NCBI GenBank assembly: GCA_018401955.1
Contig: JAGYJT010000002.1
Coordinates: 27,723-91,722 of the forward strand
Source: Chitinophagales bacterium
Lineage (GTDB): Bacteria; Bacteroidota; Bacteroidia; Chitinophagales; CAIOSU01
Length of the DNA stretch: 64,000 nucleotides
Direction of reading: 5' to 3'
A program made the position numbers and the translations under genes. Shown here piece after piece: positions 1 to 64,000 of this stretch; position 1 is the stretch's first letter; each line of letters begins with the position of its first letter. The notes below the pieces were generated by a model. That model was not told the origin of the DNA, made no database searches, and saw only the letters and a program-made list of their open reading frames with translations.

Positions 1-193
1 TAACTGGGTTGAAAACGATACCGATAATACTAAATACAATAACCCAAAAGCCTAAACCCTTTTCATATTCAGTAACTACAACAGCGATTGCTCCAATGGT
101 AACGAATATTCTTAAAAAGGTATAGTAGCCAATAGGTAAATTGGCAACTGCTGCGAATAGGGCAATGGCGCAACTGAACAAAAGTATTTTCAC
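1..193 (-). CDS. DUF6804-like membrane protein (runs off window, not in ORF track)
   Basis: Manual translation from GTG at 193: MKILLFSCAIALFAAVANLPIGYYTFLRIFVTIGA...FNPV; LPxGYYTxLR and FNP motifs. Confidence 0.7.
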   Translation of the reverse strand, partial: MKILLFSCAIALFAAVANLPIGYYTFLRIFVTIGAIAVVVTEYEKGLGFWVIVFSIIGIVFNPV

Positions 194-302
194 TAATTAA
201 CAGATTGGACTTGGTGAAGATAGAAATAATTTTCATATCCTATTTAACCTACAACCAACATTAATTGCAGTAGGCATTTTTAGCCCGTTTTAAGGTGGTT
301 TG

Positions 303-512
303 CTATGAATTGGACACTAAGTCAGCCAAAGTAGTTTCTAGCCCGCTACAGAGTTCTAAAAGGTATAAATAACTGGGGTTAACTCCTCCTCTTTCCAATC
401 GGCTAATTGATTCCCTGTCTTTATCAATTTTATGGGCAAGTTGGGCTTGGGTTAGTTTCAAGGCTTTTCTCCTAGCCCTTACTTTTTTACCCAACTCCTC
501 CAGTTTTTCCAT
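303..512 (-). CDS. XRE/Cro-family HTH transcriptional regulator
   Basis: LTQAQLA...RESISRLERG..NPS HTH_3 signature, 69 aa. Confidence 0.9.
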   Translation of the reverse strand: MEKLEELGKKVRARRKALKLTQAQLAHKIDKDRESISRLERGGVNPSYLYLLELCSGLETTLADLVSNS

Positions 513-623
513 AACACAAAAGTTGCCCTTTGGTTAATCTTGTTGCGGAACGAATTTGTTACATCTCGCATTTTTTTCTACATTTACCAAATCATTATTA
601 GTTAACAATTTCAACTGTAAAAC

Positions 624-812
624 ATGAAAACAAAAATCATTGCAGGCTTGGTAGCCTGTATGACAATTGTAGGAGCTTATTCCTTTACTTCCTCATACCA
701 CGAACCCGATTGCCAATATGGTCAATGTTCTAAAATAAAGACTGACGGCTATCAATGTAGAAGCTGTAGGCAGGAAGGAAGCTATTACTGTTGGAGTCAT
801 CGCCCTTGGTAA
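624..812 (+). CDS. Small secreted protein with Cys/His zinc-finger-like C-terminus (DUF5763-like)
   Basis: Signal peptide then QCSKIKTDGYQCRSCRQEGSYYCWSH. Confidence 0.65.
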   Translation: MKTKIIAGLVACMTIVGAYSFTSSYHEPDCQYGQCSKIKTDGYQCRSCRQEGSYYCWSHRPW

Positions 813-838
813 TTTCTTTCATTAGCAAATTTTTAGTT

Positions 839-1228
839 ATGAAACATTTATGTGTTTTAATAGTACTCTTATGTTGTTTCAGCTTTGAAGGTTTTTCACA
901 AAGGGGGATTCAATACACCCCTTATGTAGAAAACTGGGATAAAAACCTAGCTGGTCAAGCACTTTTGCAAAGACAAGCCCAATACGACCAAAATAGAAAT
1001 AAGATACAACAAAAGGTAGAGGCTATAAAGGCTCTATTTGCACAGTTTGCTGGTGCCTACCAGTATAATGAGTCAAGGTTTAACAGCCTAGCGGTAGACT
1101 TCGACTACTTTACCAATACAATGGTGCCCAGTATACAAGGTGATTTTGGTGATACAAACATCTTTTACTCATGGTGGAATTGGCTGGATGAATATCAATA
1201 CAAATTAATCAGAGAATATTCTAACTAA
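839..1228 (+). CDS. Hypothetical secreted protein
   Basis: ATG at 839 gives MKHLCVLIVLLCCFSFEGFSQ signal peptide. Confidence 0.7.
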   Translation: MKHLCVLIVLLCCFSFEGFSQRGIQYTPYVENWDKNLAGQALLQRQAQYDQNRNKIQQKVEAIKALFAQFAGAYQYNESRFNSLAVDFDYFTNTMVPSIQGDFGDTNIFYSWWNWLDEYQYKLIREYSN

Positions 1229-1460
1229 CTTTACTAAAAACCAACTTATGCTTTTTATCAAAATAGATGGAATTGATTTCCCCATCCACAGAATCAGCCA
1301 AATCAACAGGTAATAGATGCAAGCATTGTATAAGCAATTCAGGGGACTTGTATTGTTATCAGCACGATTAATGAAAAGTATCTTGCTTGTCTCGTTATCA
1401 TATGGGGGCAGTTCCTAGAATGATATATTATTGTTAATTCAAAAAGTAACGGCTAGAAAA

Positions 1461-1709
1461 ATGAGCAAACTTCTTAGAAACTCACTTATCATTTGGGCAT
1501 TGTTGACCCTATTGATGACCTACGTACCCTATTCTGCAAATAAAGACGGTACAAGTTATGCAAACCCAATCTATAAGACATTAGAGGAGCAACGCAACCC
1601 TACATTGCTATTTTTTAGACTACTACCTGTGGGTGCATTATTGGCAGGGCTTATTGTGGGCTCAGGGGCAACGGTGGTTTACTTTACTGGAAAAAAGAAG
1701 AGTCAATAA
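1461..1709 (+). CDS. Hypothetical two-TM membrane protein
   Basis: ATG at 1461; two hydrophobic segments and a basic tail. Confidence 0.6.
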   Translation: MSKLLRNSLIIWALLTLLMTYVPYSANKDGTSYANPIYKTLEEQRNPTLLFFRLLPVGALLAGLIVGSGATVVYFTGKKKSQ

Positions 1710-1726
1710 CCATTTAAACTCATCCT

Positions 1727-2107
1727 ATGCGATATTTATTTTTTTCAGCCTTTATACTTTTATTTGGTTTAAACGTTTTTGCGCAAAACCAGCGCCTTAG
1801 TGATAAATATATGGCTTACAATCTTACTTCCCTATCCTTAACGAAAGTTATAGATGAAAGCGGTTTTAAACCTAGAAAAATCACTAGCGATGCTACTACT
1901 TTTAGGTCTTTGGTTTTACAATTGGATAACCAAACCATTCAGCAGCTTAACATCGATACTTGGTGGTTATGTTCCCAAAAGCACGAGGAAAATTTTCAGA
2001 TATATAATATGTACTACAAGCCCATAAGCAAGGTATATTTTGACGCAAACTGTAAGGAGTTAATTGCGTTAATGGAAATTGATGGCACTGTAATACAACC
2101 CAAATAA
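1727..2107 (+). CDS. Hypothetical secreted protein
   Basis: Signal peptide ending VFA-Q. Confidence 0.7.
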   Translation: MRYLFFSAFILLFGLNVFAQNQRLSDKYMAYNLTSLSLTKVIDESGFKPRKITSDATTFRSLVLQLDNQTIQQLNIDTWWLCSQKHEENFQIYNMYYKPISKVYFDANCKELIALMEIDGTVIQPK

Positions 2108-2139
2108 TCGAATAAATCCACACCTTTTCATATAGTTTT

Positions 2140-2409
2140 ATGGTTTTAATCAAAAGCTCAATAGTCTTAGAAGGTATTTCTACTGCAATTACCTTATTAA
2201 TTATTGTCCCTATTTTTTTAGCGTTTTCACTGTTATTTGGTCGTTTAATTCTACACGCTCTCAAAGTAGCGGAATTCGAAGGAAGTAAAAACGGTATAGG
2301 ATGGAACATTTTGGCAATAATAATCGGTGCAATACCAGCAATTATTTTTATAATAATCGCAAATAGCTTTGAAGTTTCAGACAGTCAAATTAGAGGTTGG
2401 CCTGAATAG
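2140..2409 (+). CDS. Hypothetical membrane protein
   Basis: Two TM helices, same orientation as neighbouring cargo genes. Confidence 0.55.
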   Translation: MVLIKSSIVLEGISTAITLLIIVPIFLAFSLLFGRLILHALKVAEFEGSKNGIGWNILAIIIGAIPAIIFIIIANSFEVSDSQIRGWPE

Positions 2410-2720
2410 TAACTTCTATTAAATAGTACTAACCTACCCCATTGGCTACAATGGTAAGCTAATATTTAGTTTATAATACCATTGCTTTTTGGGGAATACT
2501 TATCAGTCGAAAACGGCAATTAGAAATACTATTTGCATTCGTCACAGAACAAAAGTGGATAGACTGGTTTAGCTGTAAAGTGATATTCAAAACCGTAAAG
2601 AATTAGGACAATACAACTTGTTTGAATTAATAAGAGGTTTCTATTAACTTTATCATTAGCCTGTCCGCTTTAATATGCAGTTACATTTAGGGTTTTTAAA
2701 CTATTGAAGAAAAAATTTAC

Positions 2721-3092
2721 TTGGCTAGACAACTTAAAATAAATTTATCAAAAAGGAAAAAGGGTTATAAAGACCTGCCTATAGAGATAAAGTCAATTAT
2801 TGAATTAAAGCATGAGCAAACATGCCCAAAGAACCTAATTGAAGGGGCAAGGCAATTTATAGATACAGACGGGAAAACTATTAAGGATGTATTGCGAGGG
2901 CTATACATTACGGTAGAGAAATGTCCAATTGATTGGGAAGCAATTCTAGCATTAGCAGCACAAGCTAACGGTAAAGAATCGCTACCCGAACCAATTATGG
3001 AGTTAATATTGAAAAGGTACCAGCTAGAGCACTTAACTTGTGAAATAAGTGCCTTATGGGATTGGCTTGATGGAGTACCGGAACATCTTTAA
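2721..3092 (+). CDS. Hypothetical protein
   Basis: 123-aa ORF, TTG start after A-rich leader, stop overlaps convergent gene. Confidence 0.55.
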   Translation: MARQLKINLSKRKKGYKDLPIEIKSIIELKHEQTCPKNLIEGARQFIDTDGKTIKDVLRGLYITVEKCPIDWEAILALAAQANGKESLPEPIMELILKRYQLEHLTCEISALWDWLDGVPEHL

Positions 3093-4726
3093 GCGGCCAA
3101 TTCGTGTATTACACAATCCACGCACCAAGGGTCAAAATGTAATTCGGGAGCTTTTGGTAAGTAACGGGTGAACACCTCCTCAACCTTTGCCTTTAAAGCC
3201 CATTTAAACCGCTCCTGAGTGGTTATAGAATCGTGAATGGTAAATACTGCCGCTTCGGGGTTTTCATCGCAAAACTCCCTTGTAATGACTTCAAGTACAA
3301 ACCAAGCTTCTAAATACTGTAATACCCTACTAAACATCTTATAGCCATCTTTTTCAATTGTGCCCTGTGGAGATTGCTTAACAGTGCAAACGAACTCGTG
3401 GATATTAGGAAAATAGGCTTTAAAATACGGCTCTAGGTGATTGTTTTTCATTTCCCCACCAATGTATCTTACAAACAATGCTTTTGAACAAGCCCTTCCC
3501 CTTTCAACTTCGCTTGGGTACTTTGCTAAAGGGAATTGATAATCCAAAGGCTCGTAATTAATCTTGCCTTTTGCCTCAGTGGGCAGTTTTATATAGTACG
3601 GATAGATATCACCCCAAGCTCCTATATTAAAATCGTGAGCATGGTAATAGATACTACCTGACGATGTAAGATTAAAGAACATTTCCAATTCCTTTTCAGG
3701 TATGCTAGAACCTTCTAAAATCGGGGGTATAGAAAAAGCGCACATAATGGTTCTATGTATTTCCTTTTCCTCTTTTCTCTTTCCTTTATCCTCTTTCTTA
3801 CCTTCCCCTAAATCATATTTTTGGCATTTTTTGGAAATTTGGGCAATTATTGGTGTAATGGCCTCTTTTCGCAAAAGTATGTTCATTAAATATGGCTGGC
3901 AATTCTTTATATCGAGTGATACAAGGGTATCCCCTCTGTAATTCAAAAATTTTCGAAAATCTGACTTTAGGTTAGTGATAGGCGTTGATAGCCTGTTTAC
4001 CTTATCGCTAATTGAAAACCTGCCATCACAATCTTTTATGGCATTTATCTGACTGCAATAAATCTTATACAGCTTATCGTCAATTACCCCGTCCACATCA
4101 GTGCAAAGCGTTCGGGCATAATCTTTACAATTGCTCTCATCAACATACAACCCTTTATAGAACCCACGGAATAGATACTGATGGCTATCAATAAACTGTT
4201 CGTTAAGTAGCTTCTTATTGGCCTTTTCAAGTGCCCTATCTACCATTGGCTTTGGTATCCTTTCTCTATAGGTTTTGCGTGTCTGAAAGTACTTTTTATT
4301 AAAGGTGTGACGTTTGGAATACCTATCGGATTGATATGAACTTCCCAAATTAAGCACCCTACAATCGCAGAGATATTTAAGATACTCACTGTAATGATTA
4401 ACTGCTTCTTTCAATATTACACTATGGACTGAGGTTGTTAAGTAATCGGGGGAATCAATGTCGGTTTCCATATTCCTATATAGAATATCTACCAGTAACT
4501 TGAGCCTGTTCAAGTTTGGTTTAGTTTCTTCCTTAAAACGCTTTGAACTCTCTAGTGGATATTTTTCCAGCAGCTTGTTAAAGTCCAGGCCACTAGGTAA
4601 CTCGAACATCTTTCTGCCCCCTATTACCCTGTTAGCTGGTATATATTCAAAGGTGTAACTGTTGTCAACCTTTAAACTTTGATTATCCGAATTGAAGTCA
4701 TTGTTTTTATGTAGATTTCTGTTCAT
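3089..4726 (-). CDS. Divergent family-A-like nucleic acid polymerase (TV-Pol-like), putative replication protein
   Basis: NRLSTPITNL; motif A LVSLDIKNCQP; O-helix-like RACSKALFVRYIGG; LQYLEA; motif C TIHDS. Confidence 0.7.
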   Translation of the reverse strand: MNRNLHKNNDFNSDNQSLKVDNSYTFEYIPANRVIGGRKMFELPSGLDFNKLLEKYPLESSKRFKEETKPNLNRLKLLVDILYRNMETDIDSPDYLTTSVHSVILKEAVNHYSEYLKYLCDCRVLNLGSSYQSDRYSKRHTFNKKYFQTRKTYRERIPKPMVDRALEKANKKLLNEQFIDSHQYLFRGFYKGLYVDESNCKDYARTLCTDVDGVIDDKLYKIYCSQINAIKDCDGRFSISDKVNRLSTPITNLKSDFRKFLNYRGDTLVSLDIKNCQPYLMNILLRKEAITPIIAQISKKCQKYDLGEGKKEDKGKRKEEKEIHRTIMCAFSIPPILEGSSIPEKELEMFFNLTSSGSIYYHAHDFNIGAWGDIYPYYIKLPTEAKGKINYEPLDYQFPLAKYPSEVERGRACSKALFVRYIGGEMKNNHLEPYFKAYFPNIHEFVCTVKQSPQGTIEKDGYKMFSRVLQYLEAWFVLEVITREFCDENPEAAVFTIHDSITTQERFKWALKAKVEEVFTRYLPKAPELHFDPWCVDCVIHELAA

Positions 4727-5292
4727 ACTTTGTTATCATTTTTTAGGTTAAATGATAGTTTAGCATAGTCCAAAAACCACCGATAATTTAAATATTCTGT
4801 TATTGCTAATGTGGAATTTTCGCAATTTACGGGAATATGAAAAGTGATTGACTCGGTTGAATATTCGATTGAATGAACCCCAATATTTTCAACTAATACT
4901 TGCTCTCTTAAATTACGAAATGCCAAATCAGATATTTCAGAATAGAAATCAGATTGTTCAATAAGAATAGCGAAAGCTTTTTCTAGGAATGGCAATGCCT
5001 TTGGAAACTGTTCATGCAATTTACTTATGTTGCAAGAATAGCTTACAAAGTTGTTATTTACGGTTGCATTAAACAAAGGAAACTCATACAATTGAGCTTT
5101 CATTTTAAAATACTGCTCTTCAGCTTCAGGGTCTTCTAATTCAAGTTTAAGCGCATCACAAAGGCTTGAAAATAGTGACCTGTTGCTTTCAGATAGATTA
5201 ATGTCAGCTAATATTTCTTGATTAAAAGGGGAATCAAGAACCTCAAAAAAGACTACCTGTTTCGGATACTTTAAAGTTAATATATTACCCAT
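4723..5292 (-). CDS. Hypothetical protein of the element replication operon
   Basis: 189 aa, overlaps both neighbours (translational coupling). Confidence 0.65.
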   Translation of the reverse strand: MGNILTLKYPKQVVFFEVLDSPFNQEILADINLSESNRSLFSSLCDALKLELEDPEAEEQYFKMKAQLYEFPLFNATVNNNFVSYSCNISKLHEQFPKALPFLEKAFAILIEQSDFYSEISDLAFRNLREQVLVENIGVHSIEYSTESITFHIPVNCENSTLAITEYLNYRWFLDYAKLSFNLKNDNKV

Positions 5293-5575
5293 TTTGCCCT
5301 CCCATTTTAAGGGTTATAAAGGCTGCATCAATCTCGGACTTTTTAAAGCGTGGCTGGCCTCCTATATAATGCTTTTGCAGGATGCCTTTGTTCGACCATT
5401 CGTGAAGTGTTGTATTGCTTATAGCAATGTACTTACGAGCCTGTGTTGGGGTAAGATACCCGTCATTTTCGAGGGGCGTGGGAGGCTTGTGTTCTTTTAG
5501 AATGTTTCTGACTTCCTCGCTAATAAATAGTTTTAGGGTGTCAATAAATGAAGGTTGGAAAATTGCTAAACTCAT
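5285..5575 (-). CDS. Excisionase-family (HTH_17) DNA-binding protein
   Basis: YLTPTQARKYIAISNTTLHEW...IGGQPRFKKSEI winged-HTH pattern. Confidence 0.9.
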   Translation of the reverse strand: MSLAIFQPSFIDTLKLFISEEVRNILKEHKPPTPLENDGYLTPTQARKYIAISNTTLHEWSNKGILQKHYIGGQPRFKKSEIDAAFITLKMGGQNG

Positions 5576-5686
5576 AGGCTTTGCAGTTGTTTTAGTTAAA
5601 GAATTCAGCCATCTAGCTGATTTACAACTGCAATACTAAATATTAGCTAATTGGGACTACAATAGTGGGAAGATTTCGTTCCCACA

Positions 5687-6835
5687 TTAATTTTTATAGA
5701 AACGATTTGCTACAAATTGACCACTGTTTTTAGGGAATTTTTCTAAAAGAATTTTGGTAATGTTTGCTGAATCGCTAACGAGGGGGTTGTAGGCTTTGTT
5801 AGGATGGTTTTTTTCATTATAGTATCTCAGAAAATTATCTTTCACCAGATGCTTATTAACGGGTGCTGTTAATTCGGCATGAAACAACTGATGTAAGATT
5901 TGAGGGATTGTTTTTTTGTAATTACTTGAAAATTCCAGATGTTCTATAATGCCTAGAACATGGCATAAAACATAAAATTGTGTTTTCTCAAACAGCTTGG
6001 TATTAATAGGGAAGTATTTTCTTATTATGTATGTATCTTGAGCTAGCATGCGAATAAACAAATCCTCGCTGACATTGAATTTTTTTAAATAATCTAATAG
6101 CAAATAATGACTTAGAATGTGTTTTACCCTTACAACTCTTTCATTAATTGCATTTGAATTGGATAAAGATAGTTGCTCAAGTTTTTCCTTTGCTATTGGG
6201 TGATTAATATTGCTATACTTATCTCTTAACCATAGCAGCCTAGAATCAATTACTTTAATACTAAAATCTAAAAATTGCTTCAACACTAAATATTGGACTC
6301 CTTCTGTAGGAAAATTAGGGATGTTTGCAATGTTTAGAACAATATCCTTCTTAATAAAATATCCATCAATTACTTCCCCAAATGCTCTAAATTCTTGCTC
6401 AGCAAATCTTGCATTGGTTAATTTCTCTTCAAAGAGCTCAAAATGTGGTTTTGCATTTTCCATTAATACATCATCGGGAAATGGGCGTTCATTATAATAT
6501 CCCGAAAGGAAATAATCAGAAGTAATATATTCTGCAATCTCGTCATAGTTCAGAGTGTAGCGTAGTTCTTCCTCAGACTCACCATTTAACCACTTTTGGA
6601 AAACATCATCACTTACAACTTGCTCATAAATTTCACCATTCCCCCAATGACACCAAAGAATGCGCTTAATCTTTACAAATGCAGTGTTCTCTGGATATTT
6701 TTCTGGCTCTTGCGCATGATTCAAAAGGGCTTCTTCGCTTTTATAGACCCTACCAAAGGAATAAATCACATCCTGTAAATCTTCAATCGTTTCAATAAAT
6801 GGGAACGGATTAATAGTGATTTTGTCCTGATACAT
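5687..6835 (-). CDS. Hypothetical protein directly downstream of integrase
   Basis: 382-aa ORF, no motif recognised. Confidence 0.7.
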   Translation of the reverse strand: MYQDKITINPFPFIETIEDLQDVIYSFGRVYKSEEALLNHAQEPEKYPENTAFVKIKRILWCHWGNGEIYEQVVSDDVFQKWLNGESEEELRYTLNYDEIAEYITSDYFLSGYYNERPFPDDVLMENAKPHFELFEEKLTNARFAEQEFRAFGEVIDGYFIKKDIVLNIANIPNFPTEGVQYLVLKQFLDFSIKVIDSRLLWLRDKYSNINHPIAKEKLEQLSLSNSNAINERVVRVKHILSHYLLLDYLKKFNVSEDLFIRMLAQDTYIIRKYFPINTKLFEKTQFYVLCHVLGIIEHLEFSSNYKKTIPQILHQLFHAELTAPVNKHLVKDNFLRYYNEKNHPNKAYNPLVSDSANITKILLEKFPKNSGQFVANRFYKN

Positions 6836-6850
6836 AGAAGAGCGTTAATC

Positions 6851-8134
6851 TTATTTAAAAAACGAATTAGCGGCCAACCTATCAGCGGTTTGCTCTTTGG
6901 TAATCTTAATATACTTCAAAAGGTTAGCTTCCTTGGTATGGCCCGTTATTTTCATTATATCCAATGGGGCGACCCCTGCTAAGTACATCAACGTTGCACC
7001 TGTGCGCCTAGCCGTATGTGTTTTAACCATTTCGTACTTGGGCTTGTAGCTGGTTTCCCTCTTTCCTCCTATTGTAGCGTTTATTTCTACATTCTCATTC
7101 AATCCTGCCAACTTGCACACTTCTTTAATGTATTGGTTCAACTTTTGCTCGTGCGTTTTGGGCAGGTTAAAGTTATACTTTTTGAGTATATCTACTACCA
7201 GTGGTTTTAGTGGAATGATAACCTTTGTGTTAGTTTTGGTGGTATTAAGTTCTAGCACATACTTACCCTGCTTTTCCTTTACCATATCGCTGTGTATGCG
7301 TGAGTAATCGGAATACCTTAATGCCGTGTAACAACCTACAATAAACACATCCCTAACAAGTGCATAATTGGGCTTATCTGTAAGGTCCACTTTGCACATT
7401 GTTTCTAGTTCCTTCTCGGTTAAGTACACATTATCAGCATTTTCCGTTGGTGCTTCAAATGTGCTGTGCGAGTATATCAAATTGTTATGCAAACCTGCCT
7501 CAAAGGCATCTTTCATTATGACTTTGATAAACTTAATGCTCTTACCTACAGAGTTTATTTTGTAACCCTTGTCGTTTAAAAAATTCACAAACGAGCGATA
7601 AAAGTCCTTATCAATTGCATCAAAACTCAGTTTAGTGCTATACTCATTCAGCAGGGTACGAAAAGTAGTATAAGTTCTCATAGTACCCTTGGTGTACTTT
7701 TTACCCTTATATAGTTTCACCCCTTTTTCACACCTATCAATAAAATCATCTAGGTAACTATTGAAAGAGGTTATATCAACTTTTTTTATCTGTGGCTTGT
7801 ATATCTCGTCTAGCTTTTCCTTTAGCCTATCTTTTGTTACTACCTTATCGTATTTCAACAAGTCGGAAAGAATGCGGTTTGTGTCGCTTTCTAGGTTAGA
7901 GATTATAGCATTGATATTCTTTTGCTCAATCAGTATGTTAGCGTTTATAGCTTTATAGGGCTTAAGTGTTTCAGTTGCTACAATAGCCCTTTGCGTTGTC
8001 TTGTCAAACAATTCTGGTATTACCTTACATGGTGTGTAATATTTGAAAAGTCCTTCTCTTAGTTTAATGCCCATGTAAATCGATGATTCATCGGCCTTTG
8101 GGGACTTTAGGTAGAAGTTTGGAGTAGCTGCCAT
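6851..8134 (-). CDS. Site-specific tyrosine recombinase/integrase
   Basis: Catalytic motifs TALRYSD, TTKT, HTARRT, GHT, KYI; SAM-like middle domain. Confidence 0.96.
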   Translation of the reverse strand: MAATPNFYLKSPKADESSIYMGIKLREGLFKYYTPCKVIPELFDKTTQRAIVATETLKPYKAINANILIEQKNINAIISNLESDTNRILSDLLKYDKVVTKDRLKEKLDEIYKPQIKKVDITSFNSYLDDFIDRCEKGVKLYKGKKYTKGTMRTYTTFRTLLNEYSTKLSFDAIDKDFYRSFVNFLNDKGYKINSVGKSIKFIKVIMKDAFEAGLHNNLIYSHSTFEAPTENADNVYLTEKELETMCKVDLTDKPNYALVRDVFIVGCYTALRYSDYSRIHSDMVKEKQGKYVLELNTTKTNTKVIIPLKPLVVDILKKYNFNLPKTHEQKLNQYIKEVCKLAGLNENVEINATIGGKRETSYKPKYEMVKTHTARRTGATLMYLAGVAPLDIMKITGHTKEANLLKYIKITKEQTADRLAANSFFK

Positions 8135-8307
8135 AACTGTAAATTGTTTACAACAAGATAGGGATTTTTAGGCATAAAGGGTAACTTTTGGGGGAACTTT
8201 ATGCCATACCGACACGAACACTAACAAACCTACAATCCTTACAAATAAAGACTTTTACAAATTACCCTATTCGTCTTAATTCGGGTCAATTCGGGATTTG
8301 AGGTGCG

Positions 8308-8320
8308 CTCCCGACCTCCA
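8308..8320 (+). other. Putative att core, tRNA-Ala-like 3' remnant
   Basis: CTCCC-GACCTCC-A fits T-stem 3' strand, acceptor strand with U70, and discriminator A73; followed by a terminator. Confidence 0.55.
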
Positions 8321-8356
8321 AAAACCATCTAGTTGAAAAACTAGGTGGTTTTTTTT
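8320..8356 (+). terminator. Intrinsic terminator
   Basis: AAAAACCATCTAG-loop-CTAGGTGGTTTTTTTT. Confidence 0.8.
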
Positions 8357-8490
8357 ATGTAGGTATAGCATGTGCACTGTTAAGTAAGTTACATACAACC
8401 AATAAAAAAGGACAGAACAGGGCACCCTTAAAGGCCCCATTGTAGCCAGAATAATTGCTTTAGAATTTATATAAACAGGAGCAATAAGTA

Positions 8491-9966
8491 CTACTGCTTC
8501 TCTTTCTCCGGCTTATTCAGGCCATCTAGCATATCCAAAATCAGTTCATCAATATCGCCTTTGTTGGGCAGGGCACCCATCATGCCGTACATGGCCGCGG
8601 TGCGCTTGGGTGGGCCGTCGCCACCGCCCATTTTTGCCAAGAAGTTGGTAAACTTGCTCATCCGTTCTTCGCTAAGCAACTTGCCCGCAGTTTTTACCAA
8701 ACTAACCGTTAACTGGCTAGAAAGGTTGTGCATGCTAAATTTACGCCCAGTAGCAACAGCTTCTTTCAAATCGATTATAAACTGATCAATGGCCTTTACG
8801 TTGCCCCAAGAGATGGTTAGGTGCAGGCTAGCTGGGTCTTGCTGCCTATCTATATGATAACCTTTAGCGGTAAGTTCATCGCCAATATTATAAATGGGCA
8901 ATTTATCAGAGCCAATGGCCATTACGCACATGTGCGGGTTGCCGATAATGTAGATATCGTCAATATCGGCCACGGCAGCGCGCACCTTATTGCTAGCATC
9001 CATTACATCTTTGGCTAAGCGCATATAGCCCTCTGAGCCTAGATAATTTAGCACTGCCCAAGCCGCAGCAATTGCCCCTCCGGGACGCGTACCGGCCACT
9101 GAAGGTGAGGCATAGATGCCACCCGTCCAGCCAGTATATACAAAGTACTGGTGCTTGCGCATTTCGCTGTTTTTATACAACACGCACGAGCCCCCTTTGG
9201 CGCTGTAACCATACTTATGCAGGTCCATGCTCATAGATACCACACCTGGTACACGATAATCAAATGGAGGCACAGTATAACCCAAGCGCTCAACCCACGG
9301 CAACATATAGCCACCTACGCAGGCATCTACGTGCATCCAAAGGTTATTCTTCAAGGCAATTGCTCCTAGCTCTTCGATAGGGTCAACCACCCCATGTGGG
9401 TATGCAGGTGCCGAGCCAACTATCATAATGGTATTGGCATTAATTGCTGCTTCCATAGCCTTTACATCAGCACGCATATCAACAGGGTTAACAGGTATAT
9501 GCACCATTTTTATCCCGAAATAATATGCTGCCTTATCAAACGCAGGGTGTACACTGATGGGAACAATCATTTCGGGAGCCGTAACGCCTGGTTTGGCTTT
9601 CTTGGCCCAAGAATGGGCAGCTTTAACTGCGCACAATATACTCTCGGTGCCGCCCGAGGTCATGTTGCCCACTACGTCATCATCCCCATGCATCAAATCA
9701 ATGGTAAAAGAAACCACTTCGTTTTCAAACTTACGTAAACTAGGGAAAGCTGTGGGGTTCAGTCCATTCTCATATCTGTAAGCTTCATAAGCCTTTCGGG
9801 TAACCTCACCTACTTCTTCGCCAGCATAAAATACCAGGCTGAAAGTTTTTCCATCCTTCCAAGCAGCATCGCGCTCACCAGCTTCACGTACCAAAGAGTC
9901 AATCTTTTCGGCGCTTTGGCCTTGTTCAGGAAATTTAAAACGGGGTCGGATTTCTTTTTTTGCCAT
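8491..9966 (-). CDS. PLP-dependent group II decarboxylase-fold enzyme, sphingosine-1-phosphate lyase-like
   Basis: MTSGGTESI, HPAFDKAA, HVDACVGG, DLHKYG (PLP Lys), C-terminal AAMYG; ATG at 9966. Confidence 0.88.
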   Translation of the reverse strand: MAKKEIRPRFKFPEQGQSAEKIDSLVREAGERDAAWKDGKTFSLVFYAGEEVGEVTRKAYEAYRYENGLNPTAFPSLRKFENEVVSFTIDLMHGDDDVVGNMTSGGTESILCAVKAAHSWAKKAKPGVTAPEMIVPISVHPAFDKAAYYFGIKMVHIPVNPVDMRADVKAMEAAINANTIMIVGSAPAYPHGVVDPIEELGAIALKNNLWMHVDACVGGYMLPWVERLGYTVPPFDYRVPGVVSMSMDLHKYGYSAKGGSCVLYKNSEMRKHQYFVYTGWTGGIYASPSVAGTRPGGAIAAAWAVLNYLGSEGYMRLAKDVMDASNKVRAAVADIDDIYIIGNPHMCVMAIGSDKLPIYNIGDELTAKGYHIDRQQDPASLHLTISWGNVKAIDQFIIDLKEAVATGRKFSMHNLSSQLTVSLVKTAGKLLSEERMSKFTNFLAKMGGGDGPPKRTAAMYGMMGALPNKGDIDELILDMLDGLNKPEKEKQ

Positions 9967-10073
9967 TGCGCGGGGGGAATTCAAAATTGAAAATTCAAAA
10001 TTTAAAATTGTGCTGTTACTAAAATACTGCGGATATTTCAAACAGCTTCAGTCTTGTGTCTTGTGTCTATTTT

Positions 10074-11525
10074 TCAAACAAAAAACTTCTCATAAAATCG
10101 CATAGCGTTGCCGCTAAAGATTTTCTCCACCAGTTCTTCAGGTGTATAACCATACCAAAGTTCTTTATGAAAATTGTGTTTGTGCAAGTATTCAATCAAA
10201 TCACTTCGTAAAATAGGCATTTTAGCAGACGTATCATATGGGTCAACATGCGTAATGGTACCGTCATAATCAGTACCGATAGTTACCACGTCCCAACCGC
10301 TCTTTTCTTCAACTGCCTTCACTACTTGAAACATGTTCATCCAAATCATTTTGGTAAACTCTTCGCGTTGCTTGGCCGGGTCGGTAATTTTGGCAATGCG
10401 CTTTACCAGCTCAATGCTGCCCAAATTACCTTTATCCATCATTATACCAATCAGTCCTTCAGACTCATGGATAATGCGGATTTCTTCGTTACAAACGTTG
10501 ATGCTCCATTTATGAAAATGCCCCTTGGCACTTTTCTTTTGATTATCATTGGTGCGGATAGATGAAGCGAGGTCTTTATAACCATTTACCCCGCCATGAC
10601 TACATATTACCGGTATTTTATCATTAGGGTTGAGGTAATTGTAGTTTCTGATGAAGCCATAATACTCCATTCGCGAAGCTACACTCATGTGCTTGGTATC
10701 AATCAATATGCGCTTGCCGTTTTCGCGGCTCAAAAGCTCCCTAAGCACATGCCGACCAAGTTCGGTTAGGCCTTTATCTTTTCCTTTGTTTTGATTGATG
10801 ATGCCGTTTAACGCCCCTTTTAAACTAGTGGCATGGCCGCCTAATTGGTTCCAGAAATGGTGTGCCAAGTTAACGGTAAATGGTGGGTGCTCCCACTGCT
10901 TTACTTTGCGGATGTTCTCGCTCAACAAGGCTTTCATCTCCTCAACCGACTTCTTCTCAGTAGCTTTTACACCGCAACCAAATGCGTGGGCACCTTCAAT
11001 ACTTAGTATTATGGCAATGGTATTAGGCTCGTGGGCTACCACTTGCTCTAGCTCTTTGTAGTTGTTCACTATTTTATAAGCCAATTTACCATCCGGAGAA
11101 ACCCCTTGACCATTGGCTACATACTCATATTCCTTCTGCAAATCATCAAAGTAGCGATCATCGGTGTTGCGCAGGTATTTGATACGCTTGGGGTCCATGC
11201 CAGTTATCAACGAAATCATCTGTTCGCTGGCATTTTTGCTTATCATTAAGCTAGGCACATCACGAATTCGCAAAAAACCATGCTCCATTGGATATAGCGA
11301 TAGGTTAATAACGCGCACTTGCCCTTCGCTTAGCGCATATAAATTGCATTGCGAGTGTTTTAAAATTTGGGCACTATTCTTACGAATCATCCTTAAAAAG
11401 CCTGTATTGGCCTCACTGTGGTCAATACACTCCCATAGGTCGCAAGTAGGTTCTGGATGTCCGGAATGGAAAGATTTAAGATTAGGGTGGCAATGAAGAT
11501 CCACCATAAACGGTTTAATGCTCAT
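10074..11525 (-). CDS. Amidohydrolase-superfamily membrane-dipeptidase-like protein (peptidase M19)
   Basis: DLHCH, SIEGAH, IDTKHMS, CSHGG, IGTDYDG, GNAMRF motifs. Confidence 0.85.
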   Translation of the reverse strand: MSIKPFMVDLHCHPNLKSFHSGHPEPTCDLWECIDHSEANTGFLRMIRKNSAQILKHSQCNLYALSEGQVRVINLSLYPMEHGFLRIRDVPSLMISKNASEQMISLITGMDPKRIKYLRNTDDRYFDDLQKEYEYVANGQGVSPDGKLAYKIVNNYKELEQVVAHEPNTIAIILSIEGAHAFGCGVKATEKKSVEEMKALLSENIRKVKQWEHPPFTVNLAHHFWNQLGGHATSLKGALNGIINQNKGKDKGLTELGRHVLRELLSRENGKRILIDTKHMSVASRMEYYGFIRNYNYLNPNDKIPVICSHGGVNGYKDLASSIRTNDNQKKSAKGHFHKWSINVCNEEIRIIHESEGLIGIMMDKGNLGSIELVKRIAKITDPAKQREEFTKMIWMNMFQVVKAVEEKSGWDVVTIGTDYDGTITHVDPYDTSAKMPILRSDLIEYLHKHNFHKELWYGYTPEELVEKIFSGNAMRFYEKFFV

Positions 11526-11634
11526 CAAATTCAGGGTTTCAATGTAAAAGTAGCGTGTGCTTGTTAAACGCTAATATAAACGCTAGGGTTGCATGGTGCA
11601 ACTATAAATCGGGTAAATAATCGAAAGTATGGAC

Positions 11635-11835
11635 AAAAAAAATCCGGCGAAGGAACCACTCTTCGCCGGCATTACACAACTAACTAACCAACTATAACTT
11701 ATTATACTGTAAATGATAAAATTGGTTGCCCCTTTTCGCTGCTATCTACAAGGTATTTTTCTGCTTCGCACACATCGTCACACCTTACTATTTAAACAAG
11801 AGGCAACCATTTACCATTATTTGTCAGAACTATCT
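11635..11835 (-). ncRNA. Candidate structured sRNA A
   Basis: TATCTTTG promoter at 11841-11848, hairpin 11712-11818, terminator 11635-11670, no ORF over about 10 aa seen; ends approximate. Confidence 0.6.
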
Positions 11836-11877
11836 ACATTCAAAGATACGTAGCCAGAAAACTATAGTTTATTTTTT

Positions 11878-11906
11878 TCGTTAAACTATCAATTTCTATC
11901 GGTGAA
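11878..11906 (-). promoter_or_regulatory. 21-bp-period direct-repeat operator (LytTR-like) upstream of sRNA A
   Basis: TTCACCGA-N13-TTTAACGA, 29 bp upstream of the TAnnTTTG element. Confidence 0.6.
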
Positions 11907-11981
11907 TGAATGCAAATGTTTGATAGGCGCTTAACATTATCTTTTCATTAGGCATTTACCACTCGTACTTCATGTTTTGGC

Positions 11982-12211
11982 AAAAAAAATCCGGCGAAGG
12001 AACCACTCTCCGCCGGCATTACACAACTAACTAACCAACTATATCTTAATAACGCACAAACTTCAAAAATGTTTTACAACCAAAAGGTTTCCGCCCCTCA
12101 TTCTTCACTTTTTTAAGTATGTCCAATATTATTCGTTCACACACCAACATCCATACCTATCAATCATCGCTATATGGGGCGGCACCTGTTCGGTTGTTTC
12201 CCTATAAATAA
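11982..12211 (-). ncRNA. Candidate structured sRNA B (paralog of A)
   Basis: TATATTTG promoter at 12217-12224, hairpin 12076-12197, terminator 11982-12017; ends approximate. Confidence 0.6.
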
Positions 12212-12254
12212 CGATACAAATATACTACGTCAACGCAGTGGTTATCAACTCTTT

Positions 12255-12283
12255 TCGTTCAATTTCACATGTATATCGGTGAA
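12255..12283 (-). promoter_or_regulatory. 21-bp-period direct-repeat operator (LytTR-like) upstream of sRNA B
   Basis: TTCACCGA-N13-TTGAACGA, 30 bp upstream of the TAnnTTTG element. Confidence 0.6.
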
Positions 12284-12312
12284 CGGAAATAAATTGCAGA
12301 TAAAGGTGAAAA

Positions 12313-15300
12313 TTAATATTTAACGATACGCTTTATTGCGTGGCCTGATGTACCAACAAACCGAATTTGGTAAACACCTCCAGGCAAGCCGGATAAATCA
12401 ATGGTACCTTGCTGTTGGGTAACTGTTTCAGTTAACACCAAACGGCCATCGCTGCCGTATAATTGCATTTTCCCGTTAGTGGCATCAATAACATAACTTA
12501 TAATATTACTGGTTGGGTTTGGCCAAAGCTGCCATGTAACTTCAATAACTTTATTGATGCCAACACCTGTTACTTGTACCGTATTTGAAGTGAAGGTACA
12601 TCCATTACCATCGGTTACTATTACGCTGTAGCTGCCATTGGCCAGCAAACCATAACTGGTATCGGTAGCATTGGCAATGGTATTACCACCAAACAACCAC
12701 TGATAGTCTGCACCCAAATCGTTAACATAAAGTGTATCGCCAACCTGGGTAACAACCGGATTGATACTTTGCAACGTATTGATTGTAATTGGGTTGCTGG
12801 CATATACGGCCTCACAGCCAGCATTATCTTTTACCAGCACATTGTACACACCACCACCACCAACATTAAACAAACTCACGCCGTTTTGGAAAGTTGCCCC
12901 ACTGTCAATAGAATATAATATTGGGTTTTGCCCACCGCTAATGTTTACAGTAATGGTGCCATTATCGCCTGGGCAGTTGGGTTGTACCACTGCTACATTG
13001 GTAATGGCAAAACCTGCGCAACCATTTGCAGGCTGGGTTACCGCCTCGCAAATAGTAGCGGTACAGTTGCTTGCATCGGTAACGGTTACACAATAAGTAC
13101 CCGCACCCAAGTTGGTAAGGTCTTCATTAGTGGCGCCTGTGTTCCATACATATATATATGGCAAGATTCCACCTGTTGCTGTTAAGTTAATGCTGCCATC
13201 GTTGCCGCCAAACTGACTTACATTTACAATAGTAGTAGACAGCGCTATTGCGCAGCCAGGTTGCGTAACATTGGCACAACCAGTAGCGGTGCAAGCATTG
13301 CCATTGGTAACGGTTACACAATACTGACCGGCAGCAAGGCCACTAAGGTCTTCGGTATTTGCGCCATTGCTCCATTGATAATTGTAAGGTGGAGTATTGT
13401 TGCTAACCGTAAGGTCTATTGACCCATCAGCAGCCCCAGCAACCGATGTTGGGGTGGTATTAAAACTTAAACCAATAACTGCGGGTTGGGTAAGTGTATA
13501 TGGATTGGCGGGGGCACTGGTAGTACAACCGGCTGCATCGCGCACGCTTACTGTATAACTTCCGGCAGCAAGGCCCGTTATTGGGCTTGAGTTAACCCAA
13601 GTACTACCGCCATTTACTGAATATTCTACCGCACCAGTGGCACCTGTAACAGTAATAGTAATGCTGCCTGTATTGCCAGTGCTGCACAACGGACTGTTGG
13701 CTATTACACTGGTTATCGCCAAGTTGCAAGTAGGTTGTGTTACGTTTCCACAACCAGTAATGGTACAACCTGAAGCATCGGTTACTGTTACGCAATACTG
13801 ACCGCTTGATAAGTTATTTAGGTCCTCAGTACTTTGGCCTTGACTCCAAATAAAACTAAGAGGGGCGCTACCACCAGTTACAGTTAAGTTAATAGCTCCA
13901 TCGGCACCTCCAACAGTACTAACTGGGGTAACAGCAAAATTCAAACTCATAACTTGCGGTGCGGCAATTACCTGCGGGTTAGCAGTAGCACTTGCATTAC
14001 AACCAGCTGCATCGCGAACTTGCACGGTATAATTGCCGGGTGCTAAGCTTGTAAAGCTATTGCTAGCTTGCCAAGTACTTCCACCATTTACAGAATATTC
14101 AACTGCACCATTAGCGCCGGTGGTTGTTATCGTAAAACTGCCATTATCTACACCTGCACAAGTAGCATTAACTTTTCCTACCGAGGTTACTGCCAAAGCA
14201 CAGCTTGGATTGGCAAGCTGCACAATAGCGGTTGCATTGCAGCCATTATCATCGGTAACAGTTACACCATAATTGCCAGCGGAAAGACCAGTAATGGTAT
14301 CCCCTGTTGCATTTACAGGTGTGCCGCCACTCCAAGTAAACGTGTATGGTGCGGTACCGCCTGATGGCGTTGCCCAAGCCTTGCCATCGCTGCCCCCAAT
14401 GGTGGTTGGGTTGATGGTGCTTGTGGTAACAACTAGTGCCGATGGTTGGGCAATTACTGCTGGGTTGCTAGCATAGGTTATATTACAGCCATTGGCATCT
14501 TGAACCGTGATAGGGTAATTACCTGCTGGTAAACCGGTAAAGGTATTGCTGCTTTGAAAGCTGGAGCCACCACCTTGCAACACTTCAACATTATCAACTG
14601 CCACCCAATATGCGCTACAAGTATTGTAGCCACATGAGCTGTTAATGTACAATAGCATATCGCTTTTGTCAGCTAAAGTTGCGTTGCTGATATCAAATAC
14701 AACTTCAATTGCCTCGCAAGTTCGGGATTGGGTAAATGCCAATTGATTTGTAGCAACTCCATTAACGGTAACAGGGACAATAGAAGTATTTTTATAACCA
14801 TTGTTGATCCAAATACTAAATGTGATTTTATCATTCGGGCGACCCACATTATAAGAATGAGAAACGTCAAATTTTAATGACACCGTATTTAATCCCGATG
14901 CATCAGCTTGAGGAGTTCTAAGAAAACACCCTGAAAATCCTGTAGTTGTAGACCCTGGATAATAAGCACTACCATCCGGGCAGCCACCAGTAGCTTGATA
15001 ATCGAACCACTTGCCACCTGTGCATGAATTTGGAGAATAATACGCCGCAGTTGATGTATTGGAATTATTGATTACGTCCGAATCGAAACCCTGAGTTACC
15101 ACTAATGCTGGCCCTGTTGAACCTCCATTACTATAAGTAAACGGGCCAGTACCACCCGAAATATTAACCGTAAGTGAACCATCGCTGCCACCGTTGCACG
15201 ATACTGGGGTTGTGGTTACCCCGGTTATGGCTAGAGTACCGCATTGGCTATAAGCATCAATTGCAAAAACTGCAATTAGCAGCGTAATTAAAAGCGTAAA

Positions 15301-15318
15301 TTGTTGAAATTGTGGCAT
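12313..15318 (-). CDS. T9SS type A sorting-domain surface protein with SprB-type repeats
   Basis: Signal peptide; repeated GG..PY.Y.WS and L.AG.Y.VTVTD.NGC units; C-terminal WPNP...GVY...KRIVK. Confidence 0.92.
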   Translation of the reverse strand: MPQFQQFTLLITLLIAVFAIDAYSQCGTLAITGVTTTPVSCNGGSDGSLTVNISGGTGPFTYSNGGSTGPALVVTQGFDSDVINNSNTSTAAYYSPNSCTGGKWFDYQATGGCPDGSAYYPGSTTTGFSGCFLRTPQADASGLNTVSLKFDVSHSYNVGRPNDKITFSIWINNGYKNTSIVPVTVNGVATNQLAFTQSRTCEAIEVVFDISNATLADKSDMLLYINSSCGYNTCSAYWVAVDNVEVLQGGGSSFQSSNTFTGLPAGNYPITVQDANGCNITYASNPAVIAQPSALVVTTSTINPTTIGGSDGKAWATPSGGTAPYTFTWSGGTPVNATGDTITGLSAGNYGVTVTDDNGCNATAIVQLANPSCALAVTSVGKVNATCAGVDNGSFTITTTGANGAVEYSVNGGSTWQASNSFTSLAPGNYTVQVRDAAGCNASATANPQVIAAPQVMSLNFAVTPVSTVGGADGAINLTVTGGSAPLSFIWSQGQSTEDLNNLSSGQYCVTVTDASGCTITGCGNVTQPTCNLAITSVIANSPLCSTGNTGSITITVTGATGAVEYSVNGGSTWVNSSPITGLAAGSYTVSVRDAAGCTTSAPANPYTLTQPAVIGLSFNTTPTSVAGAADGSIDLTVSNNTPPYNYQWSNGANTEDLSGLAAGQYCVTVTNGNACTATGCANVTQPGCAIALSTTIVNVSQFGGNDGSINLTATGGILPYIYVWNTGATNEDLTNLGAGTYCVTVTDASNCTATICEAVTQPANGCAGFAITNVAVVQPNCPGDNGTITVNISGGQNPILYSIDSGATFQNGVSLFNVGGGGVYNVLVKDNAGCEAVYASNPITINTLQSINPVVTQVGDTLYVNDLGADYQWLFGGNTIANATDTSYGLLANGSYSVIVTDGNGCTFTSNTVQVTGVGINKVIEVTWQLWPNPTSNIISYVIDATNGKMQLYGSDGRLVLTETVTQQQGTIDLSGLPGGVYQIRFVGTSGHAIKRIVKY

Positions 15319-15403
15319 GGCTCTAATTTTGTGCAAAGTTATGTCAAAATAGAGTGTTTACAATGCCTTAACGTTGCACAAAACTGGGATTTTATACCAA
15401 ACT

Positions 15404-16819
15404 CTACTCGCCATTGGGTACCTTTAAATCGTTTTCATGGAAAGATTTAGTCCAACGTACCTTTCCGCTAGCATCAATGGCCTCAAAGGTTAGGGTGCGG
15501 TCGTTCTCTAAAAAAGAACCCGTAATACTGGCTTTTATAAAGTTTTGTTCCGTCAGCAGCGTGCTATCCACTCTAGCGGGGTTATAAAACTCTTTATAAT
15601 CGGCTATGGTAGCAAATGGCCTTGAGGTTAATGGCGAAGAGGTAACGTCGTGCAAACGATAAAACTCTTTACTCGGCTGAAAAAAGTTCATTTCCGTCAT
15701 ATGCCTATCACCGCTTAAAAACACTACCCCTTCAATACGGTGTTGCACAATAAACTCCATCAGCTCTTCCCACTCGTTGGTAAAGTGCCTAAAGCATTCA
15801 AAGTCGTTTACGGGGTTTAGCACCTGGTTGCCCACCACAATAAATCTGAAATTCACGTTTCGGTTAGAGGCCATCAAACCCTCCTTGAGCCATTGCATTT
15901 GGCGCTTGCCCAAAAACTCTTTATCACTATGCTTGTCAGGGTACCTATTAGGGCTGCGGTGATAACGATCATCAAGTAGAAAGAACTCTGCATCGGCCAT
16001 TTGTATTTTACTATATACACCAGCATTACCTGCCTCGCCATAGGTTTTGTTGGCCCAATACTGTTTAAACAGCATTAGGCTCTGTTGTTTTAAGTCAAAA
16101 GTCTTGTCTGCGTCATTTGCACCAAAATCATGGTCATCCCAAATGGCATAATGGCTCATGGCAGCTAAAAACGGTTGCAATACTGGTTGGCTGCGTGTAT
16201 GCCTGTTACGGTAAGCCATGCCACTGGCCGAGCTATAGTCGGCAGGGCGGTAATAAGTATTGTCTCCCAGCCAGAGCATAAAATCAGCGGGCTGTTGGGT
16301 CATGGTTTCAAATATTTTGGTATCCTGTCCGTAAGCCGCTCCTGCCCTATCGTACAAGCTGTCGTTCACATAATTGCAAGAGCCAAAAAGGAAAGTAAGG
16401 TCTGGCGCATCGGTAAGATACTCCCACAATACCCTTGTTTTAAACTGAGTGGGGTATGGAAACTCTTGTCTTACCTCATCAAAGTATATGTCGTATTGGT
16501 AGGTGCTGTTTACCTGCAGCTCTTGCAAGGTAAAATGGTACACGTTACTTACGGCACTCGGCTCTGTTATTCTATCGGCCCAGCGTGCCAATGCCGGGGA
16601 GTCTATCGGGTAATAATTGATTCCAACATTTTGCACGCCGGTTAGCACTTCCAACCAAACCATCGCCTCCCTGTGCTCAACGTACCCTAGCATGGGGCCT
16701 GCCACCAATTGCTCTTCAGTGTATATATCCTCCGCTTCAGTTTGGGTATTTACTTGTTTTTGCTGGCATCCAACCAAAAAAAATACGCCCCCTAGTATCA
16801 GTATTATCCAGTGTTTCAT
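15404..16819 (-). CDS. phoD: Alkaline phosphatase D family lipoprotein
   Basis: FGSC, LGDNTY, IWDDHD, LDDRYHR, SGDRH motifs; lipobox LVGC. Confidence 0.9.
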   Translation of the reverse strand: MKHWIILILGGVFFLVGCQQKQVNTQTEAEDIYTEEQLVAGPMLGYVEHREAMVWLEVLTGVQNVGINYYPIDSPALARWADRITEPSAVSNVYHFTLQELQVNSTYQYDIYFDEVRQEFPYPTQFKTRVLWEYLTDAPDLTFLFGSCNYVNDSLYDRAGAAYGQDTKIFETMTQQPADFMLWLGDNTYYRPADYSSASGMAYRNRHTRSQPVLQPFLAAMSHYAIWDDHDFGANDADKTFDLKQQSLMLFKQYWANKTYGEAGNAGVYSKIQMADAEFFLLDDRYHRSPNRYPDKHSDKEFLGKRQMQWLKEGLMASNRNVNFRFIVVGNQVLNPVNDFECFRHFTNEWEELMEFIVQHRIEGVVFLSGDRHMTEMNFFQPSKEFYRLHDVTSSPLTSRPFATIADYKEFYNPARVDSTLLTEQNFIKASITGSFLENDRTLTFEAIDASGKVRWTKSFHENDLKVPNGE

Positions 16820-16927
16820 GTAGCTAACGTTGTTGTGCACGCATAAATATAGCCCATTTGTATAAACCCAATATTAACACTGATTTTTTATTGAACTTTT
16901 ACTTTCAAAGTTTTGTCTTAATATTGC

Positions 16928-16949
16928 AATCAATGTTACAACATCAATT
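16928..16949. promoter_or_regulatory. Palindromic operator upstream of pirin
   Basis: AATCAATGTTACAACATCAATT; 21/22 match to reverse complement of 30007-30028. Confidence 0.7.
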
Positions 16950-16973
16950 AACAAAAAGTAAGGAGAACAAATT

Positions 16974-17687
16974 ATGAAAACCGTATTCCACTCAGCCGAT
17001 ACCCGTGGTCATGCTAATCACGGATGGCTCAATGCCAACCATAGTTTTAGCTTTGCCTCATGGTACAACCCTGAGCGAGTACACTTTGGTGCCCTTAGGG
17101 TACTAAACGACGACATTGTGGCCCCGAGCATGGGTTTTGGCAAACATCCCCACGACAATATGGAGATTATTACCATACCCATGGAAGGAATATTGCGCCA
17201 CCAAGATAGCATGGGCAATAGCAGTGAAATTTTGCCAGGCGAAGTGCAGGTAATGAGCGCTGGCACTGGCATACAGCACAGTGAGTTTAACGTGGACAAA
17301 GCCAACGAATTGAAGTTGTTCCAAATTTGGGTTTTCCCTCGTGAGAAAGGCGTAACCCCAAGATACGACCAACAGAAATTTAGCCCAGAAGGCCGCCACA
17401 ACCAATGGCAACAAATAGTATCGCCAAACCCTGATGATGAGGGAACTTGGATACACCAGGATGCTTGGTTCCATTTAGCGGATTTGGATGCTGGCACCAC
17501 GCTGGACTATACCGTGCGTAAACCAGGCAATGGCATGTACATCTTCTTAATTGAAGGTGAAGCCACTGCTGCAGACCAAACCCTAGGCCGTCGCGATGCA
17601 GTGGGCATAACCGATACCGATAAAGCAAGCATTACCGCTGCCAAAGACAGTAAAGTACTTTTAATGGAAGTACCACTGGAGTGGTAA
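16974..17687 (+). CDS. Pirin family protein (YhhW-like)
   Basis: FGALRVLNDD, HPHDNMEI, MSAGTGIQHSE. Confidence 0.95.
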   Translation: MKTVFHSADTRGHANHGWLNANHSFSFASWYNPERVHFGALRVLNDDIVAPSMGFGKHPHDNMEIITIPMEGILRHQDSMGNSSEILPGEVQVMSAGTGIQHSEFNVDKANELKLFQIWVFPREKGVTPRYDQQKFSPEGRHNQWQQIVSPNPDDEGTWIHQDAWFHLADLDAGTTLDYTVRKPGNGMYIFLIEGEATAADQTLGRRDAVGITDTDKASITAAKDSKVLLMEVPLEW

Positions 17688-17834
17688 TGAGTCCCCGGTC
17701 GACCGTAATAAGTTGACAGCATAATAAGTTGGTTGTGAAAATGAATGGCAGGGGGAAAAACAGGCATCACAACCCCCATGAAATAACGATTCCTGCACGA
17801 CAAAACTATGTTGCGCAGCAGCTGGCTAGTTGGT

Positions 17835-17865
17835 AGCCGAGTGCCTAAGGGTGCTCGGCTTTTTT
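17835..17865 (+). terminator. Intrinsic terminator
   Basis: AGCCGAGTGCC-loop-GGTGCTCGGCT-TTTTT. Confidence 0.85.
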
Positions 17866-17963
17866 ACGTGGTAAGTTAAACTTGTTGCAAGCCCGCATGA
17901 AAATATTAGCACCGTTAGCTTTGTAACAAAAATTACTATCTTAGAGCGTCCCAAAATCACCAC

Positions 17964-18869
17964 ATGAACCAGCAGCGTATACTGGTAGTTGACGATGACC
18001 CGATGTTTCACAAACTATTGGGTTATGCCATAAAAAGCGAAGACTACCACCTTACTTTTACATCGGATGCCGAAGGGGCCAAAACCGAGCTGAATAAAAA
18101 CAGCAAAGACATTTTAGCCATCATCCTTGATTGGGAAATGCCCGGTATGAGCGGCGTAGATTTGCTGAAATGGATGAAACGGGAAGAAGACTATAAAGAT
18201 ATCCCCGTAATTATGCTTACTGGCCGCAGTAGCCCCGATGAGATAAAAAGCGGCATTAATGCAGGGGCTTTTTACTACGTTACCAAACCGTTCCAAAAGG
18301 ATTTTCTTAACTCTGTACTGAGCGCTGCCATTGCAGATAGGCAAAACCTGTTGCACCTGGCCAACGAACTAGAAAAAGTACGGAATCCGTTAGAAAGTCT
18401 TATACATGGCGAGTTTCAATTTAAAACCATACAAGAGGCGCAAAAGCTGTCGGTTTTTATCGCCAATACGTCTCCCAACCCAAGAGAATCACTTATTATC
18501 TGTGAGTTGTTTAACAACGCCATTGAGCATGGCAACCTAGGCATACAGTATGATGAAAAGAGTGATTTGATTGATAACAACGCTTTGTTTGAGGAAATTG
18601 ATCGCCGCCTGGAAATGCCTGAATACCGCGACCGCAAAGCAACCCTTCATTTTGACAAAAATGAAGACCGCATACTACTCACCTTGGTTGATGAAGGAGA
18701 AGGTTTCGATTTCCAGAAGTACCTGCACTTTGACGAAGACCGCGTATTCGACAATCATGGGCGTGGTATTGCCATGGCAAACTCTATGCTAGATATAACC
18801 TACCTAGGCAAAGGCAACCGTGTGGTGGTGAACATACCATTGGGTGGACCTGCGCATAATGTGGATTGA
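17964..18869 (+). CDS. Response regulator: REC domain fused to RsbW-like HATPase domain
   Basis: LVVDDD, LDWEMPGMSG, YVTKPF; ELFNNAIEHGN, DEGEGFD, HGRGI. Confidence 0.9.
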   Translation: MNQQRILVVDDDPMFHKLLGYAIKSEDYHLTFTSDAEGAKTELNKNSKDILAIILDWEMPGMSGVDLLKWMKREEDYKDIPVIMLTGRSSPDEIKSGINAGAFYYVTKPFQKDFLNSVLSAAIADRQNLLHLANELEKVRNPLESLIHGEFQFKTIQEAQKLSVFIANTSPNPRESLIICELFNNAIEHGNLGIQYDEKSDLIDNNALFEEIDRRLEMPEYRDRKATLHFDKNEDRILLTLVDEGEGFDFQKYLHFDEDRVFDNHGRGIAMANSMLDITYLGKGNRVVVNIPLGGPAHNVD

Positions 18870-18981
18870 GGGCAGCTACTATTCAATTCAAGTAATGCTA
18901 TTCTTTATACCCGTTGGCATTATATTGATATGATTATTTTTTTGTGAATTGTTGTTAATGCGAGGTAAACTCGCCCAAAAT

Positions 18982-19734
18982 TTAGTGCGTACCCGCCAAA
19001 GGATAATTGCGCCAGTTGTTATTTGGCTCTAATATTGGATTCCATAAAGTACTATCTTGTTCAACCAATATTTTTGCAATTAGCTGAAACGTTTCATAGC
19101 TACTAGGTTTGCTGCCACTCACAGGAGAGTCATAAAAAAAATAGGGTTTATAATGCCAATGATCAATGGCAAAAATTTTGTCTAAATCACTTGGAATACT
19201 AGCATATAACTCCTCATTTGTAGCTCTAAAAATTTCTGGGACTTGCTCGTCTAAAAGTCTAATAAACAAGGGAAAGTCTAACTCATCATGTTTTGTTGCA
19301 ACGTTAATCAAGGTATCTTTAAATCGAACTAGCTGATCTCGCACTTTAATATTTTTTGCCTGATCATTTACTACAGCATCAATATCTTCTGGTAAAACGA
19401 TAGGAAACCACTTAGTATTAAACTCCGCACCGTTATTTATATCAAGATCTATCATACAATTTCCAAAGTAATTGACTTCAACACCTACATAATTGTCACG
19501 AGGATTAAAAAATGTCTTTTCAAAAGCAATTACCCACCGAGAATCATCCGCAAACAAATTGATTCGATTACCCATGGTATAGTAATATATATGCTCTAGA
19601 TCGATAAAGCACTTAGATGGATTACTGTCATCTAACTCAGATAAAATTTCAATTTCATTCATTCGTTTATTTGTCATGGTATTGCAACTTGCCCAACAAA
19701 AAGTCAAACAACATACTAGAATTAAGCTTCTCAT
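18982..19734 (-). CDS. DUF7003-like putative lipoprotein
   Basis: ATG at 19734, WASC lipobox; RW.IAFE..FFNPR and ETFQLIAK.L...P..EPNNNW patterns; AT-rich. Confidence 0.65.
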   Translation of the reverse strand: MRSLILVCCLTFCWASCNTMTNKRMNEIEILSELDDSNPSKCFIDLEHIYYYTMGNRINLFADDSRWVIAFEKTFFNPRDNYVGVEVNYFGNCMIDLDINNGAEFNTKWFPIVLPEDIDAVVNDQAKNIKVRDQLVRFKDTLINVATKHDELDFPLFIRLLDEQVPEIFRATNEELYASIPSDLDKIFAIDHWHYKPYFFYDSPVSGSKPSSYETFQLIAKILVEQDSTLWNPILEPNNNWRNYPLAGTH

Positions 19735-19924
19735 CCTATTTTGTTGACTGGTTAACCTTAAATATATCGGCAAAGTTAGATCAAAGCCAAGCAATTTCAA
19801 TTTCGGTGGGTTTATGGTTTAATATACCATTAAACATTTCGCAGTTTAGCGTTCAATTGAGCACTCCAACCTCTTCCCCACTCCCCCATTTTTCCCTACC
19901 TTTGTTAGATAACAACCCTTGTAC

Positions 19925-20506
19925 ATGCTGGGCTTAAAATTACCTACCGACCCTAGATGGGCCAACTTGGCCGAACATAGTTTGGAAGAAGTATTGACCG
20001 ACCACGCTTATTGCGAACAAAAGGCTGCGCTTAGTTGCATATCACTTATAGCTCGCTACCCACAGTGGGAACGCTTGGTGGATGAGCTGGCACCGATTGT
20101 AACAGAGGAGTGGGGCCATTTCCGTATGGTACTAAAGGCCCTTAAAGACCGTGGCCTAAAGCTGGGGCACAAGCGCAAAGACGAATATGTGCACGAGTTG
20201 CGCAAACTGGAGAAAAAAAGCGACGACCAAAACGAACGCCTACTGGAAGAGCTGTTGCGATTTGCATTGATAGAAGCGCGTAGCTGCGAGCGTTTCAGGG
20301 TGTTGAGCATTGAGCTGGAATCAGAAGAGTTGCGCAAGTTCTATCATACTTTTATGGTGGCCGAGGCCAACCACTACCGCTTATTTTTGGACCTTGCCCG
20401 TGAATATATGCCCGAAGAAATTGTAAAAGCCCGCTGGCAAGAGTATCTTACAGCTGAGGCAGAGATAATGAAGAATTTGGAACTACGTGGAGATAGAGTG
20501 CATTAA
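19925..20506 (+). CDS. miaE: tRNA-(ms2io6A) hydroxylase
   Basis: DHAYCEQKAA, EEWGHF, LIEARSCERF, EANHY di-iron motifs. Confidence 0.93.
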   Translation: MLGLKLPTDPRWANLAEHSLEEVLTDHAYCEQKAALSCISLIARYPQWERLVDELAPIVTEEWGHFRMVLKALKDRGLKLGHKRKDEYVHELRKLEKKSDDQNERLLEELLRFALIEARSCERFRVLSIELESEELRKFYHTFMVAEANHYRLFLDLAREYMPEEIVKARWQEYLTAEAEIMKNLELRGDRVH

Positions 20507-20521
20507 TAGATTTGAATACTT

Positions 20522-22003
20522 ATGAACTACGCCGATACCGATTTTAGAACGCTTACCACCAAGGAGAAAGCACTGCGCATTAACCTTAACCTCGACATTT
20601 ATGGCTCGTTTGCCGAGATAGGTGCCGGGCAAGAGATTGCGGCCAACTTCTTTAAGGCAGGTGCGGCTTCGGGTACGGTTGCTAAAACCATGTCGGCTTA
20701 CGATATGAGCTTTAGCGATGCCATATACGGCAAGTGCAAGCGCTACGTGTGCGAAAACAGGTTGGAGACAATGCTTGAGCGTGAGTACAAGCTGTTGCAC
20801 CTGCGCCTTAGCAAACGCAAAGGCTCTACCAAGTTTTTTGCGATGGCCGATACCGTGGAGACGCTCAACTACCAGCGCACTAATCGCGGGCATGGCTGGC
20901 TGGGCCTTCGTTTCCAGTTACATCCTGATAGTGAACCCAATGATTGCATTATACACGTGGTAATGCACGATGTAGATGGCCTTGACCAACAACAGGCATT
21001 GGGTGTGGTAGGGGTAAACCTACTATATGGTTGTCACTATCATCACAACGACCCCGATAAACTTATTAACTCGCTGGTTGATAATTTGATACCGGGCCGC
21101 ATTGAGATTGACATGTTCCGCATTAGCGGTCCTGATTTTAAGGAGATTGATAACCGCTTGATGGCCCTTAAACTGGTAAAAAGCGGATTGACCAATGCCA
21201 CCATGTTTGGCCCACAGGGCAATGTATTGCAGGCATCGGAGGTGTTATATAAAAAGAACGTGCTGGTGCTGCGTGGCCGTTTTCGCCCAGTAACTAAGGT
21301 GAACATGGATATGCTTACCAAGGGGCTCGATCAGTTTATGCATGAGCCTGAAGTAGATAAAGATCAGACCATAGTTATTAGCGAGTTAACCCTTAATGCC
21401 CTTAACGATGGCGGCACTATAGATGAAAAGGATTTCCTTGACCGAGTGGATATCCTTTGCTCATTGGGGCAAACCGTAATGATATCAACTTTTAGGGAAT
21501 ATTATAAGTTGGTGCACTACTTTTCTCGTATAACAAAAACCAAGCGAGTGGGTATCATTCTTGGTGCGCTAACCCTGCATAAGTTGTTTGATAGCAAATA
21601 CTATGGCGATTTAAAGGGAAATATTCTTGAGTCGTTTGGTATTTTGTTTGGCAATAACGTTAAAATGTATGTATATCCTGCTTATGAAGGCGAAAGCGAT
21701 GTGCTTGTCACTTCTAAAAACTTCCCGGTACCTGACGACCTATCGCACCTATACAAACACTTGCAGGCCAATAATAAGCTTGGCGATATAGAAAATGTTG
21801 ACCTTGATGTGTTGCACATTATTTCTGACAAGGTTTTGGCTATGATAAAATCGGCAGAGCCGGGTTGGGAAGATATGGTACCCGAAAACGTGGAGGATAT
21901 CATTAAAAGCAAATGCCTATTTGAGTATCCATGCAGCATTGAGGAGCGCAAAAAGCTTGATGAAAAAGAACGGCTTAAAAAAGCTGCTTTAGAAAAGGAG
22001 TAA
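20522..22003 (+). CDS. Conserved soluble protein with degenerate NadD-like nucleotidyltransferase C-terminal domain
   Basis: YGSFAEIGAGQE, KTMSAYD, RGRFRPVT; no signal peptide or beta-barrel. Confidence 0.7.
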   Translation: MNYADTDFRTLTTKEKALRINLNLDIYGSFAEIGAGQEIAANFFKAGAASGTVAKTMSAYDMSFSDAIYGKCKRYVCENRLETMLEREYKLLHLRLSKRKGSTKFFAMADTVETLNYQRTNRGHGWLGLRFQLHPDSEPNDCIIHVVMHDVDGLDQQQALGVVGVNLLYGCHYHHNDPDKLINSLVDNLIPGRIEIDMFRISGPDFKEIDNRLMALKLVKSGLTNATMFGPQGNVLQASEVLYKKNVLVLRGRFRPVTKVNMDMLTKGLDQFMHEPEVDKDQTIVISELTLNALNDGGTIDEKDFLDRVDILCSLGQTVMISTFREYYKLVHYFSRITKTKRVGIILGALTLHKLFDSKYYGDLKGNILESFGILFGNNVKMYVYPAYEGESDVLVTSKNFPVPDDLSHLYKHLQANNKLGDIENVDLDVLHIISDKVLAMIKSAEPGWEDMVPENVEDIIKSKCLFEYPCSIEERKKLDEKERLKKAALEKE

Positions 22004-22022
22004 ACCTTTTAGCTCCTGCAGG

Positions 22023-22466
22023 CTATTTAGTAGCCACATACTCCAATATATCAATTACTTGTTGTTGATTACTAGCAGTTGCCATTGCTTGAGCATCAAT
22101 CTCTTTTAGTGGGTGTGTATGCTCGTCAGCATGTATCACAATAAGCTTTTTACCCTTGGCCACCGCATAACCGGCATCAAATGCTGCATTCCATTGCTTG
22201 TACTTTTCGCCAAACTTTACCACCACTATATCGGCCCTATCAATACCCAGGTGAATGCGCATGCTATTTATCTTGGCAGCCTTGTGGTCTTTCCAAAAGC
22301 TTTTGTCCTCAGCACCTAGTACTTCTACGCCTACGTTATCACTGGCATTATGGTCGGTAATGGGTGATAGAACATCAATAGGCAGGTTGCGCGCAGTAAT
22401 GCCATCCTCAATTTCTTTACGCCAATCGCTATGTATCTCTCCAGATAAAAACACGGTTAACTGCAT
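22023..22466 (-). CDS. YtoQ family protein
   Basis: LSGEIHSDWR, FGEKYKQWNAAFDAGYA, HPLKEID. Confidence 0.9.
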   Translation of the reverse strand: MQLTVFLSGEIHSDWRKEIEDGITARNLPIDVLSPITDHNASDNVGVEVLGAEDKSFWKDHKAAKINSMRIHLGIDRADIVVVKFGEKYKQWNAAFDAGYAVAKGKKLIVIHADEHTHPLKEIDAQAMATASNQQQVIDILEYVATK

Positions 22467-22570
22467 AATCAGTTTGTTTTTGTTTGTGGTAAAGATAGGG
22501 GATGAAACATAGAGATGCTTTTAGGTTTATCCTAATACATAGAACCCTGCTAAAACAACGTACAATTTCT

Positions 22571-22942
22571 TCACTTTTTAGAAATCTTCCATTCCCACAC
22601 AGCTAGCGGTATTACTATTGCTATTTCTGAGAGAAAATAAACCCAAGCCAACCCAGTAAGGCTTTTGTAAAACCATAAAATAGCGACCAGCGTTAAACAG
22701 CAAAACAAAACGTTGGCTGCCGCAATCGGCTGCAAATACTTACCTGAAGCATTGACTAGGTAACAAACGAAAGAGTAACAGGCAAACAGCCCTGCCAAAG
22801 CAGCAAAACCCAATAGCACACTCACTGGCATGCCAAAAAATTCATTAAAACCTGCAAGTACAAAACCATGCATACTAGCTGATGTTATCGCACCCACTGC
22901 ATCAATCAAAAACAATTGTTTTGGTTTCACATCATCTATCAT
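22571..22942 (-). CDS. Hypothetical four-TM membrane protein
   Basis: LFLIDAVGA start, four hydrophobic helices. Confidence 0.75.
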   Translation of the reverse strand: MIDDVKPKQLFLIDAVGAITSASMHGFVLAGFNEFFGMPVSVLLGFAALAGLFACYSFVCYLVNASGKYLQPIAAANVLFCCLTLVAILWFYKSLTGLAWVYFLSEIAIVIPLAVWEWKISKK

Positions 22943-23056
22943 CTGCTAGCCGTTTGCTGTCAAAACTAACTAGTATAAAACATGAAGCCAAACAAATCCA
23001 GCAGAAACAGAAAACCCCGCCTTTGTGGGGCAGGGTTTGCGTTCTTTGGTTTGGGT

Positions 23057-23426
23057 GTGGAGCTGGAGGGATTCGAACCCTCGTCCAGCCGAGTTGCAGA
23101 AATACCTTCTACATGCTTAGTTACCTGTTAGTTGTCGGGAAAGCAGCCGGTCAGGGAACCCACCAACTACTTCCTTACACTCTTTATCTTACCGTTGCGT
23201 CAAGTGAAGCGCAACAGCCAGCACGATCTTCTCGATGCCCCTTTGGCGTACTGAACGTGCCAAGTCTACCAGGGACAAAGGCTATCTAATTCCTAGAATT
23301 AGGCAGCCATGGCGTAGTTGTACTCGCCGTATAAAAAGAGTGCGTGAGCCGGGATTTACGAGTCAACTCACCTCTCTCGGCATGCCAGTATAACTCCAGA
23401 CCTCGCTGTCAATTCCGGTCAGCCCC
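23057..23426 (-). ncRNA. ssrA: tmRNA, tag (A)GEYNYAMAA
   Basis: 5' GGGGCTGACCGGAATTGAC; 3' GGTTCGAATCCCTCCAGCTCCAC; tag frame at 23299-23328. Confidence 0.97.
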
Positions 23427-23635
23427 AAAAATGTATTAAAGAACGATTGTAATACAGTGCTAACTTAAAAGTTACCACAGTTAAAAGGATAAAGCCATTT
23501 CCAATGGAAAAAGTTCAACGGCAAAGGTAAGCACATTTTGCAGTTGCACAATTTGTTATTACTGTTTTGGCAACAATATTTTAAACTGGCAAAGCATTTG
23601 CACTGCTTAATCATAATAAACATCCACTAACACTT

Positions 23636-24877
23636 ATGAAATCCAGCATTAGCAATGTAATTACTGTTGTCATGTTTCTTATTGCGACAATATACGCCAC
23701 CAGCTTTAATCAATTACTGGCTGGTACTGGCAATAAAGCTGCCATGTTGGAAATGAGTAACTACGTTAAAAACAAATATCCTGCTCAGCTTACCAATCCG
23801 CAAAAAAAGAACAGAAAAAGCTTGAGCCAGTTTGGATATGGTCTCTCCTACTTTGTGATACCGGTATATAACATCTCAGAGTTTATTGACCCTAATGATT
23901 TTGGTGATCATTCATTCGGGGAACCAAGCGGTGGTGAGCACAATGGGGTATTATATACATGCAATGGCGGTTTTATTGACTTTTCGCACCTTCGCGCGGG
24001 TCTCGACTGGTCGGTGTATATTACCTTTAAACTAATAGAGGGTATTGATTCGCTAAACCTTGAGCCAGAAGCCGGCACACTCCAATTAAAGTTTAAAAAC
24101 GAAGACCAACTTACGTTAAACGATATTGCTTCTATAGGGCAAAAAATAGCCTACGAGCGACTTATATGGCACGAAATAGCCAGCTGGAGCTACCATCCGC
24201 CCAACCACTTTGTTAGCGAACAACAATCAACCTTTACCCCAGAAGATGGTTATTCTAACTTACTAGGAACCCTGATTGGGAAAAAGGTTGCCTTACGTAT
24301 ATTAACTAAAAAGGAAGATCTACCGTTTTCGCAAATTGCCTCTGAAGAAATTCGTGAAATGATTAGGCAACTACTACCGCTGCAAAACGAAGATGGTAGC
24401 AAGCAAGCTTATGATATTGTGGATAGACACATGCAGGCCAAAATACCTAAAAACCAACGAAACGATGATATTTGGTGGGATAGTAAAATAATTTTTACCG
24501 ATCAGCGGTACGTTTTCAAACGTTATATGCATACTGGCCCCCAGCTGGCTCCATGGCTGGTACCTAATTCTGAAACATTGGGTTGCCCATGCGAGCCCCA
24601 TCAACATAATATATCAGTGCCTACCAAAACCTCCACAGGCCAATCGATTTACAATTATTACACCTTTACTATTGCCCCAGATTCAAGTTTGTTTTTTTCG
24701 AAAAACAACGGCTCTCAATTGCATAAGCCATTTGGTACTTTTACCACAAACCAAATTCCTCAAATTGTAGACCACATTGGGGAAGAAATGAAACAGATTT
24801 TATTGCCCGGATTTGACAAGCGTGACAAAATTGATCCGGTGCCTAAATATGATAAGGTAAAGTATGTGCTGTTTTAG
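23636..24877 (+). CDS. DUF4056-like secreted protein
   Basis: LYTCNGGFIDFSHLR, WHEIA.W, FTPEDGYSNLLG. Confidence 0.8.
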   Translation: MKSSISNVITVVMFLIATIYATSFNQLLAGTGNKAAMLEMSNYVKNKYPAQLTNPQKKNRKSLSQFGYGLSYFVIPVYNISEFIDPNDFGDHSFGEPSGGEHNGVLYTCNGGFIDFSHLRAGLDWSVYITFKLIEGIDSLNLEPEAGTLQLKFKNEDQLTLNDIASIGQKIAYERLIWHEIASWSYHPPNHFVSEQQSTFTPEDGYSNLLGTLIGKKVALRILTKKEDLPFSQIASEEIREMIRQLLPLQNEDGSKQAYDIVDRHMQAKIPKNQRNDDIWWDSKIIFTDQRYVFKRYMHTGPQLAPWLVPNSETLGCPCEPHQHNISVPTKTSTGQSIYNYYTFTIAPDSSLFFSKNNGSQLHKPFGTFTTNQIPQIVDHIGEEMKQILLPGFDKRDKIDPVPKYDKVKYVLF

Positions 24878-24934
24878 AGCGTGCGCTATGGCCAATTTTC
24901 ATAATTTTACCATTGTACTATACCCAATATTGAT

Positions 24935-26146
24935 ATGGCCACAGTGAAAATAGGCATCATCCGCGAAATGAAAACACCACCCGATAGCCGAGTGGTACTT
25001 ACGCCAGCACAATGCAGTGCGCTAAAACAGCAGTACCCTGATGTGGATATTGCCGTGCAACGCAGTACGGGTAGATGTTACACCGATGCTGAATACACTT
25101 CCGCAGGCATTACCTTGGCAGATGATATGACTGATAGGGATATATTGGTTGGTGTTAAAGAAGTGCCTATTGATGCTATAATACCAAACAAGACGTACCT
25201 GTGCTTTTCGCATACGCACAAAAAACAGTTGTACAACCGTGCTTTACTACAGGCTTTTATTGAAAAAGGCGTAAAACTAATTGACTACGAAACCCTTACT
25301 AATGCTAAGGGGCAAAGGGTAATTGCTTTCGGCCGGTTTGCTGGCTTGGTAGGTGCCCACAACGGCTTGCTTACCTGGGGCAAGCGCACTGGAAAGCTGA
25401 ACCTTAAGCGTGTAAAAGACTATAAGGATTTTGCAGCACTTAAAGAAGACTATAAAACGATAACCGTACCGCCCCTTAAAATTGTAATTACAGGTAACGG
25501 CCGCGTGGCCAAAGGCGCGAAAGAGATATTGGACCTGCTGCGTATAAAACAAGTTACCAAAGAAGAGTACCTGCAGATTGAAAAGCCTACCGAAGCGGTG
25601 TATGTATTACTTAAAACACCCGATATCTTTCAGCACAAAGCGGGGCAGCCCTTTTACTTTTCGCATTTTAAAGAAAACCCCGAGGACTACGCCAGTGTAT
25701 TTGCACCATTTGCGCAAAGTACCGACTTGTTGATAAATGCCATTTTTTGGGACCCGAAAGCCCCGCGCTACTTTAGCTTGGAAGAAATGGCTGACCCAAA
25801 ATTCAAAATCACTACCATTGCAGACATAACTTGTGACATTGGCGGCAGTGTGCCAGCAACCTTGCGAGCCACCACTATAGCCGACCCATTTATGGGCTAC
25901 GACCCAGCTACCCAGCAGGAGACAGTCCCGTTCCAGCCCAATAGCATTGACATAATGAGCATTGACAACTTACCCAATGAACTGCCCCGCGATGCATCGC
26001 AAGCCTTTGGTGAGATGTTTATGGAGCATGTGCTGGATGGCCTCATCAGCACACCACAAAGCGATATGATTGCCCGCGCTACTATCTGTGAGGATGGTCA
26101 CTTGGGTAAGGAGTTTGGATATTTGGAGGGTTTTGTAGAAGATTAA
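24935..26146 (+). CDS. AlaDh/PNT-family dehydrogenase, saccharopine dehydrogenase-like
   Basis: IREMKTPPDSRVVLTP, GVKE, IADITCD, IDNLPNELPRDAS. Confidence 0.88.
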   Translation: MATVKIGIIREMKTPPDSRVVLTPAQCSALKQQYPDVDIAVQRSTGRCYTDAEYTSAGITLADDMTDRDILVGVKEVPIDAIIPNKTYLCFSHTHKKQLYNRALLQAFIEKGVKLIDYETLTNAKGQRVIAFGRFAGLVGAHNGLLTWGKRTGKLNLKRVKDYKDFAALKEDYKTITVPPLKIVITGNGRVAKGAKEILDLLRIKQVTKEEYLQIEKPTEAVYVLLKTPDIFQHKAGQPFYFSHFKENPEDYASVFAPFAQSTDLLINAIFWDPKAPRYFSLEEMADPKFKITTIADITCDIGGSVPATLRATTIADPFMGYDPATQQETVPFQPNSIDIMSIDNLPNELPRDASQAFGEMFMEHVLDGLISTPQSDMIARATICEDGHLGKEFGYLEGFVED

Positions 26147-26183
26147 TATTTATACAAGCATTAAAACTGTTTACACAATCAAA

Positions 26184-28034
26184 ATGGGCGCTTTCTATAC
26201 TATTAAACAGCTGTGTTTCTTGGTCCTAATCAGTAGCGGGTTTTATAACTGTAAATACGCTGACGAAATTGAGCTAACTAACGAATATGGTGTTTCTGAT
26301 ACAGCCATGCATTGGTCTAACCTAGAGTTGTTTGACCACAAGCCCAGTTTTCGCTCTGGTTTAAGGCACAAATATACTGGTGAAGTGGTCATACCTCCCC
26401 GATACCTATTCCCAGATTTTTCTGAAGGGATACTTACCGCAAATCAAAATTTAGGTTCTGGGGCTGTAAATAGTAATGAGGACATCAGAATACCCTTTAT
26501 TTATGATAAAATTCATGAATTTAAAAATGGTACTGCTCGGGTTGGAAAAAACTATTTGTACGGACTTGTTGATAGCTTGGGCAACGTAATAGTACCCTTG
26601 CAATATGACTATTGCTCTATCGGTTTTAGTGAGTCTTTTGCTTGGGTTATGAAAGATAAAAAATCCGGCTTTGTTAATCGGAAGGGCGAATTGGCCATTC
26701 CGTGTATTTACGACGATGCAGAATCGTTCTCCGAAGGTTTGGCAGCAGTAAAAAAAGGAGACAAATGGGGTTTTATAGATACCCTTAACCAAGTTGTTAT
26801 TGGATTTGAGTTTGATGATACTTACAACTTTAACAACAACGTATGTTGGGTGAAGAAGGATGGTATGTGGGGGCTTTTGCATCGGAGCCGGAAAATGCTA
26901 ACCACCTACAAATACTTGGTGCCCCATGGTTTTTCTGAGGGTAAGGCTTGGGCAGAAACCATACATGGTTTTGTGTTGCTAGATACAACAGGCAAGCGCT
27001 TGAGCGATGTTGCATACCGCGATGTAAACCGGATACTAGATGGGCGCGCCATTATAAACGGACTATACCATTATGGCATTGCGGATGATGAAGGTGATTT
27101 GATAGTTGATATGATTTATAATGAAATCACAAGGCAGAACTACAAAACCTTCTCGGTAAGCACCGAGGCAAGTACTGGCTTATTGGACAACGACGGCAAT
27201 GAACTGATTGAAGTAAAGTATAAATCCTTAAAATTTTTGCCGAAGCATATTATAGTGGAAGAAAACTTTGGACAAAAAGCGCTATTTGATTACAAAGGCA
27301 ACCAGCTAACTAGCAAGTGGTATGCTAATATTGGCGAGCTATATAGCAATACTGCCCCAGTGAAAGATGGAAAAAAGTATGGTTTTATTGATGGAAAAGG
27401 TAAAATTATTATAGCACCTCAATACGACTGGGCAGATAACTACCTTGATGGGCTAGCAGCTGTAAAACTTGGCAAATTTGGATACATCAACCGTGATGGA
27501 CAAACCATAATACCGTTTGAATATGATACCGCAATTGCATTTCGCCACGGCAATGCTTTGGTTAAAAAAGAAGGGCAATGGCAGGTAATTGACAAAAACA
27601 ACACAATTATCGCTGGTGCCCTTGACGAAGTAAGGTATGCCACCGAAGGAATGTACATGGTTAAATCGGGCGATAGATGGGGATACTTAGATTATGACTA
27701 CAACCTAGTAACAGAGCCAATATATGACAGTTTAGAAAAGTTTGATGACGGGTGGGGAAAGGTATATTTAAATGGAAAAGAAGGCATTGTAAACCTTAGT
27801 GGCACCCAAATAGTTGAGCCCATTTATGATTTCATTTCCGACTATTTCGATGGAGAAGCCTCAATAACAAAAGACGGTAAGTATGGTTGTATAGACCACA
27901 ATGGCAATGTAATTATACAACCAATTTATGACCGTTTTCTTGACTTTAGAAACGGTAAAACTTTAGTGATAAAACCAGATGGCACTAGAGTTTATATTGA
28001 TATAACGGGTACCGAGTACCCTATAGATCATTGA
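26184..28034 (+). CDS. WG repeat-containing lipoprotein
   Basis: Many F.EG.A.V...KWGFID..G..VI repeats. Confidence 0.92.
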   Translation: MGAFYTIKQLCFLVLISSGFYNCKYADEIELTNEYGVSDTAMHWSNLELFDHKPSFRSGLRHKYTGEVVIPPRYLFPDFSEGILTANQNLGSGAVNSNEDIRIPFIYDKIHEFKNGTARVGKNYLYGLVDSLGNVIVPLQYDYCSIGFSESFAWVMKDKKSGFVNRKGELAIPCIYDDAESFSEGLAAVKKGDKWGFIDTLNQVVIGFEFDDTYNFNNNVCWVKKDGMWGLLHRSRKMLTTYKYLVPHGFSEGKAWAETIHGFVLLDTTGKRLSDVAYRDVNRILDGRAIINGLYHYGIADDEGDLIVDMIYNEITRQNYKTFSVSTEASTGLLDNDGNELIEVKYKSLKFLPKHIIVEENFGQKALFDYKGNQLTSKWYANIGELYSNTAPVKDGKKYGFIDGKGKIIIAPQYDWADNYLDGLAAVKLGKFGYINRDGQTIIPFEYDTAIAFRHGNALVKKEGQWQVIDKNNTIIAGALDEVRYATEGMYMVKSGDRWGYLDYDYNLVTEPIYDSLEKFDDGWGKVYLNGKEGIVNLSGTQIVEPIYDFISDYFDGEASITKDGKYGCIDHNGNVIIQPIYDRFLDFRNGKTLVIKPDGTRVYIDITGTEYPIDH

Positions 28035-28048
28035 TGCAACGTAGGTAT

Positions 28049-29275
28049 TTACTTCGCCTCCAACACCTCCTGCTCCACTTCCACCCTACCTGGGTAAACT
28101 TCCAAAGCTTTTTCCAGCACATGAAGCGCATCTATCAAATCTTCGCGCTTAAGTACGTAGGCAATCCGCACCTCTTGCTTACCTAGGCCGTGGGTGGCAT
28201 AAAAGCCAGTGGCTGGCGCCATCATTACGGTTTTGCCGTCGTAGTTAAACTCTTCCAGCATCCATTGGCAAAACACATCGCTATCGTCAATTGGTAGTTT
28301 GGCTACTGCATAAAACGCCCCACCAGGGTTTGGGCAATATACACCTGGTATGTTATTAAGGCCTTCAATCAGTACATCGCGGCGCTTGGTATAGCGCTCC
28401 AATACCTCTTCAAAGTAACTATCTGGTACATCAACAGCAGCTTCGGCGGCTATTTGCTCAATAGTTGGGGGGCTCAAGCGCGCTTGCGCAAACTTCATGG
28501 CAGTGGCTATCACCTCTTTGTTGCGGGTTACCAAGGCCCCAATACGGGCACCGCAAGCACTATAACGTTTGCTTATGCTGTCAATCACTATGGCATTTTG
28601 CTCCATACCATCAATAGATAGGATGCTGGTATGTTTTTGCCCATCATAGCAAAACTCACGGTACACCTCATCGGCAAAAAGGAACAAATCGTGCTTAACC
28701 ACCAAATCCCGCAGCGCTTCCAACTCGATAAGGCTATATAAATAACCGGTTGGGTTGTTGGGGTTGCAAATCATTATCGCCTTGGTTTTTGGCGTTATAA
28801 GCTTTTCAAACTCACTAATGGGTGGCAACGCAAAACCGCTCTCTATGCTCGCTGTAATGGGAACTACATTAATATTACCAGCAGTGGCAAAGCCATTATA
28901 GTTGGCATAAAACGGCTCAGGTATAATAATCTCATCATCTGCATCCAAGCAGCTCATCATACCAAAGGTTATGGCTTCTGAACCGCCAGTTGTCACAATC
29001 AAATCAGTATGCTCAACCTCAATACCATTGTGGCGGTAATAGGTTGCCAACTTTCGGCGGTAGCTTTCGTTACCTGCAGAGTGGCTATACTCCAACACTT
29101 TAAAGTCGATGTTGTGCACGGCATCCAACATTTCTACGGGCGTAGGTATATCTGGCTGGCCAATGTTAAGGTGGTAAATCTTCATTCCTGAAGCACTAGC
29201 TTGCTCTGCGTAGGGTACCAATTTGCGAATTGGCGAAGCAGGCATTCTCTTTCCTTTATCTGATATTGAAGGCAT
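28049..29275 (-). CDS. Class I/II PLP-dependent aminotransferase
   Basis: NIGQPD, NPNNPTG, DEVY, SISKRYSACGARIG. Confidence 0.95.
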   Translation of the reverse strand: MPSISDKGKRMPASPIRKLVPYAEQASASGMKIYHLNIGQPDIPTPVEMLDAVHNIDFKVLEYSHSAGNESYRRKLATYYRHNGIEVEHTDLIVTTGGSEAITFGMMSCLDADDEIIIPEPFYANYNGFATAGNINVVPITASIESGFALPPISEFEKLITPKTKAIMICNPNNPTGYLYSLIELEALRDLVVKHDLFLFADEVYREFCYDGQKHTSILSIDGMEQNAIVIDSISKRYSACGARIGALVTRNKEVIATAMKFAQARLSPPTIEQIAAEAAVDVPDSYFEEVLERYTKRRDVLIEGLNNIPGVYCPNPGGAFYAVAKLPIDDSDVFCQWMLEEFNYDGKTVMMAPATGFYATHGLGKQEVRIAYVLKREDLIDALHVLEKALEVYPGRVEVEQEVLEAK

Positions 29276-29380
29276 GGAAGCAAATGAGAAATATGAAATA
29301 ACAAATGACAGACAAATTTCCGTATAAAATCCGTAAATCCCACCGTTTCATATTTCTGCTTTCACATTTCGTATTTAAAA

Positions 29381-29809
29381 TTATGGTTTCACCATAGTTG
29401 GCTGTTTTTGTGGCACGCCGTCGTTTGATGGGGCTGCTACAACCAAACCTTTGATAAATATACGTTTAGTACCTTCGGTAGCATTGCTGTTAATGGTGAT
29501 GGCTTTATTAAACGGGCCTGCATTGGCAGCATTAAATGTGGCTTTAATAATAGCCGTTTCGCCTGGTGCAATAGGCTCTTTGGGCCACTCTGGGGTAGTA
29601 CAACCACAAGATGGCTTTACATTGCTCAACAATATATCCGCTCCGCCATTATTGGTAAACTTAAACTCAACGGTAACGGGAGTGCCTTGCGGTATCTCGC
29701 CAAAATCATGACTTTCAAAATCGAAGGATAATACTCCTGACCCACCCTGTGCTTGCGCACTGATAAACAGACCCATAACCATAAACAAACTCAATACAAT
29801 CGCTTTCAT
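29381..29809 (-). CDS. DUF1573 domain-containing secreted protein
   Basis: HDFG, PSCGCT, PIAPGE; ATG at 29809. Confidence 0.9.
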   Translation of the reverse strand: MKAIVLSLFMVMGLFISAQAQGGSGVLSFDFESHDFGEIPQGTPVTVEFKFTNNGGADILLSNVKPSCGCTTPEWPKEPIAPGETAIIKATFNAANAGPFNKAITINSNATEGTKRIFIKGLVVAAPSNDGVPQKQPTMVKP

Positions 29810-30006
29810 ACTTGTGCTTTTTCTAAAAAGTGTTTTGTGTATACAAATGTAATATAACTGTGACTGTTTTTCAGTAGAAAAGGATGCGTATCGGTTCAAC
29901 TTTAACACCCATTAACTTATTTGGCGTGCAACTTTGGCAATTATTTTTTCTCATTGATTTTCAATCACTTACAACACTTACAAGTGCGTAGGCTGAACTA
30001 AAAACA

Positions 30007-30028
30007 AATTAATGTTGTAACATTGATT
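30007..30028. promoter_or_regulatory. Palindromic operator upstream of yceI-family gene
   Basis: AATTAATGTTGTAACATTGATT, shared with the pirin upstream region. Confidence 0.7.
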
Positions 30029-30083
30029 ATCAAACTGATTATTTAGAACAAACAAAAACATTTAAACAACTAAATCCCTTTTT

Positions 30084-30683
30084 ATGAAAACGATTAAAAC
30101 CCTTGCACTTACTCTTTTGGTTCTAGTTTCTGCCGGAACCATCAATGCCCAAACTACCCATACCGCAAACCCAGCAAAAAGCACCCTTAAATGGTTGGCT
30201 AAAAAAGTAACTGGTCAGCACGACGGAACAGTAGCAGTAAAAAGCGGCAGCCTTACTGTAAATGGCGACCAAATTACAGGCGGTAATTTTGTATTAGATA
30301 TGACAACCATTAAGGTAACCGACATTAAGGACGCTGAGTCGAATGGCAAATTGGTTGGTCACCTAAATTCTGATGATTTCTTTTCAGTAGACAAACACAA
30401 AGAGGCTACTTTTAACATCACTAAAGTAGTTGCCAAAAAAGGTGAAAATGGCAATACCCACGAAATTACCGGAGACTTAACCATCAAGGGCATCACCCAC
30501 AGCATTACCTTCCCGGCTAAAGTAACGCTGCTAAAGTCTGGCTTTATTGCCTCAGCTCGTTTCGGTATTGACCGTACCAAGTGGGACATCAAATACGGCT
30601 CGGCCAGTTTTGTGGATGGTATTGGCGACAAAGCTATTTATGATGAAGTAGAGTTTGATCTTTACATCACATCTGCTAAGTAA
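30084..30683 (+). CDS. YceI family lipid/polyisoprenoid-binding protein
   Basis: KKVTGQHDG, HLNSDDFF, GDLTIKG, IDRTKW. Confidence 0.93.
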   Translation: MKTIKTLALTLLVLVSAGTINAQTTHTANPAKSTLKWLAKKVTGQHDGTVAVKSGSLTVNGDQITGGNFVLDMTTIKVTDIKDAESNGKLVGHLNSDDFFSVDKHKEATFNITKVVAKKGENGNTHEITGDLTIKGITHSITFPAKVTLLKSGFIASARFGIDRTKWDIKYGSASFVDGIGDKAIYDEVEFDLYITSAK

Positions 30684-30700
30684 TTCAATTGAGTTGGTTT

Positions 30701-30735
30701 AGGGCTAAGTGGTATATGCTGCTTAGCCCTTTTTT
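30701..30735 (+). terminator. Intrinsic terminator
   Basis: AGGGCTAAG...CTTAGCCCT plus T-run. Confidence 0.85.
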
Positions 30736-30850
30736 ATGCCCATAAATGAACTACTGCGTGGTATTTACGTTAGTGTTACTATAGTCACAGTTTACAAAAC
30801 AGTAAATTGCTACCTTTAGCTTATTACTATAACAAAACCACAATATTACT

Positions 30851-31354
30851 ATGTCAAAATCGAATAAGGATAAGAAAACCGAGAAATTAAACCACATAGG
30901 GCTGGATACCGCTAAAGCAAAAGAATTGGCAACCAAGCTTAACGACCTATTGGCCAACTACCAAGTGTTTTATATGAATGCCCGTGGTTACCATTACAAT
31001 ATTAGGGGTGAGAAGTTTTTTGAGCTACACGTAAAGTTTGAAGAATTATACACTGATCTTATATTGAAGGCAGACGAAATAGCAGAGCGCATATTAACCC
31101 TAGGCGAAACCCCAACCCATGCCTACAGTGGCTATTTGAAAATTTCGGAGATAAAAGAGCAGCAAAACGTAGATAGCCCTAAAGAAGCAGTTGGCGGAGT
31201 GCTTGACTCATTTTCGCAATTGTTAGCAAAACAAAGGGTATTACTCAACTTAAGCGCCGAAGCTAACGATGAAGGCACCAATGCCCAAATGAGCGATTAC
31301 ATTCGCGAGCAAGAGAAATTGGTTTGGATGTACAGTGCCTTTTTGGGGAAGTAA
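30851..31354 (+). CDS. dps: Dps family ferritin-like protein
   Basis: HYNIRG..FFELH, DEIAERI, EKLVWM. Confidence 0.95.
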   Translation: MSKSNKDKKTEKLNHIGLDTAKAKELATKLNDLLANYQVFYMNARGYHYNIRGEKFFELHVKFEELYTDLILKADEIAERILTLGETPTHAYSGYLKISEIKEQQNVDSPKEAVGGVLDSFSQLLAKQRVLLNLSAEANDEGTNAQMSDYIREQEKLVWMYSAFLGK

Positions 31355-31384
31355 TTTTTTAATTTACGAATACGATGTTAATAC

Positions 31385-31421
31385 AAAACAAAAGCCAAGC
31401 AGATTGCTTGGCTTTTGTTTT
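31385..31421. terminator. Bidirectional terminator
   Basis: AAAACAAAAGCCAAGCA-GAT-TGCTTGGCTTTTGTTTT between convergent genes. Confidence 0.9.
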
Positions 31422-31484
31422 AGCAGCACATTAGTTTACTTCAATACGATGTTTCCATTGTAGCTTGTACATTGTACATCAAAA

Positions 31485-32633
31485 TCAGGCCAAGGCTAAT
31501 ACTACCCTAAAGGTAGTACCCTTCTCTGTTGATTCTTTAACAAATATCTTGCCTCCATGGTACTGCTCCACAATTCGCTTAGCTAGTGCAAGCCCTAGGC
31601 CCCACCCGCGCTTTTTGGTACTAAAACCTGGTTGAAAAACGGTTTTGGTTTTGCTTTTAGGTATACCCTTACCTGTATCCGTAACATCTATCAAGATGTT
31701 GCCCTCCTCTGGATAGGCATTAATAGTAATGGTACCAATGCCCTCCATGGCATCTAGTGCATTTTTCAATAGGTTTTCCATTACCCATTCAAACAAAGGC
31801 GGGTTTAGCATTACTTGAATGCCCTCTGGCAAGTGTATTTCAAAATTTACTTGGCTTGATACTCGGGTTTCGATATAGTTTATGCTTTTGCCCAACATAT
31901 CCTTAATGTCATGCGGCTCTAGCCCAGGCTTAGAGCCTATTTTAGAGAATCGTTCAGCTATAAGCTCCAATCTATTTACATCTTTTTCCAATTCTACCGT
32001 TACATGTTCCTGCTCCGGTGCCGTTTCTCTTAAATACTCTACCCATGCCATCAATGATGAAATCGGCGTGCCCAGTTGGTGTGCGGTTTCTTTGGCCATA
32101 CCTACCCAAAGACGGTTTTGCTCTGATACCCTAGTGGTGCTAAGGGTAATATACCCTACCACCACAAACAAGCCAATAACCCCTAACTGTATCCAAGGGA
32201 AATAGCGCAACTGCACCAACTGAAACGAGTCTTTGTAGTAGATATAGTTGAAATCACCTGGAGCAATCTCAATTTCTATGGGTGGCATGCCCGATTTCAT
32301 TTCGTGCAACTGGGCAGGCAGATAGTTTGGGTTTCTCCGTGCCTTTAAAGAGTCAAGGTTTCGGGAATCAATGATATTGAAATCAGAATCCGTCAATATC
32401 ATTGGCACGGTATTGTTATTGCGTATTACTTCAAACAAAAATCCGATATCGGTATTTTCGTCAGCTATATTAAGGTTACGGTATGCATCAGCCCATAGCC
32501 TTACTTTATTGCGCTCTTGTTCCGCCAAATCACCAGCCAACCAATTGGTGTATACCAACGATACTACTACAATCAAAAAGGCAGCCAACAAAAACAGCAC
32601 CTTTACCCTAGACTGGCTTTCATATAAATTCAT
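31485..32633 (-). CDS. Membrane sensor histidine kinase
   Basis: Two TM helices; ETAHQLGTP, ENLLKNA, DTGKGI, GWGLGL. Confidence 0.95.
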   Translation of the reverse strand: MNLYESQSRVKVLFLLAAFLIVVVSLVYTNWLAGDLAEQERNKVRLWADAYRNLNIADENTDIGFLFEVIRNNNTVPMILTDSDFNIIDSRNLDSLKARRNPNYLPAQLHEMKSGMPPIEIEIAPGDFNYIYYKDSFQLVQLRYFPWIQLGVIGLFVVVGYITLSTTRVSEQNRLWVGMAKETAHQLGTPISSLMAWVEYLRETAPEQEHVTVELEKDVNRLELIAERFSKIGSKPGLEPHDIKDMLGKSINYIETRVSSQVNFEIHLPEGIQVMLNPPLFEWVMENLLKNALDAMEGIGTITINAYPEEGNILIDVTDTGKGIPKSKTKTVFQPGFSTKKRGWGLGLALAKRIVEQYHGGKIFVKESTEKGTTFRVVLALA

Positions 32634-32686
32634 ACCGAAAAATAAGCATTCTAGTGGTGTAATGTAATATTAACGCGACACTTCTC

Positions 32687-33670
32687 TTAATCTTGCTTTC
32701 GTGTAATAATAGTACCCAAATAATCCCCTTCACCAAAAATGGGTCCAATAAGTTTTTTAGCACCTTCATGAGTAAAATGCTGGCTATCATAAAAATTCGT
32801 GCTGTCTAAGCTAAATGCGTTGCGGTACATAAAATGGTGCACGGTATCGAAAACCAAGGCTGCATCGTCAATCCATCGCTGCCGTTCACCCCAAAGGTTC
32901 ATTTCGCTAATCATGGTAAGCAAGGGTTGGGTTACCGGCGTTGTGAATACTATAAATCTAGTTTCTGGAAAACTATCTCGTAGCTGCTGATACATTATGG
33001 GTAAGCTATCGCGATAAATGTAATTGCCGTAAGAGAGCTTTTTGAATATAGCCAGCTGGTCATTGATCCTTTTATCTCGGCCTGCAGTTGTAAATCCAAA
33101 TTCATGCTTATCCCCCGCTCTATCATAGAGCGGCTTATCGGTTGGAGGCGTACCTTTATTATACCGCATGTTGCCTATTGATTGTTTGAGCATATCAAAG
33201 CTTAATAAGGTGCGCACCACATATAAAGGCGATTGCACATCAGCCACATATTCAACGGCAGGTTGGTAGGCATGTTTCTCGTTTGCATTACTGCCCCAAA
33301 AGTCCAGTCCAACTAGCACCAATTTTGGCTTGTGGCCCAACAAGGTTTCCCAAGCCAGTAGCCAACCTAAGTATTCTTCTGGACCCATATTGTTAGCAGC
33401 TAGATTTATGCAATTATAGCCTTCAACCGCAGCTGCAGGAATGTATGTTGCCCTACTGCTACCGATTATTACACAGTCGCAATTTTCGGGTGGATTAAAG
33501 GCTAGGCGGTTTACTTTCTGCTGCCGCTCATTAAAGCCATAAGTGTATTCAACAGTGCTATTCTCAAACAGCCATGCAGGGTCAGCCCAATAATTGAAAG
33601 CGGCCACTAGCCCCAGCAATATGCTTGTGACCATTACTACTATCAAAAACCATAGGCTCCGCTTCATCAT
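32687..33670 (-). CDS. SGNH-like extracytoplasmic partner of MBOAT
   Basis: N-terminal TM, IIGSSR, FYDSQH; coupled to the MBOAT gene. Confidence 0.7.
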   Translation of the reverse strand: MMKRSLWFLIVVMVTSILLGLVAAFNYWADPAWLFENSTVEYTYGFNERQQKVNRLAFNPPENCDCVIIGSSRATYIPAAAVEGYNCINLAANNMGPEEYLGWLLAWETLLGHKPKLVLVGLDFWGSNANEKHAYQPAVEYVADVQSPLYVVRTLLSFDMLKQSIGNMRYNKGTPPTDKPLYDRAGDKHEFGFTTAGRDKRINDQLAIFKKLSYGNYIYRDSLPIMYQQLRDSFPETRFIVFTTPVTQPLLTMISEMNLWGERQRWIDDAALVFDTVHHFMYRNAFSLDSTNFYDSQHFTHEGAKKLIGPIFGEGDYLGTIITRKQD

Positions 33671-35115
33671 TAAAATTGAAAGTATAAAAATTCACTCACT
33701 CTGTTCAAGTGCAAAATAGCGATGGTAGCCATCAAAATTAACACCAATGCCGTTTTCCAGTTAAATTGGAACCGCTCGGCAATATCCATACTGTTAGGCC
33801 CCAAAACGCTGATTGGCAAAAATAATAGCAGCCAAACCACCGTTAACCCACTACCATTTACAGCATTAAGGTAATTGCCAAAGGTAACTCCATGCTCAGC
33901 TAAAAAACCCAGCTTACCGGCTAAAGGGCCAGGCAGCTTTATGCCATCTAAACCCACCATGCCACGAAGTATCTTGAAGGCATCGCTCCACTCTTTAGCA
34001 CGGAAAAACACCCAGCCAACATTAACAAACAAGAACGTAATTACCCAGGCAGGCAAGGCAGGTATTGATACACCCAACTTACGCCAAAAGCGCAACAGCA
34101 CCAGCCCTGCCCCATGCATAAACCCCCAAAAAATGAACGTCCACCCAGCACCATGCCAAAGGCCACCCAGTATGAAGGTGATGAGGGCATTGCGGGCCGC
34201 TACCAACTCCCCTTTGAGGTTACCACCCAGCGGAATGTATATATAGTCACGCAAAAAGCGACTGAGGGTCATGTGCCAACGCTGCCAAAACTCTTGTATA
34301 TCCAACGATTTGTATGGCGTATTAAAGTTAACTGGCAACTTGATGTTGAATACGAGCGCAGCCCCAATAGCCATATCAGTATAACCGCTAAAGTCAAAGT
34401 ATAACTGCCCCGTATATGACAAGGAAGCCACCCATGCTTCAATCAAAGTCAGCTTAACGGCCACATCAAAGCCTTGCGTGGCCCAGGTTGCAAAAGTATC
34501 GGCAATTACAACCTTTTTGAATAGACCTATAAAGAACACAAATAGCCCCTTGGCAATGTTAAGACTGTTTGGTAACTTAAGCTCATCTCGGGCAAATTGA
34601 GGCATCATTTCGCTATGGTGCACTATTGGGCCCGCAATTAGCTGCGGAAAGAATGTAACGAACAGCATATAATCCAGCGGATCGTTGTGCTTAACCGCTC
34701 CCTTAAAACTATCTACCAGATAAGATATCTGTTGAAACGTAAAAAAACTAATAGCTAGTGGTAGCACTATCTGCAACAGCGGCAGCGAGGCATTGGTAGC
34801 AAGGTTAATATTGGTAATAAAAAAATCGGCGTACTTAAAATAACCTAAAAAAGCAATATTGAGCACGCAAGATAATACCAGTGCTGTTTTACCCATGCGC
34901 TTTTCGGCTAGGGCCTTGCCCGCATAGTAATTGAAAAGTATTGAACCCAACAGTAAAGGCAAATAGCTAACATCCCAATAACTGTAAAAAAACAAAGAAG
35001 CGGCAACCAACCAATACTTGCCAACTACCCAATGCTTGCTTCTGTTAATTGCAAAATACACCAATGCCACAATGGGCAAAAAGAGGAAGATGTAGGTGTA
35101 AGAGTTAAATAGCAA
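33670..35115 (-). CDS. MBOAT family O-acyltransferase (AlgI/DltB-like)
   Basis: PLAISFFTF, FFPQLIAGPI, DFSGYTDMA, FWQRWHMTLS, GLWHGA. Confidence 0.95.
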   Translation of the reverse strand: MLFNSYTYIFLFLPIVALVYFAINRSKHWVVGKYWLVAASLFFYSYWDVSYLPLLLGSILFNYYAGKALAEKRMGKTALVLSCVLNIAFLGYFKYADFFITNINLATNASLPLLQIVLPLAISFFTFQQISYLVDSFKGAVKHNDPLDYMLFVTFFPQLIAGPIVHHSEMMPQFARDELKLPNSLNIAKGLFVFFIGLFKKVVIADTFATWATQGFDVAVKLTLIEAWVASLSYTGQLYFDFSGYTDMAIGAALVFNIKLPVNFNTPYKSLDIQEFWQRWHMTLSRFLRDYIYIPLGGNLKGELVAARNALITFILGGLWHGAGWTFIFWGFMHGAGLVLLRFWRKLGVSIPALPAWVITFLFVNVGWVFFRAKEWSDAFKILRGMVGLDGIKLPGPLAGKLGFLAEHGVTFGNYLNAVNGSGLTVVWLLLFLPISVLGPNSMDIAERFQFNWKTALVLILMATIAILHLNRVSEFLYFQF

Positions 35116-35224
35116 GTTGGCCGTAGTTGTTATATAGCAATGCTACAAAATAACGGCATTAACCTCATTACTGGAACTTTTCGCCAAAAACAGACTGCAA
35201 TCTTGTGTCTTGTGTCTGATTGAT

Positions 35225-37624
35225 TTAAAAAGTTACACGCATTTGCAAGGTGTAGTTACGCGGCCCCTCTAGCTTACCCGGGCGCAAAGCATACTCATAG
35301 TTTGTTAGGTTTTTAACAATAAAACCTAAGCGTAGTATATCGTTTACTTGATATCCAAACCTAGCATCTAGCACCCAGTCTCCTTTTTGATGTTCTTGGA
35401 TGTATTTGCCAAAAGTTCCTCTACCACCATCCAAAACACCCAATGCGGTTGTAAATACCTCAGGGATGTTTTCAGGAAAACTATTGTAGTTCGCACTGAA
35501 ACCAACCGTATATTTTTTGTAGCCAACCTCAACATCACTTCTAAAAATGTGCCTGCTTCTAAATAACAATATCTCTTGCGCTGCCCTTTCAGCAGGTACC
35601 CTTTTATACATATCGGTAAAAAATCCTTTCCAAATATCCTTACCGTTTCCGTCTTCCTCATTTATTTGTCTTGGGTATGTATAGGTATATCCTATCAACG
35701 AACGAATCGAAACATCTCCTATGCTACCCTGGCTCCCAACTGATACTTCGTACCCCAAAATTCTTGCATTATCAACATTATTAGGTGTTAGGCCTAATAC
35801 AAATGATGTTGGTTCACATGTATCGGCAGCGGCCAAAATATTACCAGTTTCCAGATCACGAACATTGCCACACTCATCTAATCCATTCTCAGCCGTATAA
35901 ACTTCAAAACGATATTCTACAAAATCTTGATACTCCATCCAGAAAACACTGGCATCAATATATGCCCCCCACTTTTTTATCTTGAAGGGCTGATTAATAC
36001 CAATTTCTGCGCTCCAAGCCCGCTCAGCAGTTAGTCGCGGATTAGGCACTATCAACACTCCTTGAAAAAACTCTTGGCCGATAAAACGCTCGGCTATTGA
36101 TGGCAAACGATATGCTTGACCCCATGAGGCTCGCAAAAATGTGGCTTTACCTGCCTTATAGTTAATACCAGTTCGTACTACTGGTATTGACGTTTCAAAA
36201 ATTGTGTCCACTGAAGTGAGCTCATATCTTGCCCCTGCCACTAGCGAGAGGTTTCCATATTTAAACTCACCTTGTGCGTATGCGGCAAAGGCCCTATTTC
36301 TCCTCACATTATCATATAAATTACTTACTGAGCGACCAAAGGTAACTGGCGCGCCAGTGGTAAAAATGATAGTATTACGCCAATTGCGCTGATATTGTGG
36401 CTCAAAATAAATAGTATTTGCCGATGCATTTCGATCATTGCCGTTACCGCGGCGCCAAATATTCAAATACCTGCCCACTACAGTAAAGCGATGGCCTTTT
36501 TCGTTACTGAAAGCAAAATGCGGGTCGAGGGTGGTGCGCACATATCTATCTTGCGAACCTTGAGCTATTTGATAAGCCATCGAATCCATGTCAGTTGAAA
36601 TGAAAAAACGGCCACTCGTTTCTTGCATTACATTACCATTTAAGCCAAAATTGATACCTGGCTTTTTAGGCATAATGTAACGGGTCTTAAAATTAAATCT
36701 AAACCTAAACTCATCAGCTTCCTCCAAAAAACTATTCAAAAAATCAGCGTTAGCGCCAACTACCACTTGCAAATTTTTTATCTTCTGCTGATGATTCACA
36801 AAAAAGCCTGAAAAGTTTGGTTGCCGCGCATCCCACCAAATCAATTCTGGGCGAGGGGGTTTTCCGAAAACGCCGCTATACATGTTAATCGTAGTTTTTG
36901 GCTTATCGCCCTTAGGCCAAGCCGTCCGCACGTTTACCACCCCATTCAATGCCGATGAACCATAAACTACCGATGAAGCACCTTTGATTATCTCTATCTG
37001 TTCAATGTTTTCTAACGGAGCAAACTTCAGCTGGGCATCACCCAAATCGGCACTGGCTAAACTAATGCCATCAGTAAGTACCGCTGTTCGGCTGCCTACG
37101 CCATACGAGTAAGAACTACCACCACGTATACTAATCTGCCCATCTTGTATCTGCACCCCGGGTGTTTTGGCTATTACCTCACCCAAATCTCTACTATTCG
37201 TATTGGTTACCAAGGTTTTACTCAGCACATCCATACTTACCGTTTCTTCAGCTACCCGCTTTTCATATTGGCTTGCCGAAACCACCACCAAATCAATCTC
37301 GGCTGCCTCCGATTGCATTCGAATGTTCATTTCTTTTATCTCCCCATCCTTCACGGTAATCGTCCTTACCTTCGGTTCATAACCTAAATAGGTGAATTTT
37401 ATGACGTAAGTTCCAGCATCAACACTCAGCTTGTACTTACCATCTACATCTGTACTTAACACTTTATTTCCTTCACCATATACAATGTTTACACCCACCA
37501 ATGTTTCTTTAGTATCAAGATCAGATACCTCACCATATATTAAGGCTTGGTTTTGAGCATATGAAACAAAAGAAAAAAACAATAGGTAGATAAAAGCACA
37601 CAAGGGCAAAATGCGCAGTTTCAT
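35225..37624 (-). CDS. TonB-dependent receptor
   Basis: CarboxypepD_reg-like N-domain, plug IEIIKGASSVVYGSSALNGVVN, C-terminal F. Confidence 0.93.
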   Translation of the reverse strand: MKLRILPLCAFIYLLFFSFVSYAQNQALIYGEVSDLDTKETLVGVNIVYGEGNKVLSTDVDGKYKLSVDAGTYVIKFTYLGYEPKVRTITVKDGEIKEMNIRMQSEAAEIDLVVVSASQYEKRVAEETVSMDVLSKTLVTNTNSRDLGEVIAKTPGVQIQDGQISIRGGSSYSYGVGSRTAVLTDGISLASADLGDAQLKFAPLENIEQIEIIKGASSVVYGSSALNGVVNVRTAWPKGDKPKTTINMYSGVFGKPPRPELIWWDARQPNFSGFFVNHQQKIKNLQVVVGANADFLNSFLEEADEFRFRFNFKTRYIMPKKPGINFGLNGNVMQETSGRFFISTDMDSMAYQIAQGSQDRYVRTTLDPHFAFSNEKGHRFTVVGRYLNIWRRGNGNDRNASANTIYFEPQYQRNWRNTIIFTTGAPVTFGRSVSNLYDNVRRNRAFAAYAQGEFKYGNLSLVAGARYELTSVDTIFETSIPVVRTGINYKAGKATFLRASWGQAYRLPSIAERFIGQEFFQGVLIVPNPRLTAERAWSAEIGINQPFKIKKWGAYIDASVFWMEYQDFVEYRFEVYTAENGLDECGNVRDLETGNILAAADTCEPTSFVLGLTPNNVDNARILGYEVSVGSQGSIGDVSIRSLIGYTYTYPRQINEEDGNGKDIWKGFFTDMYKRVPAERAAQEILLFRSRHIFRSDVEVGYKKYTVGFSANYNSFPENIPEVFTTALGVLDGGRGTFGKYIQEHQKGDWVLDARFGYQVNDILRLGFIVKNLTNYEYALRPGKLEGPRNYTLQMRVTF

Positions 37625-37844
37625 AGGAGTATGTTAGTAGGTTGGGAGTTGTGTTGGTAATTATTGATGCAAATGTGCGTAAATAATAAATGATAGTGCC
37701 TTCTACAGTTTTAAGTTATCTTTAAGTATCCAAAGTATTTCAATAGGTCAATTTCGCGATTAAGGTAATCAAATTTTTATGCTGCAAAGCACTTACTGAG
37801 ACCGTTTTATAATTATGTCAAAGCTTTTCATCAATTTCGCACCT

Positions 37845-38654
37845 ATGAGCCCATTTGTAACAATACTTATGGCAATTGTATGCTGCATACAAACCATAAG
37901 CGTAACAGCCCAAACAGTACCTATACCTGGCCATTCGCACAACGATTATAACAGAGAGCGGCCCCTAACTGGTGCATTGGAACTAGGGTACCGCAGTATA
38001 GAGGTTGATGTGTACCTGCACAAAGGTAAGCTCCGTGTATCGCACGACCCATTTGGGTTGGGCGGAAAACCAACACTTGAAGAACTTTACCTGGAGCCAT
38101 TAGCTACCATCTGCAACTCAAACGCTGAAAAGTATGCACTAGATAGTTTGAAGCCGCTCATCCTAATGATTGATTTCAAGAGCGATGCCGAAGAAACATA
38201 CGCTGCGTTAAAGCCTTTTTTGGCAATGTACAAAGATATGCTAACCATAACCGGGGACAAGCCAAAGAAAGGTTATGTGCACGTTCTTATATCGGGCAAC
38301 AAACCTTATGAAAGTGTAGCTAAAGAAAAATCAAGGATAGTAAGCCTTGATTATAAATTTGACTTTTGCCGAGAACATCCCAACGATAGCTTTATTACCC
38401 GTGCCAGCGATAACTACAAAACTTATTTTACTTGGAACGGAAAAGGTGAAATGCCATGGCAAGAAAAGATAATGCTTGATGAACTGGTAAACCTTGCCCA
38501 TGCCGAGGGCCGCGAAGTACGTTTTTGGAACATGCCAGAAACAGCGCAGGCGTGGAAACTGTTTTTGGATATGGGCATAGACTGGATACATGTAGATGAT
38601 ATAGAGGCCTTTAAAGAGTTCTACACCGAGTATGTGCAACTAGAAAAACCTTAA
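37845..38654 (+). CDS. PI-PLC/GDPD-superfamily phosphodiesterase
   Basis: HSHNDY, SIEVDV, LMIDFK, VRFW. Confidence 0.85.
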   Translation: MSPFVTILMAIVCCIQTISVTAQTVPIPGHSHNDYNRERPLTGALELGYRSIEVDVYLHKGKLRVSHDPFGLGGKPTLEELYLEPLATICNSNAEKYALDSLKPLILMIDFKSDAEETYAALKPFLAMYKDMLTITGDKPKKGYVHVLISGNKPYESVAKEKSRIVSLDYKFDFCREHPNDSFITRASDNYKTYFTWNGKGEMPWQEKIMLDELVNLAHAEGREVRFWNMPETAQAWKLFLDMGIDWIHVDDIEAFKEFYTEYVQLEKP

Positions 38655-38776
38655 CTGTTAACAATTTCGAGTGATAGCATGTTATAATTTGTGGTACATT
38701 TTTATAAGCTATTTCGTAAATTTAGAAGGAACGGGAGTTGTTTCCCAAGGATACTATTGAGGTAAAAGCTACTATT

Positions 38777-40015
38777 ATGCGTTACGTAAAAACATTTACA
38801 CTAATTATATTTTCATTTTTATTGTTTAATGTAAACGCCCAACCACCCTCTCGGGGCAGGGCTACCGAAATGATAATAGCGGGTGATAACTCACTGCAAA
38901 TGCTTGATTTGGAGCGTGCCATTGAGTTTTACTCATCTGCAATCAGCTTAGACCCGAGTTACGCTGATGCTTACATGAAACGATCGAACGCCTATGCAAT
39001 TGCCGGTAGGAATACTGAAGCAAAAATGGATTTTGATAAAGCAATATCGTTAAACCCCTACATTAATTACATTTACGACAAACGAGGCAAGATTCAAGTA
39101 CTTATTGCTGACTTTATGGGTACCTTGATAGATGTTGACAAAGCAGGTTCGATAAGGCCTGAATTAGGCAGCATGATGCAGCAGCTCATTTTGCAGGACC
39201 TCAGAAAAATTAACCCTCAAACAATACGGACTATAGACAGCCTTGTGTCAGAGAATCAAGCTACGGCTAATCTGCTTTCCATAAAGGCACTGGCCTTGTG
39301 GGAGGTTGGAGACATAACTGATGCATTGATAGCAGTTGAAGAGGCAATAGCCTTAAACCCCAATAGCGCTTTTGCCCACAACGTTCATGGTCTTATATTC
39401 ATTGATACAGAGGCCTATCCACAAGCACTAATGGCTTTTAATGATGCTATTAAACTGAATAAAGAATTTTCTTATGCTTATCTTAATAGAGGAAGAACTT
39501 ATGCCCTCTTACAAAATCAAGCAAACGCGTTAAAAGATTTGAATACTGCTGTTTTGCTTGACACCACCAATGCCTTGGCATATTATGCCAGGGGCATTTA
39601 TTATAAAGAACTGGGTAATGCCGATGCAGCAATAGCCGACTATACAGCTGTAATAAACCTAAGGCCCAATTTTGCGGATGCATACTTTTCAAGAGGCTTT
39701 GCCGAAAAAATGAAGGGTATATATACTGATGCCTTAATTGATTATGACCGAGCAATAGAGCTGAACCCTAACTCTGCGCTGTTTTTTAACAACAGGGGCA
39801 TTGTGAAAACAATAGCCGGTAGAAACTTTGAAGCTGAAAAGGATTTTAAAATGGCGATAAGCCTTCAGCCAGATTATGCTGCTGCTTATCATAACTTGGG
39901 CATGACATTAATAATAAATCACTCAAGAGACGAAGGGTGCCGCAATATTGAAACCAGTATAAACAAAGGTCTTGTTATCGATAAGGATATCTATCGATAT
40001 TTTTGCGCTCAATAG
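38777..40015 (+). CDS. Tetratricopeptide repeat protein, secreted
   Basis: Signal peptide; repeated A..DY..AI.L.P..A.AY..RG. Confidence 0.93.
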   Translation: MRYVKTFTLIIFSFLLFNVNAQPPSRGRATEMIIAGDNSLQMLDLERAIEFYSSAISLDPSYADAYMKRSNAYAIAGRNTEAKMDFDKAISLNPYINYIYDKRGKIQVLIADFMGTLIDVDKAGSIRPELGSMMQQLILQDLRKINPQTIRTIDSLVSENQATANLLSIKALALWEVGDITDALIAVEEAIALNPNSAFAHNVHGLIFIDTEAYPQALMAFNDAIKLNKEFSYAYLNRGRTYALLQNQANALKDLNTAVLLDTTNALAYYARGIYYKELGNADAAIADYTAVINLRPNFADAYFSRGFAEKMKGIYTDALIDYDRAIELNPNSALFFNNRGIVKTIAGRNFEAEKDFKMAISLQPDYAAAYHNLGMTLIINHSRDEGCRNIETSINKGLVIDKDIYRYFCAQ

Positions 40016-40161
40016 CTGAATTATATCTACATATTGGATGCATTTTAACCCATTGTGGCACTTGGGGCAAACCAAAACACCAGCAAAATAATGGAGTTTG
40101 CTCATGGCATGTGCTTTGCAATAGTATCTATATCTATTGTAAACTTCTCTTATTGCTATTT

Positions 40162-40593
40162 ATGAGCCCTAAAACCATTTACCTATCCATTATTATAGTT
40201 TCAATAACACTGGTAGCTTCAGCAAAATGCAACATATGCGGGAAATGGGATGCTGGCCGAGGGGGCATTATTGAAATTTATGAAAATGGTGATAAGCTGT
40301 ATGGTAAACTAGTGGAATCGCAAGACCCTAACAGAATAGATACAGAAAACCCAGACAAAGCCCTTCGCAATGAAAAATTAGTAGGACACAATATATTGAT
40401 AGGCTTTCAACAAGCTAAAGACCTTACTTGGAAAAACGGCAAAATATATAACCCTGACAACGGTGAGTTATATGATGCCAAAATAACTCTTAAGAACGAA
40501 GTATTAAAAATACGGGGCTTTGTGGGTATCGCCCTTTTTGGCAAAACTGTTAAGTGGAGCAGGGTTACAGATAGTATATCACAAAACCCTTAA
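40162..40593 (+). CDS. DUF2147 domain-containing protein
   Basis: D.ENPD..LR, W.NGKIYNP.NG..Y, RGFVG...FGKT..W. Confidence 0.9.
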   Translation: MSPKTIYLSIIIVSITLVASAKCNICGKWDAGRGGIIEIYENGDKLYGKLVESQDPNRIDTENPDKALRNEKLVGHNILIGFQQAKDLTWKNGKIYNPDNGELYDAKITLKNEVLKIRGFVGIALFGKTVKWSRVTDSISQNP

Positions 40594-40633
40594 AGTAAAA
40601 ACGGCCACTGTCAATTGACAGTAGCCGTTTTAC
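40594..40633. terminator. Bidirectional terminator
   Basis: AAAACGGC.ACTGTCA-AT-TGACAGT.GCCGTTTT between convergent genes. Confidence 0.85.
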
Positions 40634-40678
40634 TAGGAACAATATATTATTTCACTAGTTGATTACAACTAGCAGTTG

Positions 40679-42799
40679 TTACTGTTTCTCAGGCTTTGGC
40701 AACAAAACCTTGCGGCTCAAACGGTACTTACCCGTTTTAGGGTCAACGTCTTGAAGTTTAATCCTAATTTTTTCGCCTTCTTTCAATACACCTTCTAAGC
40801 TGTCTAGGCGCTCCCAGCTAATCTCAGATATGTGCAGCAAACCTTGTTTGCCAGGCATAAACTCAACAAAGGCACCGTACGGCATAATTGACTTTACAAC
40901 ACCTTCGTATTCTTCGCCCACATCAGGCACGGCAGCTATGGCACGTATGCGGGCAATAGCAGCATCAATACTCTCTTTGTTATCAGCTGATACGTCAATA
41001 ACACCTTTGTCGCCCACTTCTTCCAACACGATAACAGTACCTGTTTCGCGTTGAATTTCTTGGATAACTTTACCACCAGGCCCTATAACGGCACCAATAA
41101 ACTCTTTAGGTATCATTATTTTCTCGATGCGCGGAGCGTGTGGTTTGTAATCGTCGCGTGGCTCACTGATGGTTTTCATCATCTCGCCAAGTATATGCAA
41201 ACGGCCAGCTTTAGCTTGAGTTAGTGCTTGCAATAATATCTCGTAGCTCAACCCTTGAACTTTAATGTCCATTTGGCAAGCAGTAATACCGTTTTTAGTA
41301 CCAGTTACTTTAAAGTCCATATCGCCCAAGTGATCTTCATCACCCAAGATGTCGCTCAATACGGCAAACTCACCGTCTTTGCCACTGATAAGACCCATAG
41401 CAATACCCGATACCGGGCTCTTGATTTTGATACCTGCATCCATCAACGCTAGCGTGCCAGCGCAAACAGTTGCCATTGATGATGAACCGTTAGACTCTAA
41501 GATATCAGAAACTACACGGATGGTGTAAGGATTGACATCAGGACCAGGGATCATGTTTTTCAAGGCACGTAGGGCCAAGTTACCGTGACCTACTTCTCTG
41601 CGGCTTGTGCCACGGTTAGGGCGAGCCTCACCAGTAGAGAACGAAGGGAAGTTGTAGTGCAACAAGAAACGGTTATAACCTTTAAAGGTAGCGCCATCAA
41701 TTAATTGCTCATCCAACTTGCTACCCATAGTAACAGAAGTTAGTGATTGAGTCTCGCCGCGAGTAAATACGGCAGAACCGTGCGTACCAGGCAAGTAATC
41801 CACTTCACTCCAAATTGGGCGTATCTCATCGGTCTTACGACCATCCAAACGTACTTTTTCTTTCAACACAAGGTCACGTGCTGCTTCATACTCCGCATCG
41901 TGGAAGTATTTCTTCAGCAAATCACCTTTCTCAGCTAACTCTTCTTCGGTAAAGGTGGCTTTGTAAGCTTCCAACACTTCTTTTATGGCAGCGCTGCGGT
42001 CATGCTTCGCTTTGCTATCGCGCATAGCAGCCAAAATATCGTTGTAAGTATCGGCAATTACTTTTTTCTTGAAATCGAAATCGTTATTCTCGTGGCTGTA
42101 TTCGCGTTTGGTAGTTGAACCAACCGCAGCTTCAAGCTCCTTAATGGCCGCTACTTGAAGGCGTATAGCATCGTGGGCCAATTTAATGGCTGTCAACATA
42201 TCCTCCTCGCTCGCTTCCTTCATTTCACCCTCAACCATTACAATACTGTCGTGGGTAGCAGCAACCACAATATCCATATCAGCTGTTTCCAACTGTGTGA
42301 TAGTAGGATTAACCACAAACTGGCCATCAATACGACCAACACGTACTTCAGAAATAGGGCCACTGAAAGGAATATCGCTTACTGCCAAAGCAGCAGAAGC
42401 AGCCAAACATGCATAAGCATCAGGCATGGTATCCTTATCGTTGCTGTACAAAGTAATTTGCACTTGGGTATTAGCGTGGTAATCATCAGGAAACAACGGG
42501 CGCAATGCACGGTCCACCAAACGACAAACTAAAATTTCATACTCACTAGGGCGTGCTTCACGCTTAAAGAAACCACCTGGGAAACGGCCGGTAGAGGCAT
42601 ATTTCTCTTGGTACTCAACTGTAAGCGGCATAAAGTCAACACCATCTTTAGCTTCCTTGTCAGAAACTACTGTTGCCAACATTATTAGATTGCCAACCTT
42701 TACGGTTACCGAACCGTTGGCTTGCTTTGCCAATTTTCCTGTTTCCAGGGTGATCACGAGCCCATTGCCCAGATCGATTGTTTTTGTTTGAATGTTCAT
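40679..42799 (-). CDS. pnp: Polyribonucleotide nucleotidyltransferase
   Basis: Two RNase PH domains, [21 protein letters not shown] and S1 domains. Confidence 0.99.
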
Positions 42800-42894
42800 A
42801 TATCTTCTCGTTCAGCTATCGGGGCGATTTACCCCTTTTACAAATAAAAAATTGCCACCCCCTTTCGGAGGTGGCATATGTTAATTTTGGATAC

Positions 42895-43167
42895 TTACTT
42901 GCGTAAGCCTAGTTTTTCTATCAGCGCGCGGTACTTATTAATGTCCTTCTTAGCCAAGTAGTTAAGCAAACTACGACGTTGACCTACCATGCGAATTAGT
43001 GAGCGAGTAGAGGAATAATCCTTCTTGTTCGTTTTTAGGTGGCCAGTGATATGGGCAATGCGATGTGTGAACAACGCAATCTGCGCCTCAACAGAACCAG
43101 TGTTTCCTTCATTGCCACCGTACTCTTTAAAAAAGGTCTTTTTTGCTTCAGCAGTTAAAATACTCAT
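42895..43167 (-). CDS. rpsO: 30S ribosomal protein S15
   Basis: NTGS.EAQIA, MVGQRR.LL.YL, LGLRK; upstream of pnp. Confidence 0.99.
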
Positions 43168-43305
43168 TGTTTCAGCTTAATTTTTTCTTTTCGTTCTTAT
43201 CAGTCTGCAAAGATAATTCAATTATTTGTTACGGTAAAAATTATTTTACCCTTTGGCAGATAAGTTTTTGTACCCTTAATGTTCAGTTTGGCCTTATCAA
43301 GGTGT

Positions 43306-43968
43306 TTATACCCTCTTTACTATCAAGTTATCGCTCACTTTATCCGACAAGAAAACGGTATCAGCGGCAGCAATGCGCACCAATCTTGAGTTGTCATAAC
43401 TATTTACTTCCAACACCTCAATACGCGAACCTATATTCAATTTTATGCGATCAAGATATTGTAAGAACTCAGTAGACTGTTCTTTTACCAGCACAATAAC
43501 GCCCTTTTCCAGCGCTTTTAGTTCGTTAAGGCTAATAGGTTCATGGTTATTGATATTACCGTCCGCATCGGGTATAGGGTCTCCATGCGGGTCGTTGGTA
43601 GGGAAACCTAAAAAAGACTCCAACCTGCTTATCAAGTCCGGTGTCTTTATATGCTCCAACTCCTCAGCAATTATATGTACCTCATCCCACTTATAACCAA
43701 GCTTATCCACCAAAAAAACTTCCCAAAGTCGGTGGCTTCTTATCAGCTCAATTGCTATATTCTTCCCAATATCAGTAAGCTGCACCCCTTTATATTTCTC
43801 GTAGGCTACGAGCTGTTTCTCTGCCAGCCGTTTCATCATATCACTTACAGATGCTGCTGTAGTTTGGGTTTCGGCGGCAATATTGTTGGTTGAAATATTC
43901 TCTGGGCTCTTTAAGGAGAGCTTAAATATGGCCTTTAAGTAATTTTCTTCGGTGGTGGATAATACCAA
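43306..43968 (-). CDS. mntR: DtxR/MntR-family metal-dependent regulator with FeoA domain
   Basis: ENYLKAI, HRLWEVFL, AEELEH, DPHGDPIP. Confidence 0.9.
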   Translation of the reverse strand: MVLSTTEENYLKAIFKLSLKSPENISTNNIAAETQTTAASVSDMMKRLAEKQLVAYEKYKGVQLTDIGKNIAIELIRSHRLWEVFLVDKLGYKWDEVHIIAEELEHIKTPDLISRLESFLGFPTNDPHGDPIPDADGNINNHEPISLNELKALEKGVIVLVKEQSTEFLQYLDRIKLNIGSRIEVLEVNSYDNSRLVRIAAADTVFLSDKVSDNLIVKRV

Positions 43969-44209
43969 AACACAGGTTTTGTTTCAAAGATAGCAGAAGG
44001 TGGCTAAAAATGTGAAAATCCGTGCAAGTTAACCTGCACGGATTTTCAAAAATGCAATTCTAGTTAAACAAACAACCTTGCATGAACAAAAGGAACATAT
44101 GGAAGACCGTCAATCAAAGTGGCAGGTTGTAAGGTGTGAAAAATAAATTAAATTGACATAATGGCAGTTAAATTAGGTAAGAACCAGACATTATGGCTTA
44201 AATACAGCA

Positions 44210-44226
44210 TTGGTATTGCAATTGCT
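44210..44226 (+). promoter_or_regulatory. Sigma54-type -24/-12 promoter of hsp20
   Basis: TTGGTATTGCAATTGCT (GG-N10-GC). Confidence 0.6.
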
Positions 44227-44273
44227 TATCGCAAAACTGTAATCAAAAACTTAAAACCCAAAAATTTATAGCC

Positions 44274-44708
44274 ATGAGAACTTTAAAATGGATGAGAAAC
44301 GAACCAATGTTTGCCAATGTGCTTAACAACAACCTACCTGGCTTTTTTAACGATGATGTGTTCCGTAAAGAGTATTTATCTACTCGCCCAGCGGTAAACA
44401 TCAAAGAAAACGAGACCAGCTACGGTTTAGAATTAGCAGCCCCAGGTTTTGTAAAGGAAGATTTTAAAATCGATTTGGATCATGAAATTTTGACCATTTC
44501 GGTTGAGCAAGAACAAAAAGAAGAAGAAGCTAAAGACGGATTTACCCGCAGGGAGTTTAACTATGCTTCGTTCAAACGTTCATTTACCTTGCCAGAAACC
44601 GTAGACAGTGAAAAAATTACCGCTGGCTACACCAATGGCATTTTAACTGTTACCTTGCCCAAAAAAGAGCAAGAGCAACAACTGAAACGTGTTATTAGCA
44701 TTAGCTAA
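44274..44708 (+). CDS. Hsp20/alpha-crystallin small heat shock protein
   Basis: PAVNIKE, APGF.KED, F.RSFTLP, NGILTVTLPK. Confidence 0.96.
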   Translation: MRTLKWMRNEPMFANVLNNNLPGFFNDDVFRKEYLSTRPAVNIKENETSYGLELAAPGFVKEDFKIDLDHEILTISVEQEQKEEEAKDGFTRREFNYASFKRSFTLPETVDSEKITAGYTNGILTVTLPKKEQEQQLKRVISIS

Positions 44709-44773
44709 AACAACTAATTGAGAGTGGTTTGTTAAGCGAAGGGCGTGCAATTTGCACGCCGCTCGCTTTTTTA

Positions 44774-47005
44774 TCATTGCCCTGCATTACGCTTACTTGG
44801 CAAAGTAAACCTCACACCCACATAAGCCATTTGCCCAAATATCGGCCCCCAAATGGAGGAGGCATCAAAATCGGTACTAAAAGGCCTATCGGCAGCAATA
44901 ATTGGGTTGTGCTGTTTGTAGCCGGTTAAGTTTTCTCCACCAACATACACTTCCCATTGTTTCCATATACGGGTAATTTGTGCATTTAGCACCACAAACA
45001 CGGGCGAGTATTCGCTATCTAAGCTCAACTCTCCTTGGCTATAACTTGATGGAAGCCTAGCACGGCCGTTTAACTGCGCTGTAACATCAAACATCCAGCG
45101 CTTGTTGCGGGTAGTATAGCCAGCATTAAAGTGCCCCGCATGCCGAGGTACAAATAAGCGCCCTTCCAACTTGCCGTTGTAAGTGGTTTTTACATCGTTA
45201 AATTTATATGCTGCTCGCAGTTCCAACCCTTTCACTACCTCTCCTATCAACTCTATTTGCAGGCTGTTGGCATACGAGCGGCCATCGAGGTTATAAAAGA
45301 TGGAGCTAAACCGGTCTTCATCCAAATCGAGCACTACTTGGTTGGCAAACTCGGTGCGATAAAAATCGGCGTTAAAACTAAACTCGCGGTTTTTGTATAA
45401 CCACTTCTGCGTAAAGCTGCCGCCAAACGTCCAGCTTTCTTCTGGCTGAAGGGTCTCTGCCACTATTATCTGGCGAGAGCTAACCAATACGTTGGTATTT
45501 TCTGCAAAGATACTAGCCACCCTATACCCACGCCCAGCTGATACGCGAAAAGTGGTCATCTCCTTTGGGCTGTACCTTACATGCAAACGGGGCGTGGCAA
45601 AAACGCCGTATAGATTATGATAATCAACTCGCATGCCGGCTAGCACCGTAAGGCTGGTTAAGAAACTATATTGGTACTCGGCAAACGCACCCGGTACAAT
45701 CTCGCGGCGCTGCAGGTCAATATTGCTATACTGCTCACGGTAATCATCCAACAAAAAACTCGCACCGGTTTTTAGCTGGTGGTTGGTGTTGTTGATATTG
45801 GTTTGAAAAATGAGATTGGAGTAATAATGGGTATTCACGCCCTTATAATCATGATTACCAAAAAAGCCTTCCATGCTATGGTGGGCTACTTCGTTTATCC
45901 AACCCATACTGCTATTGATGCCTTTCTCAAACATACGACCCGTTTTAAGGAAACCCTCATAGCGTTGAGTGGTAAGATCCATACCATAGTAAGGCTGTTC
46001 GCTTCGCGATAGTTTTGGGTCAAAGTTATTTTGGCCACCAGTGCGGCCCTCGTACAACCCGCGCACGGCACCTTGTACTTCCCAGCCTTTATTGTAATAG
46101 GCCCAGCGGTTCATTACGTTTACTTGCTGGTTGAGCGGAATATCTAAAAAACCATCATGGTTCATATCAGTACGGGTGCGAAAGGCACTACCATGCACCA
46201 TCAGTAAAGTGCTCAACTTTTTATTAAACTGGTTGGCAAGGTTAACGTTTACCTCGCTCCTACCCATATGGTTGGCATACAGGTTTACATGCAGCCTGTC
46301 GGTTTCATCGGGCTTTTTGAGCTCAATGTTAATTTGCCCTACCATGGCTTCGTAACCATTTACCACACTGCCTACACCTTTGCTTATCTGTACACTCTGT
46401 AGCCAGGTGCCAGGTAAGTGTGCCATGCCGTAGGTGCGACCCAGCCCACGAATGCTCGGGATGTTCTCAATCATCAATTGAGTATAGATGCCGTCAAGGC
46501 CCAACATACGGATGGTTTTAGCGCCCGTTACACCGTCGGCAAAGTTTACATCTACCGCGGCGTTGGTTTCAAAGCTTTCAGAGAGGTTGCAGCAAGCAGC
46601 TTTTTTAAACTCCTTTTCAGAGAGGGTAATACTGTTCACGGTTCCGGAGAGGGAATAAGAGGTACCGCTCTTGGTAGCCTCTACCGTTGCCACATCCAAC
46701 GATTTTGCTTTGCTCAGTACCACCTCAAGCACCTCGCCGGGCTTAGTATCAATGGTATCGTTGCTGGTGCCAATGTAGCTAATTACCAATTGGTTCTGTT
46801 CCGGATGCTCGGCGATAGTAAAAAAGCCCTCTGCATCGGTAGTGGTGCCCACAGTAGTGTTTAGCCAAAATACATTGGCACTATACACGGGTACTTTGCC
46901 ATCGGCGGTGGTTTCCCACACGCGGCCTTTAATGGGTTGTGCTTGGGCAAGCGTGCAGCCCAATAGCAACCATATTAAACTATAAGTTATCTTTTTGAAA
47001 ATCAT
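44774..47005 (-). CDS. TonB-dependent receptor, putative metal uptake
   Basis: AACCNLSESFETN in plug region, beta-barrel; ATG at 47005. Confidence 0.92.
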   Translation of the reverse strand: MIFKKITYSLIWLLLGCTLAQAQPIKGRVWETTADGKVPVYSANVFWLNTTVGTTTDAEGFFTIAEHPEQNQLVISYIGTSNDTIDTKPGEVLEVVLSKAKSLDVATVEATKSGTSYSLSGTVNSITLSEKEFKKAACCNLSESFETNAAVDVNFADGVTGAKTIRMLGLDGIYTQLMIENIPSIRGLGRTYGMAHLPGTWLQSVQISKGVGSVVNGYEAMVGQINIELKKPDETDRLHVNLYANHMGRSEVNVNLANQFNKKLSTLLMVHGSAFRTRTDMNHDGFLDIPLNQQVNVMNRWAYYNKGWEVQGAVRGLYEGRTGGQNNFDPKLSRSEQPYYGMDLTTQRYEGFLKTGRMFEKGINSSMGWINEVAHHSMEGFFGNHDYKGVNTHYYSNLIFQTNINNTNHQLKTGASFLLDDYREQYSNIDLQRREIVPGAFAEYQYSFLTSLTVLAGMRVDYHNLYGVFATPRLHVRYSPKEMTTFRVSAGRGYRVASIFAENTNVLVSSRQIIVAETLQPEESWTFGGSFTQKWLYKNREFSFNADFYRTEFANQVVLDLDEDRFSSIFYNLDGRSYANSLQIELIGEVVKGLELRAAYKFNDVKTTYNGKLEGRLFVPRHAGHFNAGYTTRNKRWMFDVTAQLNGRARLPSSYSQGELSLDSEYSPVFVVLNAQITRIWKQWEVYVGGENLTGYKQHNPIIAADRPFSTDFDASSIWGPIFGQMAYVGVRFTLPSKRNAGQ

Positions 47006-47070
47006 TTGCACAATATTAAAATGAAAAACACAGACCTGTAACGGTCTTATCAAATCATTTTAATAATGGC

Positions 47071-47493
47071 TTATAACGTATATACCTGCAGCTGCGCTAG
47101 GCGACTTTGCATGCTAGGTGGTGGCAGGTTGTTGTATAAAGGTAAAAATGCCGTTTGCTCAACAATAGCCAACTCAAAAGTGGCAAGGTGGATAATACCT
47201 ACAACCGGTAATACCGGAGCGCCATAAGCATAGTGCTCTTCGGTTTTTTGTGGAATATCCAACTGGTAAAAACTTGTAGATTCTTCGCAGCAACCTTTCT
47301 TTTTGGTTTGCGAGGCTTCTTTATTGGCACAGCATACATGAAGATTGCTAACCCCTGCCTCTGCCGAAACAAACAACGTAATACCCTCTTGCCCCGTAAC
47401 CAAGCAAGTATGCTTATATATACCGATACCGATAGTAGTGGTAAGCATTAAAGCTACCAACAGTATACTACCTATGTATCGTGGTTTAAACAT
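47071..47493 (-). CDS. HYC_CC_PP-family Cys/His-rich protein
   Basis: HTC...CC...GCCEE...LPPP pattern, upstream of a TonB receptor. Confidence 0.8.
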   Translation of the reverse strand: MFKPRYIGSILLVALMLTTTIGIGIYKHTCLVTGQEGITLFVSAEAGVSNLHVCCANKEASQTKKKGCCEESTSFYQLDIPQKTEEHYAYGAPVLPVVGIIHLATFELAIVEQTAFLPLYNNLPPPSMQSRLAQLQVYTL

Positions 47494-47657
47494 TATTGGT
47501 TATTGAAAAATAAACGACAACAGCGTTTGGTTCAAAATATCTTGTGTCTTAACAATAACGCAAATTTATCGTAAAAAGTGGTGCAACATATTTGCAAAAA
47601 TAAAAAAGCACCGTTTAGAATACTCCAAACGATGCTTTATAACATTAATTAACTTTT

Positions 47658-47867
47658 CTACGATTCTACGTTAGCATTATTCTTCCTTCTATCATAAATT
47701 TTCTTGGCACCTACTGCTGCTCCAGCAATCAATAAAATTGATGCGCCGCTATCAATTGGAATAGCCAATGGTGGAGGTGGCGGGGGTGGTGGACCTGCCA
47801 ATAACTGACTCACACTCAACAAAGTGAATGCGGCAACCATAGTGAATATTACTAACAGATTTTTCAT
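47658..47867 (-). CDS. PID-CTERM sorting-domain small protein
   Basis: Signal peptide, poly-Pro, IPIDSG, TM helix, basic tail. Confidence 0.85.
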   Translation of the reverse strand: MKNLLVIFTMVAAFTLLSVSQLLAGPPPPPPPPLAIPIDSGASILLIAGAAVGAKKIYDRRKNNANVES

Positions 47868-47929
47868 TATAGGGGCTTTAATAAGGTCTACACCTTTGTT
47901 TGCATTTTCAAAGTTAACGTTAATATAGT

Positions 47930-50900
47930 TTATTTCCCAGAATTAACAAAAACTTTTTCAATTTTCATGTCCTGTACATTGTGCAGGCGTACAAAATAGT
48001 AGCCATTAGCAGTATTTTCCATATTGATAACAAAAGTGCCGTTAACATAACCTAGTTGCTGGTTGGCTACTACTACCCTGCCCATCAAGTCAAACACTTC
48101 TACCGTAGAAAAGTTCTCCAAATTGCTCAACACGATATTAATATCTGTACCATAGGCATAAATTTTCACCTTGCCGCTCAATGCTTCAGCCACGCCATTG
48201 GCCAGCTTTTCTTGGATGGTTACCAATTGGGTAACGCTCTGTTGGCAACTACCATTGCTCACAAACAACTCTACCAAGTACTCGCCAGGGTATGCATATA
48301 CGTGGGTAGGGTTTGCATCGGTGCTGGTGCTGCCATCACCAAAGGTCCACAAATAGCTAGTTGCGTTTACCGCTGCATTGGTAAAGGTTACATCATCGCC
48401 TTCGGTAGCGGTGGCTGGGGCGCTGAACCCGGCCACTATTGGCGCAGGGCCATTTACCATGTACAATTGGGTTACACTGTAACCGCTGGCGTGTACTAGG
48501 TTAAGGGTATAAATAGATGGCAACAAGTTGCTTACGGTAACGTTGCCGTTAAAGGCATTATTGGTGTACACCACATTGCCATCAACATCTACCAACTCGA
48601 GGCTCCACTCGGTAGCGCCTGGCTGATTAAAGTTGATAAAACCATCAACACCCGCACAAGTGGCATCTTCGGCCGATACGGCCATAGCTGGGTAGAAGTG
48701 CAATGCAAAACGGCCAGCGGCATCATTTACGGTAGCAGCAAATGTGTAGCTGTTTACCATACGTAGGTTGGTCATAGTGCCCAATTGGCGGTCTTCTAAA
48801 AACACCAAGGCTGTTGGGTCAAAAGCGTTTAAATCGGCATTGATGACAAAAGTACCGTTGGTGCCTGCTACAAAATCAACCGGAACAATTTGTACCGCGC
48901 TAACCGATGGCTGAGCATAAATGCTGTACAACAAGCTACCATCATTTACATACATGCTTGGCTGCTCTGGCTTGCTCATCAATTTGCGGGCATCAAACTC
49001 CGAATCGAAAGCTGGGGTAAAGTTAGCACCAAAAGCTACGTGCATGCGGTCGGCAAAGCCATTGCCGGTTACATCAAGGGTAAGCAATTGCTCGTATGCG
49101 GCACCGGTACGCAAATACTGGTTGGCGCCGTTACGCTTCATATTGTCTGTAAAATCCATGGTAACGCCATTGCTCAACGCTTCTACGATAAAGGCTTGAG
49201 ATGAGCCGATTTCTTGACCACCCGATACGTTGTTTACCGGTACATAAGTACCCGCCAACGGGCCCGATGTTTGGTAGAAATAGGCTGTACCCATTACGCT
49301 ACTGCTATTGGCTGCAGCTACCGCCTGCCAATCGATAGGGGCGGCAAACGGATTGGCTACTAGGTTCATACCCGCTGGGCGACCAGAGGCATTTACACTC
49401 TTGGTAAGTACCGGGCCGGTAACGGTTTGGCCTGTTACAAATGTACCTACCAAATCAATGGTGGTACCTACTGGCACGCGACCAATAAAGCCCTGGCCTT
49501 GCACTGCTGCACCAGTGGTGCGCACGTGCCAACCTTCAAGATTACAAGTGTTTACGGTGTTTTCGCGGTAATCAAACAAACCACCGTATGGCGAACCCGC
49601 CTCAAGGGCAGTTGGGCTACAGGTGGCGGTTGGTACTACTTGGCTGCCGTTGGTGGCACCGTTCATAGTGGCTAGGCTAAAGTCATCGGCCCAACCGGTT
49701 ATGCTAGCTCCGCCTACTGGCGCGCCAATATAAAAGAACGGGCTTGCTGTGTTGTTGGCGTAGCGCTCAACGGTAAGGTTGCCCGTAATGGTACCAGTGT
49801 AACCTGCGCTAAACTCATCTACCAAACCTGTGTAAGTAGCATTGCTGCCTATTACCAGGCGGTTGTTGGTGGCTACATTGCCCGCCTCAAGCGCCAAGGT
49901 GCCATATACCTTTTGGGTACCACTAGCCAAGGTTACGCCAGCGGTATTATCAATAGTAAGGTATTGAAAATTGTTGTTGCCACCAATGGTTTGCAGGGTG
50001 CTACCTTTAAAGGTAACAGTACCGGTACCCCAGTTGGCGCCGCCGTTGTTGGTAAGGTTGCCATATATTTCCAAATCGTTGCTTGGTTGTGGGAAACCAG
50101 CAATAACGTTGGCCGTAATGGTTACGCTAGCACCAGCATTTATAACTATATCGTTTACCGTTGCAGTGGTGCTCAAGGCTGCATTTATAAGCGGGAAACG
50201 GTTAGTGGTGCTGGTTACGTTTGGTATTACCACATTATCGGCAGCAGTAGGCACTACCCCACAGCTCCAGTTGCTGGCATCAAACCAGTTGGTGCTGGTG
50301 GCACCGGTCCAGGTGTTTTGGCAAGCTTGTGCGGTTGGGATGTTCAAATTATCGAAAGAAGCAAACTCGCCAGCAGAGGTAGCGTAACTCCACAAGAAAC
50401 CTGAGTATGGCAAATTAGTAACCGTGTATGTTTGGTCAACTGCGGTGCTGCCTGTGCCATAAGTAATACTGGTTGGGTCGGCAAAATTGAAAAGTGCATT
50501 TGGGTCGTAGCCACCATCATCAACAAACAGCCTCCAGGTGCCAGTGGCAGGGTTGTAGTTTACTTGTACGTTAAACAAGTGGTCGCCATTTATACCCAAA
50601 GTATTTGGACCATCGGCAACTATATCGGTAATGGTACCTGCAGATATACCGCCAGTATACCTTACCAGTTTCACACGGTCATCACTGCCGCTTTCGCCAA
50701 GTACCACCGCATACCCATTGCCAGCATTGGCAAAGTTGGTGCTGGTAGCACCCAACACCGTAGCTATACCATAATTGCTGGTACCGAAGCCCGATGGGTT
50801 AATACGGGTTTGCGCCATGTTAAAGTACCAAACTAACTCGCTGGTTGCTTGATCAAAATTGGTGCTGTATTTTCCGGTCATATCAAATACCGTGTAGGCC

Positions 50901-53503
50901 TCACCTTGTGGGCTGGTATTATTAATATCCAAACGGTTGTTATAAATTTCGGCAAGGCCAGCGCTGGCCTCTACTTCTCCCCAAGCAGTTGCGCCACCGC
51001 TAGATGGGATACCCACGGTTGAGTTATCTGCACGGTTAAAGTTATCGAACGCTACAAATGGCGAAGCCAAAGTAGTGGCATTGTTTACCAATGCCGGGGT
51101 GCGGTACAACGGACCACCAGAACAGTTGGTATTGTTGTAAGCAAAAACAAAGAAATAATACTGGGTAGTGGTGGTAAGACCTAAGGCATTAAAGGTAGTA
51201 CCCACGGCACTGCTTACTACCGTACCGCTACCAATGGTTTGGCCAGCAGTATAAGTAATGGTGTTGGTAGGGTTTGCACCAAGGGTAGCACTATTACTGC
51301 GCACCACTAAGTAACCATCGGCACCGCCTGCTGCAGCAGTAAAACTGCCACCAATGCTGGTAGCACCTGGGGTAAGTACCAAGGCCGTGGCTTGGTTGGC
51401 TGGCACTGCACAAGGGTTAACACCGTTGCCCGTAAGGTCAACATCAACTTGGGTAGCACCAACGCTGGTATTGGTTATGGGGTTTAGGCTATAATTGGTA
51501 ACAGCACTGGTTGGCGTAAACCTAACCGTGATGGTGGTGGTGCCAACAACACCCGCAGTTGGGGTAAGGCTTAAATTGTTAAAGAAGTTAACACCATTAG
51601 TTGATACTTGATATCCAGTAGGCGCGGTAACTACAATGGGGTCGGTAAGGTCTGTGCCTTCTACGGTGTAGGTTAAGTCGCTAGTGTTGCCCACGGTTAC
51701 GTTACCAAAGTTAAGCGCCGTAGTGCTGGTTAATATGGTAGGTATTGGAGCAGCACAGAAATCAGCTGTAAGGGTAAGGTCGTCGTATCTAAAATATTCC
51801 GTTCCACTATTGGTAATTGTAGCTAGTCGCAAAGCTACACCTGTATTTCCATCAGGAATATTCAAGGTTACCAATGCAATACCGTTAATGCTAGAGCAAG
51901 CGGTATATTTAGTATTGGTGCCATCTATCGTTTTAACAGCAGTACCATTAGCATTATAATTCCAAGAAACGTTTGCATTTGAACCTGCCGGATCGCAGGC
52001 ATGTATTGAAACGTCTGGTGTTCCAGAAAAAGAGGCACCATTTAACGCAACATATACTTCTAACCTGTCAGCATTCTCCAAACCACCAACACCTGAAAGT
52101 GCAAATGTAATTTGGGTATTGGCAAATCCAGTAATATCAACATTGCCATACGTGTCGGTTTCGCCATTGCGCAACTCCCTTCCATTGGTGCCGTTATTCG
52201 AAGCACTTGCAAGAGTACTACCACTGCCGCTAACGCTCCAGTTATTGCTAGTGCCGCCGCCGCTTTCAAAGCCTTGGCCGTATTGCGTGCCTGTAGTAAG
52301 GTCGTTATCGTTTACGGTAAGGGTAAAGCTGCCGGTAGCTCCCACTGCCGCAGCGGTACCACCGCTTACGCTGCCAATATTAAAGATAAGGTTTTCACTA
52401 CCGTCGCAAGCGGTGTTATCGGTTACGTTAAGGGTAATGGTTTTGTTGGCATTGTCGCCAGCAGCCCAAGTAACCACTTGGCTGGTAAAGCCGTTTACGC
52501 GGGCATTGCCGCTCGGTAAGCTTACCGTAGCACTAGTAGCATTGCTCCCACTAGGGAACATGATGCTTAAGGTAAGCACATAGGTAGCTGTACCCTCGGT
52601 TACGCTAGCGCTGGCGCTGGTAAACTGCACCGCAGTGGTTGGGGTGTTGGTAGCCTGTGAGTTGGCCAATACGCTTGAGTACTTAGGGCCGCCAGTACAA
52701 CCAGCGTTGTTGTAAGCAAATACATAGTAGTAATAAGTAGTACCAGAGGCTAAACTATTGTCGCTAAAGGTAGTGGCAGTAGCATCTTGTATTACCTGCC
52801 CACCAAGGCCGGCACCTACGGCATAGCTAGTGCCATCTACTGGGGTAGGTGCGCCGGCGGTAGTTTTGCGCACTACAATATAGCCATCGGCACCACCGCT
52901 GGCAGCAGTAAAGCTACCGTTAAGGCTATTGATGGTTACACTATTGAAACTTAGGCTAGTTGCCGGGTTTGGCGTGGCGCAAGGGGTTGCAGCAGCGAAG
53001 CCTGTCCAGCTAAGGTCATCAAGAGCAACTCTCTCGCTAATGTTATTGTTCTCAATTTCAAGCGTAAAACTACCCGCAACGTTAATATTGGGTATTGTTG
53101 TTGTAGTTACAGAACCACTAAAAGGTATGTCCCCAACATCTACACCATTCACATAAACAGTAAACGTTCCTGATCCACCACCAAACTTTCTTTGGGTTGT
53201 GAGTGTTAAATTGCCAATCCCTCCTGGTATGCTATGGAAAACAGGCGAGATTGCTGTACCAGTGCCAGCCCAAAGGCTGCCATTTCTGATTGTAACAGCC
53301 CTAGAGTTTACATCTTGGTCACTTCGAGCATCATTAGCACTCCAACTAAAGCCATTGTCACCTGTCCAAGTCCTAATGCCATAACTCCCAAAAGAGCCTA
53401 AGTTACTAAAACTCTCCGAACCCTGCCCAAAAGCAGTAAAACTCGACAAAAACAAGAATACGATACCTAGTACCCATGATAGGGAGAACAGCCTTTTAGC
53501 CAT
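47930..53503 (-). CDS. Large T9SS type A sorting-domain surface protein (FN3-like, Ig-like, PKD domains)
   Basis: ATG at 53503 with signal peptide; two GSFTAA.GGADGY.VVR modules; PKD YLWTFGDG; C-terminal DLMGR...GYYFVR. Confidence 0.92.
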   Translation of the reverse strand: MAKRLFSLSWVLGIVFLFLSSFTAFGQGSESFSNLGSFGSYGIRTWTGDNGFSWSANDARSDQDVNSRAVTIRNGSLWAGTGTAISPVFHSIPGGIGNLTLTTQRKFGGGSGTFTVYVNGVDVGDIPFSGSVTTTTIPNINVAGSFTLEIENNNISERVALDDLSWTGFAAATPCATPNPATSLSFNSVTINSLNGSFTAASGGADGYIVVRKTTAGAPTPVDGTSYAVGAGLGGQVIQDATATTFSDNSLASGTTYYYYVFAYNNAGCTGGPKYSSVLANSQATNTPTTAVQFTSASASVTEGTATYVLTLSIMFPSGSNATSATVSLPSGNARVNGFTSQVVTWAAGDNANKTITLNVTDNTACDGSENLIFNIGSVSGGTAAAVGATGSFTLTVNDNDLTTGTQYGQGFESGGGTSNNWSVSGSGSTLASASNNGTNGRELRNGETDTYGNVDITGFANTQITFALSGVGGLENADRLEVYVALNGASFSGTPDVSIHACDPAGSNANVSWNYNANGTAVKTIDGTNTKYTACSSINGIALVTLNIPDGNTGVALRLATITNSGTEYFRYDDLTLTADFCAAPIPTILTSTTALNFGNVTVGNTSDLTYTVEGTDLTDPIVVTAPTGYQVSTNGVNFFNNLSLTPTAGVVGTTTITVRFTPTSAVTNYSLNPITNTSVGATQVDVDLTGNGVNPCAVPANQATALVLTPGATSIGGSFTAAAGGADGYLVVRSNSATLGANPTNTITYTAGQTIGSGTVVSSAVGTTFNALGLTTTTQYYFFVFAYNNTNCSGGPLYRTPALVNNATTLASPFVAFDNFNRADNSTVGIPSSGGATAWGEVEASAGLAEIYNNRLDINNTSPQGEAYTVFDMTGKYSTNFDQATSELVWYFNMAQTRINPSGFGTSNYGIATVLGATSTNFANAGNGYAVVLGESGSDDRVKLVRYTGGISAGTITDIVADGPNTLGINGDHLFNVQVNYNPATGTWRLFVDDGGYDPNALFNFADPTSITYGTGSTAVDQTYTVTNLPYSGFLWSYATSAGEFASFDNLNIPTAQACQNTWTGATSTNWFDASNWSCGVVPTAADNVVIPNVTSTTNRFPLINAALSTTATVNDIVINAGASVTITANVIAGFPQPSNDLEIYGNLTNNGGANWGTGTVTFKGSTLQTIGGNNNFQYLTIDNTAGVTLASGTQKVYGTLALEAGNVATNNRLVIGSNATYTGLVDEFSAGYTGTITGNLTVERYANNTASPFFYIGAPVGGASITGWADDFSLATMNGATNGSQVVPTATCSPTALEAGSPYGGLFDYRENTVNTCNLEGWHVRTTGAAVQGQGFIGRVPVGTTIDLVGTFVTGQTVTGPVLTKSVNASGRPAGMNLVANPFAAPIDWQAVAAANSSSVMGTAYFYQTSGPLAGTYVPVNNVSGGQEIGSSQAFIVEALSNGVTMDFTDNMKRNGANQYLRTGAAYEQLLTLDVTGNGFADRMHVAFGANFTPAFDSEFDARKLMSKPEQPSMYVNDGSLLYSIYAQPSVSAVQIVPVDFVAGTNGTFVINADLNAFDPTALVFLEDRQLGTMTNLRMVNSYTFAATVNDAAGRFALHFYPAMAVSAEDATCAGVDGFINFNQPGATEWSLELVDVDGNVVYTNNAFNGNVTVSNLLPSIYTLNLVHASGYSVTQLYMVNGPAPIVAGFSAPATATEGDDVTFTNAAVNATSYLWTFGDGSTSTDANPTHVYAYPGEYLVELFVSNGSCQQSVTQLVTIQEKLANGVAEALSGKVKIYAYGTDINIVLSNLENFSTVEVFDLMGRVVVANQQLGYVNGTFVINMENTANGYYFVRLHNVQDMKIEKVFVNSGK

Positions 53504-53758
53504 AAGAGGAGGATGAATTGAGTGTATAAAATGCGTCAATGTAAAAAAATGAAGCGCAAAAGTACGTGGAGTTTTTACATTTGTCAACAGTTATTTGGTA
53601 ATAACATTTTGATAATGCTCAATTGTAGCCCAATGTATACCCAAAAACCACGCATGTAGGGCATTTTAGATGCGTAACGAGTTTCGAACATCTTTTCAAC
53701 ATTTTCAAAGAATATTGAAACACGACACCAAACCTGCCGTTTGGCTGTATTTTCACCA

Positions 53759-53787
53759 TCGGTGAACGCACCAAAACATCCGATGAA
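53759..53787 (-). promoter_or_regulatory. 21-bp-period direct-repeat operator
   Basis: TTCATCGG-N13-TTCACCGA, same half-site as upstream of sRNAs A and B. Confidence 0.55.
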
Positions 53788-53842
53788 CGGATTGCCCTTT
53801 GCCTTATTTACTCCCCCCTACCTGTCATTACGAAAACATACC

Positions 53843-54312
53843 CGTCATTGCGAAAGTCCACACTGAAATTTAACAAACCTAAGCACTCCAAGGACTTGTG
53901 GCAATCCGCAAACGAATACAACACCAAAGCCAACCTAGCACTACTGAAAAGGTACATAACACGTAAAAGTGCAACGATGGGCGGCAGCGAATCTCTCAGG
54001 GGATTGCCACGTCGTTTTGTTGCAATGCAACAAAACTCCTCGCAATGACGGCGTTCGTTACCCGTCGTTGCGCCCACCTACCCGTCATTGCGCCTCCCCA
54101 ACCCGTCATTGCGAAAGTCCATACTAAACCCCAACAAACCTAGGCCCAACAAGGACTTGTGGCAATCCGCAAACGAATACAACACTAAAGCCAACCAACC
54201 GCTGCTTAAAAGGTACGTAATACGTAAAAGTGCAGGGTTGGGCGGCAGTCCACATCGTGAGGGGATGGCCGCGTCAGTCAGTTGCTCCGCAACTTCCTTC
54301 CTCGCCACGACG
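53843..54312. repeat. Two tandem ~208-bp REP/MITE-like palindromic elements (53843-54050, 54104-54312)
   Basis: Terminal IR CGTCATTGCGA/TCGCAATGACG, inner IR GTGGCAATCC/GGATTGCCAC; copies align over their first ~140 bp. Confidence 0.85.
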
Positions 54313-54351
54313 GGTGACGGGTTACGGGTGACGGGTAACGTTGGGGAGTTA

Positions 54352-55236
54352 TTAAAACAACTTCAACAACTCATCCAGCTCTTTTAGCTTTTCGGTGTTT
54401 TGCTCTGCATGATAAGCCTGCTTGAGGTATTGCAGGTATATTTTGATGGTTTCGCGGTTGCGAATGGGTAGGTAGAAGTCCTTTTGCGGCTCTTCGTTTA
54501 TTTTATTGAGGTATAGAGTAACCTCGTTGCGGGTAAAAATGGTGCCGCGGTTAAGCGGGTTAATGTAGCATATCACTTGGTCGCGCAGGTCTTCTTCGGC
54601 CTCTAAGGTCTCCAAAAAATCTTTGGTGTAGCAGGCTACAAAGTGACGCGGCAGATTTACGCCATACACGGGCATATCAAGCTCTTGAGCCAATATGGTG
54701 TACAGTATGCCCAACGAAATGGAATTGCCCATTTTGCTCTCCACCACTTGGTTTATAAAGAAACTCGGCAGGCTAAATTGCTTTTCGGTGGTTTTGCCCG
54801 TAAAACCCATGAGCGAGTAAAACACGTGGTTAAACACGTTTATCTGTTCAAAAGAGGTAAGGTTGTAGTTCATCTCCAACCAAATGGCCCGGCGGATGTA
54901 ATCAATCTCACCACGCAGCTTTACCTCATCAATATCGGCATACTGAAAACGGGCCACCAGCAAAGCACCTTTGTACAAGTTATCGGGCTCGTTTTCGAGC
55001 CATTGCTTAAAGCCAGCCTCCACCCCATGAAACTGTATGTGGCGAATGATGTGCTCAATGCGCTCTTGCAAAATGCTGTCAAGGGCTTCTTCCCAATAGT
55101 TTTCCAGCTTGGGTATAATGTCAGGGCCATAGCTTGCCAACTTATCCGAAACGTGAGAATATATCTCCTGGTCGGGGTCATCAAGCAATCGCAAAAGTGC
55201 TTGTAATTGACTATCGCTATTGGCTTCTTCCATCAT
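54352..55236 (-). CDS. SirB1/transglutaminase-like domain protein
   Basis: G.SISLG.LY..LA..L..P.YGVNLP.HF, YINP..RG. Confidence 0.85.
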   Translation of the reverse strand: MMEEANSDSQLQALLRLLDDPDQEIYSHVSDKLASYGPDIIPKLENYWEEALDSILQERIEHIIRHIQFHGVEAGFKQWLENEPDNLYKGALLVARFQYADIDEVKLRGEIDYIRRAIWLEMNYNLTSFEQINVFNHVFYSLMGFTGKTTEKQFSLPSFFINQVVESKMGNSISLGILYTILAQELDMPVYGVNLPRHFVACYTKDFLETLEAEEDLRDQVICYINPLNRGTIFTRNEVTLYLNKINEEPQKDFYLPIRNRETIKIYLQYLKQAYHAEQNTEKLKELDELLKLF

Positions 55237-57572
55237 TTTTTAGCTCCTTTACGGGCTCTTCCGCCGCCCGATGGTTTAGTATTGGCAATAATTTCTTCAA
55301 CAGCAGCCTGATCCAAAGTGTTCGGGTCAGTGCCTTTCGGAATTTTATAGTTGTCTTTTCCGGCCTTAATGTAAGGGCCGTACCTACCGTTCAGTACCTG
55401 TATCTCCCCGTCTTTAAACGAGTTGATGAATTTATTGGCATCGGCTTCTTTTTTGGCTTTAATCAGTTCAATGGCCGCATCCAAGTCCACATCGTGTGGG
55501 TCGGTGCCCTTAGGTATCGAAACAAAACCACCATCAAACTTCACATACGGGCCAAACCTGCCTAAGCCCACGCTCACTTCCTGTTTCTCGTACTCGCCCA
55601 ACGGCTTAGGGAATTTAAACAAGTCCAAAGCCTCTTCTAAAGTAATGGTTGAAATACTTTGGTCTTCTTTTAGCTTGGCGTAGCGTGGTTTCTCATCGCT
55701 GCCCTCTTCGGTTTTGCCAATTTGCGCCATCGGGCCAAAGCGGCCAATACGCACCAACACAACCTTTCCGGTTTTGGGCTCAACACCCAATTCACGCTCA
55801 CCACTAGCACGCTCGGCGGTTTCAATAGTATCCTCCACGTTTTTATGGAACGGTACATAGAAACTATCAATCATGTTGGCCCACTCAATTTTGCCATTGG
55901 CAATCTCATCAAACTCTTCCTCAATTTTGGCCGTAAAGTTGTAATCCATCACCTTTACAAAGTGCTCTGCAAGGAAATCGTTTACCACCATACCCACATC
56001 CGTAGGGAAAAGTTTGGCCTTTTCGGCACCGGTAGTTTCCGTTTCGGTTTTGGTTTTAATGGTATCGGCAGCAAGGGTAAGCACTTGGTATTTGCGCTCC
56101 ACGCCCTCTCGGTCGGTGCGCTCTACATAGCCACGCTTTTGTATGGTGCTTATGGTAGGTGCGTATGTTGATGGACGACCAATACCCAGCTCCTCCAATT
56201 TTTTCACCAGCGATGCCTCGTTATAGCGCGCCGCTGCTTTGCTGAAGCGTTCGCGAGCAGTCATGGTTTCCAGTGGCAATTGTTGGCCGTTGCTCAACGG
56301 TGGCAACATGCCCTCTGCCTCTTCATCGCTCTCGTCGTCGCTACTCTCCATGTACAACTTAAGGAAACCATCAAACAAAAGCACTTCGCCTTGCGCTTGT
56401 AGTTCTTCTTTATTGGTGCTCACGTCAATTTTTACCGTGGTGCGCTCCAATTGCGCATCGGCCATTTGGCTGGCCACGGCACGTTTCCAAATTAGCTCAT
56501 ACAACCGCTTTTCTTCGTTGGAGCCTTCAATGGTTTGGTTCTCAAAGTATGTTGGGCGAATTGCTTCGTGGGCCTCTTGTGCGCTGGCGTTTTTGCTCTT
56601 GTACTTGCGCACCTTTGAGTATTTTTCGCCAAAGTTGTTTTTGATGGCCGCCGCTGCCGCTGCCAAGGCGGTATCGCCCAGGTTCACACTATCGGTACGC
56701 ATATAGGTAATGTGCCCCGCCTCGTATAGCTTTTGGGCTATGCTCATGGTGCGGGTTACGTTGTAGCTCAGCTTGCGGCTGGCCTCTTGTTGCAAGGTAC
56801 TGGTAGTAAACGGCGCTGCCGGGCTTTTGCTGGCAGGCTTGGTTTGTATATCCTTAATGGTGTAGTTGGCGCCTTTGCAGCTTTCCAAAAATGCTTGGGC
56901 ATCTTTCTCGGTATCCAGCTTGCGGCTAAGTTCGGCCTTAAGCTTGCCTTGGCGACCTTTGCTATCTTTTACGTCAAATATGGCCGTTATCTTAAACGAA
57001 GATTGGCTGGTAAATTCTTGTATCTCGCGCTCGCGCTCCACGATTATCCTCACCGCCACCGATTGCACCCTGCCCGCAGATAGCGAACCCTTCATGCTTA
57101 TTTTGCGCCACAGTATAGGCGAAAGCTCAAAACCCACCAGCCTATCCAACACACGGCGCGCTTGCTGGGCGTTTACCAAATTGATATCCAATAGGCGTGG
57201 GTTATCCACAGCGCTTTGTATGGCATTTTTGGTAATCTCATGAAAAACGATGCGCTTGGTGCTTTTTGGGTTCAAACCTAGTACTTCGCAAAGGTGCCAG
57301 CTAATAGCCTCCCCTTCGCGGTCTTCATCCGTTGCTAGCCATACATGCTCCGCTGCTTTAGCTTGTTTCTTTAGTTCAGTTACCAGCTTTTGCTTATCGG
57401 CCGGCACAATGTACGTTGGTGCATATTTATTTTTCAGGTCGATAGCCTTGTTGCCCTTTTCCAAGTCTCGAATGTGACCATAGCTGCTCACCACCTTGAA
57501 ATCGCTCCCAAGGAATTTTTCTATTGTTTTTGCTTTAGCGGGTGACTCTACAATCAATAAATTCTTCGACAT
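55233..57572 (-). CDS. topA: DNA topoisomerase I
   Basis: IVESPAKAKTI, DEDREGE, SAGRVQS, ITYMRTDS, C-terminal GRFGP repeats. Confidence 0.99.
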   Translation of the reverse strand: MSKNLLIVESPAKAKTIEKFLGSDFKVVSSYGHIRDLEKGNKAIDLKNKYAPTYIVPADKQKLVTELKKQAKAAEHVWLATDEDREGEAISWHLCEVLGLNPKSTKRIVFHEITKNAIQSAVDNPRLLDINLVNAQQARRVLDRLVGFELSPILWRKISMKGSLSAGRVQSVAVRIIVEREREIQEFTSQSSFKITAIFDVKDSKGRQGKLKAELSRKLDTEKDAQAFLESCKGANYTIKDIQTKPASKSPAAPFTTSTLQQEASRKLSYNVTRTMSIAQKLYEAGHITYMRTDSVNLGDTALAAAAAAIKNNFGEKYSKVRKYKSKNASAQEAHEAIRPTYFENQTIEGSNEEKRLYELIWKRAVASQMADAQLERTTVKIDVSTNKEELQAQGEVLLFDGFLKLYMESSDDESDEEAEGMLPPLSNGQQLPLETMTARERFSKAAARYNEASLVKKLEELGIGRPSTYAPTISTIQKRGYVERTDREGVERKYQVLTLAADTIKTKTETETTGAEKAKLFPTDVGMVVNDFLAEHFVKVMDYNFTAKIEEEFDEIANGKIEWANMIDSFYVPFHKNVEDTIETAERASGERELGVEPKTGKVVLVRIGRFGPMAQIGKTEEGSDEKPRYAKLKEDQSISTITLEEALDLFKFPKPLGEYEKQEVSVGLGRFGPYVKFDGGFVSIPKGTDPHDVDLDAAIELIKAKKEADANKFINSFKDGEIQVLNGRYGPYIKAGKDNYKIPKGTDPNTLDQAAVEEIIANTKPSGGGRARKGAKK

Positions 57573-57919
57573 AGTATGTATTTAGGGGCAAAACGCAATA
57601 CACAGAACACTTAATACGGGCACTTAAGTGTTGTGTTTGGGCTAATTTAATTAACTGAACAATGCAATAATAGAGTTTACTAACAAACAATTCAAAAAAG
57701 CTTGCGGGTTGATATGCCTTGATTGTGAAAATATGTCCTGAAAAGGCAACAAAAAAGTAGCACTAAAGCAAAGTAATGGGAAGGAATGCGGAAGCAAGCT
57801 GTCACTCTGATGCCCTTCGATTCCTCAGGATAAACTCTGTCGAGGCATCTGCGCTGGCCTATTTGTGCGAGCGGTGACGTGGCAGTTTGTGATTTGTGTG
57901 GTTCGTGGTTGGGAATGCT

Positions 57920-58765
57920 TTAATAATAGCAAGGTGGGGAACTTTCTCTATTAATGCGCACAAGTTGAAAAACTTGGGCAGAGATAGCTATGATTAGGAG
58001 TAAATTGCTGAACAATAACCAAGCAGGTATCACCTTCCTTCTGTAAGTGTCTGCCTTATAAACTTTTAATGTTACATCGGTATTTTTTTTCTCAAAAATA
58101 ATGGCAACAGTGCCGTCATTATTTACAAAGTGCTTCATCCTTCGAGAAAAAATCCAATTATTCACCATTCCATCTGTACTTATACTCTTTGAGGTTACGA
58201 GGACTAGATTGTCATCTAATACCGTAAGCTCAGAAGGAAATCCACTTTTGTATGTAAGTAGAGCGATTTTGCTTTTATCTCTGCTAATCGCAATTTCTAC
58301 TACTTCTGAATCTACTCTGATTTTTTGTTTAAAATCCAACGATAGCTTTTCATCGACTAATTTTGCCTCGTAAAACAAGAGATAATATTCATGGTTCTTT
58401 GGATCCGTGGAAATGTTAAAGGTCTTGTCTTTTAAAGTAGCTGAAAAAATCAAAAAAGTTTTGTCAGTGCTTCTGACACAATATACCTTTACATCAGTAT
58501 AACCTTTATCAAAATCAAACTCAAAAGGTGTTTCGGATGTTAGCTGCAAATTTGAGTCGAAGCTGTAAAGGTTCAGTGATTCCACATTTCCATCTCTATA
58601 TTCGCCAGAAAAGTAATGGGAGTGACCATTCTTTGAGGTAATAAACTTTAAATCTGTAGAATATCCAGGTTTACTTTTACAAGTAGGGCCACAACTAAAG
58701 TTAAATGACTGGCAAAAAACGCTTGTATTTATTAGCAGCAGCAGAAGTAGAAAAACATGGCGCAT
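57920..58765 (-). CDS. Hypothetical secreted protein, AT-rich, possibly truncated
   Basis: Signal peptide, beta-rich; atypical C-terminal tail. Confidence 0.6.
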   Translation of the reverse strand: MRHVFLLLLLLINTSVFCQSFNFSCGPTCKSKPGYSTDLKFITSKNGHSHYFSGEYRDGNVESLNLYSFDSNLQLTSETPFEFDFDKGYTDVKVYCVRSTDKTFLIFSATLKDKTFNISTDPKNHEYYLLFYEAKLVDEKLSLDFKQKIRVDSEVVEIAISRDKSKIALLTYKSGFPSELTVLDDNLVLVTSKSISTDGMVNNWIFSRRMKHFVNNDGTVAIIFEKKNTDVTLKVYKADTYRRKVIPAWLLFSNLLLIIAISAQVFQLVRINRESSPPCYY

Positions 58766-59197
58766 AACACACTTTTTTTTGCGAAAATAAAGATTTTATC
58801 AAGTTATAAGCGAATTTCTCCTTTCCTGTAAAGCGAGTTATTTATCTAGCGTAGTTTTTCAACTTGTGCCTTTTTATGAGGCAAGTTCCCAACTTGCTTT
58901 CCGCCTTAGCGGAAAAACGTGTGGGGAGTAAAACACAACTACGCATTAATCCTAAGCATCGCCTAAACTGCAACACCCGCACCAACAGGCCAGCGCAGAT
59001 GCCTTCTCGTTTCAAACGAGACTTCGGCATGACGGCCAGCTTCCGCTTACAACAGCCTCCCCCATCAAAAAACCGCAACTTAAAGCTCCCCTCCTTCGCA
59101 TGGCCCTGAGCGTTTTTTTGGCCAAGGAGGGGCTGGGGGTGGTCAAATGCCCGCAACATTTCCCTAAATTTGCGCTATACACTAACTATACCCAAAA

Positions 59198-60541
59198 ATG
59201 GAATTGACCCCACTTACCGCTGTTTCCCCTATTGATGGCCGCTATCACGAAAAAACTGCAGCATTAGCAGCATATTTTTCCGAATGGGCCTTGTTTAAAT
59301 ATCGGGTTTGGGTAGAAGTAGAATATTTTATTGCCCTTACAGCAACTGATGTGCCTGCATTGGCTGGTTTTAGTAACGAAAAGAACGAGGAATTACGTTC
59401 CCTTTACCGAGAGTTTAGCGAAGCCGATGCCGCCAAAATAAAAACCATTGAGCGCATTACCAACCACGACGTAAAGGCCGTGGAGTATTGGCTAAAGGAG
59501 CGTTTCGAGAAATTGGGCCTGGGCGAGTTTAAAGAATACATCCACTTTGGCCTTACCAGCCAAGATGTGAACAATACCAGCGTGCCCATGAGCATTCGCG
59601 ATGCGGTGCAAGAGGTGATGATACCGCAGTTAAAAGAGTTGGTATTTACGCTCGATAAAATGGCGTTCGAGTATAAAGACATACCATTGCTAGCACGCAC
59701 CCACGGTCAGCCGGCCTCCCCTACCCGCTTAGGCAAAGAGTTATTGGTATTTGTAGAGCGATTAGATAGGCAGATAAAACAACTGGAAGCCGTGCCATTT
59801 TGTGCCAAGTTTGGCGGTGCCACGGGAAACTTTAATGCCCACCACGTTGCTTTCCCTGCAATTGATTGGGTGGAGTTTGGCAATCATTTTACACACAAGC
59901 ACCTAAAACTTGAGCGCTACCAGCTAACCACGCAGATAGAGCACTACGACAACTTGGCTGCACTGTTCGATAACTTTAAGCGCATCAATACCATCATCGT
60001 TGATTTGTGCCGCGATATGTGGACCTACATCAGTATGGACTACTTTAAGCAGCAAATCAAAAAAGACGAGGTGGGCAGCAGCGCTATGCCGCACAAGGTA
60101 AACCCCATCGATTTTGAAAATGCCGAAGGTAACCTAGGACTAGCCAACGCCATTTTTGAGCACCTATCGGCCAAGCTACCTATTAGCCGCCTGCAGCGCG
60201 ACTTAACCGATAGCACCGTGCTACGCAACGTGGGTGTGCCTTTTGCCCACACGCTTATTGCCCTGCAAAGCACCCAAAAGGGCTTGGGCAAATTGCTGGT
60301 AAATGAAGCCAAAATCCGCAAAGACCTAGAGGACAACTGGATGGTAGTAGCCGAGGGCATACAGACCGTGCTTCGTCGCGAAAACTACCCGGCACCCTAC
60401 GAAAAGCTAAAAGAACTTACCCGCACCAACGCCGCCATTACCGAAAGTACGATACACAACTTTATTGATACGCTGGATGTTAACGATACCGTGAAAGCCG
60501 AGCTAAAACAGATTACCCCGTACAACTACACTGGTGTATGA
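59198..60541 (+). CDS. purB: Adenylosuccinate lyase
   Basis: SPIDGRY, TNHDVKAVEY, RTHGQPA, GSSAMPHKVNPIDFEN. Confidence 0.99.
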   Translation: MELTPLTAVSPIDGRYHEKTAALAAYFSEWALFKYRVWVEVEYFIALTATDVPALAGFSNEKNEELRSLYREFSEADAAKIKTIERITNHDVKAVEYWLKERFEKLGLGEFKEYIHFGLTSQDVNNTSVPMSIRDAVQEVMIPQLKELVFTLDKMAFEYKDIPLLARTHGQPASPTRLGKELLVFVERLDRQIKQLEAVPFCAKFGGATGNFNAHHVAFPAIDWVEFGNHFTHKHLKLERYQLTTQIEHYDNLAALFDNFKRINTIIVDLCRDMWTYISMDYFKQQIKKDEVGSSAMPHKVNPIDFENAEGNLGLANAIFEHLSAKLPISRLQRDLTDSTVLRNVGVPFAHTLIALQSTQKGLGKLLVNEAKIRKDLEDNWMVVAEGIQTVLRRENYPAPYEKLKELTRTNAAITESTIHNFIDTLDVNDTVKAELKQITPYNYTGV

Positions 60542-60560
60542 TACTTCGACTCCGCTCAGT

Positions 60561-60701
60561 ATGACAAATTTAGAAGAAGGAATAGACTACTACTTTAACG
60601 ACCAGGGCCTTATGGTAATGACCGAGGCCTACCACCTTAAGCGTGGCTATTGCTGCGGCAATGGGTGCAAGCACTGCCCGTATGGGCCGGATAAGGGTTG
60701 A
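60561..60701 (+). CDS. DUF5522-like small Cys-rich protein (46 aa, not in ORF track)
   Basis: Manual translation MTNLEEGIDYYFNDQGLMVMTEAYHLKRGYCCGNGCKHCPYGPDKG. Confidence 0.88.
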   Translation: MTNLEEGIDYYFNDQGLMVMTEAYHLKRGYCCGNGCKHCPYGPDKG

Positions 60702-60906
60702 ATGGGGTTATTATTTAGTTTGTTGGATTATTAGTAACTCAACACCCCCCCAATGAGCAAGCATACATCTATACCATCTTGGTCTTTGCATACAAAAAAG
60801 ACAAGTAAAATTTTGACAGGCTGAAAGCCGTTTTACAACGATACTTTTAAATAATGCCTGCAACCAATCACATATACTCTCAGTCTTATTTATTAGCTTA
60901 GATATT

Positions 60907-61023
60907 ATGGAGCAATTGGGTCGTTTTGCAATGGGAGTTATAATGATTTGGGCAATGCTTTTAACGGCATCTTGCCAAAAGGACACAAACTTGTCGAAAC
61001 CAATAATGCTCCAACAGAAATGA
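60907..61023 (+). pseudogene. Short or frameshifted lipoprotein gene
   Basis: MEQLGRFAMGVIMIWAMLLTASCQKD lipobox, stop after 38 aa. Confidence 0.4.
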
Positions 61024-61108
61024 ACAGCAACGACAGTATGTATTGGTTGCAAAATACCGGTGGCTTGGCCACTGCCAACAAAAGTTTTACAAAAAGGAAT
61101 TAAGCTAT

Positions 61109-61639
61109 ATGAAAAGGACCATTGTAATGCTACTCATCGGTTTTGCGCTATTATATTCTTGTAAAAAAAATGAGCCCACAGAAACCAACAAAGAACAGGA
61201 GACGCAAGGCACAGGCCATGTGCTAGGATATTATATTGACAGCACCTTTATTGGCACTTGGCAATTATCTGGTAGCTATATTGGCGAGTTTGATGATGTA
61301 GGTAATAGTGGCTGGAGTTACCAATCAGTATCTTACCAAAACAGGTACATTGATTTTCAGCAAAACGGCTTGATGGTGAGTTACACCCTTGCCACACCGG
61401 GTAACAGATCCAACGCTGATACACTTATTTACTCAAATAGCGCTCCTGCTGTTACTCCATCTAAGTTACGCTATTTCAATTACCAACTAGCAATTGATAG
61501 CAATGGCAACTCCGTTTACGAATTTGCATATCCTAAAAGCGAATATATTATTCGTTCATACAGCGATACTATTATTCTGGAACTAACCAGCGTAATTAAC
61601 ACTACCAGGGTTGATACGATAATATTTGTGGCGCAATGA
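61109..61639 (+). CDS. Hypothetical lipoprotein (lipocalin-like)
   Basis: MKRTIV...LYSC lipobox, FIGTWQL. Confidence 0.75.
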   Translation: MKRTIVMLLIGFALLYSCKKNEPTETNKEQETQGTGHVLGYYIDSTFIGTWQLSGSYIGEFDDVGNSGWSYQSVSYQNRYIDFQQNGLMVSYTLATPGNRSNADTLIYSNSAPAVTPSKLRYFNYQLAIDSNGNSVYEFAYPKSEYIIRSYSDTIILELTSVINTTRVDTIIFVAQ

Positions 61640-61701
61640 TTTGCCAATAGCTTAACAACCCTCCATACCACATCTCATTTTTGTTTAATTTCGCTCCCTA
61701 C

Positions 61702-62976
61702 ATGGGCCGCAAATTAGTTTCAACAGGTACATATACTGCTATAATGGCAACGCTGTTTCTAAGCGAAACCGCTTTGCTTACCATATTCGCCAATAAATTT
61801 GGCGAGTACGCCTCCCCAATAGTATTGTTTGTTGTAGCCTTAAGCGCTGGGCTGGTACCTTTGTTTTTGCAACCTGCTTCACGTACATTGATTCAACCAT
61901 CAAAACCTTGGAGTAACTATGTACATGGCGGCTTATTGCTGCTTGGTGTTTTACTTGTTGTTGGCAACCTCAATAACATCATTAACAGACATGACATCAA
62001 CGTTCAAATCTCCGACATCATTCCTCAGATGCAGGTATTATCTACCCGTTTCTTAAATGGCGAAATGCCATACAAAATGATTACTGATTGGGGTTGGGAT
62101 ATGTACCCAACCTACCAGCCACTGCAATGGCTGCCATTTTGCATACCCAACTTCTTTCATTTCGATTTCCGCTGGTGGAGTTTGGTAATTTGGATTGCGG
62201 CCGTGCTTATCTATCAAAACAAACTGCGAAAAGAAAGCTTGCCTCCCCTAGCTCAGTTTGGCCTTTGCCTATTGCCCTTTATAGCTGTTGCCGCTTTTTA
62301 CCAATACCAGTTTATGGTATTGGCATACACTGTTGAGCTTATCATTGCTGCCTATTATTTGTTTTTGGCATTTTCCATCAAAAGCCGCTCGGTTTGGGTT
62401 ATTGCAAGTGGCATAGTGTTGTGCCTACTATCGCGCTATTCGGTAATACTTTGGCTACCGTTGTACTTCTTCCTGCTGCTTTTTTATTGGGATAAAAAGA
62501 AAACCCTTTGGGCCAGTGCAATTATACTAGGTGGCTTTGTGCTCATTTACGTGCTGCCATTTATGACCCGCGACTGGGAGTTTTTCTTCAAAGGATACCA
62601 ATACCACTCGCATGCCGCTTTGGGCGAATGGAAGCACAATGGCGACAATGGTAAAGCTATCCACCTGTTTCAAGGGGTAGGGTTTGCTTGTTATTTCTAT
62701 GATTTTGCTACGGGCACTTTGGTTGAAAAGTTAAAGCTTGCGCAGAAAGCCCACCTAATTGCTAGCCTTGGCACTGTTGCTTTGCTAGGGTTATGGTGGT
62801 ACCGCAGCTTGCATAAAATCATTTCGGTAAGAGTATTTTTACTGTGCAGCTTAAAGATATACTTGGTAGTTTTTTACTCGTTTATACAGATTCCTTATAT
62901 CTACTTAATGCTGGTGCCACTATTTGTTGGCTTACCACTATTGCTTCCAAGTTTTGTGCGCAATGATGAGGTTTAA
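61702..62976 (+). CDS. Polytopic membrane protein, putative GT-C glycosyltransferase
   Basis: About 10 TM helices, loop SDIIP...GEMPY...YPTYQP. Confidence 0.7.
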   Translation: MGRKLVSTGTYTAIMATLFLSETALLTIFANKFGEYASPIVLFVVALSAGLVPLFLQPASRTLIQPSKPWSNYVHGGLLLLGVLLVVGNLNNIINRHDINVQISDIIPQMQVLSTRFLNGEMPYKMITDWGWDMYPTYQPLQWLPFCIPNFFHFDFRWWSLVIWIAAVLIYQNKLRKESLPPLAQFGLCLLPFIAVAAFYQYQFMVLAYTVELIIAAYYLFLAFSIKSRSVWVIASGIVLCLLSRYSVILWLPLYFFLLLFYWDKKKTLWASAIILGGFVLIYVLPFMTRDWEFFFKGYQYHSHAALGEWKHNGDNGKAIHLFQGVGFACYFYDFATGTLVEKLKLAQKAHLIASLGTVALLGLWWYRSLHKIISVRVFLLCSLKIYLVVFYSFIQIPYIYLMLVPLFVGLPLLLPSFVRNDEV

Positions 62977-63088
62977 GAAAATATACTTGTCGTAATTCAC
63001 CTGCAACACTGTCGTTTTTTACGCCCAATCAAAGCCCAAAGCTTCTTATTTTTGTTATCATCAACTCTACCCTATATATATAGATGAC

Positions 63089-63502
63089 ATGGCACCTATA
63101 ATAACCATTGAAACAACTGTAAACGCCCCGATTGAAAAGGTTTGGAGCTATTGGACTAGCCCTGACCACATTACCCAATGGAATGCCGCAAACGAAGATT
63201 GGCATACTACTAAGGCCGAGAACGATTTAAAAGTAGGCGGTAAATTCTCTTCGCGTATGGAAGCCAAAGACGGCAGTTTTGGGTTTGACTTTGGAGGAAC
63301 CTATACCGAAGTAGTTACGAATGAAAAAATAACTTACACCCTAGAGGACGACCGCAAGGTGAGCATCACTTTTACCCAAACTCCTGAAGGCGTAAATGTT
63401 GTAGAAGTATTTGAAGCCGAAACACAAAACTCAGAAGAGCTGCAACGCAGTGGCTGGCAGGCCATTCTGGATAACTTTAAGCGATATACCGAAAACCTTT
63501 GA
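63089..63502 (+). CDS. SRPBCC/AHA1 family protein
   Basis: APIEKVW, MEAKDGSFGFDF, GWQAILDNFK. Confidence 0.93.
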   Translation: MAPIITIETTVNAPIEKVWSYWTSPDHITQWNAANEDWHTTKAENDLKVGGKFSSRMEAKDGSFGFDFGGTYTEVVTNEKITYTLEDDRKVSITFTQTPEGVNVVEVFEAETQNSEELQRSGWQAILDNFKRYTENL

Positions 63503-63525
63503 CATCTCAGTAACGAGCATTTTAT

Positions 63526-63882
63526 TCAATAAATACCTTTAGGAACACCTTGTTTGGTTGGCGAACCACTTGGGGTTGTTGAAGGCACTGTGTTAGGTGA
63601 GCTTGGCACATTGCTTGGCGGTATACCAGGGGTAGTATCAGGTGCGCCAGGTGCGGTTTTAGGTGCATTGTTGGGTGTAGTTGGTGCCGGGGTAGGTGTT
63701 ACGTTTCGTGGTTCACCCAAAACGGTATCCTGTGAGTAGTTATTTGGGTTTGCTGGGTTTACATTCATTTCATTGTTTAAGGTATCCACTACTACTGGCG
63801 GGTTTTCTTGGGCATGCATTTCAGCACTGCATACAACTGTTGCGACAATCAATGTTACTATGGCTATGATATGATTTTTCAT
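63526..63882 (-). CDS. Hypothetical secreted Pro/Thr-rich protein
   Basis: Signal peptide then low-complexity P/T/N region. Confidence 0.7.
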   Translation of the reverse strand: MKNHIIAIVTLIVATVVCSAEMHAQENPPVVVDTLNNEMNVNPANPNNYSQDTVLGEPRNVTPTPAPTTPNNAPKTAPGAPDTTPGIPPSNVPSSPNTVPSTTPSGSPTKQGVPKGIY

Positions 63883-64000
63883 GTTACTTGTTTTGGTAGC
63901 CACTATGCTGAAATAATTGTACCAAAACTTGTAGTCAAAAATGGCGTAGGCAAAGCCTGTAGGTTAACAGCATCAAAAAACAAGATATTACTAAGGTATA

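Follow-up and report, generated by a model that had tools for sequence, protein, structure and literature searches.

To our knowledge, hardly anything is known about regulatory RNAs in Bacteroidota other than gut Bacteroides, and the study of how small RNAs (sRNAs) recognize mRNAs that lack Shine-Dalgarno (SD) sequences is only beginning. The FopS/GibS sRNAs of Bacteroides (B. thetaiotaomicron) are described in PMC11697453 as repressing translation by pairing beside start codons, and as a family of multicopy paralogs with one seed, comprising intergenic members and one that is derived from a 3′ UTR. FopS RNAs are ~65–70 nt long, carry a 5′-terminal R1 seed and canonical promoters, occur across Bacteroidaceae and have the RRM-family protein RbpB as a partner (PMC11697453). 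That mRNAs of Bacteroidetes are without SD sequences is reported in PMC6847099.

We analysed a window of 64,000 nucleotides, the whole stretch of DNA considered here, from the genome of a Chitinophagales bacterium (source assembly G000, 3.49 Mb, 79% complete) that has the traits of Bacteroidota, namely T9SS genes, TAnnTTTG-type promoters and start regions rich in A and poor in G. We found that a head-to-tail pair of units on the minus strand lies in the 785-nt gap between an SprB-repeat gene and a dipeptidase gene, with each unit made up of a box, a TAnnTTTG element, a long hairpin, a GU-rich stretch and an intrinsic terminator. The units resemble FopS/GibS in that they belong to the same phylum, are multicopy siblings with one seed, have both intergenic and 3′-UTR copies and share their genome with an RRM protein. 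They differ in the 3′-proximal position of the proposed seed beside the terminator, in the length of the predicted RNAs (~103 to 231 nt over 13 homologous units), in the long 5′ hairpin that most of them carry, and in having a dedicated upstream box and a range of one genus only. Neither a 5′ seed nor a length of ~65–70 nt is found in the RNAs predicted here, and Rfam gave no match (see below).

Judging by its predicted features, the locus adds a further case to a well-known type of regulator, to be compared with FopS, OmrA/B and 3′-UTR-derived sRNAs. OmrA and OmrB of enterobacteria are adjacent paralogs with their own promoters under one response regulator (OmpR), with conserved ends around a variable middle and a 5′-terminal, Hfq-dependent seed. 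The adjacent paralogous arrangement, the separate promoters and the constant ends around a variable middle recur here; the Omr RNAs differ in their 5′-terminal, Hfq-dependent seed and in having a known regulator. In GcvB, the G/U-rich single-stranded seed R1 pairs with many mRNAs at C/A-rich elements in their leaders, and the seed proposed here is comparable with it in the absence of homology, with both the architecture and the phylum being different. CpxQ-type sRNAs derive from 3′ UTRs and carry their seed directly 5′ of the mRNA terminator of an envelope-quality-control gene; in the present case a DegP/HtrA-like gene likewise carries the seed before the terminator in its 3′ UTR, but the same seed also occurs in stand-alone genes. 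The locus offers a compact comparative case, in which a promoter box common to sRNA genes and a PAS gene hints at a small regulon, and further interest lies in the terminator-adjacent seed, its reuse in mRNA 3′ UTRs and the species-variable 5′ domain. What reduces its value is that the genus has no cultured member, that the family was found in this genus alone, and that transcripts and targets are predicted only.

Units, promoter box and distribution

The neighbouring genes, both on the minus strand, encode an SprB-repeat protein with a T9SS C-terminal sorting domain upstream (12313–15336) and an M19 membrane dipeptidase downstream (10074–11528). All elements that the original prediction had assigned to two minus-strand units were located where it had placed them. 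Unit B is predicted to give an RNA of ~231 nt (11982–12212, minus strand), with the start deduced from the promoter element and the end set at the T-run, and unit A an RNA of ~201 nt (11635–11835, minus strand), whose start is likewise deduced. Comparison over the 13 homologous units revealed no conserved open reading frame, and 4/13 were without any of at least 8 codons, in agreement with the earlier statement that the mini-ORFs are not conserved.

The box of unit B, TTCACCGA-N13-TTGAACGA (12255–12283, minus strand), consists of two direct 8-mers with a 21-bp period, and its counterpart in unit A is TTCACCGA-N13-TTTAACGA (11878–11906, minus strand); both are conserved in 13/13 units and in 6/6 promoters of a gene for a PAS protein. 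Allowing up to 2 mismatches, these were the only two matches to TTCACCGA-N13-TTKAACGA in the window, compared with 0.06 expected. An additional phased 8-mer lies 21 bp before the box in each unit (TTTATCTG at 12297–12304 in unit B and CCTATCAA at 11920–11927 in unit A, minus strand). A TTTATC-like 8-mer stands exactly 21 bp 5′ of the first half-site in 9/13 units, such that the phased series with 21-bp spacing reads TTTATCnn (in those nine), TTCAYCGR and TTnAACGA. Matches to TAnnTTTG, which we take to be the Bacteroidota promoter element, follow the box after 30 nt in unit B (TATATTTG, 12217–12224, minus strand) and after 29 nt in unit A (TATCTTTG, 11841–11848, minus strand), and the spacing between the box and TAnnTTnn was constant (29–30 nt) in all 13 units.

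Within the whole 3.49-Mb genome, the strict box was restricted to the two units. A loose pattern gave 17 matches in the relatives, of which 11 were sRNA units while the remaining 6 had neither seed nor promoter element downstream; the reversed control pattern gave 11 matches. The box, followed by a 29-nt spacer and TAnnTTnn, was also found 5′ of the gene for a 128-amino-acid PAS-only protein in 6/6 genomes, and its presence there at equal spacing indicates a genuine cis-acting promoter element that the sRNA and PAS genes have in common and that is not a part of the RNA. Consistent with this, a weight-matrix scan of G000 placed both sRNA promoters and the PAS promoter at the top (scores 54/52/40), with the next site at 28.

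Promoters under response-regulator activators of the LytTR/OmpR type typically have phased direct repeats two helical turns apart in front of a weak core promoter. The 13 sRNA and 6 PAS promoters, with 8-mers at −21, 0 and +21 bp and the 29-nt spacer, show this arrangement of phased direct repeats, and an activator, plausibly a response regulator bound to the helically phased repeats, would likely turn on both the sRNAs and the PAS-only gene. We found no adjacent regulator gene. The fourth-best box-like site in G000, the sole one beside a two-component system, precedes an operon for a PAS/GAF histidine kinase and a NarL-type regulator, which we considered as the activator and rejected, since the ortholog was found in G002 only and had no box. 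The original prediction had described the paralogous units as separately promoted and signal-induced. The first part is borne out, as each unit has its own promoter-like box throughout the 13 units in six genomes; the second part is a suggestion with which the shared cis box 5′ of the PAS gene is consistent.

We also assessed how widely the units are distributed. A tandem pair behind an SprB-like gene was present in 5/5 genus mates, and the SprB-repeat gene was syntenic with unit B in 6/6 genomes. In the genome G001 a separate contig bears a third full unit, and the pairs in six genomes together with this unit therefore give 13 box-driven units in one genus. A covariance model built from this family's 3′ module matched 6/18 genomes of the taxonomic family, all belonging to the same genus (g1), and 4/151 genomes of an order sample, representing 1/82 genera, with no match in the other 81 genera sampled across the order (0/81). 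A contig scan with the pattern TAGTTGGTTAGTTRKKTG (16/64 parts) gave at least 122 loci, which were mostly (GGTT/AGTT)n repeats from many phyla and, among those listed, included one true relative, a type-C copy of G004 (L156), and a scan of JGI metagenomes gave 3 matches with 1 true copy. Metagenomes from lake and salt-lake habitats contain the locus. Rfam models had no match in the window (at the gathering score) or in the corresponding loci of seven relatives, which agrees with the original reader's failure to recognize a described family. The units appear to form a real family of sibling sRNAs that is confined to one genus and was not previously described.

The conserved 3′ module and its copies in mRNA 3′ UTRs

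The tails of units A and B, including the terminator, are identical at 62/63 positions, exactly as predicted. They begin with a 27-nt GU-rich stretch, TATAGTTGGTTAGTTAGTTGTGTAATG, that is present exactly twice (12043–12017 in unit B and 11696–11670 in unit A, minus strand; 0 expected), was unpaired in both the MFE and the centroid folds, and is the proposed seed. An intrinsic terminator with a 9-bp stem follows in unit B (11981–12016, minus strand; stem 12016–11991, loop AGUGGUUC, T8) and in unit A (11634–11669, minus strand; stem 11669–11644, 8-nt loop, T8), and both terminators were recovered by an independent terminator scan. The core AUAGUUGGUUAGU was invariant among the 13 box-driven units, 5 HtrA-type 3′-UTR copies and the locus L038, and the 63-nt module as a whole was virtually unchanged in four species, while flanks and 5′ parts diverged. 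In G001 and G002 the terminator stems carry compensatory changes beneath the invariant loop AGUGGUUC, with 3/10 pairs altered on both sides. Stem cells were paired in 93.3% of cases compared with 32–72% when the partner was slid, and the covariation score, which is inflated by the relatedness of the sequences, was matched by 0/500 shuffles. The compensatory changes indicate selection acting on RNA, and the predicted shared 3′ module holds in the form of an invariant, unpaired GU-rich core followed by a terminator.

At the sequence level the units have features expected of a gene for a base-pairing sRNA, with their own promoter elements, an intrinsic terminator, no conserved open reading frame and a conserved single-stranded seed. 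We think it probable, though well short of certain, that an sRNA gene family limited to this genus is represented here by two members in tandem, predicted to be trans-acting regulators that work by base pairing.

Copies of the seed also occur at the ends of protein-coding genes. A 23-nt seed core, here with a different terminator, lies ~50 nt beyond the stop codon in a gene for a DegP/HtrA-like protease (Trypsin_2 and two PDZ domains) in 5/6 genomes, and was not found in the sixth (G003, 91% complete). G001 has a shorter version 3′ of an aldehyde dehydrogenase gene, and in G000 a 310-amino-acid open reading frame is followed, 2 nt past its stop codon, by a diverged copy. All of these copies are without the box and carry terminator loops other than AGUGGUUC, and the reuse of the seed core with other terminators suggests that seed and terminator together make up the functional module. 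The GU-rich stretch consists of 4–5 GUUR repeats and is a low-complexity sequence of the (GUUR)n type, and similar tracts are common simple repeats across many phyla, so that its reappearance in 3′ UTRs may be due in part to convergence.

These copies bear on an alternative in which the GU-rich tract and its hairpin act in cis as a terminator or 3′-UTR module, serving termination, stability or pairing with the transcript's own leader, such that the units would be short transcripts with little function in trans. The core directly after the stop codons of three unrelated genes in the genus is what this explanation would lead one to expect, as are GU-rich tracts followed by terminators after genes elsewhere in Bacteroidota (L046 and L069 in Aquimarina, L103 in a Bacteroidales MAG). 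However, stand-alone units with a conserved activator-type promoter that is common to a protein gene are hard to explain in this way, and the near-constancy of the whole 63-nt module in four species also argues against a cis element, which we consider improbable as the main function.

Predicted pairing and targets

If the units are trans-acting sRNAs, the GU-rich stretch beside the terminator would be the seed and would pair with A/C-rich leaders just 5′ of start codons, thereby covering the ribosome-loading zone of SD-less mRNAs and blocking their translation. The seed-plus-terminator module would be the functional part, possibly freed by processing. We searched 2636 start regions of G000 for strong seed duplexes (≤ −16 kcal/mol) and obtained 138, compared with 25–100 for 9 control seeds; the reversed seed, used as a control, gave 100. 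Hexamers complementary to the seed peaked between −18 and −7 relative to predicted starts in this genome (307 and 274 per bin vs. a background of 77), and AACCAA, TAACCA and AACTAA were within the 25 commonest hexamers at −24 to −1. Composition-matched shuffles did as well as the seed at start regions in 38/300 cases, and the start-region enrichment of seed-complementary words is largely compositional. Exact 10-mer complements of the seed showed no excess (134 sites vs. ~120 expected), and signal-peptide-like proteins were not enriched among the predicted targets (34.8% vs. 34.5%). A whole-genome duplex scan covered ~30% of the genome and was noisy.

The best site lies in the leader of a collagen-repeat gene (C94:4333 in G000), where a 17-bp duplex spans about −19 to −3 (−27 kcal/mol). 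The leader of this gene scored −15.8 to −19.6 kcal/mol in 5/5 orthologs, which corresponds to about the top 5–6% of G000 start regions (5.2% of which reach ≤ −16). Among the PorP/SprF paralogs, 5/18 reached ≤ −16 kcal/mol (ranks 4, 14, 19, 54 and 130), compared with 0–1 for control seeds; this link was spotted post hoc, with p = 0.09 in a rank test. The best PorP/SprF site was not kept in 3/4 readable orthologs, and the link is retained as a lead only. A 97-amino-acid gene on contig C132 was considered as a target and rejected because its site was not kept in orthologs, and for the site in a cargo gene on C57 no ortholog was found.

An alternative use of the same stretch would be as a protein sponge, in which the GUU(R) words and the invariant loop bind an RNA-binding protein, for example an RRM protein, and titrate it in the manner of CsrB/RsmZ. 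The repeated GUUR words, the constancy of the loop AGUGGUUC on a changing stem and the single RRM_1 protein encoded in G000 are consistent with this, as is the description, in PMC11697453, of RbpB binding single-stranded parts of FopS sRNAs. However, each RNA has one such stretch where known sponges have many sites, the 3′-UTR copies have other loops, and a protein partner and base pairing are mutually compatible, such that titration as the main role seems unlikely to us.

Returning to base pairing in trans, we offer as a long shot a wider form of this reading, in which the GU-rich stretch would be a general anti-leader seed, the Bacteroidota counterpart of C-rich anti-SD seeds in other phyla, directed at the A/C-rich zone where ribosomes load onto SD-less mRNAs. 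Its expression from the stand-alone genes would be under a single three-site activator, and it would also be carried on the tail of the htrA-like mRNA, retuning surface and T9SS genes (PorP/SprF paralogs and cargo), with the ~108-nt rod adding a protein-directed function.

The 5′ hairpin and the remaining alternatives

Hairpin A (107 nt; 11712–11818, minus strand) and hairpin B (122 nt; 12076–12197, minus strand; outer helix of 23 pairs including bulges) both folded as had been proposed, with an internal loop between outer helix and inner stem and a further loop at the apex. Whole-RNA z-scores against dinucleotide shuffles were −3.99 for RNA A and −2.68 for RNA B, and the quasi-continuous helix length was equalled by 6/150 and 4/150 shuffles, respectively, so that the excess over chance in single sequences is moderate. 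Across the units z-scores ranged from −0.4 to −3.9, and over the nine with a hairpin the helix length was equalled in 2–55 of 150 shuffles; the longest uninterrupted helix did not separate real hairpins from shuffles.

The long hairpin is present in 9/13 units, and 7 of the 9 are 107–110 nt long despite very different interiors. Their outer helix comprises 14–23 pairs, is G+C-rich at its core (CCGCCCC/GGGGCGG; UUGCCUCU/AGAGGCAA for A-type hairpins) and encloses 59–73 nt in 8/9 hairpins and 29 nt in one. Both outer arms and the apical block GAUGUGUGCGAAGC are invariant in the four A-type orthologs, which leaves no covariation to count. The arms of paralogs, compared by eye, still pair in spite of numerous differences; alignment of the nine hairpins with MAFFT followed by RNAalifold yielded 0 pairs, an alignment failure in which the paralogs could not be aligned without structure, and a separate alignment of the hairpin arms depended on the chosen ends. 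The original claim of pairing retained in stems of different sequence thus holds across paralogs when judged by eye. The units that lack the hairpin are unit B of G003, G004 and G005, in which the 5′ part is 67 nt of AU-rich sequence, and unit A of G002, in which it is 41 nt. Because the hairpin is missing from these four, it would be an accessory, lineage-variable domain that contributes to stability, processing or a second function.

The hairpin had been read as a 6S-like stem-bubble-stem domain, that is, as a decoy for polymerase or another protein in which the ~108-nt rod mimics an open promoter or binds the protein and the tail is an add-on. The likeness to 6S RNA (RF00013) and 6S-Flavo (RF01685) lies in the ~108-nt rod, whose interior is open in most copies, and the steady overall length, the long outer helix around a 59–73-nt interior in 8/9 hairpins and the conserved arms and apical block of the A type are in its favor. 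A canonical 6S RNA was not found elsewhere in G000, which supports the decoy weakly, the assembly being 79% complete and the RF01685 control having matched in no genome. Against it, neither RF00013 nor RF01685 matched at E ≤ 10 in positions 11300–12500 of the window or at E ≤ 5 in the loci of seven relatives, the rod is absent from 4/13 units, and the interior (bubble and inner stem) lacks conservation from paralog to paralog, with one copy enclosing 29 nt. 6S RNAs are constitutive, usually single-copy and not known to be driven by an activator with a seed tail, unlike the present units with their inducible-type promoter and terminator-proximal seed. With an unconserved interior bubble and no match to a 6S model, the 6S-like reading is therefore not supported, and we regard a decoy as very unlikely; the rod may have a protein-binding role.

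A DNA-level repeat, whether a recombination or integration site or the remnant of a mobile element, is the least probable explanation, for although the flank 3′ of unit A varies from species to species, one metagenome contig fuses a single unit to the flank that follows A elsewhere and an integrase element lies 3.5 kb downstream, this element is not adjacent to the units, upstream synteny is constant in 6/6 genomes, the orientation is invariably from promoter to terminator, copies number just 2–4 per genome, and selection at the RNA level is indicated by the compensatory changes that the terminator stem carries.

No run on record as RNA contains the region. In run X20, which is RNA only by guess, an uninformative 240-nt contig matches positions 11979–12055 alone, has unlike flanks and extends beyond the terminator.

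Promoter overlap and possible recombination at the predicted sRNA loci

The SprB-like gene lies upstream of unit B, one of the two tandem predicted sRNAs, and in five loci from relatives (L005, L006, L007, L008 and L009) it ends in a perfect intrinsic terminator, GCGAGGTTCAAC-gaaaaga-GTTGAACCTCGC followed by a T7 run, which encloses the second half-site of the unit B box. The terminator of the gene and the promoter of the sRNA therefore overlap in these loci; the window has a degenerate version of the hairpin. A metagenome contig (L223, 451–493) carries a lone unit whose promoter and 5′ part are B-type and which directly abuts the flank found after unit A in relatives G003 and G004, and this fusion suggests that one unit was lost through recombination between the identical tails.

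Box-like sites and seed complementarity in the genome

In the assembly containing the window (G000), a box-like site (score 28) precedes the genes for a NarL-type response regulator and a histidine kinase of 1411 aa with multiple PAS/GAF domains (locus L221, contig C35:63275–67640, minus strand). The orthologous locus in G002 is without the box. At loci L214 and L220 (C1:59503–61205, minus strand), a PorP/SprF gene comes directly after the PAS-only gene that the box drives, and four genes with T9SS sorting domains are found nearby. A complement to the seed, the GU-rich stretch before each unit's terminator, occurs at C57:38454–38480 on the plus strand (locus L233), where 9 + 12 nt would pair around a bulge of 2 nt at −29.3 kcal/mol. 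The site falls in the part of a T9SS cargo gene that codes for the C-terminal sorting domain; no ortholog of this 819-aa protein was found among the relatives.

Seed-like tracts downstream of and between genes

A fourth, diverged seed-like tract in G000, ATAGATGGTTAGTTAGTAGTTAGG plus terminator (C2:14509–14580, plus strand), lies 2 nt past the stop codon of a 310-aa ORF. The order of stop codon, GU-rich TAGTTGGTTAGTT-like tract and intrinsic terminator was also observed in distant Bacteroidota (L046 and L069, both Aquimarina; L103, a Bacteroidales MAG), matching the layout of the 3′-UTR seed copies of the genus. Long intergenic hairpins occur in MAGs of Bacteroidota and Saprospiraceae (L040, L049, L064, L090, L107, L126, L135, L137 and L158), each formed by a (GGTT/AGTT)n tract and the complementary (AACC/AACT)n tract that follows it. 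These hairpins are unrelated to the sRNA family of units A and B, and could represent pairing in cis of GU-rich tracts with A/C-rich leaders.

Other features of the window

Positions 791–8134 comprise a probable integrative element, with a tyrosine integrase (6851–8134, minus strand), an HTH_17 excisionase-like gene (5285–5575) and several ORFs without a Pfam family. The element is not adjacent to unit A, from which it is separated by 3.5 kb on the downstream side. A tmRNA gene occupies 23055–23426 on the minus strand (RF00023, 139.6 bits).
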